Source of the DNA: the human T2T-CHM13v2.0 reference genome, Homo sapiens | Assembly (NCBI RefSeq): GCF_009914755.1 | Contig: NC_060926.1 | Reading direction: 5' to 3' (one strand) | Length of the DNA stretch: 64,000 nucleotides | Notes under the pieces: generated by a model | Databases searched by the model: none | What the model was told of the DNA's origin: nothing | What the model saw: only the letters and a program-made list of their open reading frames with translations | Position numbers and translations under genes: made by a program | Shown here: in pieces, positions 1-64,000 of the stretch | Layout of the letters: each line of letters begins with the position of its first letter | Position numbering within the stretch: the first letter of the stretch is position 1

Positions 1-259
1 AATAGCCAGAGTTATAACTCCTCTTAAAATTCTTTGCCCAGTCTGTCCTGTTACCTTTCAGTATTCTAAATAAGTTAATTCCAAACTAATTTTGGACTTC
101 ACTGAGATCTTGTTACACAAGATTGCAAATTCCTATAAAGTATGATTCAAACTATTCTACTTATTTGTTCTGGGTAGCATTTAGTGTCTTAAATAGAGAA
201 AATTTTCAACAAATATTATTTTTATTACTGATTTGTTTCTTTATTTTTTGAGCAAATAT

Positions 260-367
260 ATTTAATTTTTAATTTTTGTGAGTACATAGTAGGTATATAT
301 ATTTATGGGGTACAGGAGATGTTTTGATACAGGCATGCAATGCGTAATCACATCATGGAGAATGAGG
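260..367 (-). mobile_element. Very short 3' tip of an L1MA-type LINE
   Basis: Antisense L1MA 3'-end text (gtacatagtaggtatatatatttatggggtaca...). Direct repeat TGAGCAAATA at 249-258 and 368-377. Confidence 0.6.
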
Positions 368-861
368 TGAGCAAATACTTATTTAATCTCCATTGTATGC
401 CAGACATTTTTCTAGGTGCCAAGGATGTTAAGGTTACCAGGCCATACACACTACCAGGCCATACATACCCCTTGTTCTCGAGGAGTTTATCATCTAGGGA
501 GTCAGTTAATGAAATAATTATGGATTGCAAATGGTACTTAAAATGGCATGGTGGTAGACAATCATCTTGAGTGGCTACTGTATATACACACTCTTTTCCT
601 ATGAACTTTTCTTTCCATTGTTGGAGGGAGAATAATTACAAGCTATTAAAGAGTTAAATGACTTAAGATGGAAAGAAAAAGGTAGTCAGTAACGGAGACT
701 ACTTTTGGCATAGCGAGTTTACTCCTCTGTTTACCATTTCTAAAGGTCATGGGACTCTGATGCCTATAATGGGCTGTATGTTTTGCAGGTTTTGTTGGTT
801 GATCATTACTTAGCCTCTGAGAGACTAACCAACTCTCCATGTTTTCTCTTTTCCCTTTTAG

Positions 862-1086
862 TAATTTGCCATCTTCCATGTATGAATGGTGGCCAGTGCA
901 GTTCAAGGGACAAATGTCAGTGCCCTCCAAATTTCACAGGAAAACTTTGTCAGATCCCAGTCCATGGTGCCAGCGTGCCTAAACTTTATCAGCATTCCCA
1001 GCAGCCAGGCAAGGCGTTGGGGACGCATGTCATCCATTCAACACATACCTTGCCTCTGACCGTGACTAGCCAGCAAGGAGTCAAAG
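862..1086 (+). CDS. LTBP1: LTBP1 coding exon (probably exon 6 of long isoform), 225 nt, phase 1-1; EGF-like domain plus start of linker
   Basis: Branch-like GACTAAC at ~823-829, pyrimidine tract, ttttag|TAATTTGC acceptor, AAAG|gtaagc donor. Translation [36 protein letters not shown]...SQQGVK is recognised LTBP1 sequence. Confidence 0.97.
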
Positions 1087-2083
1087 GTAAGCTTTTTTCA
1101 TTCCGCCCATTTGCCAGACCTCTGTTAACCTGCCAAACCCACATAGAAGTCAAGGATCTGCGGGTGGCCAGGGCTGGTATTGAAACAGAAAGGAGTACAT
1201 GATTTGTGGCCTGAGAAATGGCAGTAGAGACAGAATGTGGGCCCAGGTATGTAGCTGCAGTACTTTCTAGGCCATAGAGAGTTAGTGTCTAGGAAATAAG
1301 AAAATAAAAAGGAGCCCATTCTTCTCTAGTGATTCTTTACCACCAAGAGCTAATAAATGTGCATGGTACTGTTCTGACAAGGCCTGGGAAATAGAAAGAT
1401 GAGCAAGACAGTGTTCTGGCCCTTACAGCATTAATAAGCTAGTGGATCGCACAGTACCTGCTGGTGAACTTCACAATTGAAGAATGCTTGGTTTTAGTTG
1501 TAAACAATCATTTAACCTCACTGGACTTCAATTTGTTCGTCTGTAGAGGAAAGTAAACTAGGTCACTTGGAGCTCAAAAATTCTATGACGAATTCATCCT
1601 TTTAAACCTGGCATTTTTATAAATGCACACTTTTAAAAAGGGAATCATAGAAGTTTACTGGCTCTAATTCTTTAAAACCTGAGTCCTTGCATCAGGAGAT
1701 GAGATTTTGTTTGAAAGCTACGGAAAGTAGCTTGTTATAGATATAAAATAATGCACTTTGGTATTTTGTGTGTGTGTATGTCACAAGAAGCACAAAAATA
1801 ACAGGTACTGTATTATTTAAGGGTAAGAGAATTGTGCCTTGTAAAACTGGGTTTTCTCTTTTAATAGAAACATGTAAATCCTACAATTTTTATGACAGAA
1901 ATTTTATGAGAAATTCAAAAATAATCAAATGCTTGATCTTTCTGATTAACATTTGATAAAATTTACCTGCTTAGAACAAGCAGCATGAATTTCACAGCTT
2001 TATGACTTTGGAAAAGAATATTTTAGTCTCATGAATGTATTACTGTTAAAAGTTTTAATTTCTCTCTATAATTGCAAATTTTA

Positions 2084-2462
<379 letters not shown>

Positions 2463-2582
2463 CTATGCAGCAAAATGCTACACATGCATGCATGTTTATA
2501 AAATTTACTTTCATGTTTTAAAACTTTTGATTTGCCTGTTAGTTATTCAGGACTAACAAGTTTTCCTCCCAATCTGTTGTAG

Positions 2583-2857
2583 TGAAATTTCCTCCTAACA
2601 TAGTCAATATCCATGTGAAACATCCTCCTGAAGCTTCCGTCCAGATACATCAGGTTTCAAGAATTGATGGCCCAACAGGCCAGAAGACAAAAGAAGCTCA
2701 ACCAGGCCAATCCCAAGTCTCGTACCAAGGGCTTCCTGTCCAGAAGACCCAGACCATACATTCCACATACTCCCACCAGCAGGTCATTCCTCACGTCTAC
2801 CCCGTGGCTGCTAAGACACAGCTTGGCCGGTGCTTCCAGGAAACCATTGGGTCACAG
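2583..2857 (+). CDS. LTBP1: LTBP1 coding exon (probably exon 7), 275 nt, phase 1-0; Pro/Gln-rich region and first Cys of hybrid domain
   Basis: GACTAAC at 2551-2557, tgtag|TGAAA acceptor, CAG|gtaaac donor. Encodes (V)KFPPNIVNIHVKHPPEASVQIHQVSRID...LGRCFQETIGSQ, in frame with the previous exon. Confidence 0.97.
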
Positions 2858-2955
2858 GTAAACATCATCACCGAGCCTGCTTTAGCAGTGTCTTACAGAT
2901 ATGGTATCATTTTAACAAGAAAGCCAGACTTGATAAAAATGCTTTTTAAAAAAAA

Positions 2956-3163
2956 AGGCTTTGACAAACTATGACTTGTGGCCATATTTTTGTAAATAAA
3001 GTTTTATTGCCACACTCATAGCCACACTTATTCATTTACATACTGTCTATGCCCATTTTCATGCGATGACTGCAGAATTAAATAGTCCAGTGAGATCATA
3101 TGGTCTGTGGAACCTAAAATATTTACTGTGTGTCTTTTTACAGAAAAAGCTTGCCAGTCCCTG
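2956..3163 (+). mobile_element. MER58A-like hAT MITE
   Basis: tttttgtaaataaagttttattg...cctaaaatatttact...tttacagaaaaagcttgccagtccctg; second copy at 61435. Confidence 0.75.
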
Positions 3164-3176
3164 ATGTACAGAATAC

Positions 3177-3501
<325 letters not shown>

Positions 3502-3739
3502 TCCAGAAATGTTTCAGGAAGTCCATGATTACCTGTTTCTATTTTTTCAGTTAGGATGATCTGTGTATAAAATGTGTCAGGCGTGAGATATGGTACAGAA
3601 TATATATTCCGCAAAGATGCTTGTAAATATTTTTGCCTTTTGCAGTAGTTTTGTTCATGAGTTTTGAATTCATTGTGCAATAATAATTCATGTCATCTTT
3701 GACAGGAAGTAATATTTCATGTTATCTTTTATTTTCTTA

Positions 3740-4265
<526 letters not shown>

Positions 4266-6691
4266 TTAAACCCCTCATGAGAAGACTAGATGAGATACAT
4301 TTATTATTATTCCTCTGCGATGTCTTGAATATTAAAAATATATCGTGTGTGTGTGTATATGCGCATGAAATACTTGGGAGTAATAGAACTAATTGTCACT
4401 GCTTTAGAAACCTGGGAAACACTTTTAGGTAGTAAGTCAATGGTAAGATTGTCACCTTTCTTCTAGGAGAAGGAGGGGAGATTGTAGACCTGAATGGAAG
4501 GCAGCATATGGGAATGGAAAGAGCATCCTTGTGGAGTTGTAAGACCTTGATTAGAGCTGTGAGCCCAGCACTCGGTAGGAGGGAAGTGGCTTCCTTATCT
4601 GCAAAGTAGAGATAAGATGTGGGGCTCATGAGACTTTGTTAAGATTAATCAAGATAATGTGAGCCCTGCTTTGCAAATATTATAGAACGATGCAAATATT
4701 AGCTTAGAGAATATTTATCAAGATGAGTCAAACTTAAGCAGCCATCTACTATGACTGTTTTTATATCATGTGCTTTCAGTAAGATAGGGGACAGCATCGA
4801 TCCCACAAACACAGCCCTCATTGGCCTGTGGACACCTGAAATGCGACTACAGGGGACCTAACGTGGCTTTTCATTCCCCAGTTTTGCAAATGCTTTTGGG
4901 AGAAGGAACATCAGTCTAAATTTAGCTTAAAAGTAAAGACAATGTTTATGCTAAGGGTAGATTTTGATAAGGACAGTGGGGCTGAAGATAAACTTTATAC
5001 ACTTCACAGCTTTGCACTGAACTAGTCTTGGAGAGGGAGGACAAATTTCGTGCCATTTGCATTGTTTATTCATTCCAGCTTAGGTTGGTCATGGAGAAAG
5101 GAAAAAGCAGATCTTTTTAAAATTGTGTGCCCAGTACCTTTCTCCCCATTTCCAAGTTGGAACACAGATGATAAAAAGCAAGAAAATGAGGCATAACAAA
5201 CTTGTTATTCTTGTATAATATTAGGTGATTGTTAACAAGAAAAGATGAAAAGATACTATTGACTTGTAAGCCTAGAGTGTACAATTGAAATGAATTGGCT
5301 AATTGATGGAGTTACCCAAATAATTAAAACTCTGGAATACTTTTGTCTTATCTGCATACATCTCTGACTTTTGGTCTAAAAGATCCAAACAGTGATCTCA
5401 ATTCTTAATTCATTTTGCATGTGTACTCACTCATACACAGCTTCAAAATAAGACCTGTTTTTTGGAAAGCATTCTCAGCATATATTTATTGGTCTTCCTG
5501 TTCATGAGGAATGTTGCTGGATGCTAAAGACTGCCCAATTAATTTGTGCAATTAGGGTGAACCAGGCATTTAAAAAATACATTACTGGCAAATAATCATA
5601 GTGTGTAGGTGTATCCTACTATCCTACAAAGGATTTTGAAAACATTTGTGCTTTCTTGCTGTGGTTGGTTTGCAAACGTAGCTATAGCCAGGAGGTATAG
5701 GTAGATTTTAAATGGCAGATAATCCAAAACAAAAACAAAACCCTGGATAAATGCTCACTGTTGCTTTGCTCAGTGGAGCCGTCTTATTAATTGCAAGTGT
5801 CAAACATTGAGACTTTCAATGCAGTAGTTACCAATAAACATCTATGTTTATATGTTGCTATGAGAGGTCATATACAAAATAAATTTGGCAGAGATAGCCC
5901 TTGTTTCTGTGGCACATTCTAATAATTAGGTAGTAAACTTGGGATTGAACACCAAGATGAACTGTGATCAACGTATTTAAATTCAGGAAAGCTTTGTAGG
6001 GTAGAATTTCAGAACTGTTTGGAGGGTGGAGGAAAATGGATGATTGATGAGGAAACCAAGCTCACAGAGCAGAAAGGGAGAGTAATTGAACAGAGGAAAG
6101 AGAACAGTACAAGAAATGGGCAGGGAAGAGTTGTCAGAAGAGATCAGAGAAGTGAAATAGCTTGGGATTCTTGGCAGGCTATTGCACAAATATTAAGCCT
6201 CTTAAATCTGAGGCATAGTGCAGTATAAATGACTTGCTGGCAAGGTCAGCGTGTCAGGAAGCCCCTTTGACTAAGTGATCAACTCAGCGTCATTAATAGT
6301 GGGGCAGCCTGACCTTATGTGCCTCCTGCTGTGAGACAGTATAGAGTGCAGAATTACCCATGAAGTGTTCTTGCCAAATATATCTAACCTGAATCTAATC
6401 AAACCCTTAGACTTAACCCCAAGTTTACAGGGAATACCAAGGGTAAAGAAACAAGTTAAAAACATCACACTCAGACAGAAAAAACAATCAGACATTGACA
6501 ACGTAGGGCATTGTTGCCTGGTTTCTTAAAAAAAAAAAATCAGAGTATAAAAGAAAGTGAGATGATGTTTGTAGAAAGAGACACAAAAAATAAGTGTAAT
6601 ATATTCACCTTAATTAAATCTTGATTTTTTAAAAAAAAGCCAGATCTAAGAGATATTTTGGGAATAGTTGGGGAAATTTGAACATGAGCTC

Positions 6692-7060
6692 TGTCTTAGT
6701 CCATTTTGTGTTGTTATAACAGAGTGTCACAGACTGGGTAATCTATAAAGAAAAGACATTTATTTCTCACTGTTTTAGAGGCTGTGAAGTTCAATATCAA
6801 GATGCCAGCATGTGACCAGGGCCTTCTTACTAAGTCACCCCATAGCAGAAGGACAGGAGAACACAAGAGAGCAAGGGGGAGCTGAACTTGCTTTTATAAC
6901 AAGTCCACTCTGGTGATAACTAACCCACTCCCAAGATAATGACATTAATGCATTCATGAGGGAAGACCCTCTTATTAGGTCCCATACTCCTAACACTGTC
7001 GCTTTCAGGGGATTAAGTTTCTAACACATGAACTTTGGGGGACACATTCAAACCATAGGA
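6692..7060 (-). mobile_element. MaLR solo LTR (MST/MLT1A-type)
   Basis: tgtcttagtccattttgtgttgttataacag...gggggacacattcaaaccatag, typical MaLR termini. Confidence 0.85.
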
Positions 7061-7147
7061 AATGTCATTAGATGATATTTTGGAATTACTAGTTTTCTTA
7101 TGTGTGGTAATAGTATTGGGATTATGTAGGAAAATATCCTTATTCTT

Positions 7148-7471
<324 letters not shown>

Positions 7472-7519
7472 TGAATGCTGAAAGTTTTAGGGGTGAAATT
7501 CCATGATGTTCGTAGTTTA

Positions 7520-10195
<2,676 letters not shown>

Positions 10196-12118
10196 TAGTT
10201 TCAGAGGTATTTTACACACAAGTAGCACGAACTTGACTCTTGAGCGGTTCATATGCAGGTGATCATTGTATTATCCTTTGAATATCTCAGTATATTGGAA
10301 AATATTTTAGAAAGAAGGGGGAAAATATTAAAATTTCCTAGACTTATAAATAGAATAGTATATTTTAAAGCCGAATTTAAAAGCTTTCACTGTAATACAT
10401 TTAGAGACTTTTTAGAAACAAACTTAAAGTTTTTAACTGTTTAATGGGAGTGTTGGGTGAGTGTGAGGTGACATGAGGCCAAGGAAGAGAAATTGGCCTT
10501 GTGAAATGACCAAGGGCCAATCTAAGAAGTCAAGTTGAAAAAAAAGGAGATGACTATAGGGGATTTTGTGAGGAATCAAGCATCAGGATTGCGTTACAGG
10601 CTGTTGTGAAGACAAGGATGATGAAGAAATGAACGGTTCTGAATTTTCTTCTAAATAAATAAATGCTAAATAAATGCTAACTAAATAAATGCTCACCAGA
10701 GTTGATTTCTTGACCCTTAGCAGGGAGGATTGTGAGAAGATGAGCAATGACATCTTTGTTACAAGCAGCCTCATCCTTGATTAATATTAGGAAGGGTGTA
10801 CTCTTAATTATCAGTCAAGGAAGTCCAGGGTGTTTTCGAGATGGAATGCTAGAGAATTAATGGAGAAAATTCAGTGATCAGTGAATAGATTTGCTGATGA
10901 TAGCTTAAATTCATGACCACAGAGGACATTTCTTTGGATTGCATTATAATGAGAAAAGAGCGGGAATAATGGAGTTAAAGGTTTCTGTAATGTTTTCTCA
11001 CCTTGACAGAGAATGCCAACCTGTAGGGAAAAAAACATTTCTATTGTTTTGTTTTTGTAAAAAGTTACGTTTAGTATTTCAGAGTTCTAAAAATATGTTT
11101 AACAATCAAATAAATCATTGGTGTTTATGTGAATTAGGCTGTCTATATAGGCAGTCTCTATAGGCATCACTAAATCTCCTATATTCAAAGAACAGAAATT
11201 GATCTCATAGAACTATATAGGGTGACAGACAGGAGTGGTTTTCTTGAATATAAATCAAGTATGAAGTAGTTGGCCGGTCCTAATTTTGGCAGAGTTAGGT
11301 TTCTGTGCTACCTGGAGTAAGTTGTGGTAGTCTACATATATGTGAAAACATTTGCAAGAGTTTGCTCACTGACTGTTAGAATGACAATTCCAGTGGTTAC
11401 AATCACCAGCCACTTCAGGGTAATCTCATTTTTCACAGGCTTCAAACCCGAACATTTCTGTGGTAGTTATCATCTCTGAGGAGAGGCCAAGTTTCAGAAA
11501 ATACCCCTCCAATTTATTTTTGCATCATAGGAACATTGAATATGTTCATCTTTTTTACATAAAAATCAATTGTATAAGGGTGTCCTTTGTTTTTAAATTG
11601 GATCTCTTTAACAGTGACCTAAATTCAAAGCTTGTTTGGCATCTGACTTTTTGATTGTTTCAAACATGTTTTATTGATTGCCCAGTTCCTGGAAACAAAC
11701 ATGTAGTGACCTAGTTATGCCAGATGGTATGAAAAGGCCTTCTATGGGAAGCATTTAGAATCACAGTATAGAGTTCAGGGTCCAGCTTCCATGCTGAACC
11801 TGCCCACTGCCTCGTTGCACAAGCCTGTGCTCTTTGTTGAACCCAGGAACCTGCCTCGTAATCAGACAGAAGCGTTATAAGGGGAGACAAAAAATTCAAG
11901 TGCTTCAAGATTTCCTGTTTCAAGATGCTGAAAGATCAGAAAATTTTACATATAAATACCTGAGTTAATTAAAAAGCAGGTATTCCAGGACTCTGGAAAA
12001 CCCTGATTTATACAGCATATGTTTTAAGTACAGCACTCTAACACAGATAAAGATGATCAAATAACACATGAACCCACTTTTATAGTTTGCAACTATAAAA
12101 CTCTTAGAAAATATTTTA

Positions 12119-15662
<3,544 letters not shown>

Positions 15663-16026
15663 AAGAAACAAACTTCAAGATTAAGGTCTTTATACATATT
15701 CTACAGAAGAAAATAAACTTTATGTGGATTAGGAAGAAAGGAAAGGACTGGTAGTTGATGTGGAATCCTGAAATCATTGTGAAAACTCTTTTTTCCTTTA
15801 ATTATTGGTCATATAAATAATAAGCCTTAGGGCAAAATTGGGTTAAAGTGACACAAGAACTGTTTGGGATTCTGTTAGAGATGCCAGAAGTTGTTCCAGC
15901 AGTTCTGTTTGGACAGGAAAAATGGAAACAGAATGGACCATTGGAGAACAAGATTATCTAATTGAAGATAGGTCTCTTTTGGCAGATATGTTCAGTAACA
16001 TCCTAAGCTCTAAAGCTTAGCACTGG

Positions 16027-16028
<2 letters not shown>

Positions 16029-16066
<38 letters not shown>
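16029..16066. repeat. (CA)19 microsatellite
   Basis: Perfect dinucleotide run. Confidence 0.97.
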
Positions 16067-16069
<3 letters not shown>

Positions 16070-18577
16070 CATTCTAAAGGGCCAAATAGATATACTTAGC
16101 TTTTGTTTAAAAAAACTTAAAAGAATAAGCTTAATGGAGAAATTAACAGGAAAATATGAGCTCATTGAAGTGGAAAGTATCCTAATTGCATGGCTGAAAT
16201 TACTTTTTTTTAAAAGAGTTTCAATACTTTTGTCACAGGACTTTGAATAAAGAAAAATATTTCTTGGTTTCCACTGGACAAAAGCCAGTAAGAAGCTGGG
16301 GAAATAGATGTGATGCCTGCCAACTCCACATGGGAGAAAAAGATGGGTAGATGGTTGGGTCGATGCAGATGAGATGGGCACTTTGGAAATCTTTTCTCAG
16401 TGATGAGAAATGGTGTTCATTTAGGGGAGCTGAGACATTGAGTTCTGCTCAGAAACCTGCTCTTGAATTTCCGCAGTATCTCTCCTGTCCTGGCAACGTG
16501 AATATTACTGGGATGAAGCCTAAATCTATGATTACAAAACAAACAAACCTAGTTTTATCCTGACAGAAGTAATGCCAGAATTATTGTAACACTTTTCACA
16601 CTGGTTATTCCCTAAACTGAGTCCATAAACTATGTAAATAGATTAGAAGTCTAAAGAAAAAAATGGTTATAAAACATCTTACTTATGTGGAAGGGGAACT
16701 GAGCCAGGCTGGGTCAGTAGAGGGCAGAGGTGAATTGTGGCTCTCTCTTCCTCCCCATCGCCTAAGGCCACATGCCCTTATGGATAGGGCCCTCCCAGGT
16801 GATCTTGGACCAGTGCAGTGGCCTGCCTTCTTTTGGAGGAGCTGCTGGGCAGTGACTGGGGAAGGTGAGGCTGAGGCTACTAGACATCTGTCTTCTTGCT
16901 GAGCAGAGAGCTCAGTTGGAGTGTGTGCTGATTGCATTTATTGAAGCTTGGCTTCCTTGAGGTGGAATAAGTCATTAACACCAGGCACTTCCTATGCCAT
17001 CTGGGCTTTTCTTCAGTGTCCCACTCAAGTACTCCTTTGGCATAATCTAAGAAATATTTAATTGAGTGTTACTGAGTCTCTTGTGGCTCTAAAATGGCTG
17101 CTCTCTGTAGCCATCCGTGCCAAACCTTACCTGCGTCAACAGCTGAAGGTATCACTGAAGGTGTCCTACACATCTCACTGATAGGTGCTGGGACTTTTAA
17201 GTGTTAGCTGGTCTTGTTCCAGCAACCTCTGCCAGATTGACTTTCGCGCAGGGGCCCTCTAGCCTGGAGTCAAGAAAGATCAGCAGAGACAGGGGTAAGA
17301 TCCAAAGAGGGAAAATCACCGCATGTGAGAGAGAACATGTCTGCATGTCACTGGGCTCCTGCCAGTGGAGAGGAGAACTGCTCGTTTTACTTGGATTGAG
17401 AATGTAGGGCTGGGACATTAGGATAATCAAAATATAGATTCTTAGAACTTCAGAGAATGGGTTGTGACCCAGACGTTACCCTTCCTGCGGCCCAGTATCT
17501 GGTCTTTACCCAGGTAGATGTCTTCTGGGAACCAAAGAGGCTGTCAGCTTTAAGGGTCCACCTGCCCGGACCTGTTTAAGAGAAGCAAGTATGTGTTTCT
17601 TCATTGGTTCTCCCTAAGCCCCTCCTCTCAGATTTTTTTTCATTTTATTGGCAATTAAAATGCCTTTATCATGACGTGGAATATCAAATTACCATATTTT
17701 ATACCTCTAGGGCTCTATAAAATAATATACCTATTAATAATTAGACTCCTGTTCCTACATAGGAATAAGCATTGAAAATAATAATTATGGAGCAGCTCAG
17801 AGTGGAAGCATGTTGAGCTACTTCTGATATTGGCAAAGTGGTAAGATTTTATGGTCACTGTGTTTGAAGATGACAGTTCTGAGCATGTTGGAAATAGTTT
17901 TAAGAGACGATGGCTTGAATTGATGGTTGATTTTGGCTCTATACATTTTAAGAAATGGTTTCAGGATTTATAGCTGGTATTTCTGGGCTCTGATGGTCTG
18001 ATGTGGCTCTGTGCTATCCCTCAGAATTGAGATTTGCTAAAATGAGGAAGAATCATCTGGTTTACTAAAAAAATCAGTCCTCTGAAATCTGCCCCATAAA
18101 GTTGTAGTGAGAGAAGCAACATTTTTTGCCGTATATTGAAGAGGACAGAGTTCTCTCCTGAACCTTCTCTAAGACCATGATAGTACTGTTTTTTTCCTTT
18201 CTCATCCTTCCATTTTTTTTCCCTCTTCTGTCTCCTTTCTTAAATAAAATAATTTATATATAGAATTGAATGTTCTATTTCAACAAGGTCACTGTATGAG
18301 ACTGTGCATTTACTCTAGTGACACTGCCATTGGGCAAATAGCTTGGACACGTCTGTGAACAAGATTTGCCACCGTTGAGAATATTTAAAGTATGTCTCTA
18401 GCCTTGAAGAACATTCTAAAATTCAAAATATTTTGTATATTTCTAAATATTTTAAACAAAGAGAGCAATGCCTCCAAGATGATCACTTTGCAGAAGACTG
18501 GTTTAGAATCTGCAAGCTCTAACGGAGTTGTTAAAGAATATGGTCTTAACATTCTGTGGCTTCAAGATAAGCCTCTT

Positions 18578-18750
18578 TTTTTTTTTCTTTTTCTTTTTTT
18601 AAGAGATAGGGTCTCACTCTGTTGCCCAAGCTGGAGTGCAGTGGCAGGATCATAGCATGCTGCAAGCTCAAACTCTCGGGCTCAAGTGATCCTCCTGCCT
18701 CAGCCTCCCAAGTAGCTAAGAGTATAGGTGTGTGCCACCATACCTGGCCA
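18578..18750 (-). mobile_element. Alu monomer (FRAM/AluJ right arm)
   Basis: Single antisense arm; flanking AAGCCTCTT direct repeat. Confidence 0.85.
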
Positions 18751-19698
18751 TGGGGCAAGCCTCTTCGTAAGACAATGCATTTTTAGAAAACTGATAGCTG
18801 ATTTGACCTTCAAAACAATCAGGAGAAACATGAAAAGTAGACATTTATGTCTCCCATTTATTTATGTGAAATTTGAGGCTCAGAGATTGGGACTAGCTTG
18901 TGTTGGTATTTCCAAGACAATAGCTCTCTTTCCATTTTAGCAAATTCATCATATCTTGGCCCTCAGTTTCTTCATTTTTCAAATAATTGGATTGGCTAAG
19001 GAGACTACCAAGGTGTCTTTGAGCCCTCCAAACCTCTATGATGATTTCTACATCTTTGCTCTTTTCTGCAATCTTAGACACCACTGGTGCTGACATATGC
19101 ACAGGCCATATGGACAGATCAATGTCAAACAGAGTGAATGAATAACCTATACTTGTCTCTCAAATGCTACTGACTTAGAAGACTCGTCTTTAGTATCAGT
19201 TTCTCTGAAAAGCTTTTTAGTACTTCTTCAACCCACACTTCTCTCTGTTCCTTAAATCTTTATTGCATTTAGAATCTAATCAGACAATTTTAAATTTAAA
19301 TATTTTAAAGTTGTTGCTTTTGTGCCTCGTTTCTCTTCCTCACCAGCTTGCGCTTTTTATAAGGCCAGGATCACTTATGAATTGATCTTAGAACTAGGCA
19401 CACATGAATTGTGGGTAAATATATTAGATTAGTCTAGGTTGTGCTTCAGTAACACATTAGCACAACAAAGTTTACGTTTTGTGTGCATTAGACATGTTAG
19501 AGGTGAGCAGAGGACTCTGCTCTGCATATTTCAGGGACTTGGGTTGATAGTGGTTCCATCATGTTACTGCCATGTTATCCAGAATATATGGCTTCCTTAA
19601 TTCCTACAGCAGGGAACGAGAGGTTCTGCAAAGGACCACACTCATTCCCTTTCCCATAGCCCCCTGTTCAGAATGAGTCCCATGGCCATACCTATTAG

Positions 19699-20080
19699 TG
19701 CTATTGATGGAATTATGCCTCCCATCCCCAAATTCATATGTTGAAGCCCCAAACCCCAATGCAGCTATATTTGGAGACAGAGCCTAAAAGGAGATAACTA
19801 AGGTTAAGTGAGATCATAAGGGCAGGGCCCTGATGTGATAGGACCAGTGAGCTTGACCTCTCTGTTGCTTTCCCCACACACTTGCACAAAGAAGAGTCCA
19901 TGTGAGCACACAGCCAGATGGCAGCCACCCACAAGCTAGGAGGAGGGGCCTCACCAAAAATCCACCATGTTGGTACCATAATCTTGGGTTTCCAGCCTCC
20001 AGAACTGTGAGGAAATAAAAAAAAAAATCTATTGTTTAAACCACCCAGTCTACGGTATTTTGTTATGGCAATCTAACACA
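19699..20080 (+). mobile_element. MLT1A-type MaLR solo LTR, apparently nested in an older MLT1 LTR (~19425-20150)
   Basis: ccccaaattcatatgttgaagcccc...cagcctccagaactgtgaggaaataaa...gtattttgttatggca. Confidence 0.8.
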
Positions 20081-20463
20081 TAGTTTTGGAGCTGGGAAAT
20101 GTGGGGAAACAAGTGGCTCTTTGGGGAACAATGGATGTTTCTGCCAGAAGAGTCAGGGCAGTGGACAAGACAGACATGGTTCCCTGCACCCAGGGATCTA
20201 AATGAACCTGTTAGTGTTATTTGTGGCTTTCAGTTTTTCTACATGACTTGCAACCAAACCACAGGTAATTATTAGTTTTGAGTTCTGTGTACTTGGAAGA
20301 GACACAGAAAAAACTGAAAGCTTAACCAAATGAGGCATGCATTACAATTTCACATAGTGCTATGAGGCCTAAAATGTTTTTGGTTCCTTTGATTATCTCT
20401 TTATAGACATGAAGCTTAATATAGAAGATTTATCTCAATATGGTTGTAGAAATAAGCATTGGA

Positions 20464-20814
<351 letters not shown>

Positions 20815-22792
20815 CTATGGTGATAGTAATCATGGCTATATGCACATCTTTATTCCCTCTCTCAACATGAGTCTTTCTTTTTAGACACATTCCTAGTAAT
20901 TAAACTTAAAATAAATTCGATCTACTCACCATCTAGTACTAGGATTTATCACATGATTTGTGTTGTTTTGCCCCAAGGAAAGGCTAACAGGAATTATGAT
21001 GTCAGAATATAATCATGATAATACTGTACTTAAATTTTCTTTTTGCAACTTAAGAGCAAAACACACATATCACAGCCTGGAAGAAGACTTGACTGTTGAA
21101 ATGTTCAAATCATTGTAGAGGTGGAGAAAATAGGCAGCACAGATTCTATCTTTTCTTTAGAAAAGATGTCAAGTAGAATCATAAGTTTCATGCTTAAGAG
21201 GGTTTTTTTTCCCTTCATATGTGACTTTAAAAACCATTTTTGCCTTAGTGTAACTTTTAAAATACCGTTTCATAAACTAAAGTAGTTGTCTGGAATTCCT
21301 TGAAGCCCATGGTTTGGCTTCAGCAGGTTTTAAACAAATACACTGTCAGAAATCGATGTGGATACATTTCCAGCAGTTAAATGCTCTAGTCACAGTAGAT
21401 ACTTTGTAAAATCAATAGCCTGAAATATCAGAGGATTATAGTTGTATCAGATTCCCCAAATGCCTAACATTGTTTTAATTACTCTAATAAAAGAAAGCTG
21501 AGTGGACTTAAAAAAAAGAAAGAAAAAAACCTTGCCTATAAAGAATGTTCTGCTCAAGCCAAAGCAAATTTTTTTACAAGTTCTCTTAGAAAATCTGGAA
21601 GTATTTATGCATTTTCCTCTTCTTATGAGACAATGCCTGTTACCCAGCCAGTTCTGCATTGTACAGTGCTCTTTATAACAACGACCCTTAGAACAAGTTG
21701 ATCAAATATGTTGCTCTAGTTGCACTAGCGATAGGGGTTAGAGATTTAGAACTTTTTACTTTTTGATGCATAGAAATAAGCATATTTAATGATCTAGTAC
21801 TGGGACACTAAAGAGTGTTCATGAGATTTTCTAGTTTAATTTGGAGCCATAGTTGATTCAGGGGCTAGAAGAACACCATTTTGCTCAGAACATTGTCAGG
21901 AGTCACTTTTCCAGAGTGGAGATGTGTTTATATCATAGTGAAAAGACAGTTTAAGAGGAGCAAAGAAGAGGAAAGACGAAGTTTGGATTGATCCAACAAC
22001 CTGTTACATGTAGTCAGTACTTTTCCCATAGGGGACTTCATTCTGATTCTTATGAAAAGAAGTTCAAGATTTCAAAAAAAATAGGATTAACATTCCTCAT
22101 CCAGATTCATAGTATTGATGGTGTAGCTTTTGTTTACTAGAATACCCCAAGGCTTTGTGCCAGAATGTTAGAGTAATGTGCTTCTGAATGTGGATGGAGG
22201 TGAGGATGGCACCTGCATGGGTGGAATAATTTATGGGACATACCTGTACAGTGTAGGTTGATGGATTATAATGTGACTTTATAATGGTCACAGCCCAGTA
22301 CACCCAAGATCTGCATTTCCATGACCATCTTGAATCATTTCTGAGATCTTGCCTATTGATAATTATATCATTCATTATAGCTACCCAATATAATCTAGAA
22401 TCGAGCCATTTAAGAGCTGTAACTCTTCTCAGGAAGGTAGAGCTGCCCTTTGTGTGTACAGGTTAGCAGGAAAGGGCTGGCATGACGTAGGGTGAGGAAA
22501 AGGCAGCCCATTATTATGGTTATCCTTGATTAGGTTGGCCTAGGTCAGGGTATGAGGATACCACCAGGCAGGCTGTGGCAGCATGGAATCTAATGTATCA
22601 ACCTGGCAGGCAGGGGGCACCTGAGGAACACCGACCTTCATAGGATTGCCCTGCCACGTAGCTCCTTGGCTGCCCTCAGCCCTGCCCTGGAGCTTTCATA
22701 AAATCATAGAACTTGGGCACTTAAATGAGTATTAGCAAGTAGTCTGTCCTTACAATTTTATGGGTTGATGCAACTAACATCCAGAGAGGTAG

Positions 22793-23205
<413 letters not shown>

Positions 23206-26200
23206 TAGGCCATTTCTTCTAGGGATGGAGGATTCACAAGAAACCATTGCTATCTAAACCTGAAAGGACAGCTATATTCTCTGGGACCTGACTTAGTTAG
23301 AGAGTCGCATGCTGTGTGGTGTTTTGTGATTGGGCCATGGATCCTTGAGGGGAAGGAGCACAGTGAGCTCCATTGCTGTTGCTTCATGGTCTTGGTTCTC
23401 TGGCACCAAAACATAGCACCATGACAAGTACGATCGTGATGTCCCCAAAGTGAAATCATCTGCCGCTTGAACGTCAATATTTACAAGTTGAATTATTGGA
23501 ATTCCATGATACCATGTTGTGCTTCTTAAGCAGAGTTAAAATGAAATCTATACAATGACATGCCCTCCACAGCATTAATTCACTGAGTATTTCTTTACTA
23601 GCCAGAGCACTTTTGAGAAAACCTGAATATTTTTAGCAAGGTCTTAAGAATATCTTTTTCTTTTATTTCTATATCTAACTTACGTGTTTATTTTATACAT
23701 CTCTTATCTGTAGGCTGAATCTGGGATATTGTATATCGAATAACTACTAGATTAATTGCTCTTTTGTTAAATAAGCCCAGGTTTTTAAAGGAGGAGCCTG
23801 GGGGAAGAGATCTAATACAAGCCCAGTGGGGCTTGGCCATATGGCTGTCTCACATACAGTCCGTCTCACATGTGTTGTCTCAGTCCACTCAAGAGCTCCA
23901 TGAAAAACGGATGTCTCTAGTGCCATTTTATAGAAGACAAAATAGGCAGAGAGACGTTGAGAGTTTTGCCTATAGTCATGGAGGTGGTAATTGGTAAAGT
24001 GAAGATGTGAATGTTTTTCTATTTTCAAAAGCTGCCCTCTTGCCATTTACCCAGTTGTGGGTCATCCTTACATTGCTTTTCACTGAGTTCAAGGGGAATG
24101 TGGTTGTGCAGAAAAGTCTGTTTCCTGTTCATAATGTGCTAATGCTGCAAGGCAAGTAGATATCTGGGAGTTTGCTTTGTGTTCAGAAGTCTTTTTGCTG
24201 TGGCTGGACAGCATTTGTTGAGATAAGATATTATTCGTGCTGAACTTAACTCCTTTCTGCTGTTTGTTTGAGAAAAAGTACAGTCAATGGGCCTCCAATC
24301 ATCTAATTTCAAATTTTTGTCCTCTTGTTATTCCTGATTATGTTTATCTCCAGTATAGTTTCTTCCTTTTCCTCCCTGTGAATGATATACTTTGTCCTGG
24401 TAATTCTTTTTTACATTTCAGGGGAAGTACTAGATATAGAACACTTTACCTTTATAAAAACATTATCTCTTTCTCCTTTTCCTCCTCTTCATCCTCATCA
24501 GTCTTTCTGTACTTACCATTGTTTCAAAGATGCTAATTATTTAATTGGAAGCAATATAAACTTTTTTGCTTTGAGAAAAGGAACTATGATGCTTCTTTTC
24601 CCCTGTTTCCTGGTTGATTTTTATATCCAACTGTACATCTAATCTCAAATTTGGAAAACCCTCCATGGTTTAGCTCCACATCTTCTCTGACTCTGCACAC
24701 CCACTCTTTGTTCCTTCGTATTGACCTGCCTTCCCCTGTCTTTACCCTCCTCCGTTGCCACTGGCTTTTCTCCCAGCTGGTGGTTGGTGTTATGCTTAGC
24801 TAGAGCTGTTCCATCTCTTTGGAATCTCTCTCCCCAGTAGAGCCATTGAGTCACTTCCTTGTTTCAGTTCTTGCCTAAACACAGTCCTACTTACTCTTGC
24901 AAGAGTTACAATGAATCAGACTTCTGTTTTATTTCATGTTTTCCCTCAGTGCAGTCTCTACAAGTATTTTTTGAAACCTGTATCACTTTAACGTTTTGGG
25001 TTCTCTCCTTTGGCTCTAAAAGATGTTCTCTACTGAAACTTAAAATATTTTATACTTTATTATATAATAGTCCTTCATAGCATAATAAAATGAGTTATAT
25101 ACATGTAATGAAGACAATTAATAAGAGTATTTCAGTTTATCATTTTTTAGTGTTTTAAATAGTAAGATTAAGTAGTAGGTTCCTGACATGTGGCTATCTT
25201 TATGGAGTGGCCCTTTTAATAGTTAAATATCTGAAGACTTTTAATAAATGTGTCCTGAGAGTTTATCAAATGGCTAGTACTTTAATGCTGGTTATAGGTT
25301 TTACCCACACCAGGCACCAGTTGAGGAGGATGATTGGGGCCTGGAGTCCAGCCCATGCTCTGCTCATCCAACTCCATGTCCTGATGCAGGTCACATCCTA
25401 CAGCTGCCCTTTTCTAATCCCCACACAGGGGTTGATGGAGTCCCAGTATCTGGGATTGGACAAGCATCATTTAATCTCACAATCCTTTGGGGTTGGGATT
25501 ACTGGCTCAGAGAGGTTGGATGATTTGCTGAACTTCTCACTGCTAGTAAGAAGTTTCTGGGATTTCAATCCAAGTCTAATGACTCCAGTCCAGCACTCTT
25601 TTCTTACCACCACTGCTGGATCCTCCTTCCCCAGGACTCTGCACAGTGCAGCAAACACTCTTGGAATGAGGGTACGTTGTAGGCACTATAGGTACCAGCG
25701 ATTTTAATACGTGAAAATTAAATCTTATAAAACCTTATGAAACCATATTCCACCATCTATCACAATCTCTTCAAATCATCATTCAGCCTCTGAAGCAACT
25801 CCAGTGGGGAGTTTTTAATTGACAAAAATTGTAATCCTTGGTTACCAGATAAGTTTTGAACTATCTTTCCTCTCACATTGATAGGCAGATGTAAAAGTGT
25901 CTATGATCACAGCCCAACTTTGAATATCAGGGAAGTGCTACAGTATTACCTCAAAAATGAGATTAAAGTCTGAAGATATGTGTTCCCAGTCAGGCCAAGA
26001 TTTAGATACATACATTACCCTGCAATCTGTAATTTTTGATGACTAGCTTCAAAATTAAAGGTTTTTTTCACTATTGCTTATAATAATTTTGTGTTGTAAA
26101 TGTAGTAACATGGATATTTGTGGAATAATTGTAATGATTCTTGAACAGCCTTACCTTCTGCATCACAGTGTTCATACAGATGTGCACATAGGAAGGGTTG

Positions 26201-26727
26201 AAAAGTTATTTTCATGCACTCAGTGTTCCAGGAATCATGACCAGTGCACTGCTGAATCAAGGCTGGGAGTAGCTTTGTTTGTTTTTCTTCCTTTTGCCTT
26301 ATTTGTATAAGTGCTGTAGTTAGAGGCCCAGGCAGCATGAGCAACTCTAGAGATGTGGAAATGAGGGAGGAGGAGATAAGACAAAAGGAGGTGGTTAGGA
26401 GGCCGTCTGCCTAGACGCAGTCCTATTATAGATGTGAGAGCAGCAGAAACACTTGAGTTTTGCTGTGGTGTGTAGTAACTTGTATTTCCTAGATGGGATA
26501 ATGTAACCTATCAGTATGTAGTGACCACAGAACCTTAGACCTTGCAGAAATCGTAAAGGTCATCTGCTTCATATCCTGGGCATCCCTGAGAGATGGGTTT
26601 CCATGGTCAGCTCCTAGTGAAGTCAGCATCTTCCACTGTTAAGGAGCATTAACTGTTGAAAAGATCTTCTGCTTAATGAGGTTGAATCCACTCTTTCTAT
26701 GATTTGTAGCCTTTAGTCCTGCCAATA

Positions 26728-26958
26728 CAAGTTAAGCATCCCAAATCCAACAATCTGAAATCCAAAATGCTCCAGAATCCAAAATGTTTTGAGTACCAAC
26801 ATAACACTCCAAGGAAATGCTCGTTGGAACAATTTAGATTTTGTACTTTTGGATTTGGGATGCTCAACTGGTATTTTCAAATATTCTAAAATCTGAAAAT
26901 AACTAACATCTAAAATACTTCTAGTCCCAAGCGTTTTAGATCAGAGATCCTCAACCTG
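26728..26958 (+). mobile_element. Tigger4a/MER46-like MITE
   Basis: Inverted termini CAAGTTAAGCATCCC / GAGATCCTCAACCTG; TA on the left; about 230 bp. Confidence 0.75.
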
Positions 26959-29716
26959 GACCTTCATCGTGCAACAGGCTTCCTCTTGCTCAGGGTATCT
27001 GAACACTGCCATCATGTCTGCACGTAGTCTCACCGTTCCGCCTTTCCTCAGTTGATCCTTACAGGACCTGGTTGCCAGAACTTTCATTTCTCTGCTTGCA
27101 CTGCTTCATCTAGGTCATGCATGGGCTGAATCCTGGGACAGCTGTGTAGGGTTGTAGTGTCCCTTAATCTGCAGCCCAAGGTTGTGTGAGCTTTTTGAGG
27201 CACTGTAGCTTGTTTGACCCAATAGGATTTTTGTTTTGGATTTGATTTAGCTAAATATTGGGTTGTAAATTTAGCACATTTCTCCAGGATTACTTATTCG
27301 TAAGACACATCCTGAAATGATAAGGCTTTCCATGTTAATGTAGTGAATAATTCACAAAGGAGGAATTCCATTTGTGTTTTTAACTTGTAAAACATCACCT
27401 CAATCTGTGCGTAAAAATATAGTTAGCGTGAGCCTATATCTGTGTGATTACATCTCACCAGAAAGCAGAACCTAACAGTCATAGACAAGGATTTTCTGAA
27501 TGCTGATCTCATCCTATTCCATGTGATTCTCTTCAGTGTGGCCTTTTGGTGTGGGAGAGAGAAGATCTTTCCTCTACCTTCTTTTCCTGTAGGCATTTCC
27601 TACATCCAGGTGAGACCCTATGGTGTTCAGTGGTCTCTTGGGTGAGAGCCCTGAGTATGGCCACAGAGATCTCTCAGATGGAGTTTCTGGCTGCACATCG
27701 AAGCCTCTTCATAGTTAAATAACTGAAGGGCATATGTAGAACTTTGAGTCTTGTTATAACTGTGACTTCATCTCTTGTAGCTTATTCTTATACTGTGCAG
27801 ACCCAGTTTCAAGACACACACAGTGTTGTGGTACCACCTACACTACCATTTATTTAAACAATTTGGATGGCTTATGCTGCTCTTGGCTGTGGACCTGCAA
27901 AAACAAAGCCATGGGATAAAGCGGCCTGAATCATGTAATGAAAACCTTGTACCTTTCTGGAGGCCCTGTTGAGAAAAAATGATTTATTTTTGCCCTACCA
28001 AATAAAACATTCTAGGAATCCAAGGTGAAAATTGGATTTTAACTGCTACTAACATTTTAAGCATATAAAATCAGCAAGTGTTGAGTGTTTCGCTTGATTA
28101 GGAGATGAACCTAAAGAGTCCAGTACAAGAATGATCTGCATATGATGTGAACTGGTGTCTTACATAAATTTTATAAAACTGGAAATAAACCCTAAGCATG
28201 CTTTGGCAGCCAGGTTGCAACGGTGGGGACCTCTGTGTTTTTACAGAATCATTTTGTTCCCAGTCTTAGGCCTGGGTCATTGTTCGCCTTTCCTCCCTTC
28301 AGTCCTTCATATTTCAGGGTTACACGTTTTGTGATTAAGCTCAAGGAGTATGGAAACTACCTGATTCCAGCCCCAAATATGTGCCTGTCTTCTCTAAGGT
28401 TCCCGTTTGTTCTCACGTTGGATCTGTCTCTCCCTCTTCTTCTCCCCACTCTGCGTGTACGTGCCTGTGCATGTTTGTTTCGTCATCTCTGTGACTACCT
28501 ACCCACCTACCACTTTATCACTCTTTTTTTGGTCCAGTCTTCCCCCGTGTCTGAGACTGTTCATCTGTGGCCCTGCCGCTGTTCCAACCTCGGGGACTTT
28601 CCCTCACTGCACGTGGTTAAACACTTTGCTGAGAGCCCTGTCTTCAAACAGACTTCCCCAGGTCATTGTGTTGGTATCTGGCACACAACGTCACTCATTG
28701 TTTATCCAGTTGTGTTGTTTTATAAGAGAGTTTCTTTATCTCAAGGAATGCGTGTCACGTGTCTGCAGGAGTTACTGCCCCGGTTTCAAGAGATGTGATG
28801 GTCTTGGGCTTTACTGACTTACACTAGGGCTTTTTTCAGTGCCTTCCCCAGAATTACGTGTTTTTTCAAGTTCATCTAAAAAAAAAAAAAGCAATTGTTT
28901 TGGTATGCCTAGTTTTGCTTAACTCAGAATGTCTTTAACACCTGCTTTTATATTAGGGAAGTTCATTTTGTCTCGTAGGGTCGTTTCTTATGGAGTCTGG
29001 TACTTTCGAGAGGGCAATTAGACTAACCTGTTTGATTGACAGGACCGTTTACAATCTACTCCACTCACACGCCTTCTACTCCCTGGGGAATCCGACAAAC
29101 ATTTGGGGCCTCAAATGGGACATCTGGAGTAGGGAGCTTTTATCTATAATAATAATAATAATGATAATGGTAATGATAGCTGACACATGTAAGTGCTCAG
29201 CTATAATGTTCAGCATTGCACATGCCTTTTTTCTTTCATGTTTCATGACCCTAGGAGAAAGATACTATTATGCACTCTACGTTATGGGTAGGAAAATGTC
29301 TAAGATAATGCGTGTAAGAAGTCCTACAGTCAGAATTCATTCTCAGGCCTCTCTAACTCCTGAGTCACATTTTTAATCACTATCATATACTGCTGTTGGA
29401 GAGCACACAGCATCCTGTTGAAATCATTAAAAATAATAAAACCTTAGAACATCAAAGCTATGATGTAACTAAAACTTAGCTGAGCCTTCTGTGGTTTGGT
29501 CTTGTTTTACAATTTGGATATGTAGTTACTTAGCGCCTCAGTCAGAATGTTGCATGCTTGGACCTGGCAGAAAAGAAACGCTGCCCCTGGAGGCCTGCCA
29601 GGTGACTGGTGTCTACTACTTGCTGTCCTTCTGAGGGCCACCACCTGCCTGGACCTTCTGTCACCACACTCTGCTCACTAGCCTGGGGTATGGATGCTAA
29701 ACTTCCATTGGTTTTC

Positions 29717-30017
29717 TTTTGTTTTTTGTTTTTTTTTTTTGAGATAGAGTCTCGCTCTGTCGCCAGGCTGGAGTGCAGTGGTGAATCTGGGCTCACTGCA
29801 ATCTCTGCCTCCTGGGTTCAAGCGATCCCCCTGCCTCAGCCTCCTGAGTAGCTGGGACTAGAGGCACCCACCACCACGCTGGCTAATTTTTTGTATTTTA
29901 GTAGAGACAGGGTTTCACCATGTTGGCCAGAATGGTCTCGATCTCCTGACCTCGTGATCTGCCTGCCTCGGCCTCCCAAAGTGCTGGGATTACAGGTGTG
30001 AGCCACCATGCCTGGCC
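29717..30017 (-). mobile_element. AluSc-like
   Basis: ctgtcgccaggctgg diagnostic; TSD TCCATTGGTTTTC. Confidence 0.93.
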
Positions 30018-31556
30018 CCTCCATTGGTTTTCACATAGCCATTGCTTGCCTGGATGGCCTACAACTAGCTTGTTCCTTAGTTCCCTAGGTTGTTTGTTCC
30101 TTTCTTCATGCAGCGTTTCCTGAGCATTTGCAACGTGTACTGTGTACTGGAATATAAACATAAGATACATACGCATTTAACAAAAATGCATCTCAGAGGC
30201 AGTAGACTGTATAGACAGTGCTGTGGGGTAAAAAGGAGGGAGGAACTCATTGGAATTAAGGAGATAGGGGAGGTTTCATAGTGATGGTTCTTCAGAGCTA
30301 TTAATACATCTCATGGGTTGAATAAAGTTTATTCTGGGAAAGAAAAAAGGGGAGGGTGTTCCAGCCAGACATGCTCCTTTTGGAAGGACGTGATTTGTTC
30401 AGAAAATAAAGAGCCCTTTGGTATGTCTGCAGGATAGAGGTGGATGGGGACAAGAGATTGCCTTAGGTGGGAATAGGAAGGACCTTATAGATCATTCTAG
30501 AGTGTGCCATTTTCAGACAATGGAGAGTCAGTGAAAGTTTTTAATCGGTAATGTGACCAGATTTGTCTTTGGAAAGACAACTCTGGAAACTGTTGGGAGG
30601 ATTTTTGTAGAGGCTGAGGCAGAGAAAGGCAGAATAACCCCTTGGATGCTCTGTGTTTGCACAGGAGACAAAAATGTGGGGTGTGTTAGCCTGCATAGCA
30701 GGGGTGGAGAGTCAGCTGGTCCTCCCCTCAGGCTGGCCTTTGGATGGGTCCACAGAGCAGGATCTGTTTTCTTAGGCACTTCCTCACCCCATTGAGGTGG
30801 TCTAACTTCAGGCCCCTGCCTCTCAGCTTTTTCTCACTTCCTGTGGTTGACCAGGAGTCTTACCTGGTCTTAACACTGGACAACCAGTGTTGCACCAGTA
30901 GCCTCTAAGTCCTACTCTTCTGCCTGCTCAAGCTGGTCTCGCTTAAACATGCTGGCACCTTCCTAGCTTGGCTGACCTCCCTGGGTCAGAATACTTGGCT
31001 GCCTGGAGCCTTCGTCTCTGCTAGAGCTGATTTGGCCCAGCCAGTAATTGTTTCTTCTGTCCTGTCTGTGCCCAGGCCTTGGGGTTATAGGAAGACCAGA
31101 AGCCTCCTGTAGGTGGGACCTGTGCCATCTTCTCACATTTTACACACATGCCATACCCTTAAGAGTTATGTTCCCTGATGGTCCACACAAGAGATTTAAA
31201 CAGACAGATACAACTAAAATCTAAAAAGCCTATATTGATCTTACACACTATGAGGCTCTTATTAAGAAAAAAAGGCATTGGAAATTTAAGTTTTATGAAG
31301 TACTCTGAGCAGTGACAGATTTTCTTAGACTAGAAAAACATCAAGGTGCTCCCATTTGGAAATGTACTTGTTCATTTTTGTGTTGTATTGATTTCTGTCC
31401 AGGTATTTTCTTTCCAAGTTTTATAGTTTTTTTCCTTTCTAATTGTGTCGATAACAAGGGAACTGGTTTATAGCGTGGCTGTGAGGGACAGCAGTGCTCT
31501 GGGGCTGGGCATCCTGCACTCAATTAACCTTCATATTTCACACCTAATCATTGCAG

Positions 31557-31659
31557 TGTGGCAAAGCGCTCCCTGGCCTTTCAAAGCAAGAGGACTGCTG
31601 TGGAACTGTGGGTACCTCCTGGGGCTTTAACAAATGCCAGAAATGCCCCAAGAAACCAT
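31557..31659 (+). CDS. LTBP1: LTBP1 coding exon (probably exon 8), 103 nt, phase 0-1; hybrid (TB-like) domain core
   Basis: ttgcag|TGTGGC acceptor, CCAT|gtaagt donor. Encodes [34 protein letters not shown]. Not shown in frame by the ORF track. Confidence 0.96.
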
Positions 31660-32404
31660 GTAAGTAATGTTTCCTCACTCCTTTGCAGGTTAATGTAGCA
31701 TATCTGTTTTTTATGATTACTCCTTTAATGATGAGGCAATATTAGACTTTCAAAGAACTCTCCTACTGAATTCTAGAATGTAGTACTATGATGTGCATTT
31801 CCAGAAAATTTGCAAGTCTGAAAAAGTTTTCATGTCAATTATTTTGTAATAAGCACAGTTATTAATTATCCTCTTTAGTTGGATTACTTATGGGGAAAAA
31901 AAGTCTTAAGTGGTAATGAGTTAAAATGGACTTTTTGTCTCAGGGGAAGAGAAAATAAGATCTCTTTTAAAATGGTAAATAAATGTTTCAAACCCTGTAA
32001 AAAGTACAGTTGTTATTTCCTAGGTTTAAATTCCTTAAATGAGATTTTTATTAATGTCCACAACTTATGTTGTAGTTTTTGTTATATTATCGGTTTTCAA
32101 ATTTCATTAAAAGGAAAGCTAAAATGGAGAAATAATTGGTTGTTGATTTGTAAAAGAGAAATTTATAATCACTAGGACACAATTCTTTCCCATTTTTTCT
32201 GACACTGGTTTTATGCTGTCACAGACCTCAGCAACATTAATCTATATTAACACCCCCAGGCTTTGATTTGCTTTTATTGTTCAGAACATGTTGATTTGAA
32301 TAAATCAGATTTACACCTTTTTAATACTCTATTCCTGACAATAATTTGTACCTTTAGTTTTTCAATGTAGTATTAACTCTGGATAACTGATTTCTAATAA
32401 ATAC

Positions 32405-32702
<298 letters not shown>

Positions 32703-35700
32703 TAAATAGTTTTTAGAGACAGAGGTGACTGGGTTTAAGTTGAGCTTTCTGACCCTTATTCATCATGTTTTTGCCAAGAGAGCAAGTGATATTTTTGTCA
32801 GTCATCTTTCTTTGCCTCATATAACTGAAGTTTTTATAATTTTTTTATTCTTTGTACTGCAAGAAATTTCTCATTTGCTTTAAATGAATAATTTTTGTTT
32901 ACTCCTCTTATCTGTTGATTTGATTGTATTCTCAAATGCCTTTTAAACCTCTATATTCAATCTAGGATTTGCCATCTGGGCATTAGTATTCCATATCTCT
33001 TTCTTACATTATTTGTTCTTCTACCAGTATAACAATTCATTTTAAGTAATTGTCTCTCATTTGGACTTCTTTGTCTCACAAACTTACAGATTTTCTAAAT
33101 GCCTAAAGCAAGTAATTTTATTTATTTTGTTGATACTACTCATCTCTTTTTAGAAGACTAACTTGTGGAAATGCCCACCGAAGTTCCTCATAATTAATGA
33201 ATTCTTCATTTACAAAAATAATCCATGTAAATAAGGACATTTTCAGTACTGAGAGAATTTTCCAAGCAGATGTTCTAAGCTGATTCGATGATCATTTGCA
33301 ATGCAAATTTCCAGGAAGTAGGTTGAGTGTGATGGTTCATCGTCACTGGAAGATCCATTTGCTTAAAATTATTTTGGCAACCTGACCAAAGGGATAGCTA
33401 TGATGCATTTGGTTTGATTTAAAAATTTTAGTGTTTGAAGTTAGGTAGCCCTGAGTTCGACTCCCAGCTCTTTCATTTGCTATTGAGTCTTAGAGCTCAT
33501 TAAGCAGGAATCTATACCTAAAACGTTGAAAAGGCGTTGCCATCTTTTTTTTTTTAAACCTGCCTCTTTGTTTACCATGTCTGTCTGTCTGTAGGAATAT
33601 TGAGGAGGATGATATATTTTCCACTGTTTGGTCTAAGAATTAAGGATGAGGGAAGTTAGGTTCATAGAACTTTGTTTTGGTCCTAAGTCTATGTTCTCTA
33701 ATATTAAATACCTTCCCCATCTGTCTTATTTTTCTTTTTCATTTTCATTTACCCCCTTCTTTGTGTATCTTTTGCTTAGCTGCTTCTCTTCTCTTGTGTC
33801 CAAACCCCAAAGTAGCAGGGATGTGATAGACATTAAAGGTAAAGAGATTCCTACTGTCCTTTTATTTTTTTTTTAATCCCTAACTTCCACTCTTGACCTT
33901 TTGTCGTTTTTGTCTAGAATTGCGTCATTTTTATCTAAGATGAGTTCACTGATGTCTGTGGTTTGTGAGCTCTGTATTTTAATCTTGATAAGGACTTAGT
34001 TGAATGTGAAAGTGCAAAGTTGCTGTCACTTTTAACTAAATGTTGGTGAAAAAAATCCATATGTTGGCTCATTTAATGTATAAAATTGAAGAGACTGCCT
34101 TCACTTCAGGAAGGGCAATGTGGACTATGAATGAAGTAAACTGTTAACATCTTGACATTTATTCTGTTTGTGTCCTCTTAAGTGACTCACTCCCAAGAAA
34201 CACACTCAGGGTCACATTCTTCCTGTGTCATTTAAAAAGTTTTCCTTTCCTTGGTTGGGACTCCTCTCTAAATCATATTCAGTTTGGAAGGAAGCAGACT
34301 TTCCTTGGCTTTCTACGCTATGGTTTTGTGTTCCACACCTCTTTTTTTTCACTCAAACTAGTTCAAACTTTAGTTTTCAAGTGGCTTTTATTTAACATTT
34401 GAAGTTTTTGTTTAGCCACATACAGAAAGACCTTTCATTGTTGATCATTTTTTTTGCTGTGAATACTTAATTTTAAATCTGCAAATGATTTCTTAAATAG
34501 TTTGTGACCCATTAGAAATGTGCCTAGCATGAACAAGTCACTTGTCCTTTAAAACTTTTGAGAAGAAAATGAACATAAAATCCTAAGCTGAGGAGGACTG
34601 TAAGAGATTGCCTGGTCTGGCTCTCTGCCTTCAAGTAGATGACTGCTGAAAGTTCTAAAACAAGTTCATATCCATCTCTTTTGACTTTGAGGAATTTGCA
34701 GCCAGAGATCCCACAGTCTCTGCAGGATGCCTGCTCTAGAGGTCTATGGGACAAGACAGACCTGAGGCCAAGGAGCTGAATGGAGGGACTCCCACACGCC
34801 CATATCTCCCGTCTTTTAATTTGCCTTTCCCAGATGCCTCACTCTGATCTTCTCTTTTAGGCATTCGGGGGAATCTGAAGAGAGGGGAAATACAGCAAAG
34901 AAAAGAATTGAAGGAGAAGAGGGACACCCCAGTACATATTCACCCTGTTCCTTTAGTGGTGACAGATAAAGAGCATATGGGGAGGCTGAAATAATTTTAT
35001 TTTTTAAGAGAAAATTTCCCTTTTTATTTTCTACTTTCCCCTTTTACTCCTCTTTCAAGTCTTTTTTAGTGGTTTAATCTTTCATCCCATTTTGATTATA
35101 GCTTGTTTTCTGTTGCACAGTAGCCTCTTAATAGAAGAATTCCTTACTGCAGGACATAGCAATGGCATTTGACACTTTGGGAGTGCTTATCACACTTAGG
35201 CCCTGTGGTAGGCATTTTTCATGAATTATCTCTAAATTGCAGAAGAATTCTTCCCTGCTCAGTAGATGGGAATTACCCTCATTGTATAGAATTTCTGTGT
35301 GAAACCCAAGAGGCTTGTTTCCCAAGGTCACAGCTATTGATAGGAAGAGGATTTGAAATCCACTTCTGCCACATCCCAGAACTTTGGCTGCATCCGCTAT
35401 GCCAGGTGCTCTCTCAAGTCTCACTCTAGAGTATCAGAATCTCAGGAAATAGGGTTTTGTTGAGAAGTTGGTGATTGCAACATTTGTATTGTTTGCATAT
35501 TCTGAGTGTAGCCCTTTTAATTTCCTGACTTCCTCTCATCACCTGCCTATTCTTCTCTGGTTCATAATGGTGAGAATCATCTCATGACTGGGATACCCGA
35601 TCCAGCAATTAGGATGAGTGTATAATTTATTGTCTAAAGTGGGACACTTTGGGGAGTAAAGTACTGTTAATTAACTTTGCTGGAATAACAGACATCACCC

Positions 35701-36084
35701 AGAATGTTCCAGGACGTGTAGTAACCCTACCTACAATGGATAAGAAAATCCAAAACCTAAAGCACATCAATGGGGAGGAATAGATCCTTTGTGATGGAAA
35801 TATGTAATCACTAATTAGAAGAAAATGTACAACAATCTTAGGATTGTTTCAGTTAACGTAATAAAGATTTACTGATAATTTCTTGGGACTTTATTGCAAA
35901 ATAAGTATCCTGAAAAATAAGCAGAATGGGAAAAAAATTATGGAGATATACATTGGTATTGGTTTCTTATATTAATAAATGAATAAGTAAGTTTGCTGAT
36001 GCCTTAAATGGCTTCAGATATCACTTACACTAGTCTAAGATTGTAAGAATTTAAGTATGTAACAAAGCATTTCTTCCCTTACAG

Positions 36085-36156
36085 CTTATCATGGATACAA
36101 CCAAATGATGGAATGCCTACCGGGTTATAAGCGGGTTAACAACACCTTTTGCCAAG
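36085..36156 (+). CDS. LTBP1: LTBP1 coding exon (probably exon 9), 72 nt, phase 1-1; end of hybrid domain
   Basis: ttcttcccttacag|CTTATC acceptor, CAAG|gtaaga donor. Encodes (S)YHGYNQMMECLPGYKRVNNTFCQ, with an NNT sequon. Confidence 0.96.
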
Positions 36157-37130
36157 GTAAGACTAACTGAATTCATTGATGTGGACTCAACAGTTGTTTT
36201 GGCTTTTTAGAAACTTCAGTTGTTTGCCACGGCTTGCTCATTCGCCCAGCCTGTCACAGTGAACCACCTCATGTTCACTCCTTTTGGCTAAGGAAATGTA
36301 AGGAAATAAGTTTAAAATATGGTTATTGGAATTGCTTTACTACCACTGAAACTTGATGCAAGTTTTTAATCTAAAAGAGTTTGGATAGAATTTAAAAGAG
36401 TTTGGATCACATTAGAGAGCACACTGTGGTTTCCATGCTAGTCACCTCATATCCTTTCATGGGCGTGTGCACACATGTGCTTGCAGGCACCCACATGTAC
36501 TTAGCAGTTCTACTTCATTGCCAATGCATGGTTGGGCAACAGAATTCCCTTTTCTCCTCTCATCAAAATGTTGTTGGTCATCTCAGGAACTAGATATCAG
36601 AGTAAACACATTTTGCCTAGGCAATAAGAAAAGCTATGTAGCTAAGTGTGAAATGCCCTGAGTACTTTTGTTTGGTTTATGTTGAACAGTACAGCAAAGT
36701 TGTACAAGCAGGGGGAAGCTAGGAGATTGTCTGGTACAGTGTCTACTTTATAAATGAGAAAACTCAAGCCCAGAGAGGTTAAGTGACTTTCTTGTGGCAG
36801 CATAGAGCTGAGATTATAACTTGAGTTTACCAAGGCCTAGTTTAGTACCCATATATGATATCATATTTTGTTTTAGTTACTTTATGGGAAGACCAATGCT
36901 TCTAATTTCCCTTTACATGTCTAGGATGAAGATGTTGTTATTAGTAACTTGGAAATATGTATACATTGAAACTGAGAAAGCAGAGAGCCTCCCAGAGTCT
37001 GATAGAACCAAAAGCCATGTTGAGAACATGGCACATGTCTTCTGATTTGTGTTCTGAGGCTCTGTATCCTTCACCACCATATGTATTTAGGATACAGTAG
37101 ATTAAGGTCATGTTACAGAGTATAGGTTAA

Positions 37131-37273
37131 CCCCCTATTCAAATGGCTCATGTCAAAGGAATATCTTGATTACCTGAGAATTTTCTCAAGTAGATTGTCT
37201 ATCACCCTATTCAAATGGCTCATGCCAAAGGAATATCTTGATTTTTTATCTGAGAATTTTCTCAATTGTCTAT
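37131..37273. repeat. Two-copy tandem duplication, period 72 bp
   Basis: ccctattcaaatggctcatg(t/c)caaaggaatatcttgatt...ctgagaattttctcaa..ttgtctat at 37133 and 37205. Confidence 0.92.
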
Positions 37274-39121
37274 AGTGCATCTGTGTAACTTTTATGATAT
37301 GTAGAGTCTTTGGTAACATAAAAGAATTTATTTAGAAATGCACATACAGTCTGTCTTTGAAAGACTTTGTCTTAAAAATATTGTAAGCCCTCATGTGTCA
37401 CAGAATGTTGAGAAAATTAGAATTAACCACTTAAGGAGAGGACACCCATGACACATTTTGAGAAACATCTGCTAAACTTAGTAACATGGGAATAGTGGAT
37501 TAATCTACATTATTTTAGAGTCAGAATTTAAGGTATCATTGAATTAATTAGATGGATGAATGAGTAGGTTAAATTAAATAATGAATAGATTTTAAGATGC
37601 ATGTTTTACAATATAAACCAAGTTATTGTTTTATAGATTTGGATAAAAGTCTATAGCCTTAGCACATCTGTAGGATGCATTAGTAGAAATGGAATGAACA
37701 GGGCAGTGGAAGTAACAACCTTGTACACTGTGCCCCTCAGACTGATTTGGGGTTTGGGTGTTCAGTGTTCATTATTGTCTTTTGGTTAATAAAGTCAACC
37801 AAGTTTGTGAAGGACCTAGAAACATGAGTGTGTTTAGCACGCAGAAGTACAGACTGAAGAGAAATATTATGGCTGCCCTATAAACACGCCTTAAAATGTT
37901 TGTAAACAGGCCACTAAATGATTAACTGTCCTACAAAACAAGACATACCTAATAACAGGGGACACTTCAGGAAACTCGGTGTCGAGGGGCTAAAACTTAT
38001 GTGAAAGGCTGAGACGTAATTCCTTTCTTCTCATGCACAGTCTCTGTCCCAGGGGACTGATGGTAATGATAGCATCATAGAACTGGAATGTGCCTATGGG
38101 CCATCTAACCTTATATGCTGTTCAGGATAAAAATACTCTTATCATATCCCTGGCCAATAGTTATTAAGAAGCTATCAGATCACCTCTGTGGACAGGAAGC
38201 TCAGTACTTCCAAAGACATTTCATTTCAAGGTTGTTGGGGAACTCTATTCCACAGAAAAGGCTTTCTTGTAGTTGTTCCGTTAAACTAGAGGACAGAGGA
38301 GGGTCCTTATTTATCCTTCACTAATCCAATCCTGCATAGCTAATTGTTAGATACATTTTCCAGAATGTCAGATGCTCCTAATTTCTCTTAATGTCAAATG
38401 GATAAAATATACATATGTTCTCTTGGTATGGTGTGTTTATTTGTTTGCCATTTTTTACCATTCATAGATATTTGAAGACAGAAGGCTTACTCTCTCTTAG
38501 ATAGTTTTATGGTGTTATTTCTTCCTTACGTATTTAGCGTAATTCACAGGAGAAGACATTTGGTCCTGAAGTTTTCTTTTAGAAAGTGTTTCGGTTATGG
38601 AGCAAATTAATAGCTATACTATTATTCAGATTTCCCATTACTACTTTGTGTCAGTTTTAATAATCTGTATTACCTTAGAAAGTGTCATTTTATCCAAAAT
38701 GTCAAATGTATTAATATGAAATGTTTTCCTAATATCCTCTTTTCTTTTTAATTTATATAGCAACCCCCATCCCTTTTAGTTATATTGCTACCTGTGCTAT
38801 ATTTGTTTTTCTTGAATTAGGCTTGCCAGTGGTTTATCAATGTTACCAATTTTTCCCCCAAAGAATCAGTTATTTGTTTTGTTGAAAACATTTGTCTATT
38901 TCACTAATTTCTGATCTTTGTTTTCTTTTCCTCTACCTTTTTGTTCAATTGCTACTATTTCTAATTTCTTTAGATGCATACTTAGGTCATTGATGTCAGC
39001 CTTTCTTCTTTTTCTGAAATGTAAATAAAAGGCTGTAAATTTCTATCAGTCTAGATTCTGACTTTAACTGTGTCCCTTAATTTTGTGTCATTTTCTTATC
39101 TTTAAGTTCAAGTTTTAAAAA

Positions 39122-40043
39122 AATTTCCTTTTATTTTTTATCAGCATATAATAATTGTACATATTTATGGGGTATGTAGTGATGTTTTGATACTTAAAAT
39201 GTATAGTGATCAGATCAAGGTATTTAGCAAATCTATCATCTTGAACATTTATAATTGGAACATTCAGTGTATCTTCCTTCTACCTATTTGAAACTATATA
39301 ACTACAAAACACTAGAACTTATTCTTCCTATTTAACTGTTGTATTAGTCCGTTTTCACACTGCTGAAAAAGACATACCCGAGACTGGGCATTTTACAAAA
39401 GAAAGAGATTTAACTGGACTTACAGTTCCACATGGCTGGGGAAGCCTCACAATCATGGTGGAAGCCAAGGAGGATCAAGTCACATCTTACATGGATGGCA
39501 GCAGGCAAAAGAGAACTTGTGCAGGGGAACACCTATATTTAAAACCATCAGATCTTGTGAAACTTACTCACTACCACAAGAACAGCAAGGGAAAGACTTG
39601 TCCCCATGATTCATTACCTCCTACCAGGTCCCTCCCACGACATGTGGGAATTCAAGATGAGATTTGGGTGGGGATACAGCCAAATGATATCAGCTGTCAT
39701 TTTGTATCTTTTAACAAATCTATCTTTAACTTTACCTCCCCTCTACCCTTCCCAGCCTCTAGTTATCTTCTGTTCTACTTTTTACTTCAGTGAGATCAAC
39801 TTTTTTTTGCTTCCACTTATGAGTGAGAGTATGTGGTGTTTAACTTTCTGTTCCTGGCTGATTTCACTTAACATAATGTCCTCCAACTCCATCCATGTTA
39901 CACAAATGACAGGATTTCATTCATTTTTATGACTGATTAGTATTCTGTTTTGTATATACACCACATTTTCTGTATCCATTCATGTATTTTTGGACACCTA
40001 GGTTGATTCCATATCTTGGCTATTATGACTGGTGCTGCAATAA
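39122..40043 (-). mobile_element. L1MA-type 3' fragment
   Basis: Antisense L1 3' UTR/ORF2 end; 19-bp TSD TAAGTTCAA(G/T)TTTTAAAAA at 39103-39121 and 40044-40062. Confidence 0.8.
39340..39692 (-). mobile_element. THE1 (THE1A-like) solo LTR
   Basis: tgtattagtccgttttcac...gggtggggatacagccaaatgatatca; 5-bp TSD ACTGT/GCTGT. Confidence 0.9.
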
Positions 40044-40354
40044 TAAGTTCAATTTTTAAAAATTATTCTGATTTTGTTATTGACCCATGGATTATTTAGA
40101 AATATATTGCTTAATATGCAAATACTTGTGAAATTTTTCTTGTTCTATCAGTTGTTGAGAGAGGTGTTAAAATTGCCTGCTACGATTATGGAATGGATTT
40201 TTTTCTTTCACCTCTGGCAAATTTCAGTCTGTGTTTTTTTACCTTTACAATGGGTGTCTTATAGACAACATGTAGTTGAGTCTTGCTTCTTTTCTACATT
40301 CTGATATCTCTGCCTCTTAATAGGGGTGTTTATTGCAGTATAATCTAAAGTAAT

Positions 40355-40898
40355 TGATCCTGGCATACCCCAAAGTTGGGGCCTAGCCTGAGAGGGTTTT
40401 TGGCTCTGCTCAGGAAAGAATTCAAGGCTGAGCCAGCAGTGAAAGAAAGCAAGTTTATTAGAGTAGCAGGTACAGCAGAATGGCTGCTCCATAGGCAGAT
40501 CAGGGCTATCCCAGAGGTGGGGTGGCCCAGCATAGTAGCAGCAGCGTACAGCAACAGTAGCCATCCGGAGCAGCAGTCCCTGTAAATTGCTGGCTAGCTA
40601 TATTTAATACTCACTCTTAATAATATGCTAATTAAGGGGCAGGTTATTTCGAATTTTCTAGAAAATAAGTGGGGAGTTCTTGGAACCACGTAAGATAACT
40701 TCTGGGTCACTGTCGTGGCATTTGTGAACTGTCATAGTGCTGGTAGGAGTGTCTTTATGCTAATGAGCAGTGAGGGTGACTAGAGGTTGCCTTCATGGCC
40801 CTCAGTTGGTTCTGGCCATTTTTTCTGCTACAGCCTATTTTGATTAGCAGGGTCATGATTAGTGCTCAGAAAATAAGTCCTGCTGATCTCCTACCTCA
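40355..40898 (-). mobile_element. ERV1-class solo LTR (possibly MER66-like)
   Basis: TG...CA termini, perfect 4-bp TSD TAAT (40351-40354 and 40899-40902), minus-strand AATAAA near 40455. Family uncertain. Confidence 0.75.
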
Positions 40899-40933
40899 TA
40901 ATTATTGATGTGGTTAGATTTAGGTCTATCTAA

Positions 40934-41331
<398 letters not shown>

Positions 41332-41766
41332 TTTTTGTATTATTTTAAAGGGATTACTCTAGGAATTATAATGTATGTAGTAACTGATAGACCGTTTGTA
41401 TTATAATTCCTAGAGCAATCAGGAATTTGACAGTTTAAGTTTTCATAGCCTATTTAGAGTTAACATAGTACCTCTAAACAGAAAATATAGAAATCTTGCC
41501 TCCAAGTAGCTCCTCTTTTTGGCCTGAAAATCAATCCCCTACTTATGCCCCATGCCACACCCTTAGTGAAAACCACCATGACAGTCTCCCAGACAGTAGT
41601 AGGATTTCCTCTTACTCTGTGTTGGAATTATTTATTCACATTATATGTTGTTGTTCACCTCTTTCTTTTCCTGACAGGCTGATTTCTCAGACATCAAGGA
41701 CCCAGTCTTACTCACTTTTGTGAACCCAGAGGCCCAATTTTTAAAAAATAGATTTGATGTGGATGA

Positions 41767-42108
<342 letters not shown>

Positions 42109-42681
42109 AAGAAGCTCTTATTATAGCTTTATTTTATTTGGTCCAGTACCAATGACTTACAAATAAAACCAACATATTTGTAGTGATTCATGATAAACTA
42201 TGTTTGTAAGCCCAGAAGTCATAAACTTATAAAGAGGGAAATAAATAATGAATTAATTTGATTTTAATAACTAAATTTACTGTGTGCCAGATGCTTTGTT
42301 TAATAAGCACTTTATATCAGTTATCTCCATTAGCCTTTAAGTTTTCTATTTAAAGTAGGCACTATTATACCCCATTTTACAGGAGAAATTGAGACCTAGA
42401 GAGGCTAAGTCATTTGTGCAGCATATTGCTAATAAGTGCTACATGCAGGAATTAAACCAAGGTAGAATGAGGCCAGAACTTATGCTATCAACCGTCTTGT
42501 TCTGCTTTAGGGAAAGGGAACTAACCTTTATTGATCATTTACTATGGGTTAGTCCATATGCTATGTACTTGGTTTAATCTTCAAAACAATCCTATGAGAT
42601 TTGGGCATTATTATTCTCAATTAGACATTGAGACACAGAGAAAGTAAATAACTTTCCCAGGGTCACAAAGATAGTTAATAA

Positions 42682-43003
<322 letters not shown>

Positions 43004-43192
43004 CTAACCAGGGTTATACTCTCATACCACCTATGGCCACCTTTACCAATTATATATTTGTTTATATTTTGTAAAATATCACTAATGCAGATACTAGCTA
43101 ATTAGAAGTTATGCCATCTGTTGTGAGAGCTAATAGAAGTCAAAGCAATTAATATTAATTTTGTTTTATTTCATTAAAAAGTGATGGTTATC

Positions 43193-43547
<355 letters not shown>

Positions 43548-45882
43548 TTACTGGCTGATTAATGTTTTGAATAATTTATATTAATAAAAATACCACTTTA
43601 GAAGTGATAGAAGTGCAAATTTGCAAGTAATCACTTGCTATCTATTTTGTATGTTAGAATGGAGACTTATTCAAGTAATTGCATGAGTTTTTTTGCATTT
43701 TCCTCTGTCGGTACGGCTGACTGACCCTTAGCAAACTTTGTTCATACTGAGCATATTAGATGGTTCTGCCTTAGTCAATTCGCTGATGGTCTACTGGTAA
43801 CACCAAATCCTGGCTTAGGTCTCTGGAGGATATTTGTAAAGCAGTGTTATACTTTTTGGCAATGATTCTAAAGTGAAGTAACACACAAAATTCTATTTCA
43901 TGGGTCCTCAAGGAGGCACTGCTAAATTACATTACAAAGGCATTTGACTCATAATATGATTTCATTCAGTAAATCTATTGAAATTACTATTGAGAGAAGG
44001 GCTTAATTTCACTCCCTTTGTGATATTGATGGTCAGTAAAATGAAATCGAACTTGCTCACATTACATATGTACATTCAGTTTTCCTAGAACCTTGAAGCT
44101 TTTTGATTTTGTTTTCCTAAAGGTTTTCAAAAGGAGCCCATTTAGCATCTAATTGCTTGTGCCTTCCACATTGTTCTTACAGTCTAATGTCTTCTCAGTT
44201 TACAAAGCACTTTTAAAATTAAAGTGGTTAATAACTAGAATTACATTATTTCCTTCAACTAAGTGAACTAATGTCCTGAAACAACTTTTACTAATGTGCA
44301 CTCAGTAACAAAGAACCAACTGTATACATGTTAATTTGAGGAGCTTTCAAATAATTGCCCTCAAAGTTGTTTTTTTTCCTCCTCTCTAGTGGTGCTGCAA
44401 TTATCTTTTCAAAGGGATGATTTATTACATATACACACATGGAGCTCCAAAACAGCCTTGCTACTCTCAGCATTATGGAATTGTTATAATTTGCTTCATT
44501 TATCATAACAAACAATATAGTTATATGCTCTGATGGATCTAGAGCAGCATTTGTCATTTGATTATTATGCTATAAAGGTCTGATGTAGAACTAGAATTAA
44601 ATGAAATAATACTAAGAGCTCCTACGTCCATGCTGCTTTTCTTTAATACTCAGTCCTTCCCTGAGTGGAAATACTGAGTACCCTCTTTTGTCCATATTTT
44701 GCCATAAGTGGGTTCTTAAAAAGTTAGATGTAAATCTAAGTTTCAAAAATAGAATTTGGTTCTGAAAGTACTTGGGGAATCAGTCTGTTGAGTGATTTTA
44801 TTAAAAGCAAGTATCTCTTTTGACATACCAAAGTCACTTACCAGTTTCAGTTTACAAGGATAAAATCAACTTAGTATTATTTGCTACATTTTTGGCACGT
44901 ACTGTGGGCAATACCACAGTACCTCAGTACGTGCTGAATGTAATTAAAAGACATCTACACTTTTATAATTCAGTGTATGTATATTCGTTTTTCATAGATC
45001 ATCTCGAAGACTTTTTAAATGACTCAGTATTCCACAAACATTAATCGCTGGGGCACTCCTAGCTATAGACTGAAAGTATGTGTGATGAATGATGGGTAAG
45101 ACATTGTTCCTGCCCTTAGAATTTAGTGTAATGAAATCACTTTGAATGAGCAGGATGCAATGTGCTTTATTTACTCTTCGAACTAGCTGAATTTTAGCTG
45201 GCTCCCTATGAGCCCGTTAAAGGAAATAGGAAAGAGCTAGCCACATAACTTTCTTTCAGCATCGTTTTATTATACTCGTTCTGCTTTAATAAAATAAATT
45301 TATGAAACCGATACATTGAGGCACAAGAATACTCATTACCAAAACTTTCAGCCTAGGCTCCTTTTAGATAAAAAGTTCCTCGGAGTGCATCTGAAATCAC
45401 ATTTTGTTTGGACAAAAGAAGAGATAATGTACCTGTTTTCAGGGGGCATATCTGTTATTAAATGAGACTCCACAGTCTTGATCAATATTCTGCATAAGGA
45501 CTTTTTGGCTACAAAGCGCTTGTCTGGACTGTAGCTTGCATTTCAGACCTCTTCTTAATGATTACCAAAAAAATACTGAGTGTGAACTGCAGTACTGTGA
45601 GCAGGTAAAGGCAGATTGGTCTTTGAATGCTTTGAGAACCCTAGATAAATGAGCACTAGAAAGTGCAGGTGAGACCCCCAAGAAAGCCTGCCTGGCTGGA
45701 GAAAAGAATGTGTCTTGTAGCATAGTGCTGGATTAAAACAGACATGTAGAATGAGGTGAAATGATTGAGAATCTTAAGGCAAAGCTCTTATAATTAATCG
45801 AACCATTTGCATGCAATTAATTATGGGCTTTGTGATACGTGCTGGGAAAACACTTACTGGATTTGTTCTGCTTTTAACATAA

Positions 45883-46380
45883 TGTTAAAGAAAAATATTG
45901 TTTATAACATTTGTTAAAGAACAGTAAGACAGATTTTATTCAGGTAACTGTTGTAACAGGTATAAGAACTACTGCAGTGGAGTTTTGGGGTAGGGGAGAG
46001 AGATTGGGCTCAACTCTGAAAATAAGGAAAAGTAAAAGTGTATCACCAAGGAGTGAGGGTGAGAGTGTGATATCAGTGGATGAAAAATTACTAAGAGGAC
46101 ACATGAGGGGTAAGGGGGGATTCTGGCTCAACCATCCTAGGAGGGTATTCTTGCTGAAGGCAGATCAGGGTGACCAGACATTACCTAGGGGTTGGTGGAA
46201 GATGAGGAACCCAATCAGATATCCAGCATGGGGGATTCTGGCTAAACTAACTTAAGAGGATATTAGCTAAAACTGGACAATGCAGAGACAAATACAGAAG
46301 CATACATGAAGTCAGAGCTAGTTGAGAAGAGGGTTCAGAGGAGCCTGACTAGAGTTTGATCAAGGAGAGCATCTTTGTCG
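45883..46380 (-). mobile_element. MER31-like ERV1 solo LTR
   Basis: tgttaaagaaaaat...gaggagcctgactagagtttgatcaaggagagcatctttgtc. Confidence 0.75.
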
Positions 46381-46609
46381 ATGGAACACTGAAAGGCCAT
46401 TATGGCAACCTCTTGGATATTTGAAAGAAAATGGATTTGTGGCTTAGACCAGAGTCATTATTTTACAGGTATTGTCAAAGGTGTACCTAATGGAAATAAA
46501 GCCTTTTTCCCTCATATAGCTAATAGTTAAATGAATTTACTGTCATTTTTCTGATGGCAGTATTTCTTGTATCCTGTGCTTGTTTCCTGCATTTGTTTCT
46601 TCTTTTGGG

Positions 46610-46754
46610 GAGGATTTGCCAAATAAAATCCAGAACCCAGTTAAATTTGAATTTCAGATAAACAACAAATAGGTTTTTAAAGTAAGTACATCTCAAATTA
46701 TTTATTTGAAATTCAAATTTGACTGCTATCTTGTATTTTTATCTGGTTAATCTG
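46610..46754. mobile_element. MER53-like palindromic hAT MITE, internally deleted
   Basis: Arms aaatttgaatttcagataaa / tttatttgaaattcaaattt are reverse complements. Confidence 0.75.
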
Positions 46755-48369
46755 TATTTTGAGGTTATATTCTTTAACAGATCCTTTAGTGAGGGTCACT
46801 AAAGTATATACTTTATGTGTCTGAAAATATCTTTATTTTGCACTCATTTTATAATGAGACTACTCGTGTGTACAATTCCAGGTTGATAGTTGTTTTCTAG
46901 TGGTGCTTGACTACATTATACCAAAGTCTTCTGACTTCTGTGTTTTGACACCTCTTCCTTTGTAGATAATGTGTTTCTCTCTTTTGAGATAATCTCCTAA
47001 TTCTTTATGTTCTGTAGTTTTATCATTATGTGTCTATATTTAGATTTATCTTTATTTTACTCAGTGTAATGTCACTCTGAAAACTCATGTCTTTCCTCAA
47101 ATTTGAAAAGTGTTCACCTATTATGTCTTCAAATATCACTTTCCACCATGCTTTTCTGCTGAAACTCTCATTAAACAAAAGTTGGAGTGTGTTTTTCATG
47201 GCTCTTAAAAAATCTTTTGTCTTTTTATTCTCTTTTTCGCTGCATTTTGAATGGTTATCTCAGTTCCATTTTCCAATTTTCTAATTTCTGCTTTACTATG
47301 CCCATCTAGGCTTTATCTCATTTGTTACATTTTTAATTTTAAGACTGTTTTTCATTTCCAAGGTTTCTAATAAATTATTGTTCATAGCTACCTGTTCTTG
47401 TTTTATATTCTTTAAGTATTCATTTAACTGGTTAAGGTATGCTAAAAATCCTTAAAGAATCTTGGTAAGACCATTTCGTAAAATTATTCTCATCTAGAGA
47501 ATATTTGTGTTCAAATCATTGGCTTCAATTAGTTTCTTAGCAAACAAGCATTAAAATTTTTAATTGGGTTGATAAGCTCACTTTGAATCAGAAGTTTATT
47601 TTCATCCTCCCCACCCTTTTCCTTTTTCTGTCTAGCAATTTTATGGAAATTTCCACTTGGAGTTTGGGGCCGTTGGTCTAGAGCTAGATTATAATGATAG
47701 CTTCTGACCCATGGAGCTTTTCTTTTTATGATACTGTTTGCATAAGAATGTGATAATTTTCCTTTTTCTAATATTAGTAAATTTACTTTTTGTTCATGAT
47801 TGCCTTACACAACTTTTCAATCTACTTATTTATATATTTTGCTAACTTTTTTTTTATTTTTATTTTTTATTTGTTTATGTTAACTTTTGTTGAATGACTA
47901 TTCAGTGGAGCCATTGTGTTAAGTACATTGGAGACAACCTTGTGAGATAAGTAGTGGTTTGTGTGTGTCTGTGTGTGTATGTGTGTAGCTCCCTCTTTTC
48001 TAGAGCTTATCACTACCCTTTCAACTTCAGATCAATTTTATCTTACGAACTTTCAAATAATTCAGTAAGTGTTTTCTTTAGTGTCTGGCTTCTTTCACTC
48101 AACAGTATATGGCCAGCACAATTTTTATTTTTAGAATTCTGCCTTATAAAGTGAAAATATCCATTGATGTTTTTATTTAAACACCTTTTCCCCTCTTCCA
48201 TCTTGTTCTTCTCTGACTTCTCTGCTTAGACCCCATTGCCCCAAAGTTACAGCTTTGTCTCTAAAGTTGCCTTCAGTTGCATTATCATAAGTGAGTTGCT
48301 ATGTTTATTTCTTTCTAGAAGGTTTTTGGGAATATATAAGAGAGTGATGTGGGCATAAAGATGAAACTT

Positions 48370-48409
48370 AGACGAGATCGGGCACATTCAGGGTGGTATG
48401 GCTATAGAC
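48370..48409 (-). pseudogene. 3'-truncated 5S rRNA retrocopy (nt 1-40), inverted at the 5' end of an L1
   Basis: Reverse complement GTCTATAGCCATACCACCCTGAATGTGCCCGATCTCGTCT vs 5S GTCTACGGCCATACCACCCTGAACGCGCCCGATCTCGTCT: 36/40, all mismatches at CpGs. Confidence 0.93.
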
Positions 48410-50063
48410 ACGAGCATTCCTATACACCAATAATAGACAGACAGAGAGCCAAATCATGAGTGAACTCCCAGTCACAATTGCTACAAAGAGAATAAAATAC
48501 CTAGGAATACAACTTACAAGGGATGTGAAGGACCTCTTCAAGGAGAACTACAAACCACTGCTCAAAGAAATAAGAGAGGACACAAACAAATGGAAAAACA
48601 TTCCATGCTCCTGGATAGGAAGCATCAATATCGTGAAAATGGCCATACTGCCCAAAGTAATTTATAGATTCAATGCTATCCCCGTCAAGCTACCATTGAC
48701 TTTCTTCACAGAATTAGAAAAACTACTTTAAATTTCATATGGAACCAAAAAAGAGCCCGTATAACCAAGACAATCCTAAGGAAAAAGAACAAAGCTGGAG
48801 GCATCACACTACCTGACTTCAAACTGTACTACAAGGCTACAGTAACTGTATATGCAGAAAACAGAAACTGGACCCCTTCCTCACACATTATACAAAAATT
48901 AACTCAAGATGGATGAAAGACTTAAATGTAAGACCTAAAACCATAAAAACCCTAGAAGAAAACATAGGCAATACCATTCAGGACATAGGCATGGGCAAAG
49001 ACTTCATGACTAAAACACCAAAAGCAATGGCAAAAAAAGCCAAAATTGACCAATGGGATCTAATTAAACTAAAGAGCTTCTGTACAGCAAAAGAAACTAT
49101 CATCAGTGCAAACAGGCAAACTACAGAATGGGAGAACATTTTTGCAGTCTATCCATCTGACAAAGGGCTAATATCCAGAATCTACAAAGAACTTAAGCAA
49201 ATTTACATGAAAAAAATCAAACAACTCCATCAAAAAGTAGGTGAAGGATACGAACAGACACTTCTCAAAAGAAGACATTTATGCAGCCAACAAACATGAA
49301 AAAAAGCTCATCATCACTGGTCATTAGAGAAATGCAAATCAAAACCACAATGAGATACCATCTCACGTCAGTTAGAATGGCGATCATTAAAAAGTCAGGA
49401 AACAACAGATGCTGGTGGAGAGGATATGGAGAAATAGGAACGTTTTTACACTGTTGGTGGGAGTGTAAATTAGTTCAACCATTGTGGAAGACAGTGTGGT
49501 GATTCCTTAAGGATCTGGATCCAGAAATACCATTTGACCCAGCAATCCCATTACTGGGTATATACCCAAAGGATTATAAATCATTCTACTATAAAGACAC
49601 ATGCACACATATGTTTATTGCAGCACTGTTCACAATAGCAAAGACTTGGAACCAACCCAAATGCCCATCAATGATAGACTGGATGAAGAAAATGTGGCAC
49701 ATATACACCATGGAATACTATGCAGCCATAAAAAAGGATGAGTTCATGTCCTCTGCAGGGACATGGCTGAAGCTGGAAACCATCATTCTTAGCAAACTAA
49801 CACAGAAGCAGAAAACCAAACACCACATGTTCTCACTCATAAGTGGGAGTTGAACAGTGAGATTACATGGACACAGGGAGGGGAACATCACACACTGGGG
49901 CCTGTTGGGAGGTGGTGGGCTAGGGGAGGGATAGCATTAGGAGAAATACCTAACGTAGATGGCGGGTTGATGGGTGCAGCAAACCACTATGGCACTTGTA
50001 TACCTATGTAACAGACCTGCACATTCTGCACGTGTATCCAAGAACTTAAATATAATTTTTAAA
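48409..50063 (+). mobile_element. 5'-truncated L1PA7-like element with internal deletion and frameshifts
   Basis: Broken ORF2 fragments (48456-49853), 3' UTR, short A-tail; 16-bp TSD AAAGATGAAACTTAGA at 48357-48372 and 50064-50079. Confidence 0.93.
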
Positions 50064-53000
50064 AAAGATGAAACTTAGAATATATTGTTCTTGGTATATG
50101 TTTTGGAAATAATAGTAGAAAACCAACAGGTAAGAACTAAGACTGCGGTCAACCAGACTTGATAATTCTGTTCTTCAAAACACTTAGAAATGTTTAATAT
50201 TCCTTTTGTTTAGCCTGCCAGAGGTTAATCATAATTTTCTATTGTATTTTCATTTAATCTCAGAAACTGTCATGTACTTAGTTTGATGCCAGATCATGTT
50301 TTACAGTGGTCAATGGCTCAGTGGGAACTGATAGATAATTTACTGATTTGAAGGTGTTAACTGTTCTGGTCATCCTCTTAGAACTACTGCTGCACTTTCT
50401 AGTTTAAATGTGCACAGTATTTTCAGTAAGAATTTAAACAGTTTTTGATCTGGACCTGAGCACCCTATTTCAGCATTTGCAAATCAAATTGGGACCCATT
50501 CCTGTGCATTTTAGAATTATTTTTCTGGTGTGTCCTCTTACTATGCTGGGATAGGTTTCAAAAAGGAAATGTCTGTTTATTTTATTAACTCTTCCTCAGG
50601 AAAGACAGTGGTGAAGTGAGTCATTAGCACATTGTATTTTTCAATAGCTCTTTGACCTTAATCTCTGTGGCTATAAAATGAATGGGAAGATGCCTACTGT
50701 ATTATGAGTGATGAAGAAAGCCCATGATGGATTCATGTTACTGTGAATATTTCAAGGAGAAGTTAATGTAATATCTGTAGACTACAGTCATGAATCCAAG
50801 ACCAACAGAGTAAGTGTGTGTTGCTAGCAGCGTCGTCCATGTGTAGCACACATGTGTCAAGAAATAAATACAAGCTGTTCTCTGGGCTCTGATAATTCCT
50901 TTATCATGTTACCCCGAAGACAGAAGAATTGGAAGGAAAGGAGTTGCTGCCACAGTGGTTTGACTTTTTTCAGTGAGTCCAGTGATTGAATCCATCCTAT
51001 GGTGGATGGTCATTTTATAATCATGGGACAGTTACAGGGTGGTGGGTAGGCTTTTAATGGCAGTGGGGCCTAGATAGAAGCAAATATAATCACGAAGAGA
51101 CTCATACAATAGTCTTTGAAGCTGGCCCCAGAGAGCAGCATTTCACAAAAATGTTTCCACAGATGACCAGTTCAGAAGGATGTTAATAGATTGTGTGTTA
51201 AAAAGGGTCCCACAGCCAAATGTGCAGAAAAACCAAGTTAAACACAGAAAAACAAGAGATTTTGCCAAAGGACTCTTCGGGTTTTAAATATGCTTATGTA
51301 TATAGAATAGGCAGTGTTTCTCAAACATATTTGGCTGCAGAACCCCTCTTTTAGCAGAGGTCTCACAAAGTCTGTGTTTTGTGTAAAATACCTTGGGTAA
51401 AATTGCTCTAGAACATTGGTTTTCAAATATTTTTTTCTTAATCTCCTAGAATAATTTTGAAAAAGTTATGTGTTCACATATCTTTAAGCTGACATCTACA
51501 TTTTCATTAAAAAGTCAAGTGGATACAATAGGTTAATTTCTGGCACATTTATATTGTATGTGTGCATTAAATAATTTCATCAAAACTTTGGAGCTGCAGA
51601 ATTGGTTCATGCCATTGATAAACAGTCTCTGCCATTTAACCTAATTGGTAAAGCCAGATCTTCTTATGAAAGAAATCGGACTCATTACTTTTTCTGTGAC
51701 TCTATCCTGGGGTTGATATATTTGTGAATTGTTCATTTATTCTGTGCCTGTGAGAATTTTACCTTTCAAGACAGTGTTCTTAGAAAGGCCTAGAAAGATT
51801 CTGGATTGACAAGAGGTATGCCTTGACTTGGTCAAGAGCAAGAAGGCCCTGAGGAAAGGGGAAGATAGGAAAGGAAGATTGGCAAATATATTCTTAGGCA
51901 GATGACTTCAAAAAGAAACATCTGAAGGCTGAAGATCTATAGATTAGTTCCCTTAAAAGTGTCTAAGCCTGTGTGTACCCTATAGAATATCTTCATGTTC
52001 CTTCGTGGTATGTCTACCCAGTGCAAAGTTGTTCTTTGGAAGTTTAAGAAATATATATATTGTCTAAGTGATCCTTATTAAATAACTTAATAGTCTGTCT
52101 GGGAAAAGTATTTGTATTAAGAGGTATTTTTCTGCTTTCAAGTGGAAGGCATACTGCTAATGGAATTCTGTCATGGAATTTATATTTACTAGCAAAAGCT
52201 GAACACACACAGATGAATCTCCAGAAAGCTTCATATTTTCACACAGTAGAAAGATGCTCATGTCCTGTTCTTACCTTGTCCTGACTCCTGTTGGACATGC
52301 CTCATTTCCTGTATAAACTTGCGTCACTAAGAAGACAGTAAATTCTTACTCACTTTGTTAAACATACATACTTTCCTGTAGGAGAAGAGATGCATAAAAA
52401 TATATTTATTTCCCAGAAGGGCACTTGTGCTGTTCGTAATATATTATGCACCAAATGTCATACTTTCTTTATTCCCTGGCATTTTCAGCCCTGGCAACTG
52501 GCAGATTGTTTTGAAGTCAGAGAATATTTAAACTACAAGTAACCTTGGGGATAATATAGTTCAGCCCCTCTGTGTTACAGGAGAGGACACTGAGATCAAG
52601 AGAAACTCAGAGACTTGCTCTGGGTAACATAACATTTTGTCCTAGTTGGACCAAAAGCTAGATCTTAGTGGAATATTCCTCCTATTATTTTCCCCCATCC
52701 TCTCCATCCTTTTTAGAAATATGGCCTTGGACGAAATTATCTCTGTAAAATGGAATAATTATTCTTGTACTGCTCACCATCCAGAATTGTTGTGAAGTTC
52801 CAGTGAGATACGGTGTGCTATAGAAATGTAAAGAATCCTGATGAGGTAGAAGGAAGATGAAGGTCCTCACTTCATCGTCACCTTATCGCATCATTCCCAT
52901 GTACTGAAATACTTAGGCTGTTTTATGTTGGGTTGTTCATAGGGAGTCTCTTGTTATGCATGTATACCTGATTACTTTATATTCTTCTACTACCTGGTTA

Positions 53001-53566
53001 ATAGAAGCCCAGCCCTCTTATTTCTGTTGTATTAGTTTGAACCATAGGACATTGCCAATATTTGACCATTTTAGAAGAAGAGCAGTTTTAGAAGAAAAGC
53101 AGTTTTGTGTTCCTGAACTTCATCTGTGAGCTGAAGTATGTGGTAGGCTATACAGGCAGAGATACCTGTAAATGTTTTAAATAAGTGGAAAAGTATGTAA
53201 AGCTCCTTCATGTTAGCTGTAGTAGCTTCATGGATTTTGCCTACTCCAGAGGAGCACATGGGTCCGTATGAATTTCTTTCCTAGTTTCTGTTTCTGTAAA
53301 CTTCTAGACTGCCTGCCTGAACACAAAAGCTCAGATGGGGATAGGGAATGGTGACTGGCTGTATGTGGGTGCTGAGCCCCTTCAGCCATTTATTTTGGCC
53401 TTCATTCTTTAACTCAGGAAGTTGTTCTGTATGCAGTGGTTATACCACTTCTTCAAAGGACAGACTTCCACAGTTTTCCAGAGAAATTTGTCATCTATAG
53501 AGGGAGAACAAGGAATAAATTCATGTATTTTTCAAACTAAATATTAAAATACTTTTGATTTAGTTA

Positions 53567-53971
<405 letters not shown>

Positions 53972-54071
53972 TTATTTGAATTTATTCCTTCACAAATAAG
54001 CTATTTATAAAATGACAAATATTGTAATCAGGTTTTATTTGATTAAAGAAAGAAGATAGCTTTAGGCAATG

Positions 54072-54346
54072 AAGTCCAAATAGAATTCTGGTTTACCATT
54101 CACCCGTCACGTTCCATACAGTTGTTAAGTCTGAATAGAATTACGGTTTACCATTCACCCATCATGTTCCATACAGTTGTTAAGTCTAAATAGAATTATG
54201 GTTTACCATTCACCCATCACGTTCCATACAGTTTTTAAGTATAAATAGAATTCTGCTTTACCATTCACCCATCACATTCCATACAGTTGTTAAGTCTAAA
54301 TAGAATTCTGGTTTACCATTCACCTATCACGTTCCAAACAGTTGTT
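54072..54346. repeat. Minisatellite, 5 x 55 bp
   Basis: Units start at 54072, 54127, 54182, 54237 and 54292; consensus AAGTCTAAATAGAATTCTGGTTTACCATTCACCCATCACGTTCCATACAGTTGTT. Confidence 0.97.
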
Positions 54347-54580
54347 AAACTTTGGCCTGATGATGTCATCACTTGGAATGTTCTTCTCTCATCCAGATAC
54401 AATGCGTTCAGTTCAACCAATGCTTTGTTCTTAACGTGTTTGTGAGTCTCTGACATCCTTTACTTTAATTTAGAAAGCTTGTGACTACCTGTCTAGGAAA
54501 AATCACTTAGGCAGTTGCTCCTGTTTCTTAATAATTAGAAATGTCTTATTAATTTATTAATTTCTGAAGTCCTATGTTAA

Positions 54581-54954
<374 letters not shown>

Positions 54955-56439
54955 AGAAACGTTCTTAATCACAATCTGGGTGGTGGTTACACCACAAGTA
55001 GATATGCAAAAATTCATCTAGTTGTATACTTAAGATTGATATATTCTAGTGTATATACGTTAAATATAGGAAACAGAAATCTAATCTCTAATTTGTAGTA
55101 GCTCAGGAAATATAAAAAAATAGATGAACCAAGGCAGTTGAAGGAAACAGTTTTTCTGGAAGCTGTGAGAATGTGTCACAAAGGAAGGCCCAGGCTTCCT
55201 GGGTTCTTCGGGCCAAAATTAGGGGAAGTGTTGGTGCCAGTGCCGGTGGCACAAGCTGATTAAAACAGTCATAACAGGAAGAGTCTTACACGATTCTTCG
55301 TCTTTGTGGATGTTTCTGTTTCTTCCTGTCTATACCTGATAGGTTTGCTTGGTCATTTTGTTTGTTTTCTTCCGTCTGAATTCCTGTCCTCCATTCCCAT
55401 GGCATCAGAGTCAAGGCAGTAAGCAGTGTGGAGAGTCAAAGAAGGGGCATTGGAAGAGGGTACTAGGCATTGGTTGTAAATCAGGTATTTATGAGTCTGG
55501 GGGGAAACCTCTACATTAACCTGGCAGCCAGCCGCAAGGCTGAGATGGTGCTGTTATAGAAACCACCTAGCAAGGGAAAATTCTGGGTCCTCAATCTTAT
55601 CATGGAATGTGTAGTGGTGCAGCCAATGAACAGGAATACAGGCCATTCAGGGGAAGAGGAATGCTAATAATCATACCCTAGTGAGGATATGAGGGGAAAT
55701 AGAAGAGTGGAAATTTTGTCCAGCCTTCTTGACCACAACTGGCTGGTTACCCAAACTTGAGGTTTTACTTGGGACATATAATAGGGCTTCACTTGTACCG
55801 TGTAAGCTCCAACTGGACTTGGCACTCTTCCTGGTCCTTCATGGTGGTTTTCTTAAAAAGAATGAGTTACGGGGGAATATTTTCAGTTACATGCTGTACA
55901 TAAAAGTGCATTACAGAACAACACACACTTCAATAAATAATGAGATGGTCAGGTGCTGTACTGTGTGCCGTACCAGGTGTCATCTAGCTGTACCAGTTTC
56001 CAGCTACGTGCAAGTTGGAACACCATAGAATTTATACAGCAAATATGCATTAACTTATCATTTGAATGTCACGGAAGGTATCATATTTTATCACTGAAAT
56101 TAACTTAAAAATTGCATGCTCTGAGTAAAATATGTACGTATAGATCACGATGCCTACTTAGAACATGAAATATTGATGTTCATATAATGTTAATATTTGC
56201 TTAAATAGTGATTGAGGGCTGTATTTTCTTTTTATGTGATGATCCTGATAGTAATGTTTTGCTACCATTGTATCCAACTTTTTGATTTTCAATTAATTAC
56301 CTTTGCAAGTGACTATATAATCTTTCTTTGTAAAATCACTTCATTTATATCTCTCCTCTTTCAAATCGCTTTGATTTCCCCCTGGATCTCCATATGCAGA
56401 GTATCTTAAGTGTCTATTTGTAGCAGTGATTTCCTCTTT

Positions 56440-57520
56440 CACTGTATTTCTGAATCTTCTGCTGCTACTGGGTATTTCTACTTGGGTATCCCAATGTGAC
56501 CTTGAACTATAAAACTGAACTCCTCTTCTTCCTGCCTTCTTTCTTCCTCAGAACTCCTTCCGCAAAACCAGCTGTGATTTTTTTTTTCCTTTTTTCTTAG
56601 ATTAGGAGCCTCCCAGACATCCTTGACTCCTTTCTCTTACTTTCTCATGATGTGTAGTCCAGTCAAGCACCATGCATTTTCAGTTGTTCTTAAAAAAAAA
56701 AAAAAAAAGATTTGTCCATTCTTTATCTTCCTGATTGTTCTCACTGTCACCAGCCTGGCTGTTACCAACCTCATACTTGCATGACCCCTTCAAGTGATCA
56801 GACTTTTAATCTCTTCTCAACAAGCCATGTGTTGGCCAGGTGAATTTTCCTAGAGTCTGTCTTTGAGTCTTTCTTTCTCCTGCTCAGAAACCTTTAGTAT
56901 ATAGCTCCCTGTTCTCAATGAAACTGAATCCAAATGCAGCCTGAATTGTACCAGCTCTGTTTCCAACTATTTACCTTCCTGAATCTTCTTTTCCAGCCAG
57001 TGGTTTGACTCATCATTTCCTGAGCCTCCATCCACTGGCCACACTCTGTGCTCAAGCTCCAGGGTTTCCCACACAAGTCATTCCTTCCCTTCCTCGCCCA
57101 TCCATCCAGCTCCTGCCCAGACATCAGCACTCTAAAGCCTTACCTCCTCCTCAGTGCCACAGTCTGCCCCACCTCCAGCTTCCTTCTGTGGCTTTTACTG
57201 TCTGTATAGGCAATTTCATAATTTAACTTCTAACAGTTTATGACAGTTCTTTCTTGTGATGACTTGGACTGCTTTTCACTTCTTAAGTTTTTCAAATATT
57301 CATATGTATAGTTAGACTGTCAGTGCTTCTAGAGTGAGAGTCTTTGCCTTACCTATATGCTCCATAATGCCTAACATAAACTAACACTAAAGCAAAAGCT
57401 CTGTGAAGGCCAGAATTTTTATCAGTTTTTTTCACTAGTAAATCCTTAGCACCTGGCATGTAGTAGGTATGTAATAAATATTTGCTATATAAATTGTAAA
57501 TGTTCAATAAACATTAACTG
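56440..57520 (+). mobile_element. L2 LINE remnant(s)
   Basis: Pyrimidine-rich body ending cttagcacctggcatgtagtagg...aataaatatttg, typical of the L2 3' end. Confidence 0.6.
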
Positions 57521-57666
57521 ATTTAAGATTATTCACACCTGCTACATCCTTTTTTCACTATAACTAAAAGATTACTATAGTGAAAAAGGAAGTGAATGCA
57601 ATGTATAGCCAGAATCTGCTCAATGGGGCTTGACTGCTCCTTCTAAAGAATTGTGTTTTCCTGCAG

Positions 57667-57789
57667 ATATTAATGAATGTCAGCTACAAGGTGTATGCCC
57701 TAATGGTGAGTGTTTGAATACCATGGGCAGCTATCGATGTACCTGCAAAATAGGATTTGGGCCGGATCCTACCTTTTCAAGTTGTGTTC
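57667..57789 (+). CDS. LTBP1: LTBP1 coding exon (probably exon 10), 123 nt, phase 1-1; calcium-binding EGF domain
   Basis: ttttcctgcag|ATATT acceptor, TTC|gtaagt donor. Encodes (D)INECQLQGVCPNGECLNTMGSYRCTCKIGFGPDPTFSSCV with DINEC and C-x-N-x4-Y-x-C motifs. Confidence 0.97.
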
Positions 57790-58649
57790 GTAAGTAATAA
57801 TCACTTTTTATTCCTGTTTTGGATTAATTGTCTTTGGGGTTTTTCCAAAAGAACGGAAATACTCAGTGGCCAACTGAATGCTTGTAAATATACAGGAAAA
57901 CCTCATTAATTAAAATAACAAGCAAGGGGCCTGCCTGATGTAGTAAAATAAATTGATATCATGGAACCTTCTCTAAAATGCATTTTTATTGTGGTGATAA
58001 AAATATAATAGCTAAAACTCTGAATAGAGACTAAGCACACCGAGGAAATATGCTTTGATGAAAAGAAAAGAGAGAATTAAAATGGACATATCAAACTTTT
58101 TTGGTACCTGAGAGATGACAGTAAGTTTTTCCTTCATAAATACGGTATTTTAAGCATTCTTTAGGTTGAATTGAACTGTGTCCCAGCTTCTGCCTTTAAT
58201 TATTCCAAATTCTGAGTCACTGGACTCTGATTTAATGAGGTTTCACTTCTTTCTCAATTGTAAGAGTCTGGAAAATAGTTACCAAGGCCCTGTGTTTTAG
58301 ATTTTCTAATTCAGTCCTAATTTCAGATATTGTCTTGTTCTTTAAACCCACCAAAATGACCCTAAATTATACTGTTTTGCCTTAAAAATGTTTCTGAGAT
58401 TTTCCCTTGTTTCTGATAAGGGTAAAAATCCTTCATTAAACCACATGTTCTAATATTGGTTCTGAAAGATAGTTTCACCAAAGAGATACTCCCTCTCCGT
58501 GTAAATTAATCCATGTAATCACTACAGATCATATGCCATTAGAGAGGAATGCATTTTAGGTGTAAAGTTCTCAAATGCAGATTTGAGATTTTTAAGAATG
58601 TCTTATTTTTAAAGTAATCATGCCCATTATTATAGGTAAGCACTGTAAG

Positions 58650-58748
58650 ATTTTTTTTAAAGAGATGGGGTCTTGCTATGTTGCCTAGGCTGGACTCAAA
58701 TGATCACTGTTCAGCCTGCTGAGTAGCATGACTATAGACATGGGCCTT
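58650..58748 (-). mobile_element. FLAM-like Alu monomer fragment
   Basis: gagatggggtcttgctatgttgcctaggctgg; flanking AGCACTG..AGATTTTT repeat. Confidence 0.7.
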
Positions 58749-58865
58749 GTAGCACTGCAGATTTTTAAAGATTATATACAATTTAAATGGCTGCATGGCA
58801 GAAAACTATTAGGATAATTTTAAGAACAACTGTGTATTAGTTTCTTTCCTGCAAGTTTTTGTTTT

Positions 58866-59200
<335 letters not shown>

Positions 59201-60468
59201 TAATGTGGCTTTGGTATATAATGAGCTGCATCTTTCTTGTCTAGTTTGAAATTTGCCATTTGGTTGACATGTTCTTCATGAGTTTACTGCCATTCATTTT
59301 TAACGAAGCTTATCTCTCTTAACTCTTTGCCCTAAGGTGAGATATGTAGAGGTGATAAAATAAAGACAAATGTAGTAAAATAAAAATGACAGTCTCATTT
59401 ATTACTTTTAGGTGAGTTTGTTGAGTCTTTTGAAATGTTATCACTAATTACTACTCTTTTCCTTTAAAAACTGTCAACTGCAGATTAGGAAGTTTTACAC
59501 GTAAGTCCTCTTTTCTGTGTTCTTTTACAAACAGTTCTGATCATGAAGCAGACAGACACCTAATTATAAGGCTTTCCTAACGGGTGGTAAAATTAGACCA
59601 TAAAATTACATTTGCACACAAATTACCTTTGAAACTGATGCAAGGATTTGGAAATTTCAGGCCAAAAATCACATTGTTGATGACATCCAGATAACTTAGG
59701 GGATCATTTTTGGCTGATTTGAATCACATGAATAAATATGTTAAATCATTTTATAATTTAAATGTAAAGATTGTAGAGTTTGGATATAGAGTTTGTTGTG
59801 AATGCTTTTTCCACCCTTTTATAATTTGACTTGTAGTCTGGTTACAATTCTTATATTGAAGGTTGCTGATTAGGTAAACTTGCAGAACTAGTCACAAAAC
59901 GCTCTGTGAAACTTTGACCAGATCTGATGTCTAGAGTTGAGGGCAGACATCCAGGTTTTAATAAGATTATAGAAATCTGCCAATGAGATTTTTGAAACAC
60001 TTGCACATTTCCTTAGCATTTATTTTCCCTGTCATTGCCCAAATAATTCTGAACTTATTAAACAACCATCCATTCTTATTTGAAAAATAAATAATTCAAT
60101 TTTATGGTTCAGCTACAACAGCTGAACTGATAAGTATTAAGAGACGTTTGTTGCTAGTTAAGTGTTCCAGTTGAGAGTTCGAAGTGAAAACCTGGGCTCT
60201 TTACCAGTGTTGAGTGAGAAGATTTATTTCTCTTTCCTCTGAATTTACCACATGTAACATCACAGAGACATGTAGAGTTCCTTTAGGATTTGCGATTTGA
60301 ACCAGTCCAGTCTGATTTTCAGGTGAATTCTGTGAAGAGCTTGATGGGGGAAGTCTGAAGACAGAAGGAATTAGGGAAAAGGGTGATACTTACAGAGTAA
60401 AGGAAATAAATGAAAAGATAATGGTATTTTTGGTAGTCACAGGGAAATAGCAGGAGGGGACTGGAGAT

Positions 60469-60511
60469 CACACACACGCACACGCACACACACACACACA
60501 GACACACACAC
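60469..60511. repeat. Imperfect (CA)n
   Basis: CA run interrupted by CG/GA. Confidence 0.9.
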
Positions 60512-61434
60512 AGGCACTCAACACAGTGGTTGCTAAATGTTTGCTCTGGAGAGAGAGAAAACCAGCCAGGGATGAAGCCTGCAGGCAAATGGAGGACAAA
60601 TGACAACATTTGCTAGGACAGCATGAATTTAGGCCATATCCAGAGCATACAAGGTGTGGCTGACTCTCTGAACTCCTGCACATGGTTATGGCCAAGGAAC
60701 AACGGGAAGCACTTTCTCTTCTTGAATGCACTGAACTGAGATGAACCCCCCAGAATTCCTTGACTGCAGCCAAAGGTTGCAACAATTTCACTTTCTCTCC
60801 TTGCCGCTTGCCTTGGCTTAGCCAAGCTAAAAGGAAGAAAGCAGGCAAATGCTGGCATTTGCTGCCTCTGACCTCTATGTTTGAGGCTTAGGATGGTGTA
60901 GGAGCATTCTCCAGACATGTTGCTACCTGATTTATGGGGAAAGGTGGAAATTCGAGGACTTTTCAGAGCAAATTCAAGAAAAGTATCATCTTTGCAATCC
61001 AAGTAGGAAGACTTTCTGGCTTTCTGAACTCCTGCAGGAACTTCAGAGCTCCAGGATGAGTGCTGCTGAGAATGTGTCCATAGGTTCAGTAAAAAGGCCC
61101 AGATAAAAGAATTCTGAGCCTGGGCTTTTGCCTTTTCGTAGTATTCTTCACCCATCAACTTGGAGCTAGTTGACAGAAATGGAGGGTTAGAGAGAAGATG
61201 TGCTCAGGAACTTCTGCCGTAGTCCTGGAAGTCATGAGAGAAAGGGCAAATGCCTTTTAATTAAGTACATCATTCATTTGTAATTTCCTGAGCATCTTTA
61301 TGAGAAACATACCATGCTTATCTTATACATTGGGAAACTAAAGCTAGGAAAGTTTAAGTAGCTTCTCACACAGCTAGTAGCTGAGAGTTGAGATTTAAAA
61401 CAGGATTTGTGCCTCCAAATTTAGGGTTCTAGAT

Positions 61435-61650
61435 CAGGAGTTGGCAAATTATAGCCCATGGGAAAAAATCTGTTTGTTTTTGAAAATAAAGTTTTATTGG
61501 AACACAGCCATGTCCATTCATTTACTTATTGCCTAATGCTGCTTTTGTATTACAAAGACAGAGTTGAGAAGTTACAACAGAAATCATATGGCACACAAAG
61601 CCTAAAATACTTATTATCTGATGCTTGACAGAAAAAGTTTGCTGACGCTC
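61435..61650 (+). mobile_element. MER58A-like hAT MITE
   Basis: caggagttggcaaattatagcccatgg...aataaagttttattggaacacagcc...cagaaaaagtttgctgac. Confidence 0.8.
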
Positions 61651-61659
61651 AAGCTAATT

Positions 61660-61835
61660 AACACTGTCCAATAGAACTATCTGAGATGATGGAAATATTC
61701 TCTATCTGTGCCACCTCATACAGCAGCCACTAGTCATGTATGGCCTGTGTAACTGAGGAATTGAATTTTTACTTTTATTTAAATTTTATCCAAGGAGCAA
61801 CATGTGGCTAGTGCCTAACATATTGAGTGGCGTAG
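61660..61835. mobile_element. MER3-like hAT MITE
   Basis: ctgtccaatagaact...gatggaaatattct...gccactag...tgtggctagtg...atattg. Confidence 0.7.
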
Positions 61836-62199
61836 TTTTGTATCCTTTTTGGCAAGCCAAATGGGTTAATTACTGCTAGCTTTCCAGCTTTTCCGTTAAT
61901 ATGGGCTTTCCTTCCAGACTTGATATTTTTTGCCCATGGTAACATTTTCTCCAGAGCACCCCGGCTGGGAGCCTGTGTCATCTTGGACTCTTTTGTATCT
62001 TTTGGTTTCAAAGGATGACATTTAGTCTTCATAATTTATCTTATGCCCGTTCTTTTCTTTCTACCTTCTCTGTGGCCATCTCAGGTTAGGCCCCTAGCCT
62101 CCCTCACTTGGAGGTCTCATGGCACCGTGGCCCGGAGGTGAGACAGATCTGTACAAGCTGCTTGCTCCCAGATAATTACAGTAAACAAAAACCATGACA

Positions 62200-62445
62200 A
62201 TAATAATTTTTATTGCAAACTTCGTAAATGCCAGGCACTGTGCTAAGCACTTTATGTGAATTATCCCATATAATACTTACAAGATCTCTATTGGATTTGT
62301 TCTGTTATTTTTCCTAATTTAGAAATGAAGGAATTAAGGCATAGAGGGGTTAGGGATCTTTCCAACAGTCATACAGTCCATAAAGGGTAGAGCCCAGATT
62401 TGAAACTGGATCTGTCTCACTCCACAAGCTGAACCTTTAATCAAG
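62200..62445 (-). mobile_element. MIR
   Basis: tgccaggcactgtgctaagcacttta...gagcccagatttgaa core. Confidence 0.7.
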
Positions 62446-62591
62446 AAATGGAAAAGTCTGAAATGCCAGGAGGAGTAAGTCATTTATTTAAGGAGAACTG
62501 ACATTTTAATCTCACCTGCCACACTATAGAATAGGTGACGTAACTGCAATGGCCTTGAATTATTGTTTCTTTTATTTTGGTTCTCCACGAA

Positions 62592-62892
<301 letters not shown>

Positions 62893-63236
62893 TGAAATGG
62901 TTTTTAATGACACATTTCCCAGAGTGCCCAGTGGTTCTTACTGCCCTAGGTAAGCTGCCTCTCAGACTCCTCAAAGCAGCTTTACCTGCTTCCTAGACCT
63001 GTATCCTAACACTCATCCCCATAGATACTAAGCTGTAAAGGGATTAAATGCTAATGTGGAATTTCATCCAAGAAATGATTAAGGATATTACAGATGTGGG
63101 TGGGAGTGATTGCAGACTAGTAAGGTTAGCTAGACTTTTAAACCCTTGCTCTTTTCTGAAATCCTCCCTACTTTTCAACTTCTTCTAAGTACCAGATTAA
63201 TTAATATCTGCTTAATATTTGTCATTCACATTTTAA

Positions 63237-63325
63237 CCCATTTATGCCTGGTGTTCCATTATTGGAATGCTGAGCTTGTGGGAGTTATTTATATCCTGCT
63301 CAAGGTCATCTCAGTAGGTCTGATT

Positions 63326-63391
<66 letters not shown>

Positions 63392-63414
63392 TTACAACCT
63401 CCAGCATAAATGGG
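63237..63414 (+). mobile_element. MER85 (non-autonomous PGBD3 piggyBac MITE) with internal (CA)31
   Basis: TTAA|CCCATTTATGC...GCATAAATGGG|TTAA; palindrome GTTCCATTATTGGAAT at 63253-63268; CA run at 63329-63390. Confidence 0.92.
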
Positions 63415-64000
63415 TTAATACATTAGAGTAGTATGTCTTTGAAAGTATAATGTGAGTTTATTATACAATCCTATAATTAAGGCCATAATTAAATATAAGT
63501 TGCTTAATATATCACTGAGGAACCCGAATAATAGTATCTTAGCTTTTTACTCTTGTTTTGTAATTGAATTGCCATCACCATGGGCTGTATGGTTATGATT
63601 TGGTACTATACTTGGGTACAGAGCTATATGCTTGTTACCAGTTTGAAAATTTGTCTTATGTCTGTAGCCAAGAGCAAAAAAATTACTTTCCTGGTGGATG
63701 TGGCATTTTCAGTAGGTTTTATGCTTCTGAAGTGCTTTTCCTTTTAGATAAAGTATCAGAATCTTTTTGCCGTAATTTTAGTAACACATCCTGCACAAAA
63801 TAGGATCTGACAAAGTACTGTTTCAGTGTACAAACATGTAAGAGCCTACAGGCACCCTTTATTATCACTCCTCAGTTTTATTCGATTCTACAGCTGCTTC
63901 CCCTATCCCTTAGAAATCTTTTGGTATTTCTAGTTTTCTTTAGTACAGCATAAAACCTTATGACTCAGTAGAATATATAATCACATGTACCATATTTTAA

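What the first reader, a model, noticed from the sequence alone, without database searches (positions are those of the whole stretch)
48357..50079. Inverted 5S rRNA (nt 1-40)/L1 chimera inside one TSD: apparent twin priming on a second RNA
Seen: a perfect 16-bp TSD encloses a 40-nt antisense copy of the 5S rRNA 5' end, then a sense 5'-truncated L1PA7-like sequence and an A-tail. The last 3 nt of the left TSD (AGA, 48370-48372) are complementary to 5S nt 38-40. The cDNA runs exactly to 5S nucleotide 1 and joins L1 with about 1 nt of overlap. All four differences from 5S are CpG decay. Known: L1 ORF2p makes small-RNA/L1 chimeras (e.g. U6-L1, same orientation), and twin priming inverts L1's own 5' part. 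Inference: the second target strand primed internally on a 5S molecule, plausibly ribosome- or RNP-associated, rather than on L1 RNA. This would be a fossil of 5S rRNA at the integration complex. Related 5S chimeras and tailless retrocopies may already be described; I cannot judge how novel this copy is.
Basis: partly seen in the sequence, partly recalled or inferred. Interest (0 to 1): 0.8.

Follow-up and report, generated by a model that had tools for sequence, protein, structure and literature searches.

The report
Known antisense 5S rRNA/L1 chimeric insertion
An old L1 insertion in an LTBP1 intron carries a backwards copy of the first 40 bases of 5S rRNA at its front end, made in one retrotransposition event; this type of insertion, and this very copy, are already published.

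Summary
A perfect 16-bp target-site duplication (48357-48372 / 50064-50079) encloses an antisense copy of 5S rRNA nt 40-1 (48370-48409). It matches 36 of 40 bases of the genome's own 5S gene. A sense, 5'-truncated L1 follows, with only 3 A's as a tail. The last 3 TSD bases are complementary to 5S nt 38-40. L1 homology starts at 48409, the base that also complements 5S nt 1, so the overlap is 1 nt.

The interpretation (a second, opposite-strand target-primed reverse transcription on 5S RNA, "twin priming") is the best reading, but it is not new. Law & Burns (Cell Genomics 2026; bioRxiv Feb 2025) catalogue 27 5S/L1 chimeras. They describe them as typically antisense, with 5S nt 1 at the L1 junction and truncation near nt 46 or 90, and they propose twin priming. 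Their Table S2 lists this exact locus: L1PA7, 5S:1-42 antisense, the same 16-bp TSD, and a flag for contemporaneous arrival.

My census of 76 decayed 5S copies shows the 5S arm is primed like the known solo "tailless" 5S retropseudogenes (Noll et al. 2015). They share the same end points and the same TSD/5S microhomology.

Verdict: real, correctly read, already known.

The parts
48357..48372 (+). Left copy of the 16-bp target-site duplication. The L1-side (bottom-strand) nick lies just before it (AT/AAAG).
   Evidence: The same TSD and cleavage site are listed in Table S2 of Law & Burns.
48370..48409 (-). Copy of 5S rRNA nt 1-40, antisense to the L1. The first 3 bases (48370-48372) are shared with the TSD.
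   Evidence: 36 of 40 bases match the genome's own 5S gene; the 4 differences are transitions in CpGs.
48368..48372 (+). TTAGA, the 3' end of the presumed top-strand primer. It can pair with 5S nt 38-42 if one G.T wobble is allowed.
   Evidence: Primer ends in TTAGA recur in solo 5S retrocopies that end at the same position.
48409..48409 (+). Junction base C, shared by the complement of 5S nt 1 and the first L1 base (1-nt microhomology).
48409..50060 (+). 5'-truncated L1 (ORF2 3' part and 3' UTR), in sense orientation; called L1PA7 by RepeatMasker according to the published table.
   Evidence: About 90-93% identity to other genomic L1 copies; subfamily name.
48846..48850 (+). Site of an internal deletion of about 175 bp in the L1, relative to other copies.
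   Evidence: the subject coordinates jump by 175-176 bases in 3 of the 5 copies compared (L012, L014, L016), by 174 in L010 and by 177 in L018.
50061..50063 (+). Remnant A-tail of 3 A's, continuous with the AAA that starts the right TSD.
50064..50079 (+). Right copy of the TSD. The 5S-side (top-strand) nick of the original target lies just after it (TTAGA/ATAT).

Best explanation
This is one L1-mediated retrotransposition event into an LTBP1 intron. The L1PA7 subfamily suggests roughly 30 million years ago (that age is recalled, not computed).

Shown: the anatomy. Inferred: the steps below.
1. The bottom strand was nicked at CTTT/AT, and its T-rich end primed reverse transcription on the poly(A) of an L1 RNA. 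This first cDNA ended inside ORF2.
2. The top strand was nicked 16 bp away, at TTAGA/AT. Its 3' end annealed inside a 5S rRNA at nt 38-40 (38-42 with a G.T pair) and primed a second reverse transcription, which ran off at 5S nt 1.
3. The two cDNA ends were joined through a single shared C.

The product is TSD, antisense 5S(40-1), sense L1, short A-tail, TSD.

The 5S arm is the same reaction that makes solo 'tailless' 5S retropseudogenes. Here it happened on the strand opposite an L1 TPRT, which is twin priming with a second RNA. No function is implied; it is an intronic fossil.
For: Anatomy of this locus:
- One perfect 16-bp TSD encloses both pieces, and there is no separate duplication around the 5S piece.
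- 5S identity is 36 of 40, ending exactly at nt 1.
- The TSD/5S overlap is AGA.
- The L1 starts at 48409 with 1 nt of overlap.

Published record:
- This locus is in Table S2 as L1PA7 + 5S:1-42 antisense, TSD 16 bp, EN motif yes, found_by_msa_prediction 1.
- The paper proposes twin priming for antisense 5S and tRNA chimeras.
- My hand tally of that table: 23 of 27 5S/L1 chimeras are antisense. In 18 of those 23 the annotated TSD and 5S coordinates overlap by at least 1 nt, and in 13 of 23 by at least 3 nt.

My census:
- 78 genome hits to a 23-base antisense 5S pattern carrying one decayed CpG gave 76 distinct copies.
- 44 of the 76 have a direct TSD (score 9 or more). After dropping two duplicates, 42 solo copies remain.
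- 32 of those 42 have at least 3 nt of TSD/5S overlap.
- Their 5S end points cluster at nt 40-43 (23 of 42) and nt 88-91 (13 of 42). These are the same hot spots as in the chimeras.
- Of 7 solo copies whose primer ends in AGA, 5 end in TTAGA, as this locus does.

Noll et al. 2015 argue for internal priming with target-site complementarity in 555 human tailless 5S copies.
Against: - The order of the two priming reactions cannot be read from the product. The 5S side could have been nicked first.
- The A-tail is only 3 nt.
- The L1-side site AT/AAAG and the 5S-side site TTAGA/AT are only loose matches to the L1 endonuclease consensus.
- A 3-nt overlap alone would arise by chance once in 64.
- T-richness of primer ends may reflect endonuclease preference rather than wobble pairing.
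- I could not see primate orthologues myself. Co-arrival rests on a flag in the published table.
- Rfam did not detect the fragment.
Confidence: 0.85

Rival explanations
1. Same single event, but the template was a pre-cleaved 5' fragment of 5S (cut in loop C near nt 40-46) rather than a full-length 5S primed internally. This is the 'targeted processing' idea raised by Law & Burns.
For: The paper notes that truncation near nt 46 is enriched in chimeras relative to all genomic 5S copies, and that the end points fall in loops C and D.
Against: - End points vary nucleotide by nucleotide (35, 40, 41, 42, 43, 50...) and track the 3' end of each target: at least 3 nt of overlap in 32 of 42 solo copies.
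- Noll et al. report finding no oligoadenylated truncated copies and no matching truncated 5S cDNAs (their data are described as not shown).
- A cleaved fragment would still need the same annealing step.
Confidence: 0.2
2. The L1 first-strand cDNA switched template onto a free 5S cDNA (or an antisense 5S transcript), or a free 5S cDNA was captured by end joining at the 5' junction. No priming from the target took place.
For: ORF2p-type enzymes can jump between templates (established knowledge, recalled). The 1-nt L1/5S junction fits either model.
Against: - It does not explain why the far end of the 5S piece shares AGA/TTAGA with the target.
- It does not explain why TSD and 5S overlap in 18 of the 23 published antisense chimeras.
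- It does not explain why the same primer end recurs in solo copies.
- No antisense 5S RNA is known to me.
Confidence: 0.07
3. Two independent insertions: a tailless 5S retrocopy and an L1 that happen to abut.
For: Solo tailless 5S copies are common: 555 reported. Several in my census sit inside older L1s, for example L055, L067 and L094.
Against: - Each insertion would carry its own TSD. Here a single perfect 16-bp TSD spans both, and nothing is duplicated around the 5S piece alone.
- In the nested cases L1 sequence continues on both sides of the 5S. Here it lies on one side only.
- The table's flags for this locus are found_by_close_proximity_50bp = 1, which the legend defines as supported by a clear MSA, and found_by_msa_prediction = 1.
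Confidence: 0.03

Closest known systems
5S rRNA/LINE-1 chimeric insertions catalogued by Law & Burns (Cell Genomics 2026, PMC13174262; bioRxiv 10.1101/2025.02.02.635956)
   Same: Everything matches: antisense 5S with nt 1 at the L1 junction, truncation near nt 40-46, one TSD, and an EN-like site. This locus is row 3 of the '5S' sheet of their Table S2, listed at hg38 chr2:33234405-33236061.
   Different: Nothing at the level of the locus. Their main text contains no word beginning 'microhomolog' or 'anneal'. It offers RNA processing as a possible cause of the truncation points, whereas the sequence here fits internal priming by target complementarity.
Twin priming (Ostertag & Kazazian 2001; cited in the paper, not read here)
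   Same: Two reverse transcriptions from the two ends of the staggered break, an inverted 5' segment, microhomology at the junctions, and one TSD.
   Different: The inverted segment is copied from a different RNA (5S rRNA), not from the L1 RNA itself.
Tailless retropseudogenes of small RNAs (Noll et al. 2015, PMC5322556; Schmitz et al. 2004, recalled)
   Same: A 5'-complete, 3'-truncated 5S copy without an A-tail, whose end point is complementary to the target and lies at a hot spot. 6 of the 42 solo copies in my census end at nt 40.
   Different: Solo copies are flanked directly by their own TSD. Here the TSD also encloses an L1 primed on the other strand.
U6/L1 and U3/L1 chimeras (template switching or RtcB ligation; Buzdin 2002/2003, Garcia-Perez 2007 and Moldovan 2019, seen only as citations or listings)
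   Same: A small-RNA copy fused to the 5' end of a truncated L1 within one TSD.
   Different: Those are in the same orientation as the L1, and U6 is full-length. This one is inverted and 3'-truncated, so a different step makes it.

Membership tests
Antisense 5S/L1 chimeric insertion (Law & Burns 2026) | A 5S fragment abuts the 5' end of an L1 in the opposite orientation | tested here: met
Antisense 5S/L1 chimeric insertion (Law & Burns 2026) | 5S nt 1 lies at the L1 junction, and the fragment is truncated near nt 46 or 90 | tested here: met
   nt 1 at 48409; the fragment ends at nt 40 (42 by the RepeatMasker annotation).
Antisense 5S/L1 chimeric insertion (Law & Burns 2026) | One TSD of 7-17 bp encloses both parts, at an EN-like site | tested here: met
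   A perfect 16-bp TSD. The site AT/AAAG is a loose match; the paper scores it 'Yes'.
Antisense 5S/L1 chimeric insertion (Law & Burns 2026) | Both parts are present or absent together across species | not testable with these tools
   No primate genomes are held. The published table flags found_by_msa_prediction = 1; I did not see the alignment.
Twin priming | Microhomology between the target 3' end and the start of the inverted cDNA | tested here: met
   AGA, or TTAGA with one G.T pair.
Twin priming | The inverted segment derives from the L1 RNA itself | tested here: not met
   The inverted segment is 5S rRNA. No L1 copy matches query bases 1-52.
Tailless retropseudogene | 5'-complete, 3'-truncated, no oligo(A), end point complementary to the target | tested here: met
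   the same pattern appears in 42 solo copies.
Tailless retropseudogene | TSD directly flanks the small-RNA fragment alone | tested here: not met
   The best direct-TSD score for this locus (L045) is 2, against 9 or more in 44 of 76 copies. The real TSD lies beyond the L1.
U6/L1-type sense chimera | The small RNA is in the same orientation as the L1 | tested here: not met
   the only match is antisense.

The most novel reading that the evidence does not exclude
The truncation points of 5S in L1 chimeras may be set by where the T-rich 3' end of the nicked target can pair inside an intact 5S RNA, G.T wobbles included (for example TTAGA on nt 38-42). RNA cleavage would then play no part. On this reading antisense small-RNA/L1 chimeras are simply 'tailless' TPRT and L1 TPRT happening on the two strands of one target. 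Both nick sites should then look endonuclease-like, and 5S should be accessible in loop C at the integration complex. This refines the published 'targeted processing' suggestion. Noll et al. 2015 already anticipated it for solo copies.
Probability: 0.6. Interest if true: 0.25.

Novelty: already known. Interest (0 to 1): 0.12.

Why it matters
It is a clean textbook example showing that the L1 machinery can reverse-transcribe a second, unrelated RNA from the other side of the target break. That bears on how chimeric retrocopies and new SINE-like elements arise. Both the class and this exact copy are in print, so the locus adds no new biology. The only increment here is sequence-level support that the 5S arm is primed by target complementarity, in the same way as solo tailless 5S copies.

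Tried and rejected
- Rfam scan of 47800-50600 at E up to 10: no match. The fragment is too short for the 5S model, so I used the genome's own 5S gene instead.
- Listing all genomic copies with a 16-base core: 488 hits, but only the first 100 were listed and the chr1 gene array filled them. I switched to a 23-base pattern with one decayed CpG, which gave 78 hits, all listed. That sample is therefore biased towards old copies carrying that particular change.
- L1 reference: the two 10-kb stretches fetched as full-length L1 candidates share only about 1.7 kb of homology. My L1 database therefore covers mainly the 3' 3 kb of L1, plus whatever other repeats lie in those stretches. Chimeras with 5' L1 parts or with Alu among the 32 copies of low direct-TSD score could have been missed.
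- The published chimeras could not be fetched in this assembly because there is no coordinate conversion. The overlap tally comes from the table's coordinates, counted by hand. Some rows (chr8:138803451, chr21:39928046) could not be resolved by eye.
- Buzdin et al. 2003 (PMC169886) is not held. Earlier findings of this scan were not open.
- A 5S-derived SINE as the source was considered and rejected: the match starts exactly at nt 1 and differs from the gene only at CpGs.
Full report
**What is there**

The window reads: left flank, AAAGATGAAACTTAGA (48357-48372), 37 further bases, an L1, AAA, AAAGATGAAACTTAGA (50064-50079), right flank. The 16-mer occurs only at these two places in the window and never on the other strand.

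I took the genome's own 5S gene from the chr1 array that Rfam RF00001 finds; all 47 scored matches lie there. With window 48409 set as the complement of 5S nt 1, 36 of 40 positions (48370-48409) match the antisense 5S. No other place in the window reaches 30 of 40 on either strand.

The four differences are transitions inside CpGs. Two of them fall in the same CpG, so 'all four are CpG decay' is slightly overstated.

The last three TSD bases, AGA, are also the complement of 5S nt 40-38. Over five bases (TTAGA against the complement of nt 42-38) 4 of 5 match, and the odd one is a T opposite G41.

Rfam itself reported nothing in 47800-50600 at E up to 10. I put that down to the fragment being only a third of the model.

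**The L1 junction**

I searched window 48357-48560 against the whole genome. The search scored 40 of 682 candidates: the locus itself and 39 L1 copies. Homology starts at query base 53 (window 48409) in 35 of the 39, at base 54 in 3 and at base 58 in 1. None extends into the 5S part.

In an anchored comparison of 29 of these copies, 28 carry C at 48409. The two bases before it are AT in most L1 copies but GA in the window, as 5S requires.

The L1 part is about 90-93% identical to other copies and lacks about 175 bp at 48846/48850. The A-tail is only three A's beyond the TSD.

**What is already in print**

A full-text search for '5S rRNA', 'twin priming' and 'chimer' found 5 papers, of which 3 were listed. 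I read passages, section 10 and the '5S' sheet (sheet 2; part 1 of the file) of Table S2 of Law & Burns, Cell Genomics 2026 (PMC13174262; bioRxiv February 2025).

- They report 27 5S/L1 chimeras, 'typically in antisense', with the start of 5S at the L1 junction and truncation at positions 46 and 90.
- 20 of these have 7-17 bp TSDs.
- They propose twin priming for antisense chimeras.
- Row 3 of their 5S sheet is this locus: hg38 chr2:33234405-33236061, L1PA7, 5S:1-42 on the opposite strand, both TSD copies AAAGATGAAACTTAGA, cleavage AT/AAAG, EN motif yes, found by proximity 1 and found by MSA prediction 1.

**What the table adds on mechanism**

This is a hand tally.

- 23 of the 27 chimeras are antisense and 4 are sense.
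- In 18 of the 23 antisense rows the annotated TSD and 5S coordinates overlap by at least 1 nt, and in 13 of 23 by at least 3 nt. In 5 rows there is a gap of 2-7 nt.
- Two other rows end at nt 40-42 with TSDs ending in AGA or TCAGA (chr4:13724180 and chr18:65544969).
- Two rows end at nt 48-50 with 8-nt overlaps whose single mismatch is again a T opposite a G (chr5:147420975 and chr10:23866849).
- The paper's main text contains no word starting 'microhomolog' or 'anneal'. It raises 'targeted processing' of 5S as a possible cause of the end points.

**An independent census**

- A 16-base CpG-free core of antisense 5S hits 488 places in the genome, against 0 and 1 for the reversed control. The listing was swamped by the gene array.
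- A 23-base pattern that requires one decayed CpG gave 78 hits (control 0 and 0), all listed. I fetched all of them, which gave 76 distinct copies.
- 44 of the 76 have a direct TSD immediately around the 5S fragment (score 9 or more) and 32 do not.
- Among the 32 are this locus, four full-length copies, diverged old copies and copies nested in older L1s (L055, L067, L094).
- Only this locus has sense L1 starting at the first base after 5S nt 1 with no L1 on the other side. My L1 reference covered mainly the 3' 3 kb, so other chimeras may have been missed.
- After dropping one segmental duplicate and one inner tandem copy, 42 solo copies remain.
  - Their end points are nt 40-43 in 23, nt 50-55 in 5, nt 88-91 in 13 and nt 35 in 1.
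  - Their TSDs are 10-19 bp long.
  - TSD/5S overlap is at least 3 nt in 32 of 42 and at least 1 nt in 40 of 42.
  - The dinucleotide after the nick is AA in 17 of 42.
  - T makes up 116 of the 252 bases at the last six primer positions.
- Seven solo copies have primers ending in AGA. Five of these end in TTAGA, one in TCAGA and one in GTAGA. This locus ends in TTAGA.

These solo copies are the 'tailless retropseudogenes' of Noll et al. 2015 (abstract, passages and sections 15-16 read). That paper reports 555 from 5S in human, end points in single-stranded regions, target complementarity, and an argument for internal priming over pre-cleaved RNA.

**Mechanism**

Shown: the anatomy. Inferred: the steps.

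1. The bottom strand was nicked at CTTT/AT and primed on the L1 poly(A).
2. The top strand was nicked 16 bp away, at TTAGA/AT. Its end paired with 5S nt 38-40 (or 38-42 with a wobble) and primed a second cDNA, which ran off at nt 1.
3. The two cDNA ends were joined at one shared C.

The 5S arm cannot be told apart from a solo tailless 5S insertion. The event is best described as L1 TPRT and tailless-type TPRT on opposite strands of one target, which is twin priming with a second RNA. Which nick came first cannot be told.

**Rivals**

- A pre-cleaved 5S fragment served as the template (about 0.2). The anatomy is compatible with this. The way each end point tracks its target, and Noll's negative searches, count against it.
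- Template switching onto, or capture of, a free 5S cDNA (about 0.07). This does not explain the target/5S microhomology.
- Two independent insertions (about 0.03). The single TSD excludes this.

**Verdict**

Both the class and this exact copy are published, so the finding is already known and of low interest. What remains is a modest mechanistic refinement: the end points are set by target complementarity and shared with solo tailless copies. This refinement is partly anticipated in print.

The age attached to L1PA7 is from memory. The contents of Ostertag & Kazazian 2001, Schmitz 2004 and Buzdin 2002/2003 are also recalled; those papers were not read here, and Buzdin 2003 is not held.

Noticed in passing
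window 48846-48850: The L1 copy lacks about 175 bp of ORF2 sequence that all five other L1 copies compared carry (the subject-coordinate jump is 174-177 bases). The published table lists the L1 as one unbroken fragment.
   Followed up: partly
L049/L050 (G000:C2:164607472-164607548): Two antisense 5S(1-43) tailless copies lie 54 bp apart in tandem. Each is preceded by the same ACCATTAACCTATTAGA target sequence, giving TSD-5S-TSD-5S-TSD. This is either a tandem duplication or a repeated insertion at one site.
   Followed up: no
L078 (G000:C8:77336590-77336612 region): A solo 5S retrocopy whose 18-bp TSD overlaps the 5S alignment by 15 nt. This is an unusually long imperfect complementarity between the target and 5S nt 40-55.
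   Followed up: no
L055, L067, L094: Solo tailless 5S copies nested inside older L1 elements, with L1 sequence continuing on both sides. These could be mistaken for 5S/L1 chimeras if only one flank were inspected.
   Followed up: partly
L001 versus L002-L008 (chr1 5S array): One array member (L001) differs from the other seven fetched copies somewhere outside 5S nt 1-60, and it scores slightly higher against the Rfam model (115.9 against 114.6 bits).
   Followed up: no
L098-L100 (G000:C16:14.8-18.5 Mb): Three 5S fragments with near-identical flanks, apparently copies carried by segmental duplications on chr16. No direct TSD was detected.
   Followed up: no
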